Part shown: positions 1 through 64,000 of the stretch, piece after piece | How the letters are laid out: every line of letters begins with the position of its first letter | Numbering within the stretch: the first letter of the stretch is position 1 | NCBI GenBank assembly: GCA_030614785.1 | Contig: JAUWTJ010000005.1 | Span: forward strand, 4,144 to 68,143 | Reading direction: 5' to 3' | Source: Alphaproteobacteria bacterium | GTDB lineage: Bacteria > Pseudomonadota > Alphaproteobacteria > M2410 | DNA length: 64,000 bases | The notes under the pieces: model-generated | The model's database searches: none | The model's input: the letters and a program-made list of their open reading frames with translations, nothing else | Told to the model about the DNA's origin: nothing | Translations under genes and position numbers: made by a program

Positions 1-276
1 CAGAAGGAAGCACCGCAAGACGTGTTGGGCGGGGCGACCCCTTTCCTGCGCCTCATGGGCTCGCTGGCAGGGGGCTATTTCCTGGCCCGCGGAGCCAGCG
101 CCGCGCAAGCCGAACTGGCAGCCGGAGGAGGGGACGAGGCCTTCCTGAAGGCCAAGATCGTGACCGCGCGGTTCTATGGTGACAATATCCTGATGCCCGC
201 TAAAGGCCTGGAATCAGCCATAAAATCGGGCTCTGACAACCTCTTTGCCTTGGCGCCGGAGGTGCTGGCACGGTGA
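1..276 (+). CDS. Acyl-CoA dehydrogenase family protein, C-terminal fragment (5' end outside window)
   Basis: Frame is open from position 1; the tail ...AKIVTARFYGDNILMPAKGLE... resembles the C-terminal region of large FadE-type acyl-CoA dehydrogenases (recalled from memory, not searched). Confidence 0.55.
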   Translation, partial: QKEAPQDVLGGATPFLRLMGSLAGGYFLARGASAAQAELAAGGGDEAFLKAKIVTARFYGDNILMPAKGLESAIKSGSDNLFALAPEVLAR

Positions 277-345
277 TATAGCCCAGCGGCGGCGGCGGCG
301 CGCACTTTTGACTCGCCGGAATTTGGTGATAGACTTCGCCTCACA

Positions 346-1260
346 GTGGAGACGCCCCGATATTGGCCGTTGATCCGCCTGAGGGGGACGAGAGTGGGTA
401 TTGATCCGGTCGAAGTTGCAATCCTTGCCATCGCGTCGATCATCGGCGCCGTCGGTGCTGCGATCATATGGGCGATGTTTACAAACCTGTTTGGGATAAG
501 GCGCAGGGCGCTGGCGTCCTTTGGCTTCCTGCTGATCGGTGCCGTGAGCGGCCTTGCTTTCCTGTATTCATATCTGGCGCCTGTGCTGGCGCCGACTCTC
601 GTGCGCATCCTGCCTGACCCGATTTACTTCGATGAGGCTCTGAAAGATCCGCTTCTTTCACGTCTGGTCGCAGATCACCCCGATCTCATGCGCGGACTTG
701 AAGCCAGGCTGATCACAGCCCATCTGGTAGCGGGCCTCGATGGCGTACGGTTTGAGGGCGAGCGGTTTGGTCTGCAAAAGAGTACAGGTCTGACAGCAGA
801 TTACTTCTCCCGAGCGCGAGGGAGGGATCTGGTCGCGCTCATGGAGCTTCAGGGTGAGGTCTTTGAAGATCTGGCCAGTTCAGATCCGGAATTGTGCTAT
901 CCATTCCTTTTTGGTCTGCAGGCTGATGAAGTAGAGATTGCTCTGCGGATGGACGAAGAAATTCCTCTTAACGTGGAGCAGCGAACCCAGGATCTCATTC
1001 TGAATGCTGCAACCAGTGTCCCTGTTTTCGATCAACAACTTGGCGAATTTGTGATCCGAAAGGCGCAGGTCGATATTGCTCTTGATCATGGTGAGAAAGG
1101 GATTCGGCTCATGTCCGGCAACTACCGCCCGCAAACGGCAGAAGAGGCCAGAGAGCTCTGCGCCATATACAGTCACTTCTTTGCTGCGGTTTCGTCAGGA
1201 GGACCGCAGCGCGCTGAGGCGGCCTGGCGGTCCATGTTCGTGCCGATCGACGAAAGTTGA
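346..1260 (+). CDS. Hypothetical protein with N-terminal transmembrane helix
   Basis: 304-codon ORF with a GTG start; a hydrophobic segment (ILAIASIIGAVGAAIIWAMF) and a second one follow the N-terminus; no motif recognised. Confidence 0.4.
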   Translation: METPRYWPLIRLRGTRVGIDPVEVAILAIASIIGAVGAAIIWAMFTNLFGIRRRALASFGFLLIGAVSGLAFLYSYLAPVLAPTLVRILPDPIYFDEALKDPLLSRLVADHPDLMRGLEARLITAHLVAGLDGVRFEGERFGLQKSTGLTADYFSRARGRDLVALMELQGEVFEDLASSDPELCYPFLFGLQADEVEIALRMDEEIPLNVEQRTQDLILNAATSVPVFDQQLGEFVIRKAQVDIALDHGEKGIRLMSGNYRPQTAEEARELCAIYSHFFAAVSSGGPQRAEAAWRSMFVPIDES

Positions 1261-2580
1261 TCAGCCTGCTTTTGCCTCCACGTCACGCATCACCCGCAGA
1301 AGATTCTCGCCCCAGATCTTTTTGATATCACCGACGGAATAGCCGCGCAAAATAAGCTCCTGCGTGACGTTGGGTGTCTGCGAGGCATCCATCCAGCCGG
1401 TAAGCCCGCCGCCACCGTCGAAGTCGGAGCTGATCCCTACATGATCGATGCCGATAAGTTTGACCGCGTAGTCAATATGGTCAGCGAGGGTGTTAACTTC
1501 TGCGCGGGGCCATTGCTGATCCAGTGCCTTAACGTCAGCACGATATGCGGCGATGGTTTCGGGTGAAAGGGAGGCCCTGGTTGCCCGGGAGTAATTGTAC
1601 CTTTCCGCCAGGGCCTTTTTGGCGGCGACCTTTTCTTCTGGCGGCGCGGCCAGATAGGTATCAAATCCGACAATCTGGACCACGCCGCCGGTCTTCTTGA
1701 TCGCCATGAGCTCTTCATCAGTGAGATTGCGGAAGTGATCATAGACAGCCCGCGCCCCGGAATGCGAGGCAATGACCGGCGCCGTCGAAAGCCGGGCAAT
1801 GTCGAGAGTGGCAGCTTTGGAAGCATGGGAAACATCGGCCATCACCCCGAGGCGGTTGAGTTCCTTGAGGAGGCCTTTACCAAGATCAGACAGGCCGCCA
1901 TGTTCTTCGGGCACATCGCCGAGATCCTCGCGCGCCAGCGAGCTGTCAGCGAAGTTCGAGTGGCCCATATGGGCAAAGCCTGCGTAGCGCATGCCGCGAC
2001 TAAAATATTCCTCCACGGTCGAAAGATCTGAACCGAACGCAAATCCGTTCTCGACGCCGATCAACGCGACCAGTTTGCCTTCACCGCGAATGCGCAGGAT
2101 ATCGTCAGCCGAGGTTGCAAGTCCGATGCGGTCGGGATAAAGCGCTTCCGTCATTCTGTGAATGGCATCAAACTTGTTGCGTGCCTTGCGCACCGCTTCA
2201 GCATAATTCGCCTCGGTCCGCTCGGTTTGCCCAACATAGACAATAAAGAACACGGCGCTGAGGTTGCCCTCTTCCATTTTTGCGAGGTCAACCTGGAACC
2301 TGTCATTGCCCCCCGGATCGACGGCCTCGGTCGCAAAATCGTCCGGAATATCCACATGAGTGTCGATGGTGAGCAGCTGGCTGTGCACATCTTCGGTGAT
2401 CGCCTCAGCGCTTCGTGCCTCGACAGCCGGGTGGTGTTGGTCTTCCATTGGTTCAGCCACTTCTGTGCTTTGGGTTTCGGCCAGGATCGCGGCATCGTCA
2501 ATGCCATCACCGCATGCAGCGAGGGTGAGACTGCCGACAATCACGAAGCAGGTAAGACAGGAGCGGATAGTGAGGCGCAT
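1261..2580 (-). CDS. Membrane dipeptidase, peptidase family M19 (renal dipeptidase-like), lipoprotein
   Basis: Lipobox LTLAAC at the N-terminus; M19-like blocks (HVDIPDD, FHMGHSNFAD, GIDHVGISSDFDGGGGLTGW) recognised from memory. Confidence 0.8.
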   Translation of the reverse strand: MRLTIRSCLTCFVIVGSLTLAACGDGIDDAAILAETQSTEVAEPMEDQHHPAVEARSAEAITEDVHSQLLTIDTHVDIPDDFATEAVDPGGNDRFQVDLAKMEEGNLSAVFFIVYVGQTERTEANYAEAVRKARNKFDAIHRMTEALYPDRIGLATSADDILRIRGEGKLVALIGVENGFAFGSDLSTVEEYFSRGMRYAGFAHMGHSNFADSSLAREDLGDVPEEHGGLSDLGKGLLKELNRLGVMADVSHASKAATLDIARLSTAPVIASHSGARAVYDHFRNLTDEELMAIKKTGGVVQIVGFDTYLAAPPEEKVAAKKALAERYNYSRATRASLSPETIAAYRADVKALDQQWPRAEVNTLADHIDYAVKLIGIDHVGISSDFDGGGGLTGWMDASQTPNVTQELILRGYSVGDIKKIWGENLLRVMRDVEAKAG

Positions 2581-2613
2581 GGAGTAATGTCCCGGGTTTT
2601 GGTTGGTGATAAA

Positions 2614-3426
2614 TCAAGTGTCAGCGCCTGAAAATCCGGGCGCGGTGTGAAGCGCCCAGCGGATAAATTCTTCGATGACCTTATCTGAATCGGTCCCGCG
2701 CGGAATGGAAATTGAGGTCCTTGATGCGGTATGACGAAACCTTAGCCTGTCTTTCTGTCTATCAAGTTTCGACTCGCGCATCAAATCCCATGTCATTTCG
2801 CTTTCGATACCATCGATGGATGAGTGCCGGATCCCGAAATTGTTGATATAGACCGTATCTGTCCGGTCGCCATCATAGTGGAAGTGAAACCCTGGACCTT
2901 CCAGCCTTGATCGAACCTCTGTCAGCAGACCGCGCCATTCTGGACCAGTTTCCTGGCGCAGCAAAAAGGCGAATTTCAGAAAGGCTGACACGGTCTCATG
3001 GTTTTGGAGGCGGGTAGATATTTCGATTTTCTGTTTTTTGGCGCGGCCTTTAACCAGATGCGCCGAGCGGCGATGCTGAATGAGGCGGATATCTTCCCAT
3101 TTCAGATCCATCTCTTGTCCGCGTGCGCCGGTCTGATGAACACCGTCGATATCGACAAGGACGGGGGTTGTCTGGCGAAACAGGCGGCTGGAGAACGCCG
3201 CAATGCGAGCCACGAGACGCAAGATAACAAGCAAGGTCAGCAAAAGCGCAAGACCCGCCATCACCCAGCCGGTAACCGTCGCGCCGCGCGGATCGTGCGA
3301 GTTGCTCGACATCAACAAGGCCATTGTCCAGAAAAGGCCGCTCAGAAGAATCAGAATGAGAAATTTGAGGGTCCCGGAATAACTGGCAGCCGTGAGAGTG
3401 TCGAACACCGCTGTGCCACGGGCCAA
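2614..3426 (-). CDS. Hypothetical membrane protein (two TM helices followed by a soluble domain, possibly bacterial PH-like)
   Basis: Two hydrophobic helices near the N-terminus; the remainder is charged and soluble; GC is somewhat lower than the surroundings. Confidence 0.45.
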   Translation of the reverse strand: MARGTAVFDTLTAASYSGTLKFLILILLSGLFWTMALLMSSNSHDPRGATVTGWVMAGLALLLTLLVILRLVARIAAFSSRLFRQTTPVLVDIDGVHQTGARGQEMDLKWEDIRLIQHRRSAHLVKGRAKKQKIEISTRLQNHETVSAFLKFAFLLRQETGPEWRGLLTEVRSRLEGPGFHFHYDGDRTDTVYINNFGIRHSSIDGIESEMTWDLMRESKLDRQKDRLRFRHTASRTSISIPRGTDSDKVIEEFIRWALHTAPGFSGADT

Positions 3427-3678
3427 TTGCTCAAAAACGCTCTCGTCGCGATAAAATTTTAGCGTCCGGGTGGCCAGGGCCTTCTTCCTCTATTGGGGTT
3501 CTGAAATGAGGTATGCATTCTTAACATGGATCCTTGCGGCGGGTTGCACAACACTCCGTTCTTTCGACGCCAGGGTCAGAACTCGGTAAATCCACCAGAT
3601 GAGTGTAGCAGTGATGCACTGGGCTGCGAAGCAGGCTTTGATATCTAAATTTGTCATAAGCCGACTGTTGATATGGCG

Positions 3679-3694
3679 GTTGTCATATGTCAAC
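3679..3694. promoter_or_regulatory. Near-perfect 16-bp palindrome GTTGTCATATGTCAAC upstream of the S8 protease gene (candidate operator)
   Basis: One mismatch from the perfect palindrome GTTGACATATGTCAAC; it lies about 70 bp upstream of the protease start in an AT-rich intergenic region. Confidence 0.2.
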
Positions 3695-3763
3695 ATGGTT
3701 AACCTAAGGGGTATGCAGAGGGCATGTCTCACCTGAAATATTTAAACTCAAGTGGGGACTATC

Positions 3764-5110
3764 ATGAGATTATTTAGTATTCTGGGCGCATTGGCGTTGG
3801 CGGTTGTTATGTCAATCAGCGGGGCTAACGCGCAAGGTTCTGATTCCCGTTACATTATCATGTTTAGCAAGAGCGCCATTCCTGCGAATGCCAATGGCAA
3901 GATCGCACGGGCAGGCGGTGAAGTCGTATTGAGTTTGCCTCAAGTGGGCATTGCTATCGCCGCTTCAAGCGATCCGGATTTTGCCGTTCGGGCCAGTGGG
4001 ATCAAGGGCGTTTTCTCGGTCGGACCTGAAGCTATGCATGGCCTGCCCAATACGGAAGAGATAGCAATGCCTGAGGCCCCCACCGGGGCGGATGTATTAT
4101 TTAATATTGGCCTGCTGTGGGGCATCGAGCGGGTGCATGCGCCGGAGGCCTGGGCCTATGGACATACAGGATCACATGGCACGGTCCTCGCCGTCATAGA
4201 CACGGGTGTCGCCTGGAACCATCCGGATCTGGCTCCCAATGTCATTGATGCGCTGTGTTTTGCATCAGGTGATTGCAATCCTTACCCCGGCTACAGCGAT
4301 CACGGCACACATGTTGCCGGTACGGCAGCGGCAGCGTTTGACGGCGGCCTTGCGGTTGGCGTTGCGCCAGAACTCAGCATTGCATCGTACAACGTGTTCG
4401 AGCCCATCGCGGGTTGCGGCGTATGCGCCTTTTCGTCGTCGCGCTGGTCAGCAATGATTGATGCCGCCGATAAAGGCTATGAAGTCATCACCATGAGTCT
4501 CGGGGGAACTGCTCAGTATGGATTTGGACGTACGAGCGAGCTCGCCACATTTGTCGCCGCAGAAAAGCGGATTGCTAACTACGTCAACCAGAGGGGCACC
4601 AATATGGTGGCCTCTGCCGGAAACTCCGGACTCGATCTGACTGGCAATATTATACATGTTCCCGGCGACATCCCGGGTATTGTCAACACCAGTGCGACGG
4701 GCATTCAAACCGAGCCTCGCTATACCGAAGACTCGGTCGATATCATCGCCTTCTATTCGAATGTTGGTGCACCCGTTACTGTTGCGGGCCCCGGCGGTGA
4801 TTGCGGTGAGCTTTTCGGTTGCAGTGGCATTGAGCCCGATTGGTTTGAGCATCTGATCCTCAGCTCAATTGTCTTTCTTGATCCGGCTTGTGCAGCCACA
4901 GCTGACTGTCCTGTCGGATATGGCTGGAAGGGCGGTACGAGCATGGCGACACCCCATGTCTCGGCTGTTTTGGCCTTGATCCGGGACGCAAATCCTGGCA
5001 TCAGCCCGGCTCGGGCAGTCAGCATTCTGACCAGTACCGCCGATAATATTGGCAGTCGCCTGACTTTTGGCCATGGAATGGTCAATGCTGAGAAGGCTGC
5101 TAACAAGTAA
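3764..5110 (+). CDS. Secreted subtilisin-like serine protease (peptidase S8) with N-terminal inhibitor I9-like propeptide
   Basis: Signal peptide; catalytic blocks AVIDTGV (Asp), HGTHVAGTAAA (His), GTSMATPHVS (Ser). The ATG at 3764 has AGTGGGGA upstream and is preferred over the in-frame GTG at 3752. Confidence 0.85.
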   Translation: MRLFSILGALALAVVMSISGANAQGSDSRYIIMFSKSAIPANANGKIARAGGEVVLSLPQVGIAIAASSDPDFAVRASGIKGVFSVGPEAMHGLPNTEEIAMPEAPTGADVLFNIGLLWGIERVHAPEAWAYGHTGSHGTVLAVIDTGVAWNHPDLAPNVIDALCFASGDCNPYPGYSDHGTHVAGTAAAAFDGGLAVGVAPELSIASYNVFEPIAGCGVCAFSSSRWSAMIDAADKGYEVITMSLGGTAQYGFGRTSELATFVAAEKRIANYVNQRGTNMVASAGNSGLDLTGNIIHVPGDIPGIVNTSATGIQTEPRYTEDSVDIIAFYSNVGAPVTVAGPGGDCGELFGCSGIEPDWFEHLILSSIVFLDPACAATADCPVGYGWKGGTSMATPHVSAVLALIRDANPGISPARAVSILTSTADNIGSRLTFGHGMVNAEKAANK

Positions 5111-5134
5111 GCTCTGGCTTGACAGAAAGAGACG

Positions 5135-5170
5135 AAGCCCTGGACCCGTCGTGGTCCGGGGCTTTTTCTT
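5135..5170 (+). terminator. Rho-independent terminator after the protease gene
   Basis: 12-bp GC-rich stem (AAGCCCTGGACC / GGTCCGGGGCTT, one G-U pair) followed by TTTTTCTTT. Confidence 0.6.
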
Positions 5171-5372
5171 TGCTGATATCGGTATTTCGTTTGCTGGACT
5201 GCAAAACAGGAATTGTTCACCCAATTGCCGTGTGGCTTTGAAAAGGGTTTGTGGAAAACCCCCAAAGTGCTACTCCTGACGGCGCAAACCCTTGTTTCAA
5301 GTGCCTTCGCCTCCATCGCGCATCCCGGTCGCTGGAGGGCGACAGTTGCCACGCTTTGGAAAGACAGATCTC

Positions 5373-6488
5373 ATGTCTCAAGACAGCAGCCTCATGACAG
5401 AAGCAATTCCGGAAGAAGCCACGGCGCGGGGGCTGATCTATCCCTACGGCATGAATTTCGGACCGGATGAGGGCAAGGCGCTGGAGGTGGCCGACGGGGT
5501 CTATTGGCTCAGGTTCCCGCTGCCGTTTTCGCTGAAATACATCAATCTCTATCTGCTTGAGGACGGCGACGGCTGGACTATTGTTGATACCTGCATCGAT
5601 CTGCCTGACTCACGCAAAATTTGGGAAACCCACATTAAGGGCATCATGCAGGGCAAACCCATCAAGCGGGTCATTGTCACGCATTTGCATCCAGATCATG
5701 TTGGTCTTGCAGGCTGGCTGACGCGAAAAGCCGAGTGCGATCTGTGGATGTCGCGCACCGACTTTCTGATGTGCCGGACCCTTGCCTCCGACACCGGCAA
5801 GGAAGTACCCAAAGCGGCCATCGATTTTTATCGCGCCATCGGGTTTGATGAAGCGTCCCTGGAGGCCTACAAAACTCGCTTTGGTGGCTTCGGGTCTGTG
5901 ATCTCCCGGTTGCCGGACAGTTTTCGCCGCGTCCAGGATGGTGAGACCTTCGAAATCAACGGGCGGTACTGGCAGGTCGTTGTCGGCTCCGGCCATGCCC
6001 CTGAACACGTTTGCCTCTATTGCCCGGGTCTGAAGCTGTTGATCTCCGGCGATCAGGTGCTACCGCGCATATCGCCCAATGTTAGCGTGTTCCCCACAGA
6101 ACCGGACGGCGATCCGCTTAAGGACTGGCTCGACAGCTGCGCGAAACTGCGCGAACTCCTGCCCGACAATCTTCTGGTTCTGCCATCTCATCAGGAACCG
6201 TTTTACGGGCTGCACAATCGATTAACCCGTCTCATTGAGGAACATGAAAGTGGTCTTGATCGTCTCTTTGAAACGGTTGCAGAACCGAAACGCGTCGTTG
6301 ATTGCTTCTCGGCGCTCTTTAAACGGACGATCGGACCAGATTTGATTGGACTGGCCTCCGGCGAAACCCTGGCGCATCTCAATTGTCTTGTTGGCCGCAA
6401 GATGGTCCGGCGTGAGCGGGATGAAAATGGTGTCGACTATTTCACCCAGCGCAAGGGTGACCTCAAAAGCACAGAGTTTCGTCTCTAA
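5373..6488 (+). CDS. MBL-fold metallo-hydrolase
   Basis: THLHPDHVG motif; the start is taken at MSQDSS... because the upstream in-frame part of the ORF looks non-coding. Confidence 0.75.
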   Translation: MSQDSSLMTEAIPEEATARGLIYPYGMNFGPDEGKALEVADGVYWLRFPLPFSLKYINLYLLEDGDGWTIVDTCIDLPDSRKIWETHIKGIMQGKPIKRVIVTHLHPDHVGLAGWLTRKAECDLWMSRTDFLMCRTLASDTGKEVPKAAIDFYRAIGFDEASLEAYKTRFGGFGSVISRLPDSFRRVQDGETFEINGRYWQVVVGSGHAPEHVCLYCPGLKLLISGDQVLPRISPNVSVFPTEPDGDPLKDWLDSCAKLRELLPDNLLVLPSHQEPFYGLHNRLTRLIEEHESGLDRLFETVAEPKRVVDCFSALFKRTIGPDLIGLASGETLAHLNCLVGRKMVRRERDENGVDYFTQRKGDLKSTEFRL

Positions 6489-6523
6489 AATCCACTACCG
6501 CGACGTAAGGAATTCATAAATTC

Positions 6524-7519
6524 ATGGCGAGAAAGCTCAAGGATGACAAGTGGAATGCATTCTTCGACTATATATTTTTCTATGCGAGCTATTTGTGGCT
6601 TCCGGCAGTGGTGCTGCTGGTTTCCTATTGGAGAAGCGGCGCTCTGGGGACCCCGCTCTTTGTCATCGCAATCGGACTAATCGCGATAAGCTTTTACGGC
6701 CGGTTTATTGAACCCCGATGGCTCACCACCAAACACACGCAAATTGATCTCACGCCAGCGGGATATGAAGGTCCAAAGGTCGAAATTTCTGCCGCGCTCT
6801 TTTCAGATACACACTACGGGATTTTTCGCAATGTGATGCCGCTCAAACGGTTGCGCAAAAGAATTGAGGGTGAAAATGTCGATATTGTTCTTGTTGCCGG
6901 TGATCTGACCAATCATCTCAGACCGGACGAACTGGACGAAACCTTCGGCGAATTCGCGAACTTCAGGCAGCCGGTGCTGGCGGTCCTCGGTAATCACGAC
7001 TACGGGCTCCCCGGGTGGATTATGCCCGATGAGATTGCCAGATCCATTTCCGGTTTTGGCGTTCAGGTTCTTGAAAATGAGAGTACTTGTGTCTCGGTGG
7101 GCGAGGTTGAGTTGGAAATCACCGGCCTCCGAGACCATTATGCGGGAACCGCTGACTATGGCTTGCTGGCGCCATCCAGTGAAGACCCGGCCTCCCGGGG
7201 CACGCCGCGCCCTCACCTGGTGATAGCCCACAATGCCGATGCGGCGCACGATTATCCGCACGGATCGGTTGCTGATCTCACGGTTTCCGGCCACACCCAT
7301 GGCGGACAAATCCGGTTACCTTTCATTTTCCGCCGAATCATCCCGACGCGGCACCGGTTTGACCGGGGCCTTTATCACGCGAATGGTTATAAGGTTTATG
7401 TCTCTTCGGGGACAGGAATGGACCTTTTGCCTGTACGGCTCTTTGTTCCCCCGTGTCTTGATATCCTGATCCTTACTGTGCCCGGGCCAGCGCGGGGAGT
7501 TGGATCAGAGAGTGGATAA
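6524..7519 (+). CDS. Membrane-anchored metallophosphoesterase (calcineurin-like)
   Basis: N-terminal TM helices followed by GDLTNH, GNHDY and GHTHGGQ motifs. Confidence 0.8.
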   Translation: MARKLKDDKWNAFFDYIFFYASYLWLPAVVLLVSYWRSGALGTPLFVIAIGLIAISFYGRFIEPRWLTTKHTQIDLTPAGYEGPKVEISAALFSDTHYGIFRNVMPLKRLRKRIEGENVDIVLVAGDLTNHLRPDELDETFGEFANFRQPVLAVLGNHDYGLPGWIMPDEIARSISGFGVQVLENESTCVSVGEVELEITGLRDHYAGTADYGLLAPSSEDPASRGTPRPHLVIAHNADAAHDYPHGSVADLTVSGHTHGGQIRLPFIFRRIIPTRHRFDRGLYHANGYKVYVSSGTGMDLLPVRLFVPPCLDILILTVPGPARGVGSESG

Positions 7520-7626
7520 AACTTGACGGTGCCATGTCAGGCCGATTTAACGGGCTCCGAGAGGCCAACCGGCCGCGATAGATTGGAAAAACGCGGGTTT
7601 CCCGCATCAAGGGCGAACCGGCACGC

Positions 7627-8559
7627 ATGACTACCGCACTTTACACCCACGCTGCCTGCCATGGCCATGTCACCCCCGAGGGGCATCCCGAACGGGTGGC
7701 AAGATTGCAGGCTGTGCTGGAGGCTATGGGCGCAGAGGAATTTGCAGACCTTGAGCGCCGTGAAGCCCCTCGCGCTGACCTTGACGTCATCGAACGCGCT
7801 CACCCTGCAGCCTATATTGCGCGGATAAAAAGCGCGGCGAGCGAAGCCGGTGGGGTCCCCGCGAGGCTTGACGCCGATACCTCGATTTGCAGTGGATCAT
7901 GGGAGGCAGCCTTGCGTGCCGCGGGCGCTGTAGTGGCCGCTGTGGACGCGGTCGTGGCCGGCGATATCCAGAACGCCTTTTGCGCGGTTCGCCCGCCCGG
8001 ACATCATGCAGAGCCGGAAATCCCGATGGGTTTTTGTCTCTTCAACAATGTCGCCATTGCGGCGTTTCACGCCCTGGCGGCGCACGGTCTTGGCAAGGTT
8101 GCGGTGTTGGATTTCGATGTTCACCATGGTAACGGAACGGCGGCCATGTTTGAAACCAGGCCGGAGTGCTTCTTGGCCTCGAGCCATCAAATGCCGCTCT
8201 ATCCGGGAACCGGGTTTCCCGAGGAAACCGGCTGCGGTAATATTTTAAATGTGCCGCTTCCCGCCGGTGCCGACGGGCCGGTTTTCAGGCACGAATGGTC
8301 ACAAAAGATCTTTCCTGCGCTTGATGCATTTGCGCCCGATTTCATCCTTGTTTCTGCCGGGTTTGACGGGCACAAGGACGATCCGCTGGCGGGGCTGGCG
8401 CTCGACGATGACGACTATGGGTGGGTGACAGGCCAGCTTGTCGAAAAAGCCGGGGAATTGTGTGGCGGACGTCTCGTTTCTACCCTTGAAGGCGGCTATG
8501 ATCTTGACGCGCTGAAGAGCGCCGCGGCGGCGCACGTGAGGGAGCTGATGAAAGCATGA
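7627..8559 (+). CDS. Histone deacetylase-family protein (acetoin utilisation AcuC / acetylpolyamine amidohydrolase-like)
   Basis: Zn-binding block DFDVHHGNGT, PPGHHA, and the GGY motif near the C-terminus. Confidence 0.85.
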   Translation: MTTALYTHAACHGHVTPEGHPERVARLQAVLEAMGAEEFADLERREAPRADLDVIERAHPAAYIARIKSAASEAGGVPARLDADTSICSGSWEAALRAAGAVVAAVDAVVAGDIQNAFCAVRPPGHHAEPEIPMGFCLFNNVAIAAFHALAAHGLGKVAVLDFDVHHGNGTAAMFETRPECFLASSHQMPLYPGTGFPEETGCGNILNVPLPAGADGPVFRHEWSQKIFPALDAFAPDFILVSAGFDGHKDDPLAGLALDDDDYGWVTGQLVEKAGELCGGRLVSTLEGGYDLDALKSAAAAHVRELMKA

Positions 8560-9173
8560 CCGGGACAGAGCTGTCGCAAGGATCTTCAGGGACCGAGTTT
8601 GCCGGGCGTATTCATCTGGCGCGCCACGGCAAGCCTGATCTGCCGGCCAGGGGCTGGCTCTCGCGGGCGCAGTTTAACGCCTGGTGGTCGGAATACGGCC
8701 GTGTGGGCCTGGTGGCATCGGATCAAGCGCCTGAAATCCTTCAAGGGATTGCGGCACGAGCAGCAGCCATTGTTGCCAGCCCGGCTCCGCGTGCGCATGA
8801 GACTGCCCGGGCCCTTGCGGCAAATCGTGATATCGTTATTGATGTGATCTATGCAGAAGCTCCGCTGCCAGCCCCGTGGATCCTGCCCTATATACAAATG
8901 TCCCCGGTGATCTGGGGCATAACCGCTCGCTTTACCTGGTGGCTGGGGTATGCAGGTGGCGGAGAAAGCAGATATGAAGCGGAATTGCGCGCTCGCGAGG
9001 CAGCTGACAGGCTGATTGAACTGGCCGCTGACGGCGACGGCGATGTCCTGCTTTGCGGGCATGGCTGGTTCAATCATATGATGGCACGAGAACTGAAACG
9101 ACGAGGCTGGATCAAGATCAAGGCTGGTGGCGAAAGGTTTTGGGGCCACAAGACCTTCGCTTCACCGGTATGA
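8556..9173 (+). CDS. Histidine phosphatase-family protein (SixA/PGAM-like)
   Basis: N-terminal ARHGKP (RHG) motif; ATGA start/stop overlap with the upstream HDAC gene. Confidence 0.65.
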   Translation: MTGTELSQGSSGTEFAGRIHLARHGKPDLPARGWLSRAQFNAWWSEYGRVGLVASDQAPEILQGIAARAAAIVASPAPRAHETARALAANRDIVIDVIYAEAPLPAPWILPYIQMSPVIWGITARFTWWLGYAGGGESRYEAELRAREAADRLIELAADGDGDVLLCGHGWFNHMMARELKRRGWIKIKAGGERFWGHKTFASPV

Positions 9174-9189
9174 AAGAGGGAGACAGACA

Positions 9190-9456
9190 ATGACAGGCCA
9201 AAAGGCAGATAAAGACAAGATGTTGAAGGAGATTGAAAAACTCTCATTCGAGGACGCCCTGTCGGATCTTGAAGATATTGTGCAAAAGCTTGAGGGCGGG
9301 ACGGTTGAGCTCGAGGAATCGATCAAGATTTATACACGCGGGCAGCTGCTCAAGGCTCATTGCGAGAGTAAGCTGAAAGATGCCCAGGCCAGGATCGAAA
9401 AAATTGTCGTAGGTACGGGCGATAAAATATCCGCAGAAGCTGCCACCTTTGAATAG
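9190..9456 (+). CDS. xseB: Exodeoxyribonuclease VII small subunit
   Basis: FEDALSDLEDIVQKLE signature; AGAGGGA ribosome-binding site before the ATG at 9190; the longer ORF starting at 9127 would overlap the upstream gene. Confidence 0.85.
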   Translation: MTGQKADKDKMLKEIEKLSFEDALSDLEDIVQKLEGGTVELEESIKIYTRGQLLKAHCESKLKDAQARIEKIVVGTGDKISAEAATFE

Positions 9457-9527
9457 GACGTACAGGGTCTGATAACCAATCAGGCGGTTGCGACGCCCGA
9501 AAAAATATCGTCAAGCGAAGAGAAACC

Positions 9528-10415
9528 ATGAGCGATTTTGAAAGTGAATTGATATCTGTTGCAGCCAGCGTGGACGCCGTGCTCGACAACATCCTGCCGC
9601 AGCCGGTTGGTCCCGAAGCGAGCCTGCTCGATGCCATGCGCTATGCCTGCCTGGGCGGTGGCAAGAGAATAAGGCCCTTTCTTGTTGTCCAGAGCGGCCG
9701 TATTTTTGGCATGGACGAAGAGACAATGCTCAGAATTGCCGCAGCCGTTGAATGCATTCACACATATTCGCTCGTTCATGATGACCTGCCTTGCATGGAT
9801 GACGATGACATGCGCCACGGCAAACCATCGACCCATCTGGAATATGATGAGGCAACCGCCGTGCTGGTCGGTGATGCGCTCCTGACGTTCGCGTTTGAAA
9901 TCTTGTCAGACGTTAATGCGCATCCGGATCCCTTTGTTCGCTGTGATCTTGTCGCACGGCTCGCGACCTCGATTGGTTTCCACGGCATGGTGGGTGGTCA
10001 GATGATTGATATGCTCGCCGAAGCCGGTGAGCTGGAGATAACCGCCATCAACCGGATGCAGCGCATGAAAACCGGTGCGTTGATAGCCTTCGCGGCGGAA
10101 TCCGGCGCTGTGGCAGCACGCGCCTCGCATAGCGCCATTCATGCTCTTAATGGCTATGCTCATGATTTGGGCCTGGCGTTTCAGATCACCGATGACATTC
10201 TCGACATTGAAGGCGACGCCGAGAGGCTTGGCAAATCTGTTGGAAAGGACGAAAAGGCCGGGAAAGCAACGTTTGTTTCCATTCTGGGCCTGGAACGGGC
10301 CAGAGCCCAGGCCGGGCTTCTTGCCGCACAGGCGGTCGCTCACCTTGATTTATTTGACGAAAAAGCCGATCTTCTGAGGGCGCTGGCGACCTTTGCAGTG
10401 GAGCGCGAACATTGA
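9528..10415 (+). CDS. ispA: (2E,6E)-farnesyl diphosphate synthase / polyprenyl synthetase
   Basis: First DDxxD motif LVHDDLPCMDDDDMRHGKP and second motif FQITDDILD; conserved position between xseB and dxs. Confidence 0.9.
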   Translation: MSDFESELISVAASVDAVLDNILPQPVGPEASLLDAMRYACLGGGKRIRPFLVVQSGRIFGMDEETMLRIAAAVECIHTYSLVHDDLPCMDDDDMRHGKPSTHLEYDEATAVLVGDALLTFAFEILSDVNAHPDPFVRCDLVARLATSIGFHGMVGGQMIDMLAEAGELEITAINRMQRMKTGALIAFAAESGAVAARASHSAIHALNGYAHDLGLAFQITDDILDIEGDAERLGKSVGKDEKAGKATFVSILGLERARAQAGLLAAQAVAHLDLFDEKADLLRALATFAVEREH

Positions 10416-10449
10416 GTGAATTGTTGCAGAGCGTTATGGGGAATTATTA

Positions 10450-12378
10450 GTGACCGGCAGACCACAGACACCGCTTCTCGACACAGTGAAGTATCCAAGC
10501 GACATCCGGGAATTTTCGCGCGAGCAACTTGTCCAGCTCGCCGGAGAAGTGCGCGAGGATACCATTCATACGGTATCAAGGACCGGTGGGCACCTTGGTG
10601 CGGGCCTCGGCGTGGTTGAACTCACCGTCGCCATCCATCATGTTTTTAATACGCCGGATGATCGCTTGATCTGGGATGTTGGTCACCAGTGTTATCCGCA
10701 CAAAATTTTAACCGGACGCCGCGATGAAATGCACACCATTCGAAAGGGCGGCGGCCTTTCCGGTTTCACCAAACGTAAGGAAAGTCCCTACGATCCATTT
10801 GGCGCGGCCCATTCCTCGACGTCCATTTCCGCCGGGCTTGGCATGGCCGTCGCACGGGATCTTCAGGACGGGGACAATCATGTCATTTGCGTGATCGGTG
10901 ATGGCGCCATGAGCGCTGGCATGGCCTATGAAGCCATGAATAATGCCGGAGCGATGAATTCGAAACTCATCGTCATTCTGAATGACAACGACATGTCGAT
11001 CGCAAGACCGGTCGGAGCCATGAGCGCCTATCTGTCACGGCTCTGGTCCGGCGGGGTCTATCAGGGGTTTCGTCACTTTGCCAAAAACGTCGCGCACAAA
11101 TTGCCGCGCCCTATCGAGGAATTTGGTCGCCGCGCTGAGGAATATACCCGCGGCATGACTCTGGGCGGCGGAACCATGTTTGAGGAGCTTGGCTTTTATT
11201 ATGTCGGCCCCATTGATGGTCACAATTTTGATCATCTCATCCCGGTTCTGAAAAATGCACGGGATGGTGACTTTGGTCCGATCCTTGTCCATTGCAGGAC
11301 CGAGAAGGGCAAGGGCTATGAGCATGCGGAAAAGTCGCCGGACAAATATCACGGTGTTTCAGGCTTTGACGTCGTCACCGGGGCCCAGCAGAAACCGGTT
11401 CCCAATGCGCCGAGCTATACCAGCATATTTGCAAAGGCCCTTATTCAGGAAGCCGAGCATGACGAAGCGATTGTCGCAATCACCGCCGCGATGCCCGATG
11501 GAACCGGGCTCGACAAATTCGGCGAGGCCTTTCCTGATCGCACCTTTGATGTCGGGATCGCCGAGCAGCATGCTGTAACTTTCGGTGCAGGGCTCGCGAC
11601 AGAAGGCATGAAACCGTTCGTTACCATATACTCAACATTCCTGCAGCGTGGTTACGACCAGATTGTTCACGATGTAGCCATTCAGCAGCTGCCGGTGCGC
11701 TTCGCGCTCGACCGGGCCGGCCTTGTCGGCGCGGATGGTCCAACCCATGCCGGTTCCTTTGATTTGGCCTATCTGTGCTGTCTGCCAGGGTTTGTGGTCA
11801 TGGCAGCGGCCGATGAAGCCGAGCTCATGCATATGGTAGCCACTGCGGCCTCAATCAACGACCGTCCCAGCGCGGTGCGATATCCACGCGGAGAGGGCGT
11901 CGGTGTTGACTTGCCTGACAGGGGCGTACCGCTGGAAATTGGCAAGGGTCGCATCGTCCGTGAGGGAAACTCCGTCGCAATCCTCAGCCTTGGTACGCGG
12001 TTGGCTGAAGCCTTGAAAGCGGCAGAAGATCTCGCCCAGCAGGGGCTTTCGGTAACGGTCGCCGATGCCCGGTTTGCCAAGCCCTTTGACGAGGATCTCA
12101 TTCGTGATCTTGCTAAATCCCATAAAATTTTTATTACAGTCGAGGAAGGCTCTGGCGGCGGCTTTGGTGCTCACGTCCTGGAATTCATGGCGAAGGAGCG
12201 GTTACTCGAAAATGGGCTCAAGGTGCGCACATTGACCCTGCCTGACAGGTTTATCGACCAGAACTCGCCGTCGGCCATGTATGACGAGGCCGGCCTTAAT
12301 GCACCGGGGATCGTTGAGACAGTGCGCGAAATGTTGGACATTTCCGAGGCGGTCGGAGCCCGGCCAAAACGGGCCTGA
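10450..12378 (+). CDS. dxs: 1-deoxy-D-xylulose-5-phosphate synthase
   Basis: Full-length match to the Dxs architecture (TPP-binding GDGA, transketolase-like domains); GTG start. Confidence 0.95.
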
Positions 12379-12393
12379 AAAAGCCCGGAGAGG

Positions 12394-13425
12394 TCATCTG
12401 TCTGAATTGGTAAGCTGCAACGGGCGATTGGCGTTGGCTCTTTCAAGATGACGCCGTCTGAAGCCTTGCGCACTTTCTCCGACCAGGCGCCTGAAGGCCT
12501 CTTCGAAAGGGCCAATAGATCCATAACCGACCGATATGGCAATTTCATCAAGCTTCATTTCAACCTGATCGACATCTTCCAATATAATTCTTGCATCCGC
12601 GATTCTGTAGTGATCGAGAAGGTTGCTCAATCGCCGAAATCCAAATCCGATATGGATGAGGACACGCACGGCTTGATTTTTCAAGAGCAATCGATCACCG
12701 ATCCTCTCAAGGGTCAAATCGTCTTCTCGATAAATGTGGCGTCGATCGAATAGCGATCTCAGTTCTTCCAGTTTCTCTTCGTAGGTTTCGAAAACCGGTT
12801 CTATACTCTCTGTACGAACGATATGGAGAGTGTAAGTCGTCATGATCCACAAGCCAAGGAGAAGCGTGGTCGCTCCATTCGAATACGGGTTGGTAAGCAG
12901 CGTAACAAGAAGCGTGACTGTACAAAATGTTGTCAACATGTAGCGCCTCGGCAGACGCTGCGCATCCATATCGTCATGTCTGCCGCTCCAGAAGCTGAAC
13001 AAACCATGTAGTAAAAACCCGCAAAGGATAAACTTGTTTGTTGTCCCCGCCCAAAATGACCATGCGGCCAGTGTAGGGGGAGCGGTATGAAAGATCAGGC
13101 CGGAAAGCATCAAGCCAGTAATCGCGAAAAAGGTCACTGGCCTTGTATGGTAGGCCCGCCGAAATCCGATACCTGCCAGGATAGAGATAAGGGCAGGCAT
13201 GGGCGTGGCCAGGGTGACGAGTGCAGTGCGTATCGCTCCGCTGACGAGCGGGGGAGACCACGCTGTGATCAGTACGCTCAGTGCTGATACAAGCCCCATG
13301 ATGAAGAGTACACGCCCGTGTTGTCGTGCCGTATTGCGCGCCCGAAACAAGGCTGTGATCCCTCCCGCTACGACAAGAGATATCAATGCGCTCCACAGAC
13401 CCGACGAAACCATCCCAACCCTCAA
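12394..13425 (-). CDS. AraC-family transcriptional regulator with N-terminal polytopic membrane domain
   Basis: About 6-7 predicted TM helices at the N-terminus and an AraC-type HTH at the C-terminus (ISVGYGSIGPFEEAFRR); lower GC than the flanking dxs and tlyA. Confidence 0.7.
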   Translation of the reverse strand: MRVGMVSSGLWSALISLVVAGGITALFRARNTARQHGRVLFIMGLVSALSVLITAWSPPLVSGAIRTALVTLATPMPALISILAGIGFRRAYHTRPVTFFAITGLMLSGLIFHTAPPTLAAWSFWAGTTNKFILCGFLLHGLFSFWSGRHDDMDAQRLPRRYMLTTFCTVTLLVTLLTNPYSNGATTLLLGLWIMTTYTLHIVRTESIEPVFETYEEKLEELRSLFDRRHIYREDDLTLERIGDRLLLKNQAVRVLIHIGFGFRRLSNLLDHYRIADARIILEDVDQVEMKLDEIAISVGYGSIGPFEEAFRRLVGESAQGFRRRHLERANANRPLQLTNSDR

Positions 13426-13575
13426 GTGACGAATATGTCTTTCACGGTATTCTCAAGCTTCCAGCTTGCCATCCGCAGTTCCTGCCCGCTATCCAAAAAC
13501 AGGCAACGCGTCATTGAGTCATGGTTCAGAGGGGTGTGTGTAGCGAAAGTTTCGCGTTAACCATGCTTTTCCATT

Positions 13576-13983
13576 TTGATTATGGAATTTTCGTGTAAAA
13601 TCGACAGATACACGGGTAAAACCGCGGGAATTAGCGATTCCTTCGGAATGCCGAGGATGGGTACCTTGGCAAAAATGGTAAACAGTGGGGTACTTATGGG
13701 TTCGCGATTGAGCGTCGCCAGAGGTGGAGACGGCAGTGAATCGGCCACTCAATCAGTGGCGCGCTTTTTCGTCGGAGCATCGGGGCTTGTACTGCGCGGC
13801 CTTGGCATAGCAGTGCTCATGGGCGTTGTATTCGGTTTGCTGATCGGCATTGGCGGGCTCTGGCTCGGGGTAGAGCGCGAGCAGCAGATTATTATGGGTG
13901 GCCTGAGCGGCTGGATCTCAAGCTTCATCGCCATGATGTATATTGTCTTGCATGTGCGGCGCGAACGAACGGCAGGCCATTAG
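13576..13983 (+). CDS. Hypothetical small membrane protein
   Basis: Two C-terminal hydrophobic helices; start uncertain (alternatives near 13654); no recognised motif. Confidence 0.3.
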   Translation: MIMEFSCKIDRYTGKTAGISDSFGMPRMGTLAKMVNSGVLMGSRLSVARGGDGSESATQSVARFFVGASGLVLRGLGIAVLMGVVFGLLIGIGGLWLGVEREQQIIMGGLSGWISSFIAMMYIVLHVRRERTAGH

Positions 13984-14041
13984 TCCCGGACCAATTTTCA
14001 GATCTCTTGTTATATGTCAGGTGGCCGGGTATTGATCCGTC

Positions 14042-14782
14042 ATGCAAAAGCGTGCGGACATACTCCTTGTTGAGCAAGGATTGGTTGAAAGCCGGGCAAG
14101 GGCCCAGGTCGAAATTTCGGCTGGCCAGGTCTTTGTCGGCAAGGATCCGGTGCGCAAGGCGAGTCAAAGGTTACATGAGGGGGCCGAACTGCACTTGAAA
14201 GCGCGTGCCCTGCCGTGGGTTTCGCGTGCTGCCCTGAAACTCGGCCACGCCCTGGCTCACTTCGATCTCGGGCTTGAAGGGCGATGCGTCCTGGATCTCG
14301 GGGCTTGCACAGGGGGCTTTAGTGAAGTTGCCCTGAAGTCCGGCGCCGCACATGTCTTCGCCGTAGATGTCGGGCGCGGTCAACTTCATGCCTCGCTAAA
14401 GGGCCAGGAACGCCTCACCTCCATGGAAGGGGTTAATGCTCGAAACCTTGTGAGGGGTGATTTTGACAGGCCAATAGATGTAATTGTGTCAGACCTCAGT
14501 TTTATATCGCTCAAGCTCGGGCTTTCTCCCGCACTCGAGATTTGCGAGCCCGGTGGAACTCTCATAGCTCTCATCAAACCCCAGTTTGAGGCGGGCAAAG
14601 AGCGGGTCGGACGCGGCGGTATTGTCAAGGACCCGTCTGTACACAAAGAGATAGTCAGTGATATTGAAGCGTGGATAAATGAAAAAAAGCCGTGGCAGGT
14701 CCTGGGTGTAACGCCCAGCCCGATCACTGGCAGCGACGGAAATCAGGAGTTTCTCATTGCCGCAGAAAAAAAGAAGATTTGA
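14042..14782 (+). CDS. tlyA: TlyA-family rRNA (cytidine-2'-O)-methyltransferase (hemolysin A-like)
   Basis: S4-like N-terminus followed by an FtsJ-type SAM methyltransferase domain (LDLGACTGGF); conserved next to dxs in many alphaproteobacteria. Confidence 0.85.
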   Translation: MQKRADILLVEQGLVESRARAQVEISAGQVFVGKDPVRKASQRLHEGAELHLKARALPWVSRAALKLGHALAHFDLGLEGRCVLDLGACTGGFSEVALKSGAAHVFAVDVGRGQLHASLKGQERLTSMEGVNARNLVRGDFDRPIDVIVSDLSFISLKLGLSPALEICEPGGTLIALIKPQFEAGKERVGRGGIVKDPSVHKEIVSDIEAWINEKKPWQVLGVTPSPITGSDGNQEFLIAAEKKKI

Positions 14783-16049
14783 CACCCCGAAGGTTCGCCG
14801 GTCGCTGACGCTTGAAATCATCGAGCTGGGCGCGCAGGGCGATGGCATTGCCAAAGGACCTGATGGTCCGGTCTATGTGCCGCGCACAGTACCCGGTGAC
14901 GAAGTCAATGCACAGGTTGTCGGGCAAAAGGCAGAGAGTTTTGAGCTGGTGAAGGCCGGACCGGATCGCCAGGATCCGCCATGTCCTCACTTCGTTGATT
15001 GTGGTGGTTGCGCATTGCAGCATCTTTCCGAAGACGCCTATCGCACACACAAAATGAAAACTCTTGAAGAAACCTTCCGCAAGGCCGGCCTTGAGCTTCC
15101 TGCGGTCAATTCTGTCTGGGGACATGAAGCCTCGCGGCGACGGACCACGTTCAAGACGCGTGGCAGAGGCAAGGGTGCGGTGCTGGGATATCAAACGACG
15201 GGCTCTCACCATCTGGTTCCTGTTGACCGGTGTCTTATCCTGACCGAAGGGCTTCAGAACGCCCTGCCGGATGTGCGTCATCTGGCATCTTCCATACTTG
15301 AGCCCGGCGAGGAAGCAACCATCGCGCTAACGGAATGTGAAAATGGTATCGATGTCAGCATTACGCTCGATCAGGACCTCTACGAGGTACGGCGTCTGGA
15401 GGTCCTCGAAAGGCTCGGCTCGGCGGCGAAGACCGCCGACATTGCCCGCATAACCGTGAACGGCGAGCCGGCCCTTGTGGCGAGGACGCCGGTGGTTCGG
15501 TTCGACGGCATTGCTGTATCGCCGCCCTACAATGCCTTTCTTCAGCCCGGCCTTGAGGGGGAGAATGTCCTGAGAGAACTGGTTTTGGAAAACCGGCCCG
15601 AAAAAAAGAACGGCCGTGCTGTCGATCTTTTCGCGGGATGTGGAACTTTCTCCCTGCCGCTGGCCCGGCATTTTGATGTCATTGCCTATGAGAGTGAGGG
15701 CGCGCAGGTAACTGCGCTCGAAAATGCGGCACGAGTGGCATCCCTGTCGGGCTTGAAAACCGTGCGCCGGGATCTCGTCCGGGAACCTTTGGGGGACCTG
15801 GAGCTCAGGAAGATAGATTATGTTGTCCTCAACCCGCCGCGCGCTGGTGCAAAAGGACAGGCCGAAGAACTCGCCAGATCAAAAGTGCCCGCGATCACAT
15901 ACATTTCCTGCAATCCTGGCACCCTGGCCCGCGACGCGAGGATACTTCAGAGCGGGGGGTATAGTTTGACCTCAATGACTTTGCTGGATCAGTTCGTCTA
16001 CTCCGCACACAGCGAATGTATTGCGATATTCAGAAAAGATCAGACCTGA
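14757..16049 (+). CDS. 23S rRNA (uracil-5)-methyltransferase RumA/RlmD-like (TRAM domain plus 4Fe-4S cysteines)
   Basis: Cys cluster CPHFVDCGGCALQH, C-terminal SAM methyltransferase fold with the catalytic Cys (ISCNPGTLARD); putative TTG start overlapping tlyA by 26 nt. Confidence 0.8.
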   Translation: MPQKKRRFDTPKVRRSLTLEIIELGAQGDGIAKGPDGPVYVPRTVPGDEVNAQVVGQKAESFELVKAGPDRQDPPCPHFVDCGGCALQHLSEDAYRTHKMKTLEETFRKAGLELPAVNSVWGHEASRRRTTFKTRGRGKGAVLGYQTTGSHHLVPVDRCLILTEGLQNALPDVRHLASSILEPGEEATIALTECENGIDVSITLDQDLYEVRRLEVLERLGSAAKTADIARITVNGEPALVARTPVVRFDGIAVSPPYNAFLQPGLEGENVLRELVLENRPEKKNGRAVDLFAGCGTFSLPLARHFDVIAYESEGAQVTALENAARVASLSGLKTVRRDLVREPLGDLELRKIDYVVLNPPRAGAKGQAEELARSKVPAITYISCNPGTLARDARILQSGGYSLTSMTLLDQFVYSAHSECIAIFRKDQT

Positions 16050-16549
16050 TGCCCGGTTAGCGCGCGGGTGTGAAAGTTTTGCAGCGCCTCGATAATATCC
16101 CGGGCTGGCTCAATGACCTGTGACAGGTCGATGGCAAGGGTAGTGGAATCCTGCAAGCGCCAGATATTGACCTGAATTACCCTGAGGGCGCTTGTTTCAT
16201 CGGCTTCCTTTAGAGCCCCTTCCAGGGTATCTTTGAGGCTGCACAGAATTGTCGGGGATGCCACATCCTCGGATAGTGTCATGTTCTCGATCGAGCGCCA
16301 GTCGACTATACCAAGGCCATCAATTTTCAAACCATGCAGGGTTGCCGAAAGGTGAGCTTCACGGCGACCAAGCAGCGGGTAATTGTACAGCGCCACCGCG
16401 AAAGCACCGAGTGCAACAAGCACCAGGATTGGTTGGGAAAGAATCAGCCCGGCCAGAACGGATGCTCCGCCGAAAATGGCAGCCCCTGCAACAAGCCTGC
16501 GTCCCCGGTCGGGTGTGATATGAACATCAAAGCGTTCGACCTCGGTCAT
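16040..16549 (-). CDS. Hypothetical membrane protein
   Basis: Two hydrophobic helices near the N-terminus; convergent 10-nt overlap with the upstream methyltransferase gene. Confidence 0.4.
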   Translation of the reverse strand: MTEVERFDVHITPDRGRRLVAGAAIFGGASVLAGLILSQPILVLVALGAFAVALYNYPLLGRREAHLSATLHGLKIDGLGIVDWRSIENMTLSEDVASPTILCSLKDTLEGALKEADETSALRVIQVNIWRLQDSTTLAIDLSQVIEPARDIIEALQNFHTRALTGHQV

Positions 16550-16595
16550 GCACCCTCGATAATTATTGTAACCCTGTTACAGCACTTCAAGTCCC

Positions 16596-17708
16596 TCAAG
16601 CCCCTGAAGTCCCGGTCTGAGCGCGGTGTCGCAGCAGCTGGTCTGCGAGAACAGACGCTACCATCGCTTCGCCGACAGGAACAGCCCGGATGTCGACGCA
16701 TGGGTCGTGGCGGCCTTTGGTGGCAGTTTTGGTCGCTTTTCCATCCCGCGTGATGCTGTCTACCGGCGTCAGAATGGATGAAGTAGGTTTTACGGCAAAT
16801 CGGGCGACGATGTCCTGACCTGACGAGATACCGCCGAGGATCCCGCCGGCATGATTGGACATGAACCGGGGTCCATCGTTGCCGGGCGTGATCGCATCGG
16901 CATTTTCTTCGCCGGTGAGGGCAGCCACTGCAAATCCGTCACCGATCTCAACGCCCTTGACCGCATTGATACTCATCAGACCCTGGGCGAGTTCGGTGTC
17001 AAGCTTGCCATAGACCGGCGCGCCGAGCCCGGCGGGTATACCTTCAGCGATAACTTCGATAACTGCGCCGCAGGACGAGCCGGCCTTGCGGATCCCGTCG
17101 AGATAGGTCTCCCATGTCTTTACCGCTTCTGCATCGGGGCACCAGAAAGGGTTGTCGCCGATAATGTCCCAGTCCCAATTGTCGCGATTGATCAGATGGG
17201 GTCCCATCTGCACCAGAGCGCCGCGGATGCGGACCTTGTCGCCAAGAATACTGGCAAGCACTTTGCGTGCAACCCCTCCGGCCGCCACGCGCATTGCCGT
17301 CTCGCGCGCCGAGGAGCGCCCGCCGCCGCGATAGTCGCGCAAGCCATATTTGGCTTCGTAGGTAATATCAGCATGGCCCGGACGGTAGGTGTCACGAATA
17401 TCATTGTAGTCTTTGGAACGTTGATCCTGGTTCTCGATGAGGAGCGAAATCGGTGTTCCTGTCGTGACCTGGCCGTTGGTACGGTCATCGGAAAAGACGC
17501 CGGAAAGGATTTTTACAGCATCATCTTCGCGGCGCTGGGTCACATATTTCGATTGCCCCGGCTTGCGTTTATCGAGCCAGACCTGAAGATCTTCCTCGCT
17601 CAGTGCGATGCCCGGCGGCGTGCCATCGACAACACACCCGATCGAGGGTCCATGGGACTCGCCCCATGTCGTAACCCGAAAAAGATGGCCAAAAGTGTTG
17701 TGAGACAT
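16596..17708 (-). CDS. aroC: Chorismate synthase
   Basis: Full-length AroC-like sequence (GESHGP..., RHDPCV blocks). Confidence 0.95.
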
Positions 17709-17719
17709 GGGCTTGCCGC

Positions 17720-18532
17720 CTATCCGACCGTGATATCAGGCGCGTCTTCGGCCTTCATACCGACCACGTGATATCCGGCATCCACATGATGAACCTCGCC
17801 GGTAACTGCAGCGCCCAGATCGGACAGCAAGTAAAGTGCTGAATTACCGACCTCCTCGATTGTCACGGTACGGCGTAGCGGTGAATTATATTCATTCCAT
17901 TTCAGAATATAACGAAAGTCGCCAATGCCCGAGGCTGCAAGCGTCTTGATCGGCCCTGCGGAAATCGCGTTAACACGAATATTCTGTTTCCCGAGATCCA
18001 TGGCAAGATAGCGCACACTTGTCTCAAGGGCAGCCTTCGCAACTCCCATGACATTGTAATGCGGCATGACCTTTTCGGCGCCGTAGTAGGTCAGCGTCAG
18101 CATGCTGCCGCCATCGCTCATCAGCTTCTCTGCCCGCAGCGCGACTGCAGTAAACGAGAAACACGAAATATTCATGGTCAGTTGAAAATTCTTGAAGCTC
18201 GTATCGACATAGCGGCCATCGAGCTCGTCCTTGTCGGAAAAGGCGATCGCATGGACGACAAAATCGAGCTTGCCCCAGGCTTCTTCAAGCGTGTGGAAGA
18301 CGGCGTCAATGCTGCCCTCGTCTGTCACGTCGCACGGAAGGATGATCTCGGAGCCAACAGATTCGGCCAGCGGCGTCACGCGTTTCTGGATGGCTTCGCC
18401 CTGATAGGTGAAGGCGAGTTCCGCTCCCGCCTTGTGTGCCGCTTCAGCGATGCCCCAGGCGATCGAGCGCTTGTTGGCCACGCCCATAATGAGCCCGCGC
18501 TTGCCTGCCATCAGATTTGGAAAGTCACTCAT
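17720..18532 (-). CDS. fabI: Enoyl-[acyl-carrier-protein] reductase (NADH)
   Basis: [14 protein letters not shown]-terminal motif, SDR fold with YxxxxxxK; start taken at MSDFPNL (ATG at 18532-18530). Confidence 0.9.
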
Positions 18533-18678
18533 TGATAAAATAGCCCTCTCATACCTGATATCTACAGTAGCGCCGCATCCTACACGAACCACCGAGCCAA
18601 TCAATGTGTGTTATCAAAGGGATAGGGGATATTACAGACTTGTTACAGGGATTTGATCAACTCAAAAGCCCTGCGACC

Positions 18679-19848
18679 CTAAAACATGAAGTCCGAGCGA
18701 ACGTCATAGGCGTTGCGTGCCGACCAACGCTCTACCATGTCCTTGAAATCCTGGTCGTTGGCCGATGGCAATATGATCTTGAGGGTCACATATTGATCGC
18801 CGTATAGCTTTTCCTCGCCTTTTGGGGCGCGCGGCAGGCCTCGGCCCTTGAGGCGCAGGGCTGTATCGGCATTGGATCCAGGAGGGATTGTCATCGCAAC
18901 CGGCCCGTCAAGGGTCGGGACCATAACCCTGGCACCCAAAACAGCCTCATCAACCGCAACGGGCAGGATCAGATAAATGTCGTCGCCTTCACAGGTGAAA
19001 TGGCGGTGTGGCTCTACGTTGATCTCAAGAATGGCATCGCTGGCCGCGCCTGACTTGCCATGGCCTTTAAGCCGAATTTGCTGGCCGGACTTGACGCCGG
19101 CGGGAATTTTCACATCAAGCCGCTTGCCGCTCGGCAGTTTAACGCGCCGGGACGTTCCGCGTGCCGATTCCTCAAAACTGATCGAAAGATTGTAGCGGCT
19201 GTCCTGCGGCGTTGATACGTCGGCAGGTTCCGGCTGTGGCTTTGGACCAGCCTGTGGCTTTGGATTTGCCTGGGTCTTTGGCTCCGGCTTTGCGGTCGCA
19301 TCAGCGCTTGCCTGCGCCTCCGACCTGGTCGTAGACTTCGCTGCCTCCTGAGCCTTTGCTTTCAGTCCGGCGAACAGATCATTGAAGACTTCGTCTGCAC
19401 GAGGACGACGTGCCCGTTCCTCGCCACTTTTTTCAGAAGCCGCTTCTTGTCGACCCCAGCTGTACGCCTTGAAGTCTTCACCCTGTTTTTTTTGTGGTTT
19501 GCTGTGATCGCCTCCAGCGCGCGCGCGCGCTGCCCAGGCATCTGCGGCGCTTTTATGGTCGGACCGTGCTTCGCGCTGTTTGGTGCGGGCATTGGCAGAA
19601 CGTGAATTTTGACGGCGCATGATCGGCAGGCCATTGGCATCAATCTCACCACTGTCAAACTGCGAGCGTTTGGCCAAATCACCGAGGATGTCATAGGCGG
19701 CGTTGATTTCCTGAAATGTATTGGCAATGAGGCCGCTGTCACCGGCGACATCGGGATGATATTGCTTGGCGAGATTGCGAAATGCGGATTTGACGTCCTG
19801 CGGTGAGGCCTTTCGGTTAACGCCAAGAACTGTATAGGGGTCGCGCAT
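18679..19848 (-). CDS. J-domain protein (DnaJ N-terminal domain plus DnaJ C-terminal substrate-binding domains, no zinc finger)
   Basis: J domain DPYTVLGV...HPD, then a charged low-complexity linker, then a DnaJ C-terminal-like beta domain. Start chosen at MRDPY (AAAGAG RBS); two longer in-frame starts are possible. Confidence 0.75.
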   Translation of the reverse strand: MRDPYTVLGVNRKASPQDVKSAFRNLAKQYHPDVAGDSGLIANTFQEINAAYDILGDLAKRSQFDSGEIDANGLPIMRRQNSRSANARTKQREARSDHKSAADAWAARARAGGDHSKPQKKQGEDFKAYSWGRQEAASEKSGEERARRPRADEVFNDLFAGLKAKAQEAAKSTTRSEAQASADATAKPEPKTQANPKPQAGPKPQPEPADVSTPQDSRYNLSISFEESARGTSRRVKLPSGKRLDVKIPAGVKSGQQIRLKGHGKSGAASDAILEINVEPHRHFTCEGDDIYLILPVAVDEAVLGARVMVPTLDGPVAMTIPPGSNADTALRLKGRGLPRAPKGEEKLYGDQYVTLKIILPSANDQDFKDMVERWSARNAYDVRSDFMF

Positions 19849-20058
19849 AACACTCTTTTGGTTCATTGCCGGTGCCCGCTTGCCTCTGGAAGGCGCAGAC
19901 ATGCCGGTAAAGTCGGATTCCTGATCCACGAAGAATAGGAAATCCGCCATACCAAACAGTTAAAGGCGAGAGGTTTTGTTTAGAATGTGTTGTCCATAAC
20001 GCCGCGCGATCAAAGACCCGCCGGGATCACAGCCACTCTGTTTCAGGAAAATCGGGAC

Positions 20059-20532
20059 CTAGACGAATTTTACTTCGAGAATTTCGTACGACCTGCCGCC
20101 CCCGGGCGTGTTGACGTCAACGGAATCGCCGGTTTCCTTGCCGATAAGTGCGCGCGCTATCGGGGAGGAAATTGCAATGCGGCCTTCCTTCACGTCGGCC
20201 TCGTGATCGCCGACAATCTGATACTGGCTTTCTTCTTCGGTATCCTCATCAACCACACGGACGGTTGCGCCGAATTTCACAGTGTCGCCGTCAAGGGTAG
20301 CAGGGTCGATGACCTGGGACCGTGAAATCAGGTCTTCAAGTTGCATCACACGGGTCTCAATGAACGACTGACGCTCTTTGGCAGCGTGATATTCAGCGTT
20401 TTCCGACAGGTCGCCATGCTCGCGCGCCTCGGCAATCATCCGGATGGTCTCCGGCCGATCAATGGTTTTCAGCTGTTTCAGCTCACTTTCGAGGGCTTCG
20501 TGCCCGGACGCCGTCATTGGAACTTTTTCCAT
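20059..20532 (-). CDS. greA: Transcription elongation factor GreA
   Basis: Full-length GreA-like sequence of 157 aa. Confidence 0.95.
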
Positions 20533-20664
20533 AGTCTCGCTACCTGATTATATTAAAGACAACACGTCCTCACGCCCGACTATTCGGGCAATTTATATTA
20601 CCTATGCGTGTGAAGAATTTCTACTTCGCGGTCGAACGACGCTTACGCCGCATATATCTGGCCT

Positions 20665-23600
20665 TTAAGTATACGATTGCAAGGGCCGAACTTCAAGGGT
20701 TGTAACATCCTCTTCGCAAATTGCCCGCGCCGCCACCTTGGCGGCTGCCATGGTCGTATAATATGGAATGCGCTGCTCCAGCGTGGTGCGCCGGATGGTC
20801 ATGGAATCCTGCAGGGATTTTGCACCCTCCGTGGTGTTGAAGACCAGATCGACCTCGCCGTTCTTCATCGCGTCGACGATGTGAGGCCGGCCTTCAAAAA
20901 CCATGTTGACGGTTTCCGCCTCTATCCCGGCCGCGCACAGGGTTTCGGCGGTGCCACTCGTGGCAATGAGCCTGAAGCCTTTTTCTTTAAGGCTGCGCGC
21001 GGCTGCCAGGATCCCCGTCTTGTCTCGTTCCTTGAGCGAGATGAAAACGGTTCCTGATGTTGGCAAGGTAACGCCGCCGCCGAGCTGGCTTTTGGCGAAG
21101 GCGGCGACGAACCGGGTATCGATCCCCATGACCTCGCCGGTCGAGCGCATTTCGGGGCCCAGTATTGTATCCACGCCTGGAAAGCGCGCGAAGGGGAAGA
21201 CGGCTTCCTTGACTGTGACGTGCCCCTCATTGTGAGTGGTCAGATCAAAATCTGTCAGCTTTTCGCCGGCCATCAGCCGCGCTGCGATTTTGGCAATCTG
21301 CACGCCGATGCTCTTGGCGACGAACGGCACGGTGCGGCTGGCGCGCGGATTAACCTCAAGCAGATAGATGTCATCTCCCTTGATGGCAAATTGCACATTC
21401 ATCAGGCCGATGACATTGAGTTTGAGGGCAAGCGCTTCGGTCTGGCGTTTCAGCTCTTCGATAATTTCAGGGCGCAGGGACCAGGGCGGCAGGGAACATG
21501 CTGAATCGCCGGAATGAACCCCGGCCTCTTCAATGTGCTCCATGATTCCGGCGACAAAGACCTGGGCGCCGTCACACAGGCAATCTACATCAACTTCAAT
21601 GGCGTCCTGAAGATAACCGTCGATGAGATAACCATCGGCAAAAGCCGGGATATCGCCCGACGCTGTCGCCATACGCTGGAGATAGCGATCCAGTTCATCT
21701 TCGGAGCGCACGATTTCCATGCCCCGCCCGCCAAGCACGTAGGAGGGCCTGATGACCACGGGAAAGCCGACCTCAAGCGCCGCCGCGGATGCCTCTTGCG
21801 GTGAATAGGCCAGAGCGTTCTTCGGCTGGCGCAGATCAAGCTCCTGCAACAGCTTCTGGAAGCGCTCGCGGTCTTCGGCCAGATCGATGGCATCAGGCGA
21901 CGTTCCCAGGATCGGAATACCTTCGTCCTCAAGGCGTTGGCAAAGCTTGAGCGGTGTCTGACCGCCAAGCTGAACGATGACGCCGTGCAGCGTGCCGTTC
22001 TTCTGCTCTGTATGAATGAGCTCCAGCACATCCTCTGCGGTCAGCGGCTCAAAATAAAGCCGGTCCGACGTATCATAGTCGGTCGAGACCGTCTCTGGAT
22101 TGCAGTTCACCATGATGCTCTCCAGGCCGGCATCGCTCATGGCATAGCAGGCGTGACAGCAACAATAGTCAAATTCGATGCCCTGACCGATCCGGTTGGG
22201 ACCGCCGCCCAGAATGATGACTTTCCTGGCGTCTGTCGGCGCACTTTCGCATTCCGGCTCATCGCTAAAGGCCGGCGTCTCATAGGTCGAATACATGTAA
22301 GGCGTTTTGGCCTCAAACTCTGCCGCACACGTATCAATCCGCTTGTAGACGGGCCGCACGTTCAGGGCCTGGCGATGGGCGGTGACTTCTTTTTCGGATT
22401 TGCCGGTCAGTTTGGCGAGCCGCATATCCGAAAAGCCCGCTGACTTGAGGCGGCGCATGGCAACGGCGTCGGACGGCAGTCCTTCGGCCCGGACCGTGGC
22501 TTCTTTATCCATCAGGTCTCTGATCTGGTCGAGGAACCAGGGGTCAACGAAGCAGGCCTTGTGAATGTCTTCATTCGACATGCCAAGACGCATGGCCTGG
22601 GCGATAACCACGAGGCGGTCCGGCGAAGGCTTGGCAAGCATGGCAAAAATGGCAGCGGTGTCATTGTCTTCGCCGAGGCCAGGAATGTCGTATTCGTCAA
22701 GCCCGGTGAGCCCGGTTTCGAGGCTGCGAATGGCCTTTTGCAGACTTTCCTGGAACGTCCGGCCGATGGCCATGCTTTCCCCAACCGACTTCATGGAGGT
22801 CGTCAGGTGCGGCTCGGCGCCAGGGAATTTTTCAAATGCAAAGCGAGGGATTTTGGTGACGACATAGTCAATGGTCGGCTCGAATGAGGCAGGCGTCACG
22901 CCTGTGATATCATTGAGCAATTCATCGAGTGTGTAGCCGACCGCCAGCTTGGCCGCAACGGTGGCGATGGGGAAACCCGTCGCCTTGGACGCCAGCGCCG
23001 AGCTCCGCGACACACGCGGGTTCATCTCGATAACCACCAGCCGCCCGTCTTTGGGATTGACCGCAAACTGCACATTCGAGCCACCGGTTTCAACACCGAT
23101 CTCGCGCAGCACTGCAATCGAGGCGTTGCGCATGATCTGATATTCTTTGTCGGTCAACGTCAGGGCAGGGGCGACAGTCACTGAATCGCCGGTATGAATG
23201 CCCATCGGGTCGATGTTCTCGATGGAGCAGATGATGATGCAATTGTCCGCAGAGTCGCGAACCACTTCCATTTCATACTCTTTCCATCCGACCACGGATT
23301 CTTCAATCAGAACCTCGGTCGTTGGCGAGGCATCAAGGCCGCGCTCGACAATCGCGTGAAATTCCTCAACATTATAGGCGATGCCGCCACCCAGCCCGCC
23401 CATGGTGAACGAGGGCCGCATGATGGCGGGCAGGCCGATCTTTTCAAAAGCCAGCTCGGCTTCGGCGCGGTTGTGCGCCAGCATCGAGCGCGGGCTTTCG
23501 AGGCCGATTTTGTCCATGGCATTGCGGAACAGCTGACGGTCCTCGGCCTTGTCGATGGCTTCCTTCTTGGCACCAATCATCTCAACGCCGTATTTCTCCA

Positions 23601-23922
23601 GCACGCCCATTTTGGCAAGGCTCAGCGCCGTGTTCAATGCTGTCTGGCCGCCCATGGTCGGCAGCAGTGCATCGGGGCGCTCTTTTTTAATGATCTTGGC
23701 AACAAACTCCGGCGTGATCGGCTCGATATAGGTGGCATCAGCCATCTCCGGATCAGTCATGATCGTCGCCGGGTTCGAGTTCACCAGAATAATCCGGTAC
23801 CCCTCTTCCTTCAGCGCCTTGACCGCCTGCGTCCCCGAATAATCAAACTCGCACGCCTGGCCAATAACAATCGGGCCGGCGCCAATAATCAGGATACTTT
23901 CTATGTCGGTTCTTTTGGGCAT
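20665..23922 (-). CDS. carB: Carbamoyl-phosphate synthase large subunit
   Basis: 1085 aa with duplicated ATP-grasp halves and an MGS-like C-terminus. Confidence 0.97.
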
Positions 23923-24639
23923 CTAATCTCCGAAGAAAAATAGTCTTATTGCTTTGATTGCAAGCTTGGCAACTTCTTCAAGTGCCGCCTTGCTGAATAC
24001 TTTGGATACTCTGCGAAGGCCTGCGAGCAATTTAGTTTCGACAAACTGGCGTGTTACGGAGTCACCGGACTCTAGCTTGGTAATACCTTCATCCAAATTG
24101 GACAGTATTTCATTACGTTCTTCTTGATGATGCTCTGCGTAGCCGTTGTCCTTACGGATTTCATCTCTTGCCTTATTCAAGCAGGAGACCATTTCGCCGT
24201 AGCCGCTGCGAGATCTGTCAACAGGAAGTGGGGTCCAGTGCTCATCAGACGAGGTATCGACCGGTGGAGTTACTTTACCCGTTGCCTCTACTTGGAGACT
24301 GCTCAGTGTAAGGCCGGAGGCGGATTGGCTTGAACGCATCAGCAAGTATTGGGATACATCTGATTTAGGATTTTCCTCTCGATCCTGAACCGATTTGATC
24401 CCAGCACCAGTTATCGAGACTAGCGTTTTCGAGATTTCTTCAATGAAATTCCATTCAACAAGGTGACTCTTCTCGAGGTTCCGAACTGTCGTCTCAAGAA
24501 AATTGGATGTGACGTCATACGAAATGAGGTCTGCAATATCATCCGTACCGAAGTGTTTGGCATCATGATTTGCCAGTTGATCCAAAAGCTCAACTAACAC
24601 TGCAACCTCAACATCGGATATTTTTGTGCCAAGCCCCAT
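23923..24639 (-). CDS. Hypothetical protein (lower-GC ORFan wedged between carA and carB)
   Basis: 238 codons at about 43-46% GC by hand count, against about 58-60% in the flanks. Its stop TAG directly abuts the carB ATG, and its own ATG lies 3 nt after the carA stop, with GGAG inside the carA 3' end. No recognised domain. Confidence 0.55.
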   Translation of the reverse strand: MGLGTKISDVEVAVLVELLDQLANHDAKHFGTDDIADLISYDVTSNFLETTVRNLEKSHLVEWNFIEEISKTLVSITGAGIKSVQDREENPKSDVSQYLLMRSSQSASGLTLSSLQVEATGKVTPPVDTSSDEHWTPLPVDRSRSGYGEMVSCLNKARDEIRKDNGYAEHHQEERNEILSNLDEGITKLESGDSVTRQFVETKLLAGLRRVSKVFSKAALEEVAKLAIKAIRLFFFGD

Positions 24640-24642
24640 CCT

Positions 24643-25773
24643 CTACTCCATCATTCCGACAAAGCGGTCAAAGAGGTAGTGGGAGTCTTGCGGGCCGGGG
24701 GAGGCTTCGGGGTGGTACTGGACCGAGAAGATCGGTTTGCTGTCAACCATGAGGCCGCAATTGGTGCCATCAAACAGCGAAAGGTGACTTTCCTTGACGC
24801 CTGACGGAAGAGTATCGGCGTCGACCGTGAAGCCGTGGTTCATCGAGGTAATCTCGACCTTGTCTGTGGTGAGGTCCTTGACCGGATGATTGGCGCCGTG
24901 GTGGCCCTGATGCATTTTTTTGGTCTTGGCGCCGAGCGCCAGCGCCAGCATCTGGTGTCCGAGGCAGATGCCGAACATCGGCTTGCCGCTTTCAATCAGT
25001 TTTTGAATTTCCGGCACGACATATGTCCCCGTTGCCGCCGGATCGCCGGGACCATTGGAAAGGAAGATGCCGTCGGGATCCATGGCCAGGATGGCCTCGG
25101 CGCTGGTTGAGGCGGGGACAACGGTCACATCACAACTGAGCCCGGCCAGATCGCGCAGGATGTTGCGCTTGATGCCGAAGTCCATGGCGACCACATGGCG
25201 CTTTGATGCGCCTCGCGCGCCAAAGCCTTCATTCCAGACCCACGGCGTCTCGTCCCACTTGTAGGTTTCGGTCGTGGTCACTTCTTTGGCCAGGTCCATG
25301 CCTTCAAGTCCGGCAAAAGCTTTTGCTTCCGCCTGCAGGGCCGCGATATCAAAAACGCCGTCAGGCGCATGGGCGATGACGGCGTTTGGCATTCCTTTTT
25401 CGCGGATCAGCCGGGTCAGCGCCCGGGTATCGACCCCTGAAATGGTAATAATATTCTGCGCTTTCAGCCAGCTGTCGAGATCGGCGGCCGACCGGTAATT
25501 GGAAGGTTCCGTAATATCGGTCTTGAGGACCGCGCCGCGCACTGCGGATGCCGTGCCCTCGAGGTCCTCGTCATTGGTGCCGACATTGCCGATATGGGGG
25601 AAGGTGAAGGTGATGATCTGGCCTGCATAGGACGGATCGGTCAGGATTTCCTGATAACCGGTGATGGCGGTGTTGAAACAGACCTCGCCAACGGCGGAGC
25701 CGGTGGCCCCCAGACCGTGGCCTTTGAGGAGTGTGCCGTCTGCCAGAACAAGGAGTGCGGTAGGTCTGCTCAT
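24643..25773 (-). CDS. carA: Carbamoyl-phosphate synthase small subunit
   Basis: Glutamine amidotransferase triad region (GICLGHQ); start taken at [13 protein letters not shown]. Confidence 0.95.
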
Positions 25774-26076
25774 TTGGTGCGCGCTCCAAAAAGGGCTTCG
25801 CAACCCGCGTGTCGCGGCTTTGCGAGTTTGATTTTCGTGTCCGGCATGCGGACCCCCTTCGACAAAGAGAAGTTCTAAATTTTTGATGAAAAAGCCCGGG
25901 CAGGGCCTAAACGCGCCGGACCCTATGCCAAAGCGTTTGCACGGTCAAGACTTCAATTTTCAAAAAACATCGTTTAAAAACAATGGCTTATGTCAGAGAA
26001 AATAATTGCGGATGGCTGCCGGATGGACTAGGGTCCGGTACTTCGCCAAATGGCGCCAAAAGGCAGAAGGTGATTC

Positions 26077-26529
26077 ATGCGAGAAGAATTAAACGAGGCG
26101 CTTAAGACAGCATTGAAGGCGCAGGACAAGCGCCGTCTTTCGACCCTCAGACTCATCCTGGCGGCCATCAAGGACCGCGATATTGCAGCCCGTTCAGAAG
26201 ATCGCAATGAAGGGGTTTCAGATGAGGAAATCCTGTCGATCCTTCAGAAGATGGTCAAGCAGCGCAAGGAGTCCTCGACCATGTATGAAGAGGCCGGCCG
26301 TCTCGAGCTGGCCGAGCAGGAGCGCGAGGAAATCGCCATCATTGATGAATATCTGCCGCAGCAGATGAGCGACGATGAAGTGCGCACCGCTACGCAAGAG
26401 CTGGTGAAAGACATTGAAGCTGCTGGCCTGAAAGACATGGGCCGCACCATGGCCGCCCTCAAGGAACGCTACGCCGGCGTGATGGATTTCAAGGTAGCGT
26501 CAGCGACCGTCAAAGAGCTTTTGGGCTAG
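26077..26529 (+). CDS. GatB/YqeY domain-containing protein
   Basis: Typical YqeY sequence (LKxALKAxDKxRLSTLRLILAAIKDRD). Confidence 0.85.
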   Translation: MREELNEALKTALKAQDKRRLSTLRLILAAIKDRDIAARSEDRNEGVSDEEILSILQKMVKQRKESSTMYEEAGRLELAEQEREEIAIIDEYLPQQMSDDEVRTATQELVKDIEAAGLKDMGRTMAALKERYAGVMDFKVASATVKELLG

Positions 26530-26533
26530 TCCA

Positions 26534-27001
26534 TTACTTCACTTCATAAATCTCATACCCGACACCATCCTCGGTGACGTGGCCGACGCCGACAGCGACG
26601 ATGCCGTTAAGCCAGGAATATTTCTCTGATCCCGTCTCAAAGATCGGCGCGGTTCTGAAGTAATAGCTCGACGGGTCAGGCAGCCCGTTTGAACGATCAA
26701 ACAGAGCCGCGAACTGTTCCGGCGGCACAGTAATCCGGCCCTTGTACTGGACGAAGATATTGGCGCCGTCGTCGGTCTGGAGCGTGGCTCTCACATCGAG
26801 ATTGAGGATACCGAGACCAGGGTTGAGGAGAAACCAGTCTGCACCCGATGGCAGAATGGTTCCCTTGAGCCTGGGACCCTCGAAACTGCCGCCGGTGACA
26901 TCCGCGATGGCGCGCATCCCCATCGCACCGTTGCCGATATCCACGGTCGGCTTGAGGCTTGCCTGAAAATTCATCAGAAACTCGGATTGCAGTCCACTCA
27001 T
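26534..27001 (-). CDS. DUF3237-family protein
   Basis: 155 aa beta-rich protein; the family assignment is from memory. Confidence 0.6.
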   Translation of the reverse strand: MSGLQSEFLMNFQASLKPTVDIGNGAMGMRAIADVTGGSFEGPRLKGTILPSGADWFLLNPGLGILNLDVRATLQTDDGANIFVQYKGRITVPPEQFAALFDRSNGLPDPSSYYFRTAPIFETGSEKYSWLNGIVAVGVGHVTEDGVGYEIYEVK

Positions 27002-27064
27002 GGCATAATCTCCCTAATTGTTTCGCGAATGTTAGACTCCGCCTGCATTTTTGGGAAGCGCTGC

Positions 27065-27093
27065 TTGACTCTTTCGGCAGGGCGCACTATTTA
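27065..27093 (+). promoter_or_regulatory. Candidate sigma-70 promoter upstream of dnaG (TTGACT-N17-TATTTA)
   Basis: Hexamers read directly from the sequence about 200 bp upstream of the dnaG start; weak evidence. Confidence 0.2.
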
Positions 27094-27296
27094 ATCTGCT
27101 GCCGGCGAGAGATGCGGTAGACCCTTTGTGGCACCGACACCAATTGGCCAGACGGCAATAGAAGACTGAGAGTCTATTGATTTTTTGAACCCTGGCGGGA
27201 GACTGCCGGGCGTTTAGTGTCGTTTATACCTTTGAAATAATGGGATATTTATTGGTCGATTGGAAAAAAAGAGCCTCGCTGAATGAGTTTTCGCCC

Positions 27297-29222
27297 ATGA
27301 GTTTTCCGGGACATTTTCTGGATGAATTGCGCACCCGCCTGTCGATTACCGACGTGGTGGGCAAACGCGTGACGTGGGACCGGGCAAAATCCAATGCCCG
27401 GCGCAAGGATTACTGGGCCTGCTGTCCGTTTCATTCAGAAAAATCCCCCTCTTTCCATGTCGATGAAACCAAAGGGTTTTATCACTGCTTCGGCTGCGGC
27501 GCGCACGGCGACATTGTCGGGTTTGTCATGAGTCAGGATAATCTGTCCTTCATCGAGGCGGTCGAGCGGCTCGCCGGAGATGCCGGGATGACGATGCCCG
27601 AGCAAACGCCCCGGATGCGGGCAGAAGAAGAAAAGCGCGCCGGTCTCGTCGAGATCATGGAAATGGCAACGCAATTCTTTGAAAAAATTCTGCATCAGTC
27701 GAGCGGCGAGGTGGCCAGGAGCTATCTTGACGGGCGCGCCCTCAGTCCAAAAACCTGGGCCACCTTCCGCATCGGTTATGCACCCGATGCGCCTTCGGCT
27801 CTTTCGGACCATCTCATTGCGCAAGGCATCAAGCCGGACCAGTTGATAGAGGCCGGGCTTTCCCTTGAAAGCGACCGTGGCGGCCTGCGTGACCGGTTCC
27901 GGGGCCGCATTATTTTCCCCATCATGGATGGTCGCAGCCGCGTCATTGCTTTTGGCGGACGCGCGATGTCGTCTGAAGCCAAAGCCAAATATCTGAATTC
28001 ACCCGAGACGCCTTTGTTCCACAAGGGCCGTACCCTGTATAATATTGCGCCGGCGCGCCGCGCTGCTGCGGACCTGTCGCGCTCGGACAATGTGCACCGC
28101 CTGCCGGGCGTTGTTGTGGCCGAAGGCTATATGGATGTCATCGCATTGTCGCTGGCCGGCATCACGCAGTCGGTCGCACCGCTCGGCACCGCCATGACCG
28201 AAGAACAAATTCTGCTGGCCTGGAAGATGTGCCCCGAGCCTGTACTTTGTTTTGACGGCGATGCTGCCGGGATCAAGGCTGCGGGCCGGGCGATGGAACG
28301 TGCCTTGCCGCTGTTGCGTCCGGGACATTCGCTCGGGTTTGTATTGTTGCCAGGCGGCCTGGATCCGGATGACCTCATTCGCGAAAAGGGTTCCGAAGCC
28401 ATGCGGGCGATCCTGGCAAAGCCAATCCCGCTAATTGATTTTCTCTGGCGACGGGAGGTCGAAGAGGGTCCGTTTGATACGCCGGAGAAGCGTGCGGCTC
28501 TGGAAGAGCGGCTTGACTATGCAACAGGACAAATTCGCGATGACAAGGTTCAGCGGTTCTACCGCCAGGCTTTGCGCGACCGGCTCTACAAACATTTCAA
28601 CACACGCAAACCAACCGCAGCGGCATCGCGGCCAGGGCGCGGTGAAACTTTCGGACGTCCGAAACAGCCTCAGGGCATTTCAGCCGCGCTCAGAAAATCC
28701 TCTTTGGCCCAGGCCAGCAGACTGTCCGGCGGCCTGGGCGCAGGGCGTGATCTTGATCTTTGCGTGGAGCGGGAGCGGGTTCTGGTTTCGTCAATCTTGC
28801 GATTTCCTGAGCTCCTCGATGCCCATGGCGAGAGTTTCGCGGAAATGCCCCTTGAGCGTCCCGAACTTGACAGGGTAAGGCGGGATATTCTGGATGTTGC
28901 CGCCTCCGGCGTGGCGCTTGACATGAACGCGCTGCGCAACCATTTGAAGGATAGAGGCGCGACGCATCTGGTCGATCAATTGCTGCGCCATGCGGTCCAG
29001 AAGCACGCCCACATATTCAGTAAAGACGCACAGCTGAAAGACGCAGAAGAAAATTGGTCTCACGTCCTCGCGCTTCATCGCGAGATGCTCTCTTTGAAAC
29101 GAGAGGCAAAAGAGGCCGAGGTTCTGTTTCAACAAGATGGCAGTAGTGAGAATTGGCAGCGCCTGCAGCGAATTCAAACTCAGTTACAGCAGGCATCAGT
29201 CATTCAATCGGGAGACGGCTAG
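27297..29222 (+). CDS. dnaG: DNA primase
   Basis: Zinc ribbon CCPFHSEKSPSF...CFGCG, TOPRIM domain; the start aligns with the MSFPGHFLDEL N-terminus. Confidence 0.95.
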   Translation: MSFPGHFLDELRTRLSITDVVGKRVTWDRAKSNARRKDYWACCPFHSEKSPSFHVDETKGFYHCFGCGAHGDIVGFVMSQDNLSFIEAVERLAGDAGMTMPEQTPRMRAEEEKRAGLVEIMEMATQFFEKILHQSSGEVARSYLDGRALSPKTWATFRIGYAPDAPSALSDHLIAQGIKPDQLIEAGLSLESDRGGLRDRFRGRIIFPIMDGRSRVIAFGGRAMSSEAKAKYLNSPETPLFHKGRTLYNIAPARRAAADLSRSDNVHRLPGVVVAEGYMDVIALSLAGITQSVAPLGTAMTEEQILLAWKMCPEPVLCFDGDAAGIKAAGRAMERALPLLRPGHSLGFVLLPGGLDPDDLIREKGSEAMRAILAKPIPLIDFLWRREVEEGPFDTPEKRAALEERLDYATGQIRDDKVQRFYRQALRDRLYKHFNTRKPTAAASRPGRGETFGRPKQPQGISAALRKSSLAQASRLSGGLGAGRDLDLCVERERVLVSSILRFPELLDAHGESFAEMPLERPELDRVRRDILDVAASGVALDMNALRNHLKDRGATHLVDQLLRHAVQKHAHIFSKDAQLKDAEENWSHVLALHREMLSLKREAKEAEVLFQQDGSSENWQRLQRIQTQLQQASVIQSGDG

Positions 29223-29308
29223 CTTGAGTACGAGGCATCTTCGAAGTCATTGGACTTCAAGGGTGGACGAAGCTGTCGGATCAGGAAACTAAAGAGCGGA
29301 GATTAACC

Positions 29309-31882
29309 GTGGCGACCAAAGTAGCACAGACTAAAAAGACAGCCAAAAAGGTAGTGGCAAAGACGAAGACCGTTGCCAAAACAGCGACAAAGGCAGCCAC
29401 CAAAAAGGCCGCGCCAAAGACGGCAAAAAAAGCTGCGGCCAAAACAGCAGCGAAGCCTGCTGGCAAAAAAGTGGTTGCCAAAACGGCTGTTAAAACAGCG
29501 AAGAAATCAGTGACGAACACAAAAATAGCAACGAAAGTCAAAACTGCGGCAAAGACCGCAGTGAAAGCCGCCGCTCCGGTCGTCAAAAAGACGACCCAAA
29601 AGACTGCGAAGAAGGCGGCGGTAAAGGCAGCCCCCAAAACACCTAACAAAACAGCCAAAGCGGCTGCGGGCAAGAAAACCGCAACCAAAGCTCAGGAGAA
29701 AACGGCAAAAGTGGAAGTAGAGAGTAAGAAGAAGGCGGTTTCACAGAAAACGGCCACCAGGAAAACCGCCACCAAAAAAACGGTTGCCAAAAAAACTGCC
29801 ACCAAAAAAACAACCAAAGCAAAGGCTGAAGCGTCGGCGAAATCTCCCAAGGTCGCAAAAGGTGCAAGTGCCGAGAAAAGTCAAGTGGACGCGGCGGACC
29901 GCCCGCTACTCGATATGTCTGACAGCGGCGTCAAGAAGATGATCGCTGCAGCCAAGAAGCGCGGCTACGTCACCTATGATGAGCTGAACGAGGTTGTTCC
30001 GTCGGACGAGGTATCTTCTGAAAAGATTGAAGATATTATGTCGATGCTTTCTGAAATGGGCATCAATGTCATCGAAGCTGATGATGCTGAGGAAGTCGAA
30101 AGTGGTTCCGAGGCAGGGACAGACATTGCCACGAAAACCGGGACAGCGGTTACAGCCAAGCCCAAGCCGACCACCACCCTTGATCGCACGGACGATCCCG
30201 TCCGCATGTATCTGCGTGAAATGGGGACCGTTGAGTTGCTCTCGCGCGAAGGCGAGATTGCCATCGCCAAGCGCATTGAGGCCGGACGCGAAACCATGAT
30301 TGGCGGCCTGTGCGAAAGCCCGCTGACCTTTGAAGCAATTATCGTATGGCGCGACGAACTCAATGAAGGAAAAGTTCTTCTGCGTGAGATCATTGACCTC
30401 GACGCGACCTATGGCGCTGGCCCTGAAGGGCAAGCCAAGAAGCGTGCACTTGAGGCCGAGAATGCTGCCAACCTGGCAAAACTGACAGGCGATTCGCCCG
30501 GTGCCCCGGACGGGATTCCCGGCGCAAAACCGGCAGCTGAGCCTGGCAAGGAAGGTGAAGAAGGCGCGGCCAAAACTGAAGGCACCGATGACGATGATGC
30601 AGAGGAAGAAGCAACCTTGTCGCTTGCGGCAATGGAAGCAGCTCTGAAGCCTCAGGTCTTTGAGGAATTCGACCAGATCGCAGCAAGTTACAAGAAGCTT
30701 CGCAAACTGCAGGAAGCGCTCGTTGAGGCCGTCCTCAATAATCAGACCCTGACGCCAAGCCAGGAGCGTCGCTACAAGAAATTGAAGGCGGAGGTTATTG
30801 AATACGTCAAGAACCTGCACCTCAACAACAACCGGATCGAAGCGCTTGTCGATCAGCTCTATGGCATCAATCGTCGGATGGTATCCCTTGAAGGCAAACT
30901 GATGCGCATGGCCGACGCTCACGGCGTTCCTCGTCAGGAGTTCCTGAAGCAATATCTCAACAATGAGCTGGACCCACACTGGTCGCGCCGTGTGTCTCGT
31001 TTGGCCGGTCGGGGCTGGAAAGAATTCATCAAGGAAGAGAAAGATCAGGTCGACGAGATCCGTGAGGATATCCAGACTGTTTCTCAGGAAGTTGGCGTTG
31101 AGATCACCGAATTCCGCCGGATCGTAAACACAGTTCAAAAGGGCGAGCGCGAGGCACGCCAGGCCAAGAAGGAAATGGTCGAGGCCAATCTTCGTCTCGT
31201 GATTTCGATCGCCAAAAAATACACCAATCGCGGCCTCCAGTTCCTCGATCTCATTCAGGAAGGTAATATCGGCCTCATGAAAGCGGTCGACAAGTTTGAA
31301 TACCGTCGCGGTTACAAGTTCTCGACCTACGCCACATGGTGGATCCGTCAGGCAATTACCCGGTCCATCGCTGATCAGGCGCGCACGATCCGTATTCCGG
31401 TTCACATGATCGAGACCATCAACAAGCTGGTTCGCACCTCGCGGCAGATGCTGCATGAAATTGGCCGCGAACCAACACCGGAAGAGCTTTCAGAAAAGCT
31501 CGCCATGCCGCTCGAAAAAGTGCGCAAGGTTTTGAAGATTGCCAAGGAACCAATTTCTCTCGAGACGCCCATTGGTGATGAAGAAGACAGTCATCTGGGT
31601 GATTTCATCATGGACCCCAATGCGATCTTGCCAATTGACGCGGCCATTCAGTCCAATTTGAGAGAAACAACGACGCGGGTGCTCGCGTCCCTGACCGCAA
31701 GGGAGGAGCGTGTGCTGCGCATGCGTTTCGGTATAGGGATGAATACTGACCATACTTTGGAGGAAGTCGGTCAGCAGTTCTCGGTAACACGCGAACGTAT
31801 TCGTCAAATCGAGGCAAAGGCGCTGAGGAAACTCAAGCACCCGAGCCGGTCCCGTAAACTCAGGAGTTTCCTGGATAACTAA
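29309..31882 (+). CDS. rpoD: RNA polymerase sigma factor RpoD (sigma-70) with a Lys/Ala/Thr-rich, histone H1-like N-terminal insertion of about 185 aa
   Basis: Conserved regions 1.1 through 4.2 are present (PLLDMSD...YVTYDELN; [50 protein letters not shown]; ...[19 protein letters not shown]). The N-terminus begins MATKV as usual, but KTA/KKA repeats follow for about 185 residues before region 1.1. GTG start. Confidence 0.93.
29330..29880. repeat. Imperfect tandem coding repeats (AAA/AAG-ACN-GCN units) encoding the KA-rich segment of rpoD
   Basis: Visible periodic aaaac(a/g)gc(n) units; they generate a spurious antisense ORF at 29281-29688. Confidence 0.7.
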
Positions 31883-31909
31883 GTTGTTATCTCGTGCGTT
31901 GGTACACAA

Positions 31910-32260
31910 ATGCTTTTAACAATGATGAAGGCCAAGCTTCACCGAGCTGTGGTCACCCAAACTGATATGCACTACGAAGGGTCCATCTCCATTGATATGG
32001 ATCTTCTTGATGCTGCCGGAATTCTGCCTCATGAACAGGTTGATGTACTGAACATCAACACCGGTACCCGCTTTACGACCTATGCCATTGAGGCAGAGCG
32101 GGGGTCGAAAACCTTCGGTATCAATGGCGCGGCCGCCCGCCTGGCAGAACCCGGCGACCGCATCATTGTGGTGGCCTATGGTCAGCTGGAAGCCGAAAAG
32201 GCTCGCAATTACGCACCGACCGTGGTCTGTTTGGACGAAGATAACACCATCGTTCAATAA
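31910..32260 (+). CDS. panD: Aspartate 1-decarboxylase
   Basis: [29 protein letters not shown] matches the PanD N-terminus and self-cleavage region. Confidence 0.9.
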
Positions 32261-32307
32261 GGCCGCCGTTCAATGAGTTGCCTTGAACACCAGGGGAGAA
32301 ACAACAC

Positions 32308-33213
32308 ATGGAACTGGTCGCAGACGGATTGAAATTCCCCGAGGGACCCATTGCAATGAGCGACGGGTCGATCATTCTCGTCGAAATCGCGCGGGGCACA
32401 CTGACCCGGGTTTTGCCTGATGGCGGGACGCAGGTCATTGTCCAGCTTGGCGGCGGCCCGAACGGTGCGGCCATGGGCCCCGATGGCGCAATTTATGTCT
32501 GCAACAATGGCGGCTTCACATGGATCGAGGCAGGCGACAGACTAATTCCGGGTGATGAGGCGGGCGATTATTCCGGCGGGCGCATCGAGCGCGTTGATCT
32601 TGCAACGGGCAAGGTCGAAACCCTCTACACAGAATGCGACGGCAATCCACTCAAAGGCCCGAACGATATCGTCTTCGATAAAGAGGGCGGCATGTGGTTC
32701 ACCGATCACGGCAAGGCGCATGGCCGTCTGCGCGACCGGGGCGCAGTCTTCTATGCAAAACCCGATGGCAGTTCAATTACGCAGATGGTGTTCCCGATGG
32801 AAGCGCCCAACGGCATAGGTCTCTCTCCGGATGAGGACTTCCTTTATGTCGCCGAAACACCAACCGCGCGGCTGTGGAAATTCAAAATCAGCGCGCCGGG
32901 ACAAATAGAGTCGCAAGGCCCCTTCACAGGGGAATGTATCGCTGGCATGGGAGGCCATCAGTACTTTGACTCTCTTGCCGTGGACGCCGAGGGCAATATC
33001 TGTGTCGCGACGATCATCAACGGCGGCATTACATCCATTTCACCCGATGGAAAAACCGTTCGCCATATCCCCACCGAGGATGGCCTGACCACCAACATCT
33101 GTTTTGGCGGTGGCGACCTGAAGACAGCTTACATCTGCCTCTCCTCGACAGGGCAATTGGTCAAAACCACATGGGACGTCGCCGGCTTGCCGCTGAATTT
33201 CCTCAACACCTGA
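32308..33213 (+). CDS. SMP-30/gluconolactonase/LRE-family protein
   Basis: Beta-propeller-type sequence with the N-terminal LxFPEGP motif. Confidence 0.8.
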   Translation: MELVADGLKFPEGPIAMSDGSIILVEIARGTLTRVLPDGGTQVIVQLGGGPNGAAMGPDGAIYVCNNGGFTWIEAGDRLIPGDEAGDYSGGRIERVDLATGKVETLYTECDGNPLKGPNDIVFDKEGGMWFTDHGKAHGRLRDRGAVFYAKPDGSSITQMVFPMEAPNGIGLSPDEDFLYVAETPTARLWKFKISAPGQIESQGPFTGECIAGMGGHQYFDSLAVDAEGNICVATIINGGITSISPDGKTVRHIPTEDGLTTNICFGGGDLKTAYICLSSTGQLVKTTWDVAGLPLNFLNT

Positions 33214-33239
33214 GCGACCGAGCGTACCGCAATTGTGCT

Positions 33240-33968
33240 TTAGTTCAGCTCAAAGGTGATGGTGACACTGGCACTGATCTGGCTCTCGCCGACAGCGATA
33301 GCAACAGAGCTCATGCTCTCGGCCTTCATTCTGGCTTGCCTTGGTTGCGGCGTGCCGCTGTGTTGCTCCTGGAAGGTCAGGATTTTGCCAAGACCAATTT
33401 CTGCAGTTTCCGCGTAGAGGGCGGCTTTCCGTTTGGCATCCAGGATCGCGTTTATTCGCGCCTTGTCGACAAGCGGCTCTGGATCAGAAAAGCCAAAGGA
33501 GATCCCGTTCATGGCGTTGGCACCATCGCCAACGGCGGTATCGAGGATCTTGCCGAAACGATCAAGGTCACGAACAATGACATGAACCTGATTTGACACA
33601 CGGTATCCGTCGATCCGGTTTTCTCTGTAGGAGGATCCAACCCGGTTTTTCGCATAGCGCGGGGAAACATCAAACCGGGAGGTCTGGATGTCTTTTTCCT
33701 TGATGCCGGCTTTTTTTAAACTGCTGAGAAGTGTCGCCATCTTCTGATTATTTTCGGCAAGGGCGGCCGTTGCGGTCTCGGCTTCGGACAGAACGCCGAG
33801 GTTAATCGTGGCAATATCAGGTTTGCCGGTTGCAATCCCGTTGCCCGAAACCGTCATCGTGCGGCTGGGGGCGCCGTCCTCGGTGGCTGCCAGGGCAGGG
33901 GCGGCAGCGAGGACAAATGCCAGCGCGCCGACGAGTGAGAGTCTGGTGATTGAGACAGAGTTCAACAT
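33240..33968 (-). CDS. SIMPL-domain protein (DUF541, periplasmic)
   Basis: Signal peptide followed by the characteristic SIMPL N-terminal region (TMTVSGNGIATGKPDIATINLGV); start taken at MLNSVS. Confidence 0.8.
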   Translation of the reverse strand: MLNSVSITRLSLVGALAFVLAAAPALAATEDGAPSRTMTVSGNGIATGKPDIATINLGVLSEAETATAALAENNQKMATLLSSLKKAGIKEKDIQTSRFDVSPRYAKNRVGSSYRENRIDGYRVSNQVHVIVRDLDRFGKILDTAVGDGANAMNGISFGFSDPEPLVDKARINAILDAKRKAALYAETAEIGLGKILTFQEQHSGTPQPRQARMKAESMSSVAIAVGESQISASVTITFELN

Positions 33969-34107
33969 GTTGCTCCTCCGGATATAGGCAAGACTTGTAA
34001 CGTCTCGGCACCATCCTACCGAAGATTTCGGCGACAAAGAGGCCGATGTATGAAATCCGGTACTTTAATTGTCCTGGATCGCCATATGGCACAATCCTGC
34101 CAAAGGC

Positions 34108-35172
34108 CTAGGCCGCCAGATCTCCAACATAGGAGGAGCGCGGCCGGATCAACCTGCCTGTGGTTTGCTGTTCGATGGCATGTGCCGTCCAGCCGACCGT
34201 GCGGCCAAGGCCAAAGACGCAGGTGAAGGTGCTGCGCGGGAACCCGAGCGCCTCCTGGAGAAGGGCTGTATAATACTCGACATTGGTTTCAAGCGGTCGG
34301 TCAGGTTTCCATTGGCGCAGCTGTGTCAGTATTTCGGTTTCCAGTCTTTCGGCGAACGCCAGACGGCCCTGGGTCTGGGGGAGGTCCCTGACTGCTTTCT
34401 TTAAAACCTCGGCACGCGGATCGCGGACCCGGTAGATCCTGTGGCCAAATCCCATCATGCGGCGACCGGATTCAAGTTCTTTCAGAATATAGCCACCTAC
34501 ATCGGGCGAGCTTTCAAGTTCATCCAGCAGGTCCAGCACCGGCCCCGGTGCTCCGCCATGAAGCGGTCCCTTGAGAGCGCAAAGTCCTGCAACGACAGAG
34601 GACACAAGACCGGCATCTGTCGAGGCAACGACCCGGGCCGCAAAGGTCGATGCGTTCATCCCGTGGTCTGCAACGGTGACAAGGTAGGCATCAAGGGCGG
34701 CGTGCTCTTCTGCTGTGGGGCTTTCGCCGCGTGCCATACGCAGGAAATCTTCTGCTGTCGACAGGGCAGCATCAGGCGCAATGAGAGCGCCGCCATTTTC
34801 CATACGGATGACCGCAGGCACAGCCACCGACATGGCCGCAAGACAAAGAAGATGTGGCGGCAGCTCATGCTCATCCGGCAGACTTGCCATCACCGCACGG
34901 ACACATTCAATCGGAGAAAGGCCTCTCAGGCCCGCCAGGATGGCCTCAACATGAGCAAAGATTTGAACACGAGCGGCCCCGAAATCTTTATCGCTACTGA
35001 CGTCGGCGAGCCCGCTCCAGAATTTTGGAACAAAGGTATCGAACGTGTCGCCTTCAACCCAGTCCTCGATGTCGCGGCCACGAACCACCAGGCGTCCGGC
35101 GTCTCCGTCCACCTTGCTGAGAATTGTTTCTACGGCGACGACGCCTTCCAGGCCTTCTTTGAATTCTGTCAT
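34108..35172 (-). CDS. Citrate synthase-family protein (short form, citryl-CoA lyase-like)
   Basis: Citrate-synthase catalytic blocks (HGGAPG..., GFGHRIYRVRDPRA). Confidence 0.8.
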   Translation of the reverse strand: MTEFKEGLEGVVAVETILSKVDGDAGRLVVRGRDIEDWVEGDTFDTFVPKFWSGLADVSSDKDFGAARVQIFAHVEAILAGLRGLSPIECVRAVMASLPDEHELPPHLLCLAAMSVAVPAVIRMENGGALIAPDAALSTAEDFLRMARGESPTAEEHAALDAYLVTVADHGMNASTFAARVVASTDAGLVSSVVAGLCALKGPLHGGAPGPVLDLLDELESSPDVGGYILKELESGRRMMGFGHRIYRVRDPRAEVLKKAVRDLPQTQGRLAFAERLETEILTQLRQWKPDRPLETNVEYYTALLQEALGFPRSTFTCVFGLGRTVGWTAHAIEQQTTGRLIRPRSSYVGDLAA

Positions 35173-35286
35173 ATCGTTCCTTTCGGTTGGTCCTTCAATT
35201 TGCCCGGACTAAACATTGACTTGACACATATCGTCAATCTTGATTTTATAAATCAATATAAAGTAATTGATCAACATGTGAGCTTG

Positions 35287-36522
35287 ATGGATAGAGAAGC
35301 TGAAAAGGGCGGATTACCGGTCTATTTGAATGCTCGGGAAGCGGCAGCGGAGCTCGATGTTTCGCTGGCGACGCTCTACGCCTACGTCAGCCGCGGACTT
35401 GTGCGCTCGGAAAATGTGGGGTCCAGCCGGGCCAAGCGGTATCGCGGAGATGATGTGCGGGCGCTGGTGGCGCGCCGCCGCCCGGCCCAGGCTGAAGAGC
35501 GCAAGAAGAATCGCGCTTTGAGCTGGGGTGCGCCGGTCATGGATTCTGCCATCACCTTGATCAGCGATGAAGGTCTTTATTACCGGGGGCGAAATGCCAT
35601 CGCGCTTGCCGAGGAAGCCAGCCTTGAGACGGTTGCAACCCTTCTGTGGCGTGCGACGACAAATCCGTTCACCGAGCAAAAGACGGGCCTTGGCGAAGAG
35701 ATCCTCAAAGCTTACGGGGATATCATGGCACCGCTCGGGGTCATCGAGCGTGGCATGACTTTGCTGCCAGCCCTTGCGCTCAGGGATCCTGGCGCTTTCA
35801 CCATGGCGGGCCCACCCGTCATGAAGGCCGGCGTTCGTCTCATGCGGGTTTTCGCCGCTGCTATTACAGATCGTCCGCTCGGTGACGATCCGCTCCACGA
35901 AGTGCTCACCCATGCCTGGGACCCTGAGGATAAAGGTGAAACGTCGGACCTCATTCGCCGCGCCCTCGTGCTATCAGCAGATCATGAGCTTAATGCGTCT
36001 ACGTTCACAGTGCGCTGTGTCGCCTCAACCGGCAGCAGCGTCTATTATGCTGTTGTTGCCGGCCTCGGCGCTATGAAAGGGTATCGACACGGCGGTATGA
36101 CGGCCAGCGCCTGGGCATTTCTTGAAGGAGCGGGTGCAGGGGACGTGGAAACTTTGGTTGCCGAGCGGTTGACCCGGGGCGAAGATATTCCCGGCTTTGG
36201 CCATCCGGTCTATGAAAACGGTGATCCCAGAGCGACAGCCCTGTTGGAAGCAATGGGCCGGCACGAGAGATACGCGCAGACGGCAGAGACTTTGAATGGT
36301 CTCATCGAGGTGGTGGCGAGTATGACCGGGCGCGCGCCCAATATTGATCTCATCCTTGCCGGAATTGCCCAAAAACTGGGTCTGGGGCCGGAGCCTGCCA
36401 TGGCGATCTTTGCGCTTGGAAGAACGGCCGGGTGGATTGCCCATGCGATTGAACAGGCGTCCTCGCGCCAGCTCATCCGCCCTCGCGCCCGCTACATTGG
36501 CGAGCCGATCAAGGCGTCTTGA
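35287..36522 (+). CDS. Citrate synthase-like protein with N-terminal helix-turn-helix (excisionase/MerR-type) DNA-binding domain
   Basis: N-terminus LNAREAAAELDVSLATLYAYVSRGLVRS is a typical HTH; the C-terminus has citrate-synthase blocks (GYRHGG, GFGHPVYENGDPRA). The annotated 693-aa ORF from 34441 is rejected because its first half is antisense to the neighbouring gene. Confidence 0.75.
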   Translation: MDREAEKGGLPVYLNAREAAAELDVSLATLYAYVSRGLVRSENVGSSRAKRYRGDDVRALVARRRPAQAEERKKNRALSWGAPVMDSAITLISDEGLYYRGRNAIALAEEASLETVATLLWRATTNPFTEQKTGLGEEILKAYGDIMAPLGVIERGMTLLPALALRDPGAFTMAGPPVMKAGVRLMRVFAAAITDRPLGDDPLHEVLTHAWDPEDKGETSDLIRRALVLSADHELNASTFTVRCVASTGSSVYYAVVAGLGAMKGYRHGGMTASAWAFLEGAGAGDVETLVAERLTRGEDIPGFGHPVYENGDPRATALLEAMGRHERYAQTAETLNGLIEVVASMTGRAPNIDLILAGIAQKLGLGPEPAMAIFALGRTAGWIAHAIEQASSRQLIRPRARYIGEPIKAS

Positions 36523-37576
36523 TCGCCACGGGCTCTTCAAGGGGCTGGAGGGTCTTGAAAAGCTCAGCCGCGCCGGGGTGCCCGCCCGTGGCGGCAATAT
36601 CGAGCCAGTGGATCGCCTTGGGCACATCCTTGCGCACTCCCTGACCCTGCAGAAGGGCTAGCGCGAGGCGGTACTGTGCGTCTGAATTTGACTCCAGAGC
36701 GAGGCCACGCCAAAGGGTAACAGCGCCGCTGCGTTCGCCGCGGGTGAATTTTTTCTGTGCCTGAACAAGGGCCTTCTCATCATTTTTGCGCACAAGAAAG
36801 CCGCCGGACTCTGATACATCACCTGCTCCTGCCATTGTCTTCAGACTGGTCGAAGTTTCCAGATCAAGATCGGCCTCATCACTGCCCCTGGATGTTTCCA
36901 GAACGACGGGTTCCTTGCGGGCATCCAGCTGGCGATAGTGTTCAAGGGCACTTGAGTGGCCAGCATCAATAGCCCAGCCGTAGAGCTTCTTTGCAAGTTC
37001 GACATTACCCGGGCTGGTATGGCCATCCTCGATCATTGTGGCGAGTTTATATTGGGCATGGGCATGACCGGCGCGCGCCGCCCGGGCATACCACTGGGCC
37101 GCCAGCTTGTAACTCTGCGGGACGCCGTCTCCCTCATAGAAAAGTTCGGCCAGATTGACCTGCGCGCTTGTCAGTCCGCGCTTTGCGGCAATCGAATACC
37201 ACTTTGCAGCTTCCTCAGCGTTGGCCTGGACACCCATGCCGCGGCGCAGCAAGTGAGCAAGATTGCGCATCGCTGCCAGGTCGCCCTGTTTTGCAATGGA
37301 AAGCCACAGATCATAGGCGCGGGTATAGTGATGGGCATCATAGGCCCGAAGGCCGTCATCGAAGATTTCAGTAAAACGGCCGCCAGGCTCTGTCGGCTCC
37401 GGGGCGAGCATTTCGTTCGCATCTTCGGCGCTTGCGGGCGCCGCCGCGTTTGCAGGCAGACCGACCCCCGAGAGGCACACAATCAGGCAGCAGAAGAACC
37501 GCCGCCTTCTCAGCTTCAGGTTTTTCGCCAGAAAGGTCTGAAGTACAGCCTCAAGTCCCGTCACAAGCCTCATCCC
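36509..37576 (-). CDS. Sel1-repeat (TPR-like) protein, secreted
   Basis: Multiple Sel1 repeats (AQYKLATMIEDG..., LAELFYEGDGVPQ..., MRNLAHLLRRGMGV); signal-like N-terminus; start uncertain (37576 or 37672). Confidence 0.75.
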   Translation of the reverse strand, partial: GMRLVTGLEAVLQTFLAKNLKLRRRRFFCCLIVCLSGVGLPANAAAPASAEDANEMLAPEPTEPGGRFTEIFDDGLRAYDAHHYTRAYDLWLSIAKQGDLAAMRNLAHLLRRGMGVQANAEEAAKWYSIAAKRGLTSAQVNLAELFYEGDGVPQSYKLAAQWYARAARAGHAHAQYKLATMIEDGHTSPGNVELAKKLYGWAIDAGHSSALEHYRQLDARKEPVVLETSRGSDEADLDLETSTSLKTMAGAGDVSESGGFLVRKNDEKALVQAQKKFTRGERSGAVTLWRGLALESNSDAQYRLALALLQGQGVRKDVPKAIHWLDIAATGGHPGAAELFKTLQPLEEPVAIKTP

Positions 37577-38040
37577 ATGATCGCCCATGTTCCATCCCGC
37601 TGCCGACACGCTGTCCCGTTTGAGCGTGATGTGCTCTGTTCTATGTAAATCGTATTCGTGAAGCGGCGGCACGTGATCCGGTCTGATGTTCTCCAGGTGG
37701 TCATGGCAACAAAGGAACCATGATGACGGGAGTGTCGGTTACGCCAGGTGTCGGCATGGTCATCCGCGCCATGATCAAGTACCGAAAGAGCCAGCGCGGT
37801 CATTAATGTCAGATCCTCGTCGTTCAGGGCATCAGCGATGTTGTCGCCATTGACCCGGCCAAGAAGGTGACCAAGAACGGCCAGATCATGGTCCTCTCCC
37901 AATACTTCCGAGCCGGTGACCGAACCACCGACAGGCCCGGTAACCTTGTTGACCTCATCGTTTTTTACGTAAAGGCAGGCCGAGACGAGAAGGAGGCTGG
38001 CAACTGCTGCAACGTGGCGAAGGGAAGACCTTGCATTCAT
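37570..38040 (-). CDS. Hypothetical lipoprotein with His/Asp-rich segment
   Basis: Good AAGGAA ribosome-binding site, lipobox LLVSAC, His/Asp-rich stretch (DHGADDHADTWRNRHSRHH). The C-terminal third overlaps the Sel1 gene region and looks less protein-like. Confidence 0.4.
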   Translation of the reverse strand: MNARSSLRHVAAVASLLLVSACLYVKNDEVNKVTGPVGGSVTGSEVLGEDHDLAVLGHLLGRVNGDNIADALNDEDLTLMTALALSVLDHGADDHADTWRNRHSRHHGSFVAMTTWRTSDRITCRRFTNTIYIEQSTSRSNGTACRQRDGTWAIMG

Positions 38041-38193
38041 CTATCTTTTCCTTGCAAATCTGACTAAGCCTTGGCACCGCGTGTTGGGCCGTTGATAATC
38101 TCGCATATTGAACACGCTGGCGGCTATCATAACCTGATTTGCCCCTGATTGAGAATATTTGAGGGTCTTGCCCTCAGCCGGGATACCAAAACA

Positions 38194-38883
38194 ATGTCAA
38201 ACTACGGTGATTTTGATATGATGGCCCTGGAAAGTAACGGATTGGTGAATATGGAAAAGCGACAGGAAAAAGAAGAACCTGATGAGGCGGTCTTTACGTC
38301 TGAAGATCCGATAAGGTTATTTTCTGACTGGCTGGACGCGGCCTCAAAAAAAGAACTCAATGATCCCACGGCAATGTCTCTCGCGACTGTGGATGTCACA
38401 GGCATGCCCAATGTCAGGATGATCCTCCTCAAGCAAGCCGACGAGGACGGTTTCGTGTTTTATACCAATCTTGAAAGCCGGAAGGGTGAGGAGCTGATTG
38501 CCAACCCGAAGGCAGCCCTCTGTTTCCATTGGAAAACCTTGCGCCGATCTGTGCGGGTGCAGGGACTTGTTGAGCGTGTCACCGATGAAGAGGCTGACGC
38601 CTATTTCGCAAGCCGTCCGAAGGACAGTCAAATTGGCGCCTGGGCATCCCGCCAGTCAAGACCGCTCAAGGGGCGATTTGAGCTCGAAACGGAAGTTGCG
38701 AAGTTCGGCGCAAAATATGCTCTGACCAAAGTGCCGCGCCCGCCGCAGTGGTCCGGTTTCAGAGTGCGGCCGGTACAGATCGAATTCTGGCGTGATCGAT
38801 GGTTCCGCCTTCACGACCGATTGAAATTTGAGCGCGGCAGTGATGCTAAAGGCGATTGGAAAAGTCAGCGGCTTTTCCCCTGA
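38194..38883 (+). CDS. pdxH: Pyridoxamine 5'-phosphate oxidase
   Basis: The C-terminal signature [19 protein letters not shown] is characteristic of PdxH. Confidence 0.9.
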
Positions 38884-38904
38884 CAGGATTGGAGATACTC
38901 TACC

Positions 38905-39858
38905 GTGAGTAGCGAGGATGTGGTGAAAGAAGAAAACGGCCATACGGAAGAGAGCGATCATGTCGTCTCTGCCGGTCGCCTGATGACTGCAGCAACCGTG
39001 TGGGCTGTCGCGGCATCATCCTTTCTTGTTATCATCAAATTCATAGCATGGGTGATGACGGGTTCGGTTTCTATGCTGGGTAGTCTCATCGACTCCGTTA
39101 TGGATGTGCTTGCAAGTACAACAAATTTCTTCGCAGTGCGCCATGCTCTGATCCCCCCGGACAGCGATCACCGCTTTGGCCACGGCAAGGCGGAGGCTTT
39201 GGCCGGGCTTGGCCAGTTCGCCTTTATCAGCGGGTCGGCAGTTTTCCTTGCCCTCCAATCCGGAGAACGACTGCTTCATCCGGTTGCTCTTGGTCAGACA
39301 GCTGTGGGGTATGTGGTCATTTCCTTTTCGCTCGCGGTGACCCTGGCGCTGGTCAGTTTCCAGCGCTACGTCGTCGGTAAAACCGGGTCGCTCGCGATCG
39401 GCGCGGATGAGATGCACTACCGCTCTGATTTTTTGATGAACCTTGGTGTTTTAGCGGCGATCGCACTGAGTACAACAGGCTGGTTCAAGGGCGCCGATGC
39501 CGTTTTCGGATTTGCAATTGCCGGGTATCTCGGATTTTCGGCGTGGACGATTATGCGCAGATCGTTTGATGAACTGATGGACAAGGAATTTGACGACGTG
39601 GATCGCCAGAAAATACGCGCGATTGTCCTCGAGTTCCCCGAGGTTAGGGGGATGCATGATCTCAGGACGCGCCGTTCAGGGGTTCGTGCCTTTATTCAAT
39701 TGCATATGGAGCTTGATGGCGACATGAAGCTGATGGACGCGCATCATGTCGCTGACAAGGTCGAAGCGAAAATTCAGGATGCGTTTGTTGGCGCAGAAGT
39801 AATAATTCATGAAGACCCGGCAGACTATGAGACACCAAGTGAACTCCAGCGATCCTGA
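38905..39858 (+). CDS. Cation diffusion facilitator family transporter
   Basis: Six TM helices plus a C-terminal cytoplasmic domain; HxxxD motifs typical of the CDF family. Confidence 0.88.
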   Translation: MSSEDVVKEENGHTEESDHVVSAGRLMTAATVWAVAASSFLVIIKFIAWVMTGSVSMLGSLIDSVMDVLASTTNFFAVRHALIPPDSDHRFGHGKAEALAGLGQFAFISGSAVFLALQSGERLLHPVALGQTAVGYVVISFSLAVTLALVSFQRYVVGKTGSLAIGADEMHYRSDFLMNLGVLAAIALSTTGWFKGADAVFGFAIAGYLGFSAWTIMRRSFDELMDKEFDDVDRQKIRAIVLEFPEVRGMHDLRTRRSGVRAFIQLHMELDGDMKLMDAHHVADKVEAKIQDAFVGAEVIIHEDPADYETPSELQRS

Positions 39859-39894
39859 CTTTCGGTTTGCTGTCACCATGAAGGAAAAGACCTG

Positions 39895-40644
39895 ATGCCA
39901 GGAGCTAAAAAGGCTGCGGCCAAAACCCTGATTTTAACCGGGGCGAGCCGGGGTATTGGTCATGCAACGGTCAAACGGTTTTCGTCTGCTGGCTGGCGTG
40001 TTATCACCTGCAGCCGCAATGCTTTTCCTGAAGATTGCCCTTGGGATGCGGGCCCTGAAGACCACATTCAGGTTGATCTGTCGGATCCTGATGACGTTGA
40101 TCGTGCAATCGGCGAGATGCACAAAAGGCTTAAGGGATGCACGCTCTCGGCTCTTGTAAACAATGCCGGAATATCCCCCAAAGGACCCGAAGGCGAGCGT
40201 CTGGGAACCCTCAACATGGACATCAAATCCTGGCTTCACGTCTTCCACGTCAATCTGTTTTCGACGATTCAACTGGCGAGCGGCTTGAGAGAAGAGCTTG
40301 TGGCCGGTGAGGCGAAAATTGTCAACGTCACATCCATTGCCGGTAGCCGCGTTCATCCTTTCGCCGGTGCTGCCTATGCGACCTCAAAAGCCGCCCTTGC
40401 TGCAATGACACGGGAGATGGCCGCTGACTTCGGTCCTCTGGGAGTGCGCGTCAATGCCATTGCTCCAGGAGAAATCGACACATCCATTCTGTCACCGGGA
40501 ACCGATAAACTGGTCGATGAAATTCCGCTCAGGCGTCTCGGAATGCCAGAGGAAGTTGCCAAGGCCATCTACTATTTGTGCACAGATCAATCGAGTTACG
40601 TAACCGGAACAGAATTGCACGTTAACGGCGGGCAACACGTTTAG
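39895..40644 (+). CDS. SDR-family oxidoreductase
   Basis: TGASRGIG Rossmann motif, NNAG and YxxxK. Confidence 0.85.
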   Translation: MPGAKKAAAKTLILTGASRGIGHATVKRFSSAGWRVITCSRNAFPEDCPWDAGPEDHIQVDLSDPDDVDRAIGEMHKRLKGCTLSALVNNAGISPKGPEGERLGTLNMDIKSWLHVFHVNLFSTIQLASGLREELVAGEAKIVNVTSIAGSRVHPFAGAAYATSKAALAAMTREMAADFGPLGVRVNAIAPGEIDTSILSPGTDKLVDEIPLRRLGMPEEVAKAIYYLCTDQSSYVTGTELHVNGGQHV

Positions 40645-41150
40645 TTGTGTTTTTTCTTGTGCTCACTATGACGACTGCGCTCGGCGGCTTCTCGCATTGA
40701 CAGGACCGGCACGGTCGCCGTCATATCCCCCGCGGTTTCAAAGCTGAAAGTAATTCGGGTCTCGCCGCCAGCGACAAGCGGTGCCGCGAGATCAAACATC
40801 ATGATATGATAACCACCAGGTTTGAACTCGATGTGAGCGCCGGGCGCGATGTCGAGGCTTTCGACGGCCTTCATCCGCGTGACGTCCGATACAGTAACAT
40901 GGTTGTGCACCGCGCAGCGCGCGGCATCAGCACAGGAAACACCAAGGAGGCGATCTCCCGTTTCTGCCTTGTTGTGGATAGTGACATAGGCGGCTGAGTT
41001 GGGGTTTTGTCCAAGGCTCGCTCGCGCCCAGCCGTGGGCCACATGCAGTTTGTCATGATCCATGCCGTCATCTCCGCTCTCTGCCGCTGCTATCGAGGTA
41101 AAACCGGGTAAGAAAAGCGCGATGACAAGAGAGTAGAGTATAGTTCGCAT
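40641..41150 (-). CDS. Copper chaperone PCu(A)C (DUF461)
   Basis: Signal peptide followed by a periplasmic copper-binding H(M)x10Mx21HxM-type region (HIMMFD). Confidence 0.75.
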   Translation of the reverse strand: MRTILYSLVIALFLPGFTSIAAAESGDDGMDHDKLHVAHGWARASLGQNPNSAAYVTIHNKAETGDRLLGVSCADAARCAVHNHVTVSDVTRMKAVESLDIAPGAHIEFKPGGYHIMMFDLAAPLVAGGETRITFSFETAGDMTATVPVLSMREAAERSRHSEHKKKHN

Positions 41151-41340
41151 GGTAATTGCCTGACCTGAGTATCAATCTGTGGCCCGGGTGTCCCGGGAAT
41201 TGGCCGCACCTTAGCAAAGGGAATCGTTCCGGGAAAGGCCGTGTCATACACATATTGAGAAAGGTTCTTGCTCTCGATAGGCTCAAGGTTGGAAATTGAT
41301 GACAGAGCGATTGTCGCTCATGTGAAGATGGGGTGTGAAG

Positions 41341-42105
41341 ATGGGCAATGCCATGAGCCTGATTCCTAAATTGGCGGCGCTGGTTGCCCTGGTCGCAGTC
41401 TCTTTGGGGGTTCTTTCCGGAACCGGGTACAAAGCCGAGTGGTGGAGTATTCCGATTGCCTTCAAGATGCTTGAGTGGGCTCTCTATACAGGCGGCGGTG
41501 CAGCTGCGCTGGGGCTTGTCAGTTTGTTTGTCAGCAAACAACGAGGCCTTGCCATCGGGATCATTGTAGCAGGCGGCGGCATTGGGCTGTTCATCCTGAT
41601 GCAGGTCCTGACGGGCGGCAAGGTGCCCATGATCCACGATATTACGACCGATACAGAAAACCCGCCGCAGTTCGTCAAGATCGTTGCGCTGAGAGGTGAA
41701 AACTCAAATTCGCTGGATTACACCAACGCCGTGGCGCCCGTCGCTCGTGGTTCTGAAGAAACCAGATCTGTGCGGGAGCTTCAGGAGGGGTTCTACACCG
41801 ACATCAAGCCGCTCGATCTCGACGCCGGAACCGGATCTTGTTTTTCGCTGGTGGCTGAAGTGGCAGGAGACCAGGGCTGGGAGATGGTCAATGTAGATCC
41901 CGAAGCATTGATCGTTGAAGCGACTGACACCACATTCTGGTTCGGCTTCAAGGATGATGTGGTCATTCGCGTGACGGGCGACACAATGTCCTGCCGTGTG
42001 GATATGCGCTCGGTGTCGCGGGTTGGCATCTCGGATGTTGGCGTCAATGCCGACCGCATCAAGACCTATATGGCGGCGCTCGAAAAGGCATCGAAACGGT
42101 CCTGA
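41341..42105 (+). CDS. DUF1499-domain membrane protein
   Basis: Two N-terminal TM helices followed by a DUF1499-like C-terminal domain (family assignment from memory); start could be the GTG at 41335. Confidence 0.65.
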   Translation: MGNAMSLIPKLAALVALVAVSLGVLSGTGYKAEWWSIPIAFKMLEWALYTGGGAAALGLVSLFVSKQRGLAIGIIVAGGGIGLFILMQVLTGGKVPMIHDITTDTENPPQFVKIVALRGENSNSLDYTNAVAPVARGSEETRSVRELQEGFYTDIKPLDLDAGTGSCFSLVAEVAGDQGWEMVNVDPEALIVEATDTTFWFGFKDDVVIRVTGDTMSCRVDMRSVSRVGISDVGVNADRIKTYMAALEKASKRS

Positions 42106-42333
42106 CGCCCAATCATGAGTCCGATCAGGAGCGAGGCATTGCGGTGACGGTTGCCCCAATGCAGCTCAGGCACTTCCAGGTGGTGCATATTTGCAGCACG
42201 TTTCCCAATATTTCAGAGTATGGGGCGATTATTCTCGAATATTGCGTCCATTTGCGTTTGTCTTTGTTTCACCTGAGTCCATTAACGCCGCTGCAAGAAG
42301 CGTTATTTATAGTGAACGAGCCTTAAGGCTCTG

Positions 42334-42570
42334 GTGGTGGACGCCAGGGGGGATGGAAACGGGAGGATAAATCCGATGGTGCGCGTCGAACAACCGGGAC
42401 AGATCGTGGAACACAGTGGACCCAAACACGGGTTCGCCAAACCGGCTCAGCCGGGCGATGTTGATGCCATCCTGGAAAGTGGCCCCGAGATTTCTGCCCT
42501 TGAACATGCGATCCGCATGGCCCCTGCCGGCTGGAGCTTTGAGGACGATGGCGAGGGTCGTTCGCGCTGA
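42334..42570 (+). CDS. Questionable small ORF (78 codons)
   Basis: No ribosome-binding site noted; Gly/Pro-rich; retained only as a possibility. Confidence 0.15.
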   Translation: MVDARGDGNGRINPMVRVEQPGQIVEHSGPKHGFAKPAQPGDVDAILESGPEISALEHAIRMAPAGWSFEDDGEGRSR

Positions 42571-42691
42571 TCTGCCGCTGTGATCCAACCCGATTCACTT
42601 TCTCAATCAAGACCGCTAACTGATTCCCTTGATTCCGGAATCTGACTTATCCACAGTGATGGTTTGTTTGCATCCGGACTATCGGCGCGGC

Positions 42692-43366
42692 TTATATCCA
42701 GGATGAAATTTTCTCGAGTGGTTTTTTGATCTGCGCATGATCGGGGACACTCGCACCGTCTGCCGGGTATCCGACGACAAGAAGCAGATAGGGTTTTTCA
42801 TCCTTTGGCCTGCCGCAAATCTCATTGAGAAATGTCATGGGATTGGGTGTGTGGGTGAGGGTTGCCAGACCCGCATGATGCAGCCCGGCAATAAGAAAAC
42901 CGGTCGCGATGCCAACCGATTCACTGACGTAGTAGTTTTTGAGATCCTCATCGCCGCTCGGTCCACCGCGGCGCTGGGCGAAGATGGCGATCAGCCAGGG
43001 CGCGATGGCCAGGTATGGCTTGTCCTGGTTAGTTCCCAGCGGGTCCAGCGCTTCAAGCCATTCTTCCGAGGCGCGGCCGGCATAGAAGGCGCGCTCCTCT
43101 TCTTCGGCAGCGAGCCTGATCTTGAGCCTGGTTGCCGGGTCTGAAATCGCGCTGAAGAACCAAGGCTGGTGGTTTGCGCCGGACGGGGCCGCGCCCGCCG
43201 CCCTGATACAGTTCTCGATGACAACCCGTGCGACCGGACGATCAGAAAACTGCCGTATGCTATGGCGCCGCTTGATGTCCTGGTAGAAGGCTTCGGACCG
43301 GGCCGTCATTTCTGCTGCCGGATACTCGATAAAGTCTGACAGGGGGCGGGAATCGTGATCTTTCAT
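42692..43366 (-). CDS. Nitroreductase-family protein
   Basis: Nitroreductase fold signature (RHSIRQF...); start at MKDHDS with GGAG upstream. Confidence 0.75.
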
Positions 43367-43455
43367 GCAACGCTCCAATATCCGGAAGAGTGATGGCTGG
43401 ATCATAGGGACTGCGCAGACGCGCGCAAGGCCTGAACCTGAAAGGCATATGCCCG

Positions 43456-44637
43456 ATGAAATCCCTTCTCCTCAGGACTTACACCTTTATCTTCCTCAAC
43501 GACTTCGTCCTCATTTATCCGCTCTACGCGGTGATGTTCACCGACCATGGGCTGAGCACGGCAGAGGTCGCGGCGATCATGGCGGTCTGGTCGGGCACGG
43601 TCTTCGTGCTTGAAATTCCCTCCGGTGTTCTTGCCGACAAGATGTCCCGGCGCCATCTCATGGCCCTGGGTCAAATCTCCCGCGCCATGGGTTATGCGCT
43701 GTGGCTTTTCTACCCGGGCTTTTGGGGGTATCTCGCCGGTTTTCTTCTTTGGGGCGTCAAGAGTGCGGTGACCCATGGCACGTTTGAGGCCTGGTTCTAT
43801 GACGAGCTGAAAGCTCGTGGTGAAGCGGCGCGCTACGCGCAGTGCTACAGCCACGCGCGAGCGATATCCTTTATTGCCATTCTGGTCGCTTCAGGCGGTG
43901 CGTCGCTCGCCATTCTACTTGGATACAAGTTTGTCCTGGCCGTGAGCGTTGGCTCTGGCATCATTGCAGGCGCATTCGTACTTACCTTGCCCGCTGCTCC
44001 CAAAAGCTGCCGGAGATCGGAGAAAGAGTCAGAGGAAGCACCGCCTTACCTGAAGTTGCTCAAGTTGGGTCTTCAGACCGCTGCAAGCGATCCCGCCATA
44101 CTGCGCATCATGATTTTTGCAGGATTTGTTGCCGGGCTCATTGGCACGCTCGATGAATTTTGGCCCATATTTGCTGACATGGCAGGCGCGGCCAAATGGG
44201 GCATTCCGCTCTTCGTCGGAGTGCTGAGCGCCCTTCAGGGACTGGCAGCCTTTCAGGCCTGGCGAACCGAAGGATGGTCGAACAGAACCTTCTACCTCTG
44301 GGTTATCGGTGCCGGAACCCTGCTGATGGTGGCCGCTTTCGGTATGAACCTGTGGGTTCTGCCGCTCATCCTCCTGGGCAGTATTATCGATGCCCTGGTC
44401 AAGGTGGTCTTTGATGCGCGGCTTCAACATGCCATTGGGTCTGAGGCCCGCGCCACAGTTTCCTCGGTCAAGGGACTTGTTATCGAAGTCTTTGGTCTCT
44501 TCAGCCTCGGCACCTTCGGATTTGTCTCTGCCAGTTTCGGCGCCCGGACCGCCTTTATGACCATGGGCGCAGTCATCGCGTCAGGCGGGGCGATTTTTGC
44601 CCTGCGCTCGGTTCTGGCAACGCGCGCTCACTCATAG
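43456..44637 (+). CDS. MFS transporter
   Basis: 12-TM architecture; the last 8 codons lie inside the left 50-bp direct repeat. Confidence 0.85.
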
Positions 44638-44663
44638 GGCGGCATGGCGACAAAGCCGGGCAG
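44614..44663 (+). repeat. Left 50-bp direct repeat (46/50 identical to 45844-45893)
   Basis: ctggcaacgcgcgctcactcatagggcggcatggcgacaaagccgggcag. The plus strand encodes the MFS C-terminus LATRAHS*; the minus strand encodes [11 protein letters not shown], identical to the GST C-terminus. Confidence 0.85.
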
Positions 44664-44837
44664 CTCTGGATCCCCCTCACGGGTGTGCAGAGCACACCCT
44701 GCCGGGCAGTGGTGGTCAAGCCACGGGATGACAAGTAATAAATGAATCAAACTCTCACCAGACTGCACGAACCGATTCTTACCCTTGAGAAATTCAGCTT
44801 ATCCACAGACTGTCCGTTGCCTGAGGACTCACGTCAC

Positions 44838-44893
44838 AGAGACTCAACATGCACTTCGTGCACGTGCTCGCTCCGTCCCCAACATTTCGGTAG
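44838..44893 (+). repeat. Internal direct repeat copy 1 (hairpin-containing, about 55 bp)
   Basis: agagactcaacatgcacttcgtgcacgtgctcgctccgtccccaacatttcggtag; contains the palindromic stem (c)gtgcac-ttc-gtgcac(g). Confidence 0.75.
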
Positions 44894-44981
44894 AAATCGG
44901 ACCTTGGAAGCGCTATCAGGACGAAACCTGAAACCGCGACCTCGCGGCAGACCGAAGAAGGAAGATAGTTAAATATATACT

Positions 44982-45009
44982 GTCCCCGAATTTCCGTCCC
45001 CGAATTTCC
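44982..45009 (+). repeat. 14-bp perfect tandem duplication (gtccccgaatttcc x2)
   Basis: Read directly from the sequence. Confidence 0.7.
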
Positions 45010-45282
45010 AGGTCAGTGAATGAAATTGTCTGGAGGGTTCTTGAGCAAGAGCTGGTGTACTGAGCCGCCAAGAGACCGTCCAGCCAATAAACAACCATCT
45101 CTGAACGAGAGTTCAATTGTCAATGTGCTGGTGGGGAATTGCTGTAAGTTGCGGAAAACGATGAGAGAATCTTGGACACTGAGACCGTTTGTTTGAATGC
45201 AAACCAGATTCCCATGTTACATTGGGGTTGATCAGCTTCTGCATGCTTCCCTTGCGACAACGTCAGGAAGTCATGCACGAGT

Positions 45283-45567
45283 GTGAAGTACGCGAATCTG
45301 TTGTCTTTGTCTCGTGGAATGAATGGAAGGATGAGATCGTTGGAAGATTCGACACCTGAAAGTTTGAGGCTAACTATTGTGAAGATGGCAAAATGGTTAG
45401 TGATTGGATTGTTGGTTTGCGTATTTCTTTTCTGGAGTGGCAATGAAGTCGCGGGAGCGATCTTTGGTGTGTGTATTCTGATTGCTGGCGGGATGATTGG
45501 TAAAACCTGGTATGACATACGGGGCTTGTCCAGCGAAGATGAGTCCGATGACGAGCGGATACAATAG
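45283..45567 (+). CDS. Putative small 2-TM membrane protein with acidic C-terminal tail (60-94 aa depending on start)
   Basis: Hydrophobic helices WLVIGLLVCVFLFW and AIFGVCILIAGGMIG followed by SSEDESDDE; alternative ATG at 45385; weak ribosome-binding site. Confidence 0.3.
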   Translation: MKYANLLSLSRGMNGRMRSLEDSTPESLRLTIVKMAKWLVIGLLVCVFLFWSGNEVAGAIFGVCILIAGGMIGKTWYDIRGLSSEDESDDERIQ

Positions 45568-45679
45568 CTGGTTATATACGGTTGTGTGTCCCTGACTTAG
45601 ATACCCAGTTCAATCTTCTGGCAAGGCTGGTGCCCAAGTGGTGAACCTTCTGTGTGCTACAAGTCCGTGAGCTTCGGTT

Positions 45680-45732
45680 AGAGACTCAACGTGCACTTCG
45701 TGCACGTGCTCGCTCCGACCCCATATCGGTAG
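45680..45732 (+). repeat. Internal direct repeat copy 2 (hairpin-containing)
   Basis: agagactcaacgtgcacttcgtgcacgtgctcgctccgaccccatatcggtag; about 90% identical to copy 1; 8-bp stem with a 3-nt loop. Confidence 0.75.
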
Positions 45733-45843
45733 TTGATCTGTTGTTTACTTCACTCGATTTCGTCTGATCACCCGGCTGACGGTCGTTCTGAGACTCTCGG
45801 GCGGCGTCATCGCCTCGGGCTGAGCCATCTTTATCGTGCGCTC

Positions 45844-45893
45844 CTGGCAGCTCGCGCTCACTCATAAGGTGGCATGGCGACAAAGCCGGGCAG
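45844..45893 (+). repeat. Right 50-bp direct repeat
   Basis: ctggcagctcgcgctcactcataaggtggcatggcgacaaagccgggcag; overlaps the 3' end of the GST gene on the minus strand. Confidence 0.85.
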
Positions 45894-46466
45894 GGCTCGG
45901 ACGCGGTCAAGCCAGGCGCGAATGGCCGAATAATCCGCCAGACTGAAGCCGCCGAGGTGGGCGCGGTGCGTATAGGCATAGAGCGCGAAGTCCGCGATGG
46001 TGGGCCCTTCACCGACGAGGAAAGAAGCTCCGCTCAACGCCTTCTCCATCAAATCCAGCGCCGCGTAGCCCTTTGGACGGGCTGCAGCCAGCTCCTCGGC
46101 AAGTTCGTGTTCTTTGTCCAGGAACTTGATCTTGAATATGGACGTCGCAATGTAGGGCTCGTGACTGTATTGCTCAAAAAACATCCACTGCAAAACCTCG
46201 GCCTGGGCGCGATTGTCATCCGGCCAGTATTGCGAGCCTTGCGCGAAATAGTAGAGCGCTGCGTTGGACTCAGGCAGGAAATCGCCGGGTTCGAGTTCGA
46301 CCAGCGGGATGCGGCCATTCGGGTTTTTAGCCAGGAACCCTGATGTGCGGGTTTCCCCGTCCATCACACTGGTGTGGATCCACTCATACGCAACACCGGT
46401 CAGATCAAGGATGAGTTTCACCTTGAAGCAATTGCCGGAAACAAGATCGCCATAGACTTTGATCAC
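45858..46466 (-). CDS. Glutathione S-transferase
   Basis: GST N-terminal thioredoxin-like fold (MIKVYGDLVSGNC...) and C-terminal domain. Confidence 0.85.
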   Translation of the reverse strand: MIKVYGDLVSGNCFKVKLILDLTGVAYEWIHTSVMDGETRTSGFLAKNPNGRIPLVELEPGDFLPESNAALYYFAQGSQYWPDDNRAQAEVLQWMFFEQYSHEPYIATSIFKIKFLDKEHELAEELAAARPKGYAALDLMEKALSGASFLVGEGPTIADFALYAYTHRAHLGGFSLADYSAIRAWLDRVRALPGFVAMPPYE

Positions 46467-46567
46467 CGGTGTTCTCCTCTCGGATTCAATTTCTCAGGCC
46501 ATCTCTCTAACCGATTCAGCTTCAAACGAAATTCGACTTATACACAGGCCATTCGTGCGCGTCCCAT

Positions 46568-47044
46568 CTATATTTCTCGCGCAACAGATTTCCTCATCAG
46601 GATCATCGGCGCAGGCACATTCCCCGCTTCAAGACCTTCGAACCGGCGCACGTCATACCAGCCGTGAGCGATGTAGAAGGCGTGTGCATTGTCGTTTCCC
46701 TCAAGCACATCCAGATCGGCCTGGGGATGGGATGAAGCGATTTTCTCCTCGCCATGGGCCAGCAGCGCCCCACCGTAACCCTTGCGGGCGTAATCCGGAT
46801 GGATATGAAGGGACTCGATCTTGTTCTCGTGAACAAACAGAAATCCGGCCACTTCAATATCAACGACAGCAACGTCAAAATCCTGCCAGCAGGCCCTGAC
46901 AAACCGACCAGCTTCGTCGCCCTCATGGAAGGCATTCAGGGCCTCAGCCGGAACAATCACCGCCATTGTGCCCAGATAAGTCGCACGGTCAATCTCGATC
47001 AGCCGGTCAATCTCATTTTCTCGCGCGGCCCGGATCTCAGTCAT
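46568..47044 (-). CDS. GNAT-family N-acetyltransferase
   Basis: Acetyl-CoA binding motif (RKGYGGALLAHGEE) within a GNAT-like fold. Confidence 0.8.
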   Translation of the reverse strand: MTEIRAARENEIDRLIEIDRATYLGTMAVIVPAEALNAFHEGDEAGRFVRACWQDFDVAVVDIEVAGFLFVHENKIESLHIHPDYARKGYGGALLAHGEEKIASSHPQADLDVLEGNDNAHAFYIAHGWYDVRRFEGLEAGNVPAPMILMRKSVAREI

Positions 47045-47933
47045 TGCGGTAGATGCTGTCGATCCCCGGCTCGCCGTCGCAAGTCGCGCGGCCAGTTGCT
47101 ACCATATGTTGGAGATGGGCCAGCACAGACATGGCGGCGGGACGGTGGAGGCGTTCGTCTACATCGGCATACATGCGTTTTACCATGGTGCGAATATCGT
47201 TCAGGTCGTCGCGGATACAGTCCGCAATTTGTACCTCGCGGGCATGGCGGTGGGCGATGAATTCCTTGAGAAACGGCGCCGGGTCGCGAATGGCATCGCC
47301 GTGTGCCGGCCACAGAACCTTGTCGCCGCGCTCAACGAGGAGATCAAGGCTTTCCATGTAGGCTTTCATGTCACCATCAGGCGGCGAGATGACGCTGGTC
47401 GACCATCCCATGACATGATCGCCGGTGATCAGCCCCGCCTTGCCCGGCAGAGCGAAACACATATGATTGGACGTGTGACCAGGCGTAAAGACACATTCGA
47501 CTTCCCAATCGCCGCCCTGAATGACTTCGCCGTGGCTGATGGTGACATCAGGCACAAAGTCCATATCGCCGCCGGCCTCAACCTGGATGCCCGTGTCCAG
47601 CTTGCCGGACCCGTGCGGCCCGAAGGCCCAGGTCCTGGCGCCGGTTTTCTCCTTGAGCGGCCTGGCGGCAGGCGAGTGGTCCATGTGAGTGTGAGTAAGA
47701 AGAATGTGGCTGACCCTCTCGCCCTCAAGCGCCCGGGTCAGGGCTTCAAAGTGCGCGTCATTGAGCGGTCCCGGATCGACAACAGCAACATCACCGGACC
47801 CGATCACATAGGTGTTCGTCCCGTGGAATGTGAAGCCTCCGGGGTTTTCCACAACCATGCGGCGCAGGCCCGGGGCAACCTCGGCAAGCACGCCATATTC
47901 AAAAGTCATTTCCCGAACGAATGGAATGGCCAT
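47037..47933 (-). CDS. MBL-fold metallo-hydrolase
   Basis: THTHMDH motif. Confidence 0.85.
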   Translation of the reverse strand: MAIPFVREMTFEYGVLAEVAPGLRRMVVENPGGFTFHGTNTYVIGSGDVAVVDPGPLNDAHFEALTRALEGERVSHILLTHTHMDHSPAARPLKEKTGARTWAFGPHGSGKLDTGIQVEAGGDMDFVPDVTISHGEVIQGGDWEVECVFTPGHTSNHMCFALPGKAGLITGDHVMGWSTSVISPPDGDMKAYMESLDLLVERGDKVLWPAHGDAIRDPAPFLKEFIAHRHAREVQIADCIRDDLNDIRTMVKRMYADVDERLHRPAAMSVLAHLQHMVATGRATCDGEPGIDSIYRND

Positions 47934-48049
47934 AGCCAGATCTCCTTATTTTTGCCGCACTATAGGGGAGTTGGTCTGATCAGCAAACGGGCGACAGACC
48001 TTAAAGTGAGCGATCGGGCTCTTTGATGCGACTATTGACCGGAGTCTCA

Positions 48050-48077
48050 TTGACCAGGCTCGAAAACTGTTGATAAT
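48050..48077 (+). promoter_or_regulatory. Candidate sigma-70 promoter upstream of the liv-type operon (TTGACC-N16-GATAAT)
   Basis: Hexamers read directly from the sequence about 160 bp upstream of the first permease gene. Confidence 0.3.
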
Positions 48078-48237
48078 CAGCCCTTGGACGAGGCGCTCAG
48101 GGGACGACGATCTTGCCTCCGAAAAGATTTGGCTTGGGTTCCGCGTCTTTTCTACCGAAAGACGAGGGTAGGGCCGTTTTGGGCATTTGGGTAAATGTCG
48201 CCAATTTTTAATGGCGGCTCGCAAGAGTGGGAGAGGC

Positions 48238-49224
48238 ATGGACAAGGCTTTTGAAGTTTTGTGGCGCATTATTGCTGGCGCCTCGCTTGTCGCGTTCGTC
48301 TCGCCGCCCTTCCTCTTTCTCTTTGGCGTGATCGATAGCTCCGCCCTTATGCTCTATCTCCAGCAAGTGGTTTCGGGTGTTGCCAATGGCTGCGTTTATG
48401 CGCTGGTCGCCCTGGGCATCGTGCTGATCTATAAGGCGACGGAGACGATCAATTTCGCGCAAGGCGAAATCCTGATGATCGGTGCGTTTCTTGCTTTCAC
48501 CTTTATCAATATTCTCGGTATGAATTTCTGGCTTGGTGCGCTGCTGGCCGCAGGTGGTACGGCGCTGGTCGGCATGGGCGTCGACCGGATCATCATTCGC
48601 CCCATGGTCGGTCAGCCGGCCTTTGCTATTGTTATGGTGACCATCGGCTTCGGTTTTGTTGCAAGGTCGGCCGTCTCTATGGTGCCAGGCTGGGGCACCG
48701 ACAGCTACGCCATTGAGCGTCCCTTCGCAGCGGACGTCTTCACCTGGGGTGAAATTGCGATCTCCTATGATCATGCGATGATTGTCGCGACAACGGTGGT
48801 CCTGTGTGCGGCGCTTTTTCTGTTCTTCCGTTATACAAAGCTCGGCATCGCCATGCAGGCCTCATCTCAAAATCAGCTCGCGGCCTATTACATGGGCATC
48901 CCGGTCAGACAAATCTTCACGCTGATCTGGGGCTTGTCGGCAGGGGTTGCCGGGCTCGCCGGGCTCATGCTTGCGCCCTTTACCTTCGTCCACACCAATA
49001 TGGGCATGGTTGTGTTCCGCGCCTTTCCGGCGGCGGTGCTTGGTGGCTTCGGATCGATCCCCGGTGCTATTGTTGGCGGGATCATTATCGGGATTGTCGA
49101 GAGCCTGTCCGGGTTTTATCTCGATGAAGGGATCAAGAATGTCGCTGCCTATGTCGTCCTCCTCCTCGTGCTGGTGCTAAAGCCCGAAGGTATCTTTGGT
49201 GTTGTCCACCGGAAGAAGGTGTGA
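48238..49224 (+). CDS. Branched-chain amino acid ABC transporter permease (LivH-like)
   Basis: LQQVVSGVANGCVYALVALG N-terminal signature of LivH-type permeases; start could be as late as 48349. Confidence 0.85.
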   Translation: MDKAFEVLWRIIAGASLVAFVSPPFLFLFGVIDSSALMLYLQQVVSGVANGCVYALVALGIVLIYKATETINFAQGEILMIGAFLAFTFINILGMNFWLGALLAAGGTALVGMGVDRIIIRPMVGQPAFAIVMVTIGFGFVARSAVSMVPGWGTDSYAIERPFAADVFTWGEIAISYDHAMIVATTVVLCAALFLFFRYTKLGIAMQASSQNQLAAYYMGIPVRQIFTLIWGLSAGVAGLAGLMLAPFTFVHTNMGMVVFRAFPAAVLGGFGSIPGAIVGGIIIGIVESLSGFYLDEGIKNVAAYVVLLLVLVLKPEGIFGVVHRKKV

Positions 49225-49234
49225 GGGTGAGCAT

Positions 49235-50506
49235 ATGAGATACCAGTTTAAAACCGAGTATATTCAGGACATCCGGTTGTTCCGCTGGGGCGGTGCGCGA
49301 GCCTTCTGGACGCTGCTCGGCGTCTATACACTCATTGTCGCCGGGCTCAACCTGTTCATGCCGGGCCAGATGACGGCACTTAATTGGGTCGGCCTTGGCG
49401 CGGTCTCTGCCGTTCTCTACACAGTTGTCGTGCGCAAGGTGGCGGGCGATGCCCTGTGGTACGGGCTCCTTGGCATTGTCGTCCTGACGGCTCCTTTTGT
49501 GCTGGATATCTATTTCGTCAGTCAGCTGACGCTTGTCTATATATACGCCATTGCCGGTGTCGGGCTCATGCTGCTTGTCGGGCAAGCCGGGCTTATTTCC
49601 CTTGGTCACGCGGCCTTTATGGCCTGCGGCGCCTATGTGGCTGCGATCATGAGCCAGCAGGGCTATGACCTTCTGGTGATACTGCCCGCTGCCGTTCTGA
49701 TCTCGGCGATGCTGGGGTTTATCGTTGGGCTTCCGGCCCTGCGCATGACCGGCATCTATCTTGGCTTTGCCACCTACGCTTTTGCCTATATTTTTGAAGA
49801 AGTGCTCGCCCGCGCCGACGGGCTCACCGGCGGCAACAATGGCATGCTTGTTGAAATGCCGCAGCTCTTCACCTTCCTTGACGGGGTGAAGATTGGCGGT
49901 CTGGAGCTTGGCCCCATTGTTATCGACAATGAAGTGAAACTCTATTTTCTCAGTCTCGCCCTTGTGGCTTTGACCATACTCGTGGGGATTAACATTCTGC
50001 GCTCGCCCACAGGCCGCGCGTTCTCTGCCATTCGCGATTCCGAAGTTGCAGCCGAAGCCCTGGGGGTCAATCTCGCCATATACAAGACAGCCGCTTTCGC
50101 GATTTCGGCGGGCATGGCCGGGCTCGCCGGTGCGCTCAATGCGTATTTCCTGTCCTATATTTTTCCCGAAGCGTTCACGATCCTGGTTTCGATTGAGCTT
50201 CTGGTGATGGTTCTCGTCGGAGGGCTCGGGTCGCCGCTTGGTGTTGTTTTTGGCGCGATATTCATCGTCATGGTGCCGGAAATGGTTGCCATCGCCAAGG
50301 ATATCCTGCCGCCTGCCATCGGCGAGCAACCAGGTCTTAAAAACGGTGTCTACGGATTGATCCTCATTCTCTTCCTCATCTTCGAGCCCCTCGGCATTCA
50401 TGGCTGGTGGCTCAAGGCCAAGACCTATTTCAATCTTTTTCCGCTTTACAAACAGGGTCTCTTCAAGCGGCAAAAGTCCTATATGGTCTCGGAACGGGAT
50501 CGATAG
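49235..50506 (+). CDS. Branched-chain amino acid ABC transporter permease (LivM-like)
   Basis: LivM-type polytopic permease; GAGGGTGAG ribosome-binding site. Confidence 0.85.
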   Translation: MRYQFKTEYIQDIRLFRWGGARAFWTLLGVYTLIVAGLNLFMPGQMTALNWVGLGAVSAVLYTVVVRKVAGDALWYGLLGIVVLTAPFVLDIYFVSQLTLVYIYAIAGVGLMLLVGQAGLISLGHAAFMACGAYVAAIMSQQGYDLLVILPAAVLISAMLGFIVGLPALRMTGIYLGFATYAFAYIFEEVLARADGLTGGNNGMLVEMPQLFTFLDGVKIGGLELGPIVIDNEVKLYFLSLALVALTILVGINILRSPTGRAFSAIRDSEVAAEALGVNLAIYKTAAFAISAGMAGLAGALNAYFLSYIFPEAFTILVSIELLVMVLVGGLGSPLGVVFGAIFIVMVPEMVAIAKDILPPAIGEQPGLKNGVYGLILILFLIFEPLGIHGWWLKAKTYFNLFPLYKQGLFKRQKSYMVSERDR

Positions 50507-50509
50507 GGG

Positions 50510-51340
50510 ATGCAAATGGCAAAATCAGATGCATTTCTGGAAGTTGACGACCTGGCCATTCACTTCGGCGGGATCAAGGCGGTCGACGGCGTCACCTTCT
50601 CCGTGAAGAAGGGCGAGGTCTATACCATCATCGGGCCGAACGGCGCCGGTAAATCCACCATCTTCAATCTCATTGGCCGGATCTATGACCCGACCCACGG
50701 GTCGGTTTCCTTTGAGGGCAAACGCATTTCCAGATTGCCGACCCACAAGATCGTCGGACGCGGCATCGCACGGACCTTTCAAAACATCGAGCTCTTCGAG
50801 ATGGCAACGGTGCTCGACAATATGTTGCTCGGGCGCCACGCGCATCTCGGCGCGGGTCTGCTGTCTCATATGGGCTTTTTCCCTCACGTGCGCCGTGAAG
50901 AGGAACGCCATCGCCATATGATTGAGGAAGTGATCGATTTCCTCGATCTGCAGCACTACCGCGACCAGCGGATCGCTGAATTGCCCTATGGCGTGCGCAA
51001 GGTCGTCGAGCTTGGCCGCGCCCTCGCGACAGAACCAAAGCTGCTGCTGCTTGATGAGCCCTCATCGGGCCTCAACGTCGAGGAGACCGAGGACATGGCG
51101 TTCTGGATCTCCGATATCCAGAGCATTCTCGGCATCACCGTTGTCATGGTCGAGCACGACATGACCCTCGTCAACGAGGTGTCGGATCGGGTTCTGGCGA
51201 TCAACTACGGCAAGGTCATCGCCGAAGGCACGCCTGAAGAAGTCCAGGTCCACCCGGAAGTCATCCGCGCCTATCTCGGCGGCGATGAAGATGAGCCTGC
51301 AGAGGGTCCAAAAGAGGGGGAGGGCGATGGCGAAGGATAA
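50510..51340 (+). CDS. ABC transporter ATP-binding protein (LivG-like)
   Basis: Walker A GPNGAGKST, ABC signature, and the LivG-type C-terminal extension; start may be the ATG at 50516. Confidence 0.9.
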   Translation: MQMAKSDAFLEVDDLAIHFGGIKAVDGVTFSVKKGEVYTIIGPNGAGKSTIFNLIGRIYDPTHGSVSFEGKRISRLPTHKIVGRGIARTFQNIELFEMATVLDNMLLGRHAHLGAGLLSHMGFFPHVRREEERHRHMIEEVIDFLDLQHYRDQRIAELPYGVRKVVELGRALATEPKLLLLDEPSSGLNVEETEDMAFWISDIQSILGITVVMVEHDMTLVNEVSDRVLAINYGKVIAEGTPEEVQVHPEVIRAYLGGDEDEPAEGPKEGEGDGEG

Positions 51341-52112
51341 ATCAGACGCAATCCTCTCGGTCCGCAATATTGAGACTTTCTATGGTCCGATCATGGCCAT
51401 ACGCGGCGTTAGCCTCGACGTGAAAAAAGGCTCGATGGTCACCGTTCTCGGCGCCAACGGGGCGGGCAAGTCGACGATCCTCAAGACCATTTCCGGCATC
51501 ATGGATACGCAAAAGGGCACGGTTACCTTTGAGGGCAAGAACATCACCAATATGGACCCGGCCAGGGTGGTAAAACGCGGCATCTCCCAGGTGCCCGAGG
51601 GGCGCGAAGTCTTCCCCCTGCTGACGGTCGCCGAAAACCTCAAGATGGGTGCCTATCTCAGGCATGACCGCGCTGGTATCCACCAGGACCTTGAGATGTG
51701 CTACGACTACTTCCCGGTTCTGAGAGAACGGGCGGGCCAGATCGCCGGTCAGCTCTCCGGTGGCCAGCAGCAGATGTTGGCGATCTCCCGCGCCCTCATG
51801 AGCCGCCCCAAACTTCTTGCCCTTGATGAACCCTCCCTCGGCCTCTCGCCGTTGCTCGTCAGGGAGATCTTTGCGATCATCCGCCGCATTAACAAGGAGC
51901 AGGGCGTCACAGTCCTTTTGGTCGAACAAAACGCCAATATCGCACTTCACACTGCGGACTATGGCTATGTGCTCGAGGTCGGCCGGATCGTCCTTGAAGG
52001 GGCCTGCGCTGACCTGCTGGAAAATGATGATGTGAAAGAGTTCTATCTTGGGCTGAAAGACCACGGCGTGCGCGGCAAGCGGCGCTGGAAAAAACGAAAA
52101 GTATGGCGTTGA
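51327..52112 (+). CDS. ABC transporter ATP-binding protein (LivF-like)
   Basis: Walker A GANGAGKST, LSGGQQQ signature. Confidence 0.9.
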   Translation: MAKDKSDAILSVRNIETFYGPIMAIRGVSLDVKKGSMVTVLGANGAGKSTILKTISGIMDTQKGTVTFEGKNITNMDPARVVKRGISQVPEGREVFPLLTVAENLKMGAYLRHDRAGIHQDLEMCYDYFPVLRERAGQIAGQLSGGQQQMLAISRALMSRPKLLALDEPSLGLSPLLVREIFAIIRRINKEQGVTVLLVEQNANIALHTADYGYVLEVGRIVLEGACADLLENDDVKEFYLGLKDHGVRGKRRWKKRKVWR

Positions 52113-52157
52113 CGACCACCGACAAGAACAAACAAAACAGGAAATGGAGACACCAAA

Positions 52158-52769
52158 ATGAAATTTTACAACTCAATGGGCCCGAACCCCCAGGTTGTTC
52201 GAATGTTTATGGCCGAGAAAGGCATTTCTCTGGATACGCAGGAAGTTGATTTGATGGCGGGCGAAAATCGCCAGGAAGCGCATATGAAGCGCAATCCTTC
52301 GGGCCAAATGCCAGCTCTTGAACTTGATGATGGTAGCTACCTGAGCGAGATTTCGGTCATTTGCGAATATCTCGAGGAAAAAAATCCTGACAGCCCACTT
52401 TTCGGCTCTACACCGGAAGAACGCGCCGAGACCCGTATGTGGACCCGCAAGATCGACCTCAATATTTGTGAGCCCATGGGAACCGGCTTCCGGGCTGGCG
52501 AAGGTTTTCCTCTGTTCAAGGATCGTATCCCGGTCTTTGAGGAAACCTCGGCTCCGATGAAGAAAGTAGCAGCCCACTATCTGAGCTGGCTCAACGATCA
52601 AATGGCTGGCAAGGACTATATCTGCGGAGACCGGTTTTCCTATGCGGATATTCACCTCTATTGCTGGGTCGCCTTCGCCGGATCAGTTGGTCAGCCACTG
52701 GATGCCGGTTGGAGAAATATTGCAGCCTGGATGGAGCGTGTTGGTTCACGCGAAAGCGCGAGCGCATAA
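52158..52769 (+). CDS. Glutathione S-transferase
   Basis: GST fold (MKFYNSMGPNPQ...); GGAGA ribosome-binding site. Confidence 0.85.
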   Translation: MKFYNSMGPNPQVVRMFMAEKGISLDTQEVDLMAGENRQEAHMKRNPSGQMPALELDDGSYLSEISVICEYLEEKNPDSPLFGSTPEERAETRMWTRKIDLNICEPMGTGFRAGEGFPLFKDRIPVFEETSAPMKKVAAHYLSWLNDQMAGKDYICGDRFSYADIHLYCWVAFAGSVGQPLDAGWRNIAAWMERVGSRESASA

Positions 52770-52778
52770 GGAAGTAGT

Positions 52779-54620
52779 ATGAGTGTAAAGGCGGTCTCAA
52801 AACTGGAAATCGGGCCAGACGCCGACACGGTGCCAAAAATCTTTTGGCGCCGGGTGAGGGAGTTTGGCCCGAAGATCGCCTTCCGCGACAAGAAACTGGG
52901 TATCTGGCAACCGATTACCTGGGCGGAATACGGCGACCGCGCCCGCGAAGTGGGGCTCGGTCTGCTGGCTCTGGATCTGTCCGATGGCGGCCGCGTTTCG
53001 ATCACCTCCGAGGTCTGCCCGGAGTGGTTGATGGTCGACATGGGCGTCATGGGCGTCGGCGGCATTTCCTTCGGGATTTATCCAACCGATACTACGCCCC
53101 AGGTCGAATATATCATGGACGATTGCGGCGCCGAGTTCTACTTTGCCGAGAATGAAGAACAGCTCGACAAGGTCCTTGAGGTGAGGGCTGCGCTTCCCGC
53201 TCTCAAGAAAATCTTCGTCTTCGATATGGAAGGCTTACATGACTTTGACGATCCGATGGTCATGAGCTTCGATGATCTTCTCGCGCTCGGCAAGAAGCAG
53301 GTCGCCGCCATGCCGTCTCTCTGGGAGCGCAAGGTCGAGGCGACGGAGCCAGGCAAGATCGCCATTCTGGTCTATACATCAGGCACGACGGGCCCGCCCA
53401 AGGGCGCGATGATCTCCCATGACAACATTGTCTTTCAGATGGTGAACAATCAGGATCTGCTGCCCTATGAGCCGACCGACAGAACGCTGGCGTTTCTGCC
53501 GCTCTGTCATATTGCCGAGCGCACCTTCACAACCTTCAATCAGCTGGTCGCGGGACAAACGGTTAATTTCGCCGAGAATTTCGACACGGTTCCCGAAAAC
53601 CTCCAGGAGGTCCAGCCAACAAGTTTCTTCGCTGTGCCACGGATCTGGGAGAAGTTCTATTCTTCCATCACCATCATGGTGAAAGATGCAACGCGCCTGC
53701 AACGCTTTGCCTACACTGCAGCGATTGGCATCGGTCACAGGGTGGCCGACAGAAAGATAGCGCAGAAGCGGGTGCCGCTCTCCCTTTCTATCCTTTACGC
53801 GGTCGCAAATGTCATTGTCCTGAAGAATATTCGCAAGATGATTGGCATCGACGATTGCAAGTTCTGTCTGTCCGGCGCGGCGCCGGTCTCTCCGGAACTG
53901 ATCCGCTGGTACTGGGCGCTGGGGCTCTATATGGCGGAAGGCTTTGGCCAAACTGAAAACTCGGGTCTTGCAACCCTGCCCATTCCCTTTGGATCCTATC
54001 GCTATGGCCGGGTCGGCCGCGCCGTGCCCAACACGGAAATCAGGATTGCCCAGGATGGAGAAATCCTGATCAGGGGCCGCCATGTCTTCATGGGTTACTG
54101 GAGCCAGCCGGCGAAGACCGCCGAGACGGTTATTGACGGGTGGCTTCATACCGGTGACGTCGGGAACCTGGATGACGAAGGTTGGCTCAAGATCACTGAT
54201 CGGATGAAGGACATCATCATTACCGCAGGCGGCAAGAACATCACGCCGTCGGAAATCGAGAACGAACTCAAGTTTTCGCCCTATATTCAGGATGCTGTGG
54301 TCATTGGTGACGCAAGGCCCTATCTTGTGGCACTCTTTATGATCGACTATGAAAATGTCGCTAAATTCGCCCAGGATGAAAATGTCCCGTTCTCGAATTT
54401 CGCCAGTCTTTGCCGCCGCGATGAAATCCTCGATCTCATTCAGGGCGAGATGAACGAGGTGAACAAGAAATTCGCCCGCGTCGAGCAGGTCAAGAAATTC
54501 CGTCTCATAGAGCATGAGATCACGCCGGAAGACGATGAAGTGACCGCAACCGGGAAATTGAAACGAAGCTTCGTCAATGAGAAATACAAGGATCTTATCG
54601 ACGAAATGTACAAGAGCTGA
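52779..54620 (+). CDS. AMP-dependent synthetase/ligase (long-chain-fatty-acid--CoA ligase-like)
   Basis: AMP-binding motif YTSGTTGPPKG, and GWLHTGD plus LKITDRMKD motifs. Confidence 0.9.
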   Translation: MSVKAVSKLEIGPDADTVPKIFWRRVREFGPKIAFRDKKLGIWQPITWAEYGDRAREVGLGLLALDLSDGGRVSITSEVCPEWLMVDMGVMGVGGISFGIYPTDTTPQVEYIMDDCGAEFYFAENEEQLDKVLEVRAALPALKKIFVFDMEGLHDFDDPMVMSFDDLLALGKKQVAAMPSLWERKVEATEPGKIAILVYTSGTTGPPKGAMISHDNIVFQMVNNQDLLPYEPTDRTLAFLPLCHIAERTFTTFNQLVAGQTVNFAENFDTVPENLQEVQPTSFFAVPRIWEKFYSSITIMVKDATRLQRFAYTAAIGIGHRVADRKIAQKRVPLSLSILYAVANVIVLKNIRKMIGIDDCKFCLSGAAPVSPELIRWYWALGLYMAEGFGQTENSGLATLPIPFGSYRYGRVGRAVPNTEIRIAQDGEILIRGRHVFMGYWSQPAKTAETVIDGWLHTGDVGNLDDEGWLKITDRMKDIIITAGGKNITPSEIENELKFSPYIQDAVVIGDARPYLVALFMIDYENVAKFAQDENVPFSNFASLCRRDEILDLIQGEMNEVNKKFARVEQVKKFRLIEHEITPEDDEVTATGKLKRSFVNEKYKDLIDEMYKS

Positions 54621-54673
54621 CCCATGAATTGCAGGCCGCGCGGTGGGGCGCAATGGCCGGAAGGAGAAGATCG

Positions 54674-55870
54674 ATGAACAAGCTGATAACAGTTGGAATT
54701 GCGGGGATTCTGGCGGTCGCGTCATCAATATTTGGAGCAGCCTTCGCTGCCGAGCCGGGGGTTACCGACAGTGAAGTCAAGATCGGAATGCATACAGATC
54801 TTTCCGGTCCTCTGGTCGCCTGGGGTATACAGGAACGCGCCGGGATGCAGATGGCCTTTGAAGAGGTAAACGCTGCCGGCGGTATCTATGGCCGCAAGAT
54901 TACATTTGTCATTGAAGATTCGGCCTACGATCCCAAGAAGGCAGTTCTCGCCACCCAAAAACTGCTCAACCGCGACAAGGTTTTCGCCTTTGTCGGAAAC
55001 CTGGGGACGCCGCTGGTTGTCGCAACCGCGCCCCTTATTGTCAGGAAGGGGCGCCCGCATCTCTATCCATTCACCGCAGCGCGCGAAACCTACGAGCCGT
55101 TCCACAGGCTGAAGTTCTCTACCTTCACGCCTTATTATCATGGCATTCGCCTTGGCCTTCGCATGATGGCGCGTGAAAAGGGGATCACAAAAATCGGTAT
55201 CCTCTACCAGGACGACGATTACGGCATGAACGTGTACAGCGGGGTGAAAGATGAAGTCGCCCATTCCGGTCTTGAGCTCGTCTCCGAGACGACCTACAAG
55301 CGCGGCGCAACAGATTTTTCAGCACAGATCGCCCGTATGAAAGCTGATGGTGCGAACCTTGTGGTTCTGGGCACGGTGGTGCGCGAAACCGTCGGTGCCA
55401 TGGCTGCGGCCAATGCGCTTGGCTGGCACCCGGTCACACTTGGCGCACTGCCGACCTATACGCTGGAAACAGCGACCATCGGGGGGGAGGCTGTTGAGGG
55501 TCTTTTCTCGGTTGGGCAATACCCGATCCCCTATGCGGATGACCCTGATCCCAAAGTCGCGGACTGGGCGCGGCGCTTTGAGGAGAAATACGATATGGCC
55601 GCCTCGGCCCAGTCGGTCATTGGCTACGTGATTGCCAGTTACTTCGCCGAAAACCTGCGCCAGACCGGACCGGATTTGACGGTCGATGCCCTGGTGAAGG
55701 CGATCGAGGATATGCCTGCCTGGGTCGAGCCGACGATTGGCGGCGCACCGATTGATTTCACAGCGCAGGACCACCTTGGGTCACGCTCCACATTTATTGC
55801 GCAAATTCAATCCGGGCGCTGGAACAATGTGACCGAGATTTATGAGTTCAACGAAGACGATATTGAATAA
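54674..55870 (+). CDS. ABC transporter substrate-binding protein (branched-chain amino acid/LivK family)
   Basis: Signal peptide plus a periplasmic-binding-protein type I fold; AAGGAGAAG ribosome-binding site. Confidence 0.85.
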   Translation: MNKLITVGIAGILAVASSIFGAAFAAEPGVTDSEVKIGMHTDLSGPLVAWGIQERAGMQMAFEEVNAAGGIYGRKITFVIEDSAYDPKKAVLATQKLLNRDKVFAFVGNLGTPLVVATAPLIVRKGRPHLYPFTAARETYEPFHRLKFSTFTPYYHGIRLGLRMMAREKGITKIGILYQDDDYGMNVYSGVKDEVAHSGLELVSETTYKRGATDFSAQIARMKADGANLVVLGTVVRETVGAMAAANALGWHPVTLGALPTYTLETATIGGEAVEGLFSVGQYPIPYADDPDPKVADWARRFEEKYDMAASAQSVIGYVIASYFAENLRQTGPDLTVDALVKAIEDMPAWVEPTIGGAPIDFTAQDHLGSRSTFIAQIQSGRWNNVTEIYEFNEDDIE

Positions 55871-55880
55871 GGGAACAATC

Positions 55881-57056
55881 ATGAAACACCTTGCCTTGCT
55901 CCTTGTCCTTGTGCCGACATTTCTGCTTGCCAGTTGCTCACAGGAAAGCGAGGTGCGCGGTGTCACTGATACAGAAATTCTGATCGGCTCCCATGTCGAT
56001 CTGTCAGGTCCCGCGACGGCGGTTGGTATTCAGGTTCGCAACGGGACGGACATGGCCATCAAGGAGATCAATGAAGCCGGCGGGGTTCATGGCCGTCTGA
56101 TCCGCCTTATCGTCGAGGACAATGGCTACGATCCCAAAAAGGCCGTGCTCGCGTCAAACAAGCTCATCTCTCGCGACAAGGTTTTCGCCATGATGCATGT
56201 CGTCGGGACGCCTGTGGTTCTGGCCACTTTGCAAAAGGTGCTGGCCGCCGACATGCCGCATCTTTTTCCTTTCACAGCGGCCGTTCAAACCTATGAGCCT
56301 TTTCATCCTCTCAAGTTTGCAGCTTTCACGCCTTACTATCAACAAACCTATATAGCCACCAGATATCTCCATGAAACCATGGGCGTGAAGAAGATTGGCA
56401 TTCTCTATCAGGATGATGATTTCGGGCTCAATGTTCTGGACGGTGTCGAACTGGCCGCAAAGAACCTGGGTCTTGAGCCTGTTGTCAAGACGACTTACAA
56501 GCGCGGTTCAACCGATTTCACGACCCAGATTGCACGGCTCCGCGCCGCGGGTGTTGAGGCCGTGGCGCTGGCCACAATCGTGCGGGAAACCGCCGGCGCG
56601 GTGAAAGCCGCACGTGATCTGGGGTGGGATGTTCCGTTTTAGTGCACGACGGCCTGCTACACGCGCGAGACGCTGGACGTTGGAGGCGATGCCATTGAAG
56701 GTCTGATCGCGGCAGGCCAGACCGAAGTGCCGTATGAAGATGATCCAAACCCGGTCATTGCAAAGTGGGTGGAAGACTACAAGAATGCCTACGGCCTGGC
56801 GCCGTCCTCCCTGGCCCTTGCCGCCTATCTCGATACCTGGCTCTTGAGGGATGCCCTGGAGATTGTCGGAGAAAACCTGACACCAGAGACCCTGGCCAAA
56901 GCGCTTGAGGATATGCCACCCTACGTTCATCCCGATTTTGGCGGGGTCCCCGTCGACTTCGATGCGGCAAATCACCTGGGAGCAAACAGGATATTCCTTG
57001 CCCGCGCCGAAAACGGACGGTGGGTGACCTTCACTGACGTCATGTCGATGGAGTAA
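55881..57056 (+). pseudogene. Paralogous ABC substrate-binding protein gene interrupted by a single in-frame TAG at 56640-56642
   Basis: ORFs 55842-56642 and 56727-57056 are in the same frame; together they align along the full length of the upstream substrate-binding protein; the only interruption is one amber codon. Confidence 0.6.
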
Positions 57057-57076
57057 ACCAGGCTGCGGAAGAAAGA

Positions 57077-58162
57077 CTAGCGCAGCCCGTCAATCTCAAG
57101 CCCGGCAGAGCGAACCGGCTGACCATCCATGTCCTTGATTTGCAGGACTACCGCTCGATTTTCCCAGTCAAAGGTAACGGTTGCGTAATTCGCCTCACCA
57201 AAAAGCGAGCCCAGTTGATACGGGCCGGTCTCGTCAGGGTTCGGATAGGGGCGGTTGAGCGAACTTGAGGTCATTTCAAACAGGGGATAGTGATCCTCAC
57301 TTCGTTTCAAATATAGCGCGCCGCTGTGACGATCTCCTGAAAGGAAGATCACGCCGTTGGCACGGGTTTCTGCAATGAGGTCATAGAGGCGGCTGCGTTC
57401 ATGCGGGAAGTTGCCCCAGCGCTCATAGCCGTGGCCTTCAGCGTGAACCTGGATTGATGAAACGATCAGGCGCACATCAGCTTCCTTCTTAAGTTCCTCT
57501 GCAAGCCAGGCCCATTGCGCATCGCCAAGAACGGTCGCTGAAGGGTCGTCGCTGGGCAAATTGAGGTGCTGCGTCCCGGGCTCACCGTCTGTGTTCTTGA
57601 CCAGGTCGCTGCGAAAATACCGCGTGTCCAGCATGATGATCTGTACGCGTTCGCCAACCGGCCCCTGAATGGACGATGTGTAGATCCCCGGGCGTGTGCG
57701 TCTGGGGTCACCAGCTTTGACATTCCAGAAATCAAGAAACTGGCTTTCCGAGTCAACCTTGTGCGCATAGGACGCGCCGGCGTCGTTCTCGCCAAAGTCA
57801 TGGTCATCCCAAACCGGAAGAATTGTAACCTGCTCCCGGAAGGCGCTGAACTCGGGGTTGCTACCGAGCATTTTATAGGCCGTGCTCAGCAGTGCGGGGT
57901 CGCCCTTGCCAATTGTTGGTTGCCCGTCAACCATGGCGAGATCGCCATAAACATTATCGCCGCCAAAAATGAACAAATCCGGATTCTCATCAGCGATCAC
58001 GGGCCAGAACGGCTGTGGTAATGTTTGAGCCACACAGGATCCGAAGGCGATATGATTGAGACGGGGCGCGGCGTTCTCTTCAACAATCGGCACGGCATCG
58101 CTGCAAGCAAGAAGTCCAAGGAAGGCAAGCCCTGCAAAACCGGAATTGAGATGTGTCCTCAT
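57077..58162 (-). CDS. PhoD-like/calcineurin-like metallophosphatase, lipoprotein
   Basis: Lipobox LLAC; GGDNVYGD and WDDHDFGENDAG motifs; start at MRTHLNS. Confidence 0.65.
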   Translation of the reverse strand: MRTHLNSGFAGLAFLGLLACSDAVPIVEENAAPRLNHIAFGSCVAQTLPQPFWPVIADENPDLFIFGGDNVYGDLAMVDGQPTIGKGDPALLSTAYKMLGSNPEFSAFREQVTILPVWDDHDFGENDAGASYAHKVDSESQFLDFWNVKAGDPRRTRPGIYTSSIQGPVGERVQIIMLDTRYFRSDLVKNTDGEPGTQHLNLPSDDPSATVLGDAQWAWLAEELKKEADVRLIVSSIQVHAEGHGYERWGNFPHERSRLYDLIAETRANGVIFLSGDRHSGALYLKRSEDHYPLFEMTSSSLNRPYPNPDETGPYQLGSLFGEANYATVTFDWENRAVVLQIKDMDGQPVRSAGLEIDGLR

Positions 58163-58248
58163 GATTTCTCCCCATTTTATATAACTGGCTGATTCGGTTT
58201 TCGCGATAGTAGGCCGGTTGGCTGTCAAAGAGTAGACACCCTGCCGCA

Positions 58249-58887
58249 TCAGGCTTTGTCGAGATCAATTGTGCCGGCTGCAATGCCCTGCAACGCCTCA
58301 ATAAAAAGATCATGCTCTACACCGGCGACCCGGGCCGCCAGTGTTTTGGCGTCATCGCCCTCTTGCACGGGGACGCGGCCCTGCACAAGAATTGGTCCGG
58401 TGTCATAGTCTGCGTCAATCAGGTGGATCGTGGCACCGCTTTCCTTGTCGCCGGCATCCAGAACCGCCTGATGGACGCGGCCCCCGTACATGCCCTGTCC
58501 GCCATAATGGGGCAGGAGCGCCGGGTGAACATTGAGGATGCGGTTGTGAAAGGCCTTGAGGGTCTCAGGCCCGATTTTGCGCATATAGCCGCTGAGCACA
58601 ATGAGATCAATTTCATGAGCAGCAAGGGTCTCGCAAATTGAAAGATCAAGCTCGCCCTCACCAGGGTGGGTCTTGAGGCTCATGTGAAACGTCTTGATGC
58701 CGAGATCAGCCGCACGCTCGAATGCGAGGGGTACCCTGTTATTGGAAATGACCAGAATGGGTTCGCCCTTGATGCGCCCGTCAGCGCAGGCCTCAGCGAC
58801 CGCCTTCATGGCACTGCCACCGTGGGAGGCCAGAAAGGCAAGGCGAAGGGTTTTCCCGGCAAGGGTAGTTGAGGGCATGGGGCTCAC
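58249..58887 (-). CDS. purN: Phosphoribosylglycinamide formyltransferase
   Basis: Formyl-transferase motifs (HPALLPHYGG, IHLIDADYDTGPI). Confidence 0.9.
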   Translation of the reverse strand: MSPMPSTTLAGKTLRLAFLASHGGSAMKAVAEACADGRIKGEPILVISNNRVPLAFERAADLGIKTFHMSLKTHPGEGELDLSICETLAAHEIDLIVLSGYMRKIGPETLKAFHNRILNVHPALLPHYGGQGMYGGRVHQAVLDAGDKESGATIHLIDADYDTGPILVQGRVPVQEGDDAKTLAARVAGVEHDLFIEALQGIAAGTIDLDKA

Positions 58888-59615
58888 AGAAAGGACAGTT
58901 GATCGTCGTCCGCATCCTTTTCAGGGCTCGGGGGGGCGCTGTCAAGGGCTGGACCAACCGGCTTGATGATATCGGGATCATCTTCGCCGACCCGGCCAAC
59001 GCGGGGGCTCACCGGATGGGCTGTGAAGAGGCCCTCTGGCCCGGGCCCAAGGAGATCAGTCAGATCGCTGGCCTGTTTGGGATCGCTCGTCAGCCAGCGC
59101 TCAAAGTGCCGGGGGGCGATGACCACCGGCATGCGGTGATGAAGCGGGGCGAGGGTCTTGTTGGCTGCCGATGTCAGGATCGCCAGGGTATCAATCTCGG
59201 TGCCGTCAGGGTCAAGCCAGGTCTCCCAGATCGCTGCCATACCAAAGGGCTCACGGTCCGGCTGATAGATGTACCAGGGTTGCTTCGATCCATCCGGCTG
59301 CTTGTGCCACTCAAAATAGCCATCGGCGGGCACCAGGCATCTGCGATATTTGAAGGCACCCCGAAAGCTCGGTTTTTTCTGGACGGTCTCGGCGCGCGCG
59401 TTGATCAGAGGTTTTGATCGCACTTCTTTGGCCCAGTCCGGAATAAATCCCCAACGCGCCATGGCGAGCTCCCGGCCCCCTTTTCCCATCCTGACGAGAG
59501 GCACAATGCTGGTCGGCGCTACATTGTAATTCGGCCCAAGATTGGGATGCCCCGAAAAATCAAAGAGGTGCCGCAATGCCTCTGTTGGCGTCGTAATGGA
59601 GTATCGACCACACAT
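58884..59615 (-). CDS. SOS response-associated peptidase (SRAP/YedK, DUF159)
   Basis: N-terminal MCGRYS with the catalytic Cys2. Confidence 0.85.
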   Translation of the reverse strand: MCGRYSITTPTEALRHLFDFSGHPNLGPNYNVAPTSIVPLVRMGKGGRELAMARWGFIPDWAKEVRSKPLINARAETVQKKPSFRGAFKYRRCLVPADGYFEWHKQPDGSKQPWYIYQPDREPFGMAAIWETWLDPDGTEIDTLAILTSAANKTLAPLHHRMPVVIAPRHFERWLTSDPKQASDLTDLLGPGPEGLFTAHPVSPRVGRVGEDDPDIIKPVGPALDSAPPSPEKDADDDQLSFL

Positions 59616-59687
59616 AGGCGGGATGTTATCCTTGATTGGCACCCGCGAAAAGGGGCCTGTCATAGTCTGCTAATAAAGAGAGCTCGA

Positions 59688-60104
59688 TTGACCAAAGATA
59701 AAGTCTTGCGCCCTGCCGTCGGTGTTGCAGCCGTCGTCTGGAAAGATAATCGGTTTCTGCTCATCAAACGAGGCAAGGAACCACGCAAGGGCGAGTGGAG
59801 TTTGCCTGGCGGTCATCAGGAGTGGGGTGAAACAGTCAGGCAAGCGGTCCAGCGCGAAATCCACGAAGAAACCGGATTAAAGGTCCAGGGACTGTGCCTG
59901 GTGGATGTCGTCGATGCCATTATGCCAGGCACAGAGGGGCAGATCGAGCACCACTTTACGCTGATTGATTTTCGCTGTGATTGGCTAAGCGGTGATGCCA
60001 GAGCCGGAGATGATGCCGTCGATGTGCGGTGGCTATCGCTGGAAGATCTTGAGGGTATGGAGATTTGGCAGGAGACCAGGCGAATTGTCTTAATGAGTGC
60101 CTGA
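59688..60104 (+). CDS. NUDIX hydrolase
   Basis: Nudix box GGHQEWGETVRQAVQREIHEETG; start codon uncertain (TTG at 59688 proposed; the annotated ORF start at 59547 would overlap the SRAP gene). Confidence 0.65.
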   Translation: MTKDKVLRPAVGVAAVVWKDNRFLLIKRGKEPRKGEWSLPGGHQEWGETVRQAVQREIHEETGLKVQGLCLVDVVDAIMPGTEGQIEHHFTLIDFRCDWLSGDARAGDDAVDVRWLSLEDLEGMEIWQETRRIVLMSA

Positions 60105-60173
60105 CCTTGTCCGCTTGATCAGGTCCGCCTGACCTGGCCCGTATCGGGGGTCTGTCCGGCCAGCAGGGACCCT

Positions 60174-60308
60174 TCAATTACAAGGCATGACCTGGCAGGC
60201 TGGCGCACTGTTCGAAGAGGACTTGTCCTTTGTATGGGTTTCGCCAAAGGCAAGAGAAAGTGTAAGAGCAACAAGAGCCGCAGCGAGCGTCCGGAGAGCA
60301 ATAATCAT
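60174..60308 (-). CDS. Candidate 44-aa secreted peptide (signal peptide plus 22-aa Cys-containing mature region)
   Basis: MIIALRTLAAALVALTLSLA|FGETHTKDKSSSNSAPACQVMPCN; AAGGGA about 11 nt upstream; below the 60-aa ORF-track cutoff. A competing 31-aa basic ORF lies on the plus strand at 60234-60329. Confidence 0.2.
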   Translation of the reverse strand: MIIALRTLAAALVALTLSLAFGETHTKDKSSSNSAPACQVMPCN

Positions 60309-60601
60309 GAGTGCAAGGTCCCTTAGACTGTTTTTGATCTTCGTCGCAAATTGAGAAACGAATCAAGCATAATCGTGAAAAATCAGCACCGTCGGGCCCT
60401 CAGGCTTGATTTTACCCAGCAAGGTTGAGTGCGCGGATGCAGGCTTCGCGCATAGCTGCTCAGGTTTGTCGGGTTCGCCATGAACGCGGGTTGCCTTGCG
60501 AGGCTTTGCCAAATTCGCATGCACTGATAGACTGCCGGAACCATCCCAGGCAGAGGCAGGCGAAGATCGTGCTAAGAATTACCGAAAAACCAGGCCGCGC
60601 A

Positions 60602-60982
60602 ATGATTGTGGCGGTCTTTTTTGCGACCCTTGGCACCTTTCAAAGCCAGGCCGTGATGGCGCAGGCGGTTAGTTACGATCAGGGGCGATATCAGGAACAG
60701 CTTCTGGAGCTTTCGCACATTCTGGGGAAGTTGCACCACCTGCGTGGAGCGTGTGTTTCCGGAGAGCAGCAACTTTGGAGGGATAATATGATGGAGCTTG
60801 TAAGGTTGGAAAATCCGCCATCCGCCCGCAAAAATGCGATGGTTGCCGATTTTAACGATGCCTATGAAAGGGCAAGAAGCCAATATCGGTCATGCGGACG
60901 CGCCGCCAGCAGGGCGGCCGTTGCTCTTGCCATTGAGGGTGAGCAGCTGTCTGACGCCCTTGCGAAAAATGTGTCACGTTGA
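60602..60982 (+). CDS. Conserved hypothetical secreted protein (possibly TIGR02301-type alphaproteobacterial family; from memory)
   Basis: N-terminal signal-like helix, two Cys; start chosen at MIVAVFF; the longer upstream extension has no coding features. Confidence 0.45.
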   Translation: MIVAVFFATLGTFQSQAVMAQAVSYDQGRYQEQLLELSHILGKLHHLRGACVSGEQQLWRDNMMELVRLENPPSARKNAMVADFNDAYERARSQYRSCGRAASRAAVALAIEGEQLSDALAKNVSR

Positions 60983-61059
60983 GCGTCCCGATGAGGTTCC
61001 GGGGCATTTGAGGAAACCCTGGAAATACATCCAGGAAAAACTCGCCAGAGGGAGATCTT

Positions 61060-61317
61060 TTGAGCAAGGACGGTGAAGGAGTGGAAGCGCGCAAGGCGCT
61101 GGCGCTTGAGATCATTCTTGACGCCTGGGAGACCGGGCTGGAAGAGGGCATTGAGCCGGAAATTTTGTCGAGCTCGGCGATTTTTGCCGCACTGACTGAC
61201 ATGATTGAAAATCACGGCGAGGAGTTTGTTGCCCAGATATCTGAAAGTCTCCCGGCGCGCATTCGCGCTGGTGAGTTCACTTTGGTCCATGAGCCGGTGC
61301 CCGGGGGCAAATCCTGA
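61060..61317 (+). CDS. Hypothetical small acidic protein
   Basis: 85 codons, TTG start preceded by AGGGAG; no motif recognised. Confidence 0.35.
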   Translation: MSKDGEGVEARKALALEIILDAWETGLEEGIEPEILSSSAIFAALTDMIENHGEEFVAQISESLPARIRAGEFTLVHEPVPGGKS

Positions 61318-61425
61318 GCAGCTGTTGCGCCAGCGAAATTTCGACATCGTTATGGTGAATATTTATTGAATGCTCCTGGCAGGAAAAATCGAGACTTTGC
61401 GCCCGTACCTCGAGGTGTGCTCACA

Positions 61426-61453
61426 TTGACCCTTTCCACTGCAATGTCATAAT
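61426..61453 (+). promoter_or_regulatory. Candidate sigma-70 promoter (TTGACC-N16-CATAAT) upstream of the receiver-domain gene
   Basis: Hexamers read directly from the sequence about 150 bp upstream of the gene. Confidence 0.3.
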
Positions 61454-61602
61454 TTGTATTGTTTTTCCACGTAAAACGACCTATTGGTGAGCCAATATGG
61501 TAGCGGCCCCCTGGTTTGATATCGCCCAGTTGGGGAGCGTAGCCGATATACCCGGATTGAACAGAGCTGTCTTAAACTGAATGTGCGAGGTTGGATGATC
61601 GG

Positions 61603-62034
61603 ATGAGTGACAATCGGTCCCAAAAGGCTTCACTTGAAGGCATCAGAGTTCTTGTGGCAGAGGATAACTATGTCAATGTCCTCGTCATCGAAGGAATGCT
61701 CGAGGATACCAATGCTCAGATCACCACGACGGAAAATGGCAAGGAAGTCGTTGAAGCAATCCGTGCAGGAATGGCTGATGACAGTGATGTTCCTTTTGAC
61801 GTCGTTTTGATGGACATTCAAATGCCGGTCATTGATGGCGAAAATGCAACCCGCATTATCCGCGCAATGGACGGACCTGTTTCGTCGGTTCCGATCATTG
61901 CGCTCACCGCCCATGCAATGGTTGGCGATCGCGAGCGCTATCTTCAGTGTGGCATGGATGCCTATCTTTCCAAGCCGGTCAACAAGGCCGCTTTGCTGGA
62001 AATGATTCAGTCTGTTCTCGACAAGAGAAAATAG
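61603..62034 (+). CDS. Single-domain response regulator (CheY-like receiver)
   Basis: Receiver residues in the blocks LVAEDN, VLMDIQMP and the conserved Lys in SKP; no output domain. Confidence 0.85.
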   Translation: MSDNRSQKASLEGIRVLVAEDNYVNVLVIEGMLEDTNAQITTTENGKEVVEAIRAGMADDSDVPFDVVLMDIQMPVIDGENATRIIRAMDGPVSSVPIIALTAHAMVGDRERYLQCGMDAYLSKPVNKAALLEMIQSVLDKRK

Positions 62035-62263
62035 GTCGCTGGCGAGAGACTATCTCCCTACAAAGTTGAAAATCTGCAGTAAGTGGAAGCCGTGTGCTAG
62101 TTTGGCCCCTGTCTTGAACGGTGTCGGGAGTATAGGCCTGATGACAGCGGTTTTTTACACGAAGTGTATAAATTCGACGGCGTTTGGTCAGGTTGGCTGG
62201 AAAAAGGGGCGACACCTGTATCCCTTTGATCCAGATGAAAGAGTTCGGCGAAAGAAGAATTGA

Positions 62264-63142
62264 ATGGCCATTAACCAACGTTTCACAGATGAGGCCGCAC
62301 CCGCGACAGCAAAAGACACTGACGCAACCGGTGGCGAGACGAGCGGTCATTTGATCAGAAAATGGCGTGAGCGGCGCCATCTGAGCCAAAAAGAGCTGGC
62401 ATCCGCAGCTGGCGTTTCGTGTCGACACGTCAGTTTTATTGAGACCGGTCGTTCAAAAGCCAGCCGGAAAATGGTTCTGAGATTATGCGAAGTTCTGGAT
62501 CTTCCCTATCGGTCTCGGAATGAAGTGCTTCAGGTTACCGGCTACGATCCGGCCTTTGGAGAAACTGGCCTGCACGGATCAGATGCTTCGGATATTTCTC
62601 GAACGCTTGATTTCATGTTGGGACGTCATGAGCCTGGCCCGGCCGTGGTTCTTGATGGGCACTGGAATGTTCTGCGCACAAATGAGGCCGGGCGAAAGCT
62701 GCTCATGTTTCTCGTCGGGGGGGAAATTCATCACGCTCCCGGAGACAGAAACATCGTACGATGGCTCATTGAAGATCCTCATTTGAGGTCTACGATCTCA
62801 AACTGGAATGAAGTGGTTGTGGAGATTATTCGTCGATTGCACCGTGAGATTGAAACCAACGGCGCGGATCGGGCCATCCTGGACTTGCTTGACAAGTTGC
62901 TGGGTACAATCGACCAGCAGGCGGGGTCGGGGCCGCGTAATTTCTACAATACGGATGCATCGAATATGCTCGTCCCCATTGTGATCAAGCGATCTGGCAT
63001 GACATTGACCTTCTTTGCAGCGTCAACAAAGTTTTCTGCACCGCGCGATATAACCATGCAGGAACTCAGCATTGAAGCGCTCTATCCGGCCTGTTCGGAT
63101 ACCGAGGAAGCGCTGAAATTTCTCCAGATCAGTCGCCTTTAG
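62264..63142 (+). CDS. XRE-family HTH transcriptional regulator with C-terminal MmyB-like/sensor domain
   Basis: HTH block RHLSQKELASAAGVSCRHVSFIETGRS; 200-aa C-terminal domain. Confidence 0.75.
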   Translation: MAINQRFTDEAAPATAKDTDATGGETSGHLIRKWRERRHLSQKELASAAGVSCRHVSFIETGRSKASRKMVLRLCEVLDLPYRSRNEVLQVTGYDPAFGETGLHGSDASDISRTLDFMLGRHEPGPAVVLDGHWNVLRTNEAGRKLLMFLVGGEIHHAPGDRNIVRWLIEDPHLRSTISNWNEVVVEIIRRLHREIETNGADRAILDLLDKLLGTIDQQAGSGPRNFYNTDASNMLVPIVIKRSGMTLTFFAASTKFSAPRDITMQELSIEALYPACSDTEEALKFLQISRL

Positions 63143-63276
63143 GCAATCAGGCTCACGCTGAAAAATCACCGTTGTCCCGGGCGGGCGAAAGGCGCTACCC
63201 TTGCCGCGTACGGCAGGGCTGTTCGGCCGCGGGACTTATTCCCGAACAATCACAATGAGTAACAGGGAAATGCCAA

Positions 63277-64000
63277 TGACCCGGCAGGGTGGGCAAAGCG
63301 CCGCGAGCGGCGGTCCGTCAAGCGTCAGGGGACTACGCGGCGTCGTCCTGTTTACAGAAGGTCCGATCCGGAATCATATTACCCGCATGGCCATCCCGAT
63401 GCTTTGGGGCATGCTGGCAACGGTCGTTGCGGCGCTTGCTGACATCTACTTTCTGGCTCAGCTGGGCACAAACTACCTTGCCGCAATAACGTTCACATTT
63501 CCGATTGCGATGTTCTTCATGAGCATAACGCTGGGTCTGGCCAGCGGGTTTTCGTCATTGCTCGCCCGGGCGCTTGGCGAGGGGGACCACTCGAAAGTTC
63601 ATCGTCTTACAATCTCGACCATGCTCCTTTCGGCGCTGCTCGTCCTCTTCTTCAGTATCCTGGGATACTTCACCATTGATCCGCTGTTTACGGCCCTGGG
63701 TGCGGGCCCGGCAACGCTGCCTTTGATCCGGGACTATATGAGCATCTGGTATTTCGCCATGATCTTTCTTGTGTTCCCTCTGATCGGGAATTTCGCCCTG
63801 AGGGCGTCGGGCAACCCGAAGGCGGCAAGCTATGTGATGATCTCGGCGGCCCTTGTTAATGTGATCCTTGATCCGATGTTTATTTTTGGTTTCTGGTTTA
63901 TCCCGGCAATGGGAATTGAAGGCGCTGCTCTTGCCGGGGTGTGTTCCAGGTTAGCATCCTTCATCGCCACCTTTTACATCCTGGTCTACCGCAATCGCCT
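63277..64000 (+). CDS. MATE-family efflux transporter (3' end outside window)
   Basis: Polytopic sequence with a typical MATE N-terminus (ITRMAIPMLWGMLATVVAALADIYFLAQLG); not in the ORF track because no stop occurs before the window end. Confidence 0.8.

Follow-up and report, generated by a model that had tools for sequence, protein, structure and literature searches.

A probable one-gene replacement slot between carA and carB, filled by strain-variable alleles of an undescribed protein family

In aquatic prokaryotes, replacement flexible genomic islands lie at a constant genomic position between conserved borders, carry multi-gene clusters for the biosynthesis of surface structures, and differ in content from strain to strain, the alternatives being completely different in sequence but functionally equivalent (Lopez-Perez, Martin-Cuadrado & Rodriguez-Valera 2014, PMC4033161). 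Exchange proceeds by homologous recombination in their conserved flanks and leaves peaks of mostly synonymous SNPs at the borders, where no integrase or IS is found (PMC4033161). Another precedent comes from the genes for carbamoyl-phosphate synthase (CPS) themselves, where an operon of the order carA-orf-carB-greA is given for P. aeruginosa PAO1 (Lu, Kwon & Abdelal 1997, cited in PMC4619228), and one of the order carA-orf-carB-greA-rpfE, with a middle ORF of 444 bp, for Xanthomonas citri (PMC4619228). The two middle ORFs are described as co-transcribed with carA and carB, mutually unrelated and of unknown function (PMC4619228).

The locus considered here lies in a window of 64 kb (the whole stretch of DNA analysed), in which three minus-strand genes are tightly packed: carA, a 238-codon open reading frame for which we use the working name X, and carB. 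With greA downstream, the overall order is carA-X-carB-greA. The locus matches a replacement flexible island reduced to one gene inside an essential operon. As in the islands (PMC4033161), the position is constant, the content differs between strains, the borders are conserved and free of integrase and IS elements, and synonymous differences peak at the borders. Unlike the islands, the slot holds a single 0.7-kb gene rather than a multi-gene cluster, its product looks cytoplasmic (a predicted soluble winged helix plus four-helix bundle) rather than devoted to surface structures, and it sits within an essential operon, apparently coupled on both sides, and occurs as an empty allele too.

The likeness to the Pseudomonas and Xanthomonas operons is one of gene order, with carA, an ORF, carB and greA following one another on one strand both in the window and in a more distant locus, L127; to our knowledge, no strain-level hypervariability has been reported for the middle ORFs of P. 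aeruginosa and X. citri. With diversity and defence hotspots the slot shares strain-specific content between core genes, low GC, a sporadic distribution, and relatives that adjoin toxin-antitoxin, KAP NTPase, IS and phage genes; it differs from them in holding one gene of one family, in lying within an operon rather than between operons, and in that none of 5027 PADLOC models matched above noise.

The genes and junctions of the locus are the following:

24643–25803, minus strand: carA, carbamoyl-phosphate synthase small subunit, with stop codon TAG at 24643–24645
24640–24651, minus strand: carA/X junction, with GGAG in the end of carA, the carA stop TAG and a 3-nt spacer, AGG
23923–24639, minus strand: X, 238 aa, the swapped cassette, with ATG at 24637–24639 and TAG at 23923–23925
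23925–24000, minus strand: last ~75 nt of X, 93% identical in nucleotides to the allele of locus L082
23920–23925, minus strand: X/carB junction, the TAG of X abutting the carB ATG (23920–23922) with a 0-nt spacer
20665–23922, minus strand: carB, large subunit, with ATG at 23920–23922
20059–20532, minus strand: greA, 132 nt downstream of carB

The longest ORF for carA starts from TTG at 25803, and gene callers choose the ATG at 25773 (376 aa). Read on the minus strand, the carA/X junction is ...ATGGAGTAG-AGG-ATGGGG..., with a putative Shine-Dalgarno site for X (GGAG) six nt 5' of its ATG and within the coding end of carA. The wedged, same-strand layout with 3-nt and 0-nt spacers described in the earlier note is confirmed, coordinates included. 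The X/carB junction reads ...GGAGATTAG-ATGCCC..., that is, GGAGAT-TAG-ATG, and here a putative Shine-Dalgarno GGAG for carB is supplied by the final codons of X. On its sequence, the 0-nt X/carB junction is a termination-reinitiation junction, and we infer that translational coupling of X operates. X would thus be translated by coupling, its Shine-Dalgarno site lying in the end of carA and its stop codon resting on the carB ATG, while its last codons would give carB a ribosome-binding site.

No promoter-like or terminator-like site was found inside X on its own strand, and such matches around X were no more frequent than in shuffled sequence; Rfam and tRNA scans across the 64-kb window gave no matches. 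X would then have neither promoter nor terminator of its own and would be transcribed from the carA promoter, in keeping with the dependence on carAB expression signals proposed before. The low GC noted previously also holds, X having a GC content of 0.462 against 0.591 in carA and 0.578 in carB, and a GC3 of 0.45 against 0.71 and 0.70. Measured against 717-nt windows across the 64 kb (mean 0.557, sd 0.028), X has a z of -3.45, and a GC content this low occurs in only 0.06% of them. The suggestion that the gene has a foreign or accessory flavour is supported.

The variability of the slot was apparent from a comparison of four haplotypes, all from short metagenome contigs: the window and loci L083, L082 and L115. 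Within this one species-level population the flanks are 93–98% identical in nucleotides, whereas the slot contains three alleles that are 27–34% identical in amino acids, or is empty. In L083, the carA-side flank, which ends at window position 24639, is 97.9% identical to the window along 8.0 kb, and the carB-side flank is 94.5% identical from position 23925 on; nucleotide similarity ends exactly at the start of X and returns at its stop. CarA and CarB of L083 are 98% and 99% identical in amino acids to those of the window, and the slot between them holds an allele (P0003) that is 29% identical to X and has no nucleotide similarity to it, joined to its neighbors by TAG-AGGA-ATG on the carA side and TAA-ATG on the carB side.

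In L082, with a CarB that is 98% identical in amino acids (93% in nucleotides), the allele P0002 is 34% identical to X overall; its C-terminal half is 46% identical and its N-terminal half unrelated. The 93% nucleotide identity between the last ~75 nt of X and this allele indicates a recombination breakpoint inside the cassette.

L115, which was found by exact look-up of YqeY, is an empty site. Its flanks are 96.9% and 95.4% identical in nucleotides to the window, its CarA and CarB are 98.4% and 99.2% identical in amino acids, and carA and carB follow one another as carA-TAA-CGA-ATG-carB, the empty junction reading …GGAATAACGAATGCCCAAACG…. X is therefore dispensable. Exact look-ups with the window's carA, DUF3237 and GreA produced no additional alleles.

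The flanks themselves carry a signature of exchange. Far from the slot the haplotypes are 96–100% identical, and near it, in the ~400 nt at the end of carA and the ~350 nt at the start of carB, identity is 87–95%. Nearly all changes at the borders are synonymous (a synonymous to non-synonymous count of 54:4 in carB between the window and L115; 45:2 in a second border comparison), and in carB the synonymous differences between strains peak at codons ~40–120, while the carA promoter region is 97–98% identical. Peaks of synonymous substitution at both borders are what exchange through the carA and carB flanks would produce, and the stop/start spacers of 0–4 nt leave no room for an integrase, a transposase or att-type repeats. 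Across 55 pairs drawn from 11 car-linked loci, the identity of X showed no correlation with that of the host's CarB (r = 0.05); alleles within the population are 27–34% identical, as compared with 22–36% across hosts with CarB N-termini that are ~70% identical. Near-identical genomes thus hold alleles as different as those of distant lineages, or none at all.

Relatives of the host present a similarly fluid picture. A carA query gave 80 species representatives at 66–77% identity (Parvibaculaceae, Hyphomicrobiaceae, Bradyrhizobium and others), and a member of the X family lies downstream of carA in one of the 80, a Xanthobacteraceae MAG (L075). The distance from carA to carB was measurable in 55 of the representatives: the two genes are adjacent (11–27 nt) in 5, are separated by ~250 nt in 2, and are 0.75–5.8 kb apart in the remaining 48, with miscellaneous genes on both strands in between, among them methyltransferases, ferritin-like proteins, ChaN, MFS transporters, ArsR regulators and cupins. 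We had considered the gap as a defence island in these relatives, and rejected this on its miscellaneous content in the 48 species. The variety of the gaps and the presence of X in one of 80 representatives indicate that the junction is evolutionarily plastic and X sporadic.

The gene had earlier been taken for an ORFan with no recognisable motif. Indeed, X matched no Pfam, NCBIfam, PADLOC or PHROG model above cut-off, and a word-index search of 5.8 billion proteins returned only X itself (assembly GCA_048633335.1). The same type of search with the family profile returned just 5 proteins, and since the family is divergent and so few proteins were recovered, the word index is unsuitable for it. 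An exhaustive HMMER search of 1.84 billion cluster representatives (clusters at 50% identity), on the other hand, gave 326 matches with E ≤ 1e-3, of which 37 have E ≤ 1e-10, the representatives being 23–46% identical to X and nearly all 210–270 aa in length, and the ORFan claim does not survive this result.

In an alignment of 50 family members (A1), W135, P137, N165 and G166 are invariant, and L138, R142, A168, R175, P207, L208, F215 and A227 nearly so, with L138 and R142 kept in ≥90% of members. Nor is X without a motif to recognise, as had been stated: the family members share WxPLP[ILV][DE]R, [DSN]NG[YF]A (hereafter NGYA) and PEERN, with the N-terminal half far more variable than the rest. 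A HEPN-like Rx4-6H motif in the PEERN region, an idea formed by eye, was dropped because the position of the histidine is not conserved.

Against Pfam and NCBIfam the 50 members gave no family match, only isolated sub-threshold matches of single members, and against the 5027 PADLOC models only isolated noise-level matches (E 0.005), none of them common to the members; no PHROG model accounted for them either. Ten longer members contained no recognisable fused domain, no homologue of X was found among known defence, immunity or toxin-antitoxin proteins, and no enzymatic motif was found in X. Judged by these searches, X is a member of an undescribed protein family for which the libraries scanned have no model. 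Such a family, with at least 326 clusters, a confident predicted fold, sharp motifs and no library annotation, is new.

AlphaFold2, run with A1, gave a model of X with a mean pLDDT of 89. Given this value and the invariant residues of the family alignment, X is a real gene. The predicted parts of the protein are these:

24316–24621, minus strand: X residues 7–108, a winged helix (H-H-H-β-β, residues 7–76) plus two helices (AlphaFold2)
24238–24315, minus strand: X residues about 109–134, a low-confidence (disordered) linker (AlphaFold2)
24214–24237, minus strand: X residues 135–142, WTPLPVDR, the family signature WxPLP[ILV][DE]R (A1)
23932–24201, minus strand: X residues 147–236, a conserved four-helix bundle (AlphaFold2, A1)

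The winged-helix part is the most variable region of the family. The bundle, in contrast, contains the invariant N165-G166 of the NGYA turn and the conserved R175 and PEERN region, and when the C-terminal domain was modelled separately it reached a pLDDT of 92.4 and a pTM of 0.83. The earlier note had looked to structure prediction and fold searching for an identity: the prediction yielded a confident fold, but the searches gave generic winged-helix (wHTH) and four-helix-bundle matches only. The bundle matched up-down four-helix bundles such as PA2107, YicC, Csp3, Tsi6 and Avd, and de novo designed bundles at similar Z; a sequence-profile search of the PDB with the C-terminal domain found no relative, and a search of BFVD folds gave no match below E = 1e-3.

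In the whole-model search the N-terminal domain, which has the winged-helix fold in the predicted structure, resembled regulators of the MarR, PadR and ArsR type. X is nevertheless unlike these regulators, in that no Pfam or NCBIfam model for them was matched at threshold by X or the 50 members, its N-terminal domain is acidic (net charge -9 over the N-terminal 109 residues, with a family median of -6), and its C-terminal domain is an unrelated four-helix bundle and not the dimerisation scaffold of MarR. The family as a whole is acidic (median pI 4.86), and an acidic N-terminal domain argues against binding of duplex DNA and against a classical operator-binding repressor. We would see the winged helix as a module of specificity or recognition, the ligand of which is more likely a protein or something else other than duplex DNA than an operator, and the four-helix bundle as a constant module for output or oligomerisation.

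Of the nearest representatives, seven were looked up, and six of these are located at carA/carB:

P0002, locus L082: carA-X-carB
P0003, locus L083: carA-X-carB
P0004, locus L085: carA-X-carB
P0005, locus L086: carA, a 64-aa ORF, a β-carbonic anhydrase, then X
P0006, loci L127/L128: yqeY / carA-X-carB-greA
P0007, locus L125: carA-X-other gene
P0009, locus L126: no link to carA or carB

The carA/X junction varies among them (TAG-AGGA-ATG in L083, an ATGA overlap in L127), and in ten other loci where X directly abuts carB, eight of them distinct, the spacing from the stop of X to the carB ATG is -1 to +3 nt, which holds in hosts with carA and carB only 62–86% identical to those of the window. In nearly every locus X falls 10–20 GC points short of its flanks (0.49 against 0.68 in L075, 0.44 against 0.66 and 0.61 in L098, and 0.46 against 0.63 in L127). 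The earlier note would have yielded to a well-characterised, widely conserved carA-carB linker gene of typical GC; homologues do recur as a linker between carA and carB, but they are uncharacterised, are present in 1/80 relatives, and have atypically low GC.

Metagenomes were scanned for a degenerate DNA motif in which WEPLPx[DE]R and NG[YF]A are encoded exactly 66 nt apart; this gave 26 loci, and carA and/or carB adjoin X in 13/26, the other 13 including several contigs too short to judge. The same scan of viral contigs gave 1 match in 2.9 million, and three family members, compared by tblastn with sequenced plasmids and phages, had no match there. Members away from car loci score below the car-linked ones against the family profile, and have as neighbors, variously, an IS91 transposase, a KAP NTPase, FtsK, a RelE-like toxin pair, or a phage C5-methylase and a terminase.

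The explanation that we favor, with a probability of about 0.5, is that X is a dispensable accessory gene in a one-gene replacement slot, swapped by recombination, coupled to its neighbors and probably of a conflict type. Very old alleles of X, together with the empty allele, would circulate within one population and among distant lineages, and would be exchanged by homologous recombination anchored in the conserved 3' end of carA and 5' end of carB. The pattern of presence and absence, the saturated divergence of the alleles, their low GC and sporadic distribution, and the mobile, toxin and phage neighbors of relatives all suggest that X is probably under frequency-dependent, conflict-type selection, through interaction with phages or mobile elements or through immunity. 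It is from patterns of this kind that a molecular role is suggested, and they point away from X being a subunit of CPS or a housekeeping regulator. The three roles that the earlier note listed, a CPS factor, a selfish gene and a defence gene, nonetheless still span the hypotheses that are alive.

That X serves CPS or its pathway, as a regulator of carAB or as a CarA/CarB-binding factor that modulates allosteric control, channelling or assembly, with co-translation matching its amount to that of the enzyme, appears somewhat unlikely. In its favor, the positional link to carA and carB is very strong, phylogenetically broad and marked by coupled junctions; the N-terminal winged helix is like that of MarR/PadR/ArsR regulators; and in one locus (L086) the gene between carA and X is preceded by nothing but a short ORF and encodes a β-carbonic anhydrase, an enzyme that supplies bicarbonate, a substrate of CPS. 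Operons of the form carA-orf-carB(-greA) also occur in P. aeruginosa and X. citri (PMC4619228). A factor of this kind is difficult to reconcile, however, with the clean empty site in the sister strain L115, or with the 79 of 80 related representatives that have no X, five of which have carA and carB directly adjacent. Moreover, alleles that are 27–34% identical lie beside CarA and CarB that are 98–99% identical and a carA promoter region that is 97–98% identical, so X does not co-vary with a conserved partner; the winged helix is strongly acidic, atypical of an operator-binding repressor, and about half of the sampled family is found outside car loci in mobile contexts.

If X conferred no benefit at all, it could be a selfish wedge in the operon that spreads by recombination through the conserved flanks, enjoying free expression and protected in that only precise excision or replacement would keep translation of carB intact. 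The precise junctions, the provision of a carB Shine-Dalgarno site by X itself, the sporadic distribution, the low GC and the demonstration by the empty allele that X is not needed are all in line with this, as are the unrelated ORFs reported at the same junction in gamma-proteobacteria (PMC4619228). But 326 clusters share the motifs and a well-folded structure of two domains, implying purifying selection on protein function, no mobility gene is present, and several very old alleles side by side with SNP peaks at the borders resemble the outcome of balancing or frequency-dependent selection more than that of neutral parasitism; we regard a purely selfish gene as unlikely. Highly improbable is a free-standing homing-type gene that cuts the empty carA/carB junction and is copied in by repair, as in intron-less homing. 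Presence or absence at a single exact position flanked by highly conserved genes, divergence at both borders resembling co-conversion, and an N-terminal fold of a nucleic-acid-binding type would fit, but neither library nor fold searches turned up a nuclease family or catalytic motif (GIY-YIG, HNH, LAGLIDADG etc.), the protein is acidic, about half of the sampled family resides away from car loci, and the divergence among alleles at a single site is extreme. As for a reading frame that arose by chance or is decaying within an enlarged intergenic spacer, low GC and the lack of database annotation might have suggested one, and the 326 homologous clusters with invariant residues, the confident structure predictions (pLDDT 89 and 92), a length kept at about 220–260 aa and the coupled junctions effectively refute it.

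Why a pure conflict gene should be found at carA/carB about half of the time is not obvious, and this keeps a tie to CPS alive. One form of it, which we think distinctly unlikely, would make X a guard-type or nutrient-gating module of defence or immunity linked to carbamoyl-phosphate synthase: the hypervariable sensor domain would recognise a factor from a phage or mobile element, and the bundle would act on CarA/CarB or on the flow of product, throttling the supply of pyrimidines and arginine. Such a module would account for the conflict-like population genetics as well as for the fidelity to the carA/carB junction, and, if real, would be a defence gene of a new class, built into an essential biosynthetic operon through translational coupling.

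Under the favored reading of an exchanged accessory gene, the locus is a clean and minimal example of a strain-variable slot inside an essential and, as it appears, translationally coupled operon. It bears on how accessory genes are exchanged through core flanks and how much cargo coupling tolerates, as well as on whether microbial conflicts may be fought over the synthesis of pyrimidine and arginine precursors. The system lends itself to experiment, and the occurrence of ~30%-identical alleles and an empty allele within carAB of near-identical genomes would surprise a specialist.

With respect to a toxin-antitoxin arrangement, X at car loci is adjoined directly by carA and carB, with no cognate partner gene. 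One family member away from the car genes follows a RelE-like pair, an arrangement that is not general.

X is the 238-aa ORF between carA and carB. Further loci show what surrounds its homologues, or what separates carA from carB (L-numbers denote loci or contigs):

L086, 732-3462: carA, a 64-aa ORF, a beta-carbonic anhydrase gene (Pro_CA) and the X homologue P0005, in that order
L099, a 953-kb MAG contig, 5377-6057: X followed directly by carB, with a 1-nt spacer
L002, 6140-6376, and L006, 7133-7393: carA-carB spacers of about 250 nt
L111, 2501-3941: a RelE-like toxin gene with an overlapping 97-aa ORF, followed 15 nt further on by an X family member away from the car genes

In L086, which belongs to a low-GC relative, the gene run from carA to P0005 has overlapping stops and starts. 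Carbonic anhydrase supplies bicarbonate, a substrate of carbamoyl-phosphate synthase. At L099 no carA was found in the 5.3 kb upstream of X, so the link of X to carB can hold even where carA is missing. L002 and L006 come from the two species whose CarB is most similar (79-80%), and their carA-carB spacers contain ORFs of 78-86 aa that are unrelated to X and non-genic in look. At L111 the toxin gene, the 97-aa ORF and the X family member all lie on one strand.

Several metagenome assemblies from the host population or related ones (contigs L084, L120, L121, L123 and L125) break in or just beside carA or X, which is the outcome that strain-level heterogeneity at the carA-carB junction would give. 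Over 19749-34000 the window is 99.916% identical to JAIWCI010000088 (GCA_048633335.1), with 12 mismatches in 14.25 kb; given that the two are not fully identical, the window stems from a different assembly of this organism. A further contig, 84 kb long, is recorded in the protein index.

The start codons of carA and dnaG are ambiguous (25773-25803 and 27240-27296). For carA, a TTG at 25803 opens the longest ORF, of 386 aa, versus 376 aa in public calls, and for dnaG the longest ORF is 660 aa versus 641 aa as called.

The sigma-70 gene of the window begins with repeats:

29309-31882, plus strand: rpoD (sigma-70 ORF), with a Lys/Ala/Thr-rich repeat N-terminus at 29309-29900

These repeats (…AKKTAKK…), which resemble histone H1, make up the first ~190 residues, and AT skew over the stretch that encodes them reaches 0.6-0.7; the public gene call likewise gives the protein 857 aa.

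A stretch at about 44640-45860 ranks second-lowest in GC within the window, falling to 0.467 in 717-nt windows, and it contains only short and unconvincing ORFs between an MFS-like and a GST-like ORF.

Follow-up and report, generated by a model that had tools for sequence, protein, structure and literature searches.

The locus and its primary sigma factor

The window, i.e. the whole 64-kb stretch of DNA analyzed here, carries a dnaG gene and, directly downstream of it, a gene for a sigma factor with an exceptionally basic N-terminal region (Table 1). The original prediction had described this gene as an 857-residue primary sigma factor in which a long polycationic block separates an MATK-type N-terminus from a canonical region 1.1, and the open reading frame and all of these parts were recovered where they had been placed: the protein begins with MATKVAQT, and its residues 199-227 end in YVTYDELN. 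All six Pfam domains typical of group-1 sigma factors (1.1, 1.2, NCR, 2, 3 and 4) are detected above their gathering thresholds, and residues 187-857 match the NCBIfam RpoD equivalog NF004208, scoring 922 bits where the cutoff is 555. Among solved structures, the closest is chain 7ye1_F (an RpoD according to its deposition, 652 aa), from Caulobacter, whose residues 7-652 align with residues 186-857 of the query. On the basis of these matches, and of the dnaG-rpoD order that is conserved in all relatives (it is the same in 8 related contigs), the gene encodes a genuine housekeeping RpoD. The organism is an uncultured alphaproteobacterium, and the core of its RpoD shares 70-75% identity with those of Roseibium, Parvibaculaceae, Pyruvatibacter and Methyloligellaceae. 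MzaA, the sigma factor of the MZA anti-phage system (NCBIfam NF041931), was considered and rejected, as the score of 411 bits lies well under the cutoff of 800 and the dnaG-rpoD-panD context is a housekeeping one. A scan of the window against Rfam at gathering thresholds returned zero matches.

Table 1. Coordinates of the rpoD locus and its features, numbered from the first nucleotide of the window
Feature	Coordinates	Strand	Basis and remarks
dnaG (primase), directly upstream of rpoD	27240..29222	+	ORF list; Pfam Zn_ribbon_DnaG, DNAG_N and Toprim on the upstream gene of relatives
Spurious antisense ORF, 135 aa	29281..29688	-	ORF list; codon composition of the tail
Invariant block AGAGCGGAGATT with Shine-Dalgarno GGAG (29298-29301), 7 nt before the start codon	29293..29304	+	Identical in 9/9 relatives
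rpoD, complete CDS	29309..31882	+	857 aa plus stop; GTG start; identical protein P0001 in public collection
GTG start codon of rpoD	29309..29311	+	Kept in 9/9 relatives
Polycationic lysine-repeat tail, residues 9-197, K/A/T-rich, predicted disordered	29333..29899	+	Composition, AF2, dN/dS, charge conservation
Less basic conserved island inside the tail, residues 124-141	29678..29731	+	Near-invariant in 7/8 aligned relatives; flanking tail diverges
Sole real DNA tandem array, 15 bp x ~5, (K)KTATK-type pentapeptides, residues 146-170	29744..29821	+	TRF; repeat family D4
Sigma-70 region 1.1, residues 204-264, folded and acidic	29918..30100	+	Pfam PF03979 (Sigma70_r1_1), E = 9e-22
RpoD regions 1.2, NCR, 2, 3 and 4	30194..31840	+	Pfam PF00140, PF04546, PF04542, PF04539, PF04545

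Composition and architecture of the N-terminal tail

Lysine (29.7%), alanine (27.1%), threonine (17.2%) and valine (9.4%) dominate residues 6-197, in which aspartate and glutamate together make up 3.6%; proline accounts for 3% of the tail in the clade of the window. With a net charge of +51 and a pI of 10.8 the tail is set against the other 660 residues of RpoD, whose net charge is -14, and its presence moves the overall pI of RpoD from ~5.5 to 9.6. A six-frame scan of the window found the rpoD tail to be the only such stretch in it. AF2 returns pLDDT values of about 27-33 and no secondary structure over residues 1-195, and helices with pLDDT values of about 75-86 for region 1.1. Hence, the tail is predicted to be an intrinsically disordered segment, and it runs straight into an intact region 1.1.

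[quoted passage not shown] Searches with the tail alone recovered nothing from Pfam-A at E <= 10, nothing from NCBIfam at E <= 0.1 and no significant relative among PDB chains (the best match, an unrelated one, had E = 0.31), and membership in the histone H1/H5, Hc1 or HC2 families was accordingly rejected. A precomputed match to PF07382 (HC2) was seen for a single homologue, P0013.

Repetition in the tail is pronounced at the peptide level, with 51 repeated 4-mers against 22.7 +/- 4.2 in residue shuffles (0/1000 of which reach 51). The further claim that the underlying DNA is an imperfect tandem repeat received weaker backing. TRF matches within the tail are confined to 29421-29452 (15 bp x 2.1) and 29745-29811 (15/30 bp x 4.5/2.2); repeated 9-mers only modestly exceed codon shuffles (38 vs 20; 6/1000), and repeated 12-mers show no enrichment over them. 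The repeat is therefore a degenerate lysine repeat of the peptide rather than a regular DNA array. TRF and the k-mer shuffles likewise led us to reject a regular DNA tandem repeat as the driver, except in one array, where four copies of the D4 family lie at 15-nt spacing; the strain-level indels of three relatives (L001, L075 and L076) adjoin it. The long spurious antisense ORF that had been anticipated is indeed present, and it is a compositional by-product of the tail codons because the reverse complements of AAR, GCN, ACN and GTN are never stops. Long stop-free antisense stretches in several frames occur in all relatives.

The translation start

The ribosome-binding region of the gene, AGAGCGGAGATT-N4-GTG, is unchanged across 9 independent assemblies, and the spacer further upstream diverges. 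The MATK N-terminus that follows from this start is shared with tail-less homologues (e.g. L005, MATKAAQTEE...). In the assemblies of 8 relatives, which derive from different samples, the reading frame remains intact through multiple indels, with proteins of 835-868 aa at 88-100% identity, and the other two sense frames of the tail contain 7 and 5 stops. In the ninth assembly, L078, which was built from short reads, one frameshift splits the gene into ORFs of 230 and 642 aa, probably through an assembly error. The first in-frame ATG, at M203 (29915), lies inside a conserved PLLD(M/L)SD motif that has leucine at this position in most homologues, and no Shine-Dalgarno sequence precedes it; both the RpoD profile, which is matched from residue 187, and the homologue alignments begin upstream of it. 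The invariant Shine-Dalgarno/GTG block, the frames that stay open despite indels and the onset of conservation upstream of M203 strongly support, as far as comparison of sequences can, translation of the tail from the upstream GTG.

Phyletic distribution of the tail

In place of the tail the nearest named relatives have an acidic leader of ~30 aa, and tail-less RpoDs occur in sister clades (P0015/P0016, Pyruvatibacter and Roseibium), which shows that sigma factors in general can function without it. In the RpoD of the window the short acidic leader has thus been replaced by, or expanded into, a lysine-repeat tail of ~190 residues. The comparison with relatives that had been proposed as a check bears out that the tail is lineage-specific when set against the closest of the named genera, and that its length varies (proteins of 835-868 aa).

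The arrangement is, on the other hand, less rare than had been implied: comparable tails are borne by most of the 120 best homologues in the database, by the RpoD of a cultured Comamonas and by members of about a dozen 50%-identity clusters, and the lysine repeats of HrdB and Bordetella pertussis RpoD already figure in PMC5714199. A homologue search with residues 1-270 recovered only metagenome RpoD fragments and no further named cultured carriers. On a phylogeny built from the core only, clades that combine a K-rich tail with an intact region 1.1 are interleaved with tail-less clades, and since the latter lie between tailed ones this topology suggests that tails were gained or lost separately. 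Such recurrence of K-rich tails across many clades implies that they are of use. At the same time they are a source of annotation trouble, as they give rise to mis-called starts, genes split by frameshifts in short-read assemblies and spurious antisense ORFs.

Selection on the tail

Values of dN/dS range from 0.19 to 0.65 in the tail, as against 0.02-0.04 in the core, and are below 1 in every pair compared. Between the closest pairs the tail values are 0.3-0.65, which shows that constraint on the tail sequence itself is loose. Nevertheless, 8 relatives whose tails have diverged by 34-50% at the nucleotide level retain a net charge of +47 to +56 and a lysine content of 29-33%, whereas neutral simulation of the tail gave charges of +13 to +20 (at most 40) and, on average, 4.6-6 stop codons, with only 0.2% of replicates free of stops. 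These comparisons show that selection keeps the reading frame and the high positive charge of the tail rather than its exact sequence, and that its length drifts through small in-frame indels.

A possible role for the tail

Region 1.1 of sigma-70 is acidic, mimics DNA and serves as the gate of the polymerase channel. Within RNA polymerase it occupies the main channel, from which it is driven out towards downstream DNA on formation of the open complex. The attachment of a polycation of +51 to this acidic region thus amounts to an electrostatic paradox. The tail probably does something for transcription, because its charge has been kept by selection and comparable tails arose or were lost repeatedly. 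We consider it reasonably probable that this translated, disordered and selected polycation of ~190 residues tethers the protein electrostatically to nucleic acid of any sequence. Composition and analogy suggest binding to DNA. From the position of region 1.1 and its expulsion towards downstream DNA, we propose that a flexible polycation attached to it could keep the holoenzyme, and perhaps sigma on its own, bound to the nucleoid. A non-specific tether of this kind could favor promoter search or sigma recycling, or could clamp downstream or flanking duplex DNA and thereby stabilize initiation complexes; additionally, it may offset the acidic, DNA-mimicking region 1.1. The clade of the window provides a clean natural comparison in this regard, with tailed RpoDs on one side and sister clades with a ~30-36-aa leader on the other. 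Against a tether to DNA it may be said that RNA, polyphosphate or acidic proteins would be equally plausible ligands of a polycation, and that no DNA-binding family profile or solved structure matches the tail.

With a considerably lower probability, the tail would owe its effect mainly to interactions with something besides DNA: it might have RNA or polyphosphate as its ligand, promote condensates or starvation storage of sigma, fold back on the acidic region 1.1, the linker and the NCR loop and so tune autoinhibition and core binding, or serve as a platform for lysine acetylation. The predicted disorder of the tail is in keeping with such roles, as is its proximity to acidic segments (residues 198-264, net -10, and the NCR loop, residues 394-436, net -11), and lysine repeats are reportedly linked with polyphosphate-binding proteins (PMC12345225). 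However, the core of tailed homologues is no more acidic than that of tail-less ones (net charge -15.6 vs -15.4); a compensating, more acidic core in tailed RpoDs is thereby rejected, and there is no sign of co-evolved intramolecular charge pairing. Moreover, where the closest lysine-repeat tails have been examined by experiment, DNA is what they act on (PMC5714199, PMC3643593), and within the window nothing points to a dedicated partner.

It is also conceivable, though doubtful, that the tail is a low-complexity stretch that is tolerated but serves no particular purpose, which slippage in A-rich lysine-coding DNA expanded from a short MATKxAKKK seed and which is harmless as the N-terminus of region 1.1 is solvent-exposed. 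Small K-rich seeds do exist on short homologues, such as MATKTAAKKKTT and MARQAAKKKTAS, tail length varies continuously among clades from 60 to 360 aa, and the repeat units are sites of strain-level indels; the loose constraint on the sequence and the absence of the tail from sister clades could be read in the same way. Yet neutral drift at the observed divergence would have halved or quartered the charge and introduced ~5 stop codons, whereas charge, lysine content, low aspartate and glutamate content and the open frame have all been kept, in addition to dN/dS values of less than 1 in all pairs. The tail DNA is also too little repetitive, given that 12-mers are not enriched, for ongoing slippage to regenerate the composition, and a conserved island sits within the tail.

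A bolder reading, which we regard as rather improbable, would have the tail turn sigma into a nucleoid-bound, histone-like protein, with its ~50 positive charges overriding autoinhibition by region 1.1 and with both free sigma and holoenzyme coating or condensing DNA (or polyphosphate or RNA) independently of promoters. If this were true, there would be a DNA-resident pool of sigma, with a promoter search and a sigma cycle unlike those of the E. coli paradigm, and the repeated independent gains of tails in Alpha- and Betaproteobacteria and Actinobacteria would mark a general, hitherto unrecognized layer of transcription organization.

Finally, the reading that would place the tail outside the protein, either as an untranslated leader to a start at the methionine before region 1.1, which the original prediction had named as its refutation, or as an assembly artefact, is effectively refuted: the in-frame ATG at residue 203, the split gene of L078 and the other starts picked by some gene callers for P0008 and P0009 are outweighed by the invariant start region, by the conserved charge and dN/dS below 1, and by the occurrence of the tail in at least 9 independent assemblies, the L078 frameshift being a single event in one of them.

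Comparison with known systems

The nearest counterparts in domain architecture are the RpoDs of Comamonas odontotermitis (WP_224149603.1, 821 aa) and of Rhizomicrobium sp. MAGs (748-802 aa), in which a basic low-complexity tail likewise precedes Sigma70_r1_1, r1_2, NCR, r2, r3 and r4. Both are annotated plainly as RpoD. The tails of these two groups and of the clade of the window cannot be aligned and differ in flavor: those of Rhizomicrobium are K/A/P-rich (P 11-17%, T ~5%, net +17 to +25) whereas those of the window clade are K/A/T-rich (P 3%, +51 over ~190 aa), and the Comamonas tail is broken by an acidic segment and, with a net charge of +15, is far less charged.

K/A-rich disordered polycations are also found in the C-terminal tail of histone H1, chlamydial Hc1/Hc2, Pseudomonas AlgP, Streptomyces DdbA and myxobacterial CarD, in all of which they bind or condense DNA non-specifically. 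CarD reportedly possesses an H1-like domain (Garcia-Heras et al. 2009, a title cited in PMC8156234) and is associated with RNA polymerase. DdbA, whose H1-like repeats bind and condense DNA (PMC3643593), and CarD resemble the sigma factor in being RNA-polymerase-associated factors that bear such a module. The present tail is T-rich and P-poor, unlike H1 and AlgP, which are typified by S/TPKK and KPAA motifs, and the resemblance to tails of the H1/Hc1/AlgP type is compositional and convergent.

Another parallel is offered by Mycobacterium tuberculosis SigA (residues 1-205) and Streptomyces HrdB, where an essential housekeeping sigma factor carries a long, disordered and partly basic N-terminal extension. 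That of M. tuberculosis SigA also contains long acidic stretches. It stands in place of region 1.1, whereas in the RpoD of the window region 1.1 is kept and the tail is added upstream of it; with a canonical Sigma70_r1_1 at residues 204-264, an extension of the actinobacterial SigA/HrdB type was rejected. To our knowledge, the only functional data on such sigma extensions come from the non-homologous one of M. tuberculosis, and not from a tail that sits beside a retained region 1.1. The M. tuberculosis extension is disordered, essential and such that its deletion cuts the steady-state transcription Vmax ~100-fold (PMC10011835; PMC11888270), and its lack of homology to region 1.1 is documented in PMC11888270.

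The tail most closely recalls the lysine repeats of Strzalka et al. 2017 (NAR; PMC5714199), K1-2(A/T/N)3-5 motifs that bind DNA and make Streptomyces TopA more processive. These are over-represented in DNA-binding proteins, their carriers including the C-terminal domain of Streptomyces TopA, HupS, FtsK and HrdB as well as C. crescentus TopA, and primary sigma factors are explicitly among them; B. pertussis RpoD is listed as well (PMC5714199). In the present tail, too, 1-2 lysines are parted by 3-5 neutral A/T residues, in 29 units, and a disordered polycation is attached to a protein of DNA transactions. By the definition used in that study (at least 5 consecutive units of 1-3 K/R with 2-9 neutral residues between them), the tail contains runs of 13 (residues 20-75), 12 (78-129) and 6 (140-169) units, and the rest of RpoD contains none. 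As for the compositional definition of at least 10% K and at least 27% A (PMC5714199), lysine reaches 29.4%, and alanine lies right at the threshold, with 26.9% over residues 1-197 or 27.1% over residues 6-197. There are also differences: the repeats lie at the N-terminus of a sigma factor rather than at the C-terminus of a topoisomerase, their host is an alphaproteobacterium with 56% GC whereas lysine repeats had been tied to GC-rich genomes (PMC5714199), and DNA binding, which is experimental for TopA, is for this tail suggested by composition and analogy. The tail of the window is thus an extreme example of a feature known on the RpoDs of many bacteria, with a putative role.

Architecture of the tailed RpoD

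The protein contains the complete set of group-1 sigma factor regions detected by Pfam (see table) and matches the NCBIfam RpoD equivalog NF004208 over residues 187-857 (score 922 bits, cutoff 555). Among solved chains the closest is 7ye1_F, a 652-aa RpoD that we take to be from Caulobacter; from its residue 7 onward, the chain pairs with residues 186-857, and as the alignment begins only there, the preceding ~185 residues are extra. Residues 6-197 are made up of K (29.7%), A (27.1%), T (17.2%) and V (9.4%), with D+E just 3.6%, and have a pI of 10.8 and a net charge of +51; the other 660 residues have a net charge of -14. With the tail included, the pI of the protein as a whole rises to 9.6. 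The long basic insertion before a canonical region 1.1 proposed in the original prediction is thus borne out by Pfam, NF004208 and composition. No second stretch of this kind was found in the six frames of the 64-kb window.

The profile for MzaA, the sigma factor associated with the MZA anti-phage system, aligns with much of the tail, hinting that this model too has a long N-terminal region; membership in that family is ruled out (411 bits, below the cutoff of 800). The acidic loop in the non-conserved region (GDSPGAPDG..., net charge -11) is disordered, with AlphaFold2 pLDDT below 50.

Features of the rpoD locus and other overlapping reading frames in the window
Feature	Window position	RpoD residues	Remarks
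dnaG	27240-29222		directly upstream of rpoD
dnaG-rpoD spacer	29223-29308
Spacer hairpin	about 29243-29258		GAAGTC-ATTG-GACTTC
rpoD ORF	29309..31882 (+)	1-857	GTG start, 857 aa
panD			directly downstream of rpoD
NF041931 (MzaA) alignment	29309-31879	32-857
TRF array	29421-29452
Island	29678-29731	124-141	nearly invariant
15-bp array	29744-29821		about 5 copies
TRF array	29745-29811
Region 1.1		204-264	Pfam
Region 1.2		296-328	Pfam
Non-conserved region		338-591	Pfam
Acidic loop	30488-30616	394-436
Region 2		623-693	Pfam
Region 3		702-777	Pfam
Region 4		791-844	Pfam
Antisense ORF opposite core	29906..31456 (-)		516 aa, stop-free
Overlapping ORF pairs, opposite strands	16596-17771, 34108-36522, 47037-48026, 49133-50515		long

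Repetition and disorder in the tail

At the peptide level the tail has 51 repeated 4-mers against 22.7 +/- 4.2 in shuffles, the commonest K-to-K spacings being 4 (KxxxK, 22 times) and 1 (KK, 14 times) and the most frequent words KTAKK and KTATK. It holds 29 units fitting the lysine repeat K1-2(A/T/N)3-5, and under the general pattern of PMC5714199 the units form runs of 13, 12 and 6. Repetition is weak in the DNA itself, with two small arrays in the TRF output, repeat families at 60-80% identity and a modest enrichment of 9-mers; a search of the tail DNA for 12-mer enrichment found none. The description of this DNA as an imperfect tandem repeat was therefore overstated, and holds just for the 15-bp array. 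The predicted antisense ORF opposite the tail exists (135 aa) and is a compositional by-product. The longer antisense frame opposite the conserved core is regarded as mechanical, and the overlapping pairs elsewhere in the window are probably shadow ORFs, as is common in moderately GC-rich DNA.

In an AlphaFold2 model from a 28-sequence alignment, residues 1-195 lack secondary structure (pLDDT 27-33) and the adjoining region 1.1 is confidently folded. The island within the tail is nearly invariant in seven of eight relatives while the tail around it diverges; it contains the sole glutamate cluster of the tail, and could serve as a short interaction motif in this disordered stretch.

Translation and selection

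For comparison with the window we took eight related loci, all independently assembled, from NCBI MAGs, five different Logan runs and two JGI metagenomes. The block AGAGCGGAGATT-N4-GTG-GCN-ACC-AAR is invariant in all nine sequences, and the spacer upstream of it diverges. Despite several indels the frame is uninterrupted in eight of the nine (proteins of 835-868 aa). In the ninth, L078, a short-read assembly (Logan SRR3577079 contig, L078:1349-3929) shows one frameshift, which parts tail from core into called ORFs of 230 and 642 aa; it is likeliest an assembly error, an indel in an A-rich run, and shows how such tails produce truncated RpoD annotations. The MATK... N-terminus is common to tail-less homologues, such as that of Methyloligellaceae locus L005 (MATKAAQTEEREASGGESQDGPLLDMSD), and the first in-frame ATG, M203, lies within the conserved PLLDxSD motif, 3' of the start of the RpoD profile match.

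The JGI calls for the homologues P0008 and P0009 (L076:1501 and L077:1501) start 19-28 codons before the conserved SD and GTG, reading LRNGTGKGK... and MCIGNNERK..., and the gene call in L076 reaches back to the end of dnaG. The pairing of the small spacer hairpin is kept by compensatory changes (GAAGCC..GGCTTC in the related locus L075, AAGG..CCTT in L076 and L078). Lacking a T-run after it, this is not a classical terminator; it could have a processing or regulatory role between the two genes.

The tail has a Nei-Gojobori dN/dS of 0.19-0.65 and the core one of 0.02-0.04, constraint on the tail sequence being about ten-fold looser. The eight aligned relatives all retain a net charge of +47 to +56 with 29-33% K in the tail, even though 34-50% of its aligned nucleotides differ. 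Neutral simulations, in which the window tail was mutated to the same divergence (500 replicates per target), gave net charges of +19.6 +/- 6.3 and +12.8 +/- 6.4 (maxima 40 and 33) and a mean of 4.6-6.0 stop codons, just 0.2% of replicates being stop-free. Together, the start block, open frames, dN/dS and the charge relative to the simulation show that the tail is translated and that its charge and composition are under selection. The original prediction had named two ways in which the tail might prove illusory. A start at the Met before region 1.1 is contradicted by the invariant SD/GTG block, open frames, dN/dS and the position of M203, and an assembly artefact by the presence of the tail in independently assembled loci.

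Distribution

In species-representative genomes of the nearest named Alphaproteobacteria, including Roseibium, Methyloligellaceae, Parvibaculaceae, Enterovirga and Flaviflagellibacter, region 1.1 is preceded by a leader of ~30 aa with a net charge of -5 to -8. Among the best 120 database homologues, most are 770-890 aa long and have a K/A-rich, often proline-rich segment of 110-360 aa before region 1.1, the named tailed proteins being Rhizomicrobium MAGs. As that search favours sequences sharing words with the tail, we added an unbiased one in which only the core was compared with representatives of 50%-identity clusters. At least 80 aa precede region 1.1 in 19 of the 62 representatives in which that region could be anchored; about a dozen of these 19 are strongly cationic. 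Among them is the 821-aa RpoD of the cultured Comamonas odontotermitis (WP_224149603.1), and Pfam confirms a tail with an intact region 1.1 in this protein, one Rhizomicrobium and two unnamed proteins. In a crude neighbour-joining tree of cores, tailed and tail-less clades are interleaved, the window clade (tails of 187-229 aa) being sister to proteins with 36-aa leaders, which implies that RpoD tails have probably been gained or lost repeatedly.

Functional implications and known systems

The evidence shows that region 1.1 bears at its N-terminus a genuine polycation that is translated, disordered and kept positively charged by selection. The likely role of this tail is to tether the protein electrostatically and non-specifically to nucleic acid. 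As region 1.1 fills the main channel of RNA polymerase and is moved towards downstream DNA on open-complex formation, the tail could keep sigma, or the whole holoenzyme, at the nucleoid, help promoter search or sigma recycling, and clamp flanking duplex DNA. Alternatively, it could bind polyP, RNA or acidic partners. It could also exert an intramolecular effect on region 1.1, although the unchanged charge of the core speaks against a co-evolved pairing. That it is tolerated junk is hard to reconcile with the conservation of its charge relative to the neutral simulation.

The likeness to histones noted in the original prediction is purely one of composition, and membership of the tail in any histone family is rejected. 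In a full-text literature search of one library, no work on a lysine-rich tail preceding an intact region 1.1 came up, in Alphaproteobacteria or elsewhere. DdbA joins an H1-like DNA-condensing domain to a DksA-like RNA-polymerase modulator (PMC3643593). The sigma A of M. tuberculosis has an essential, disordered 205-aa N-terminal extension that sets the steady-state transcription rate (PMC10011835; PMC11888270), but this stands in for region 1.1 rather than being added to it. Lysine repeats were defined for Streptomyces TopA, where they bind DNA and increase processivity, and HrdB and B. pertussis RpoD were named as carriers (Strzalka et al. 2017, PMC5714199). The tail is thus a lysine-repeat extension on a primary sigma factor, of a kind already known, and the uncultured alphaproteobacterial clade of the window is an unusually highly charged member of this group.
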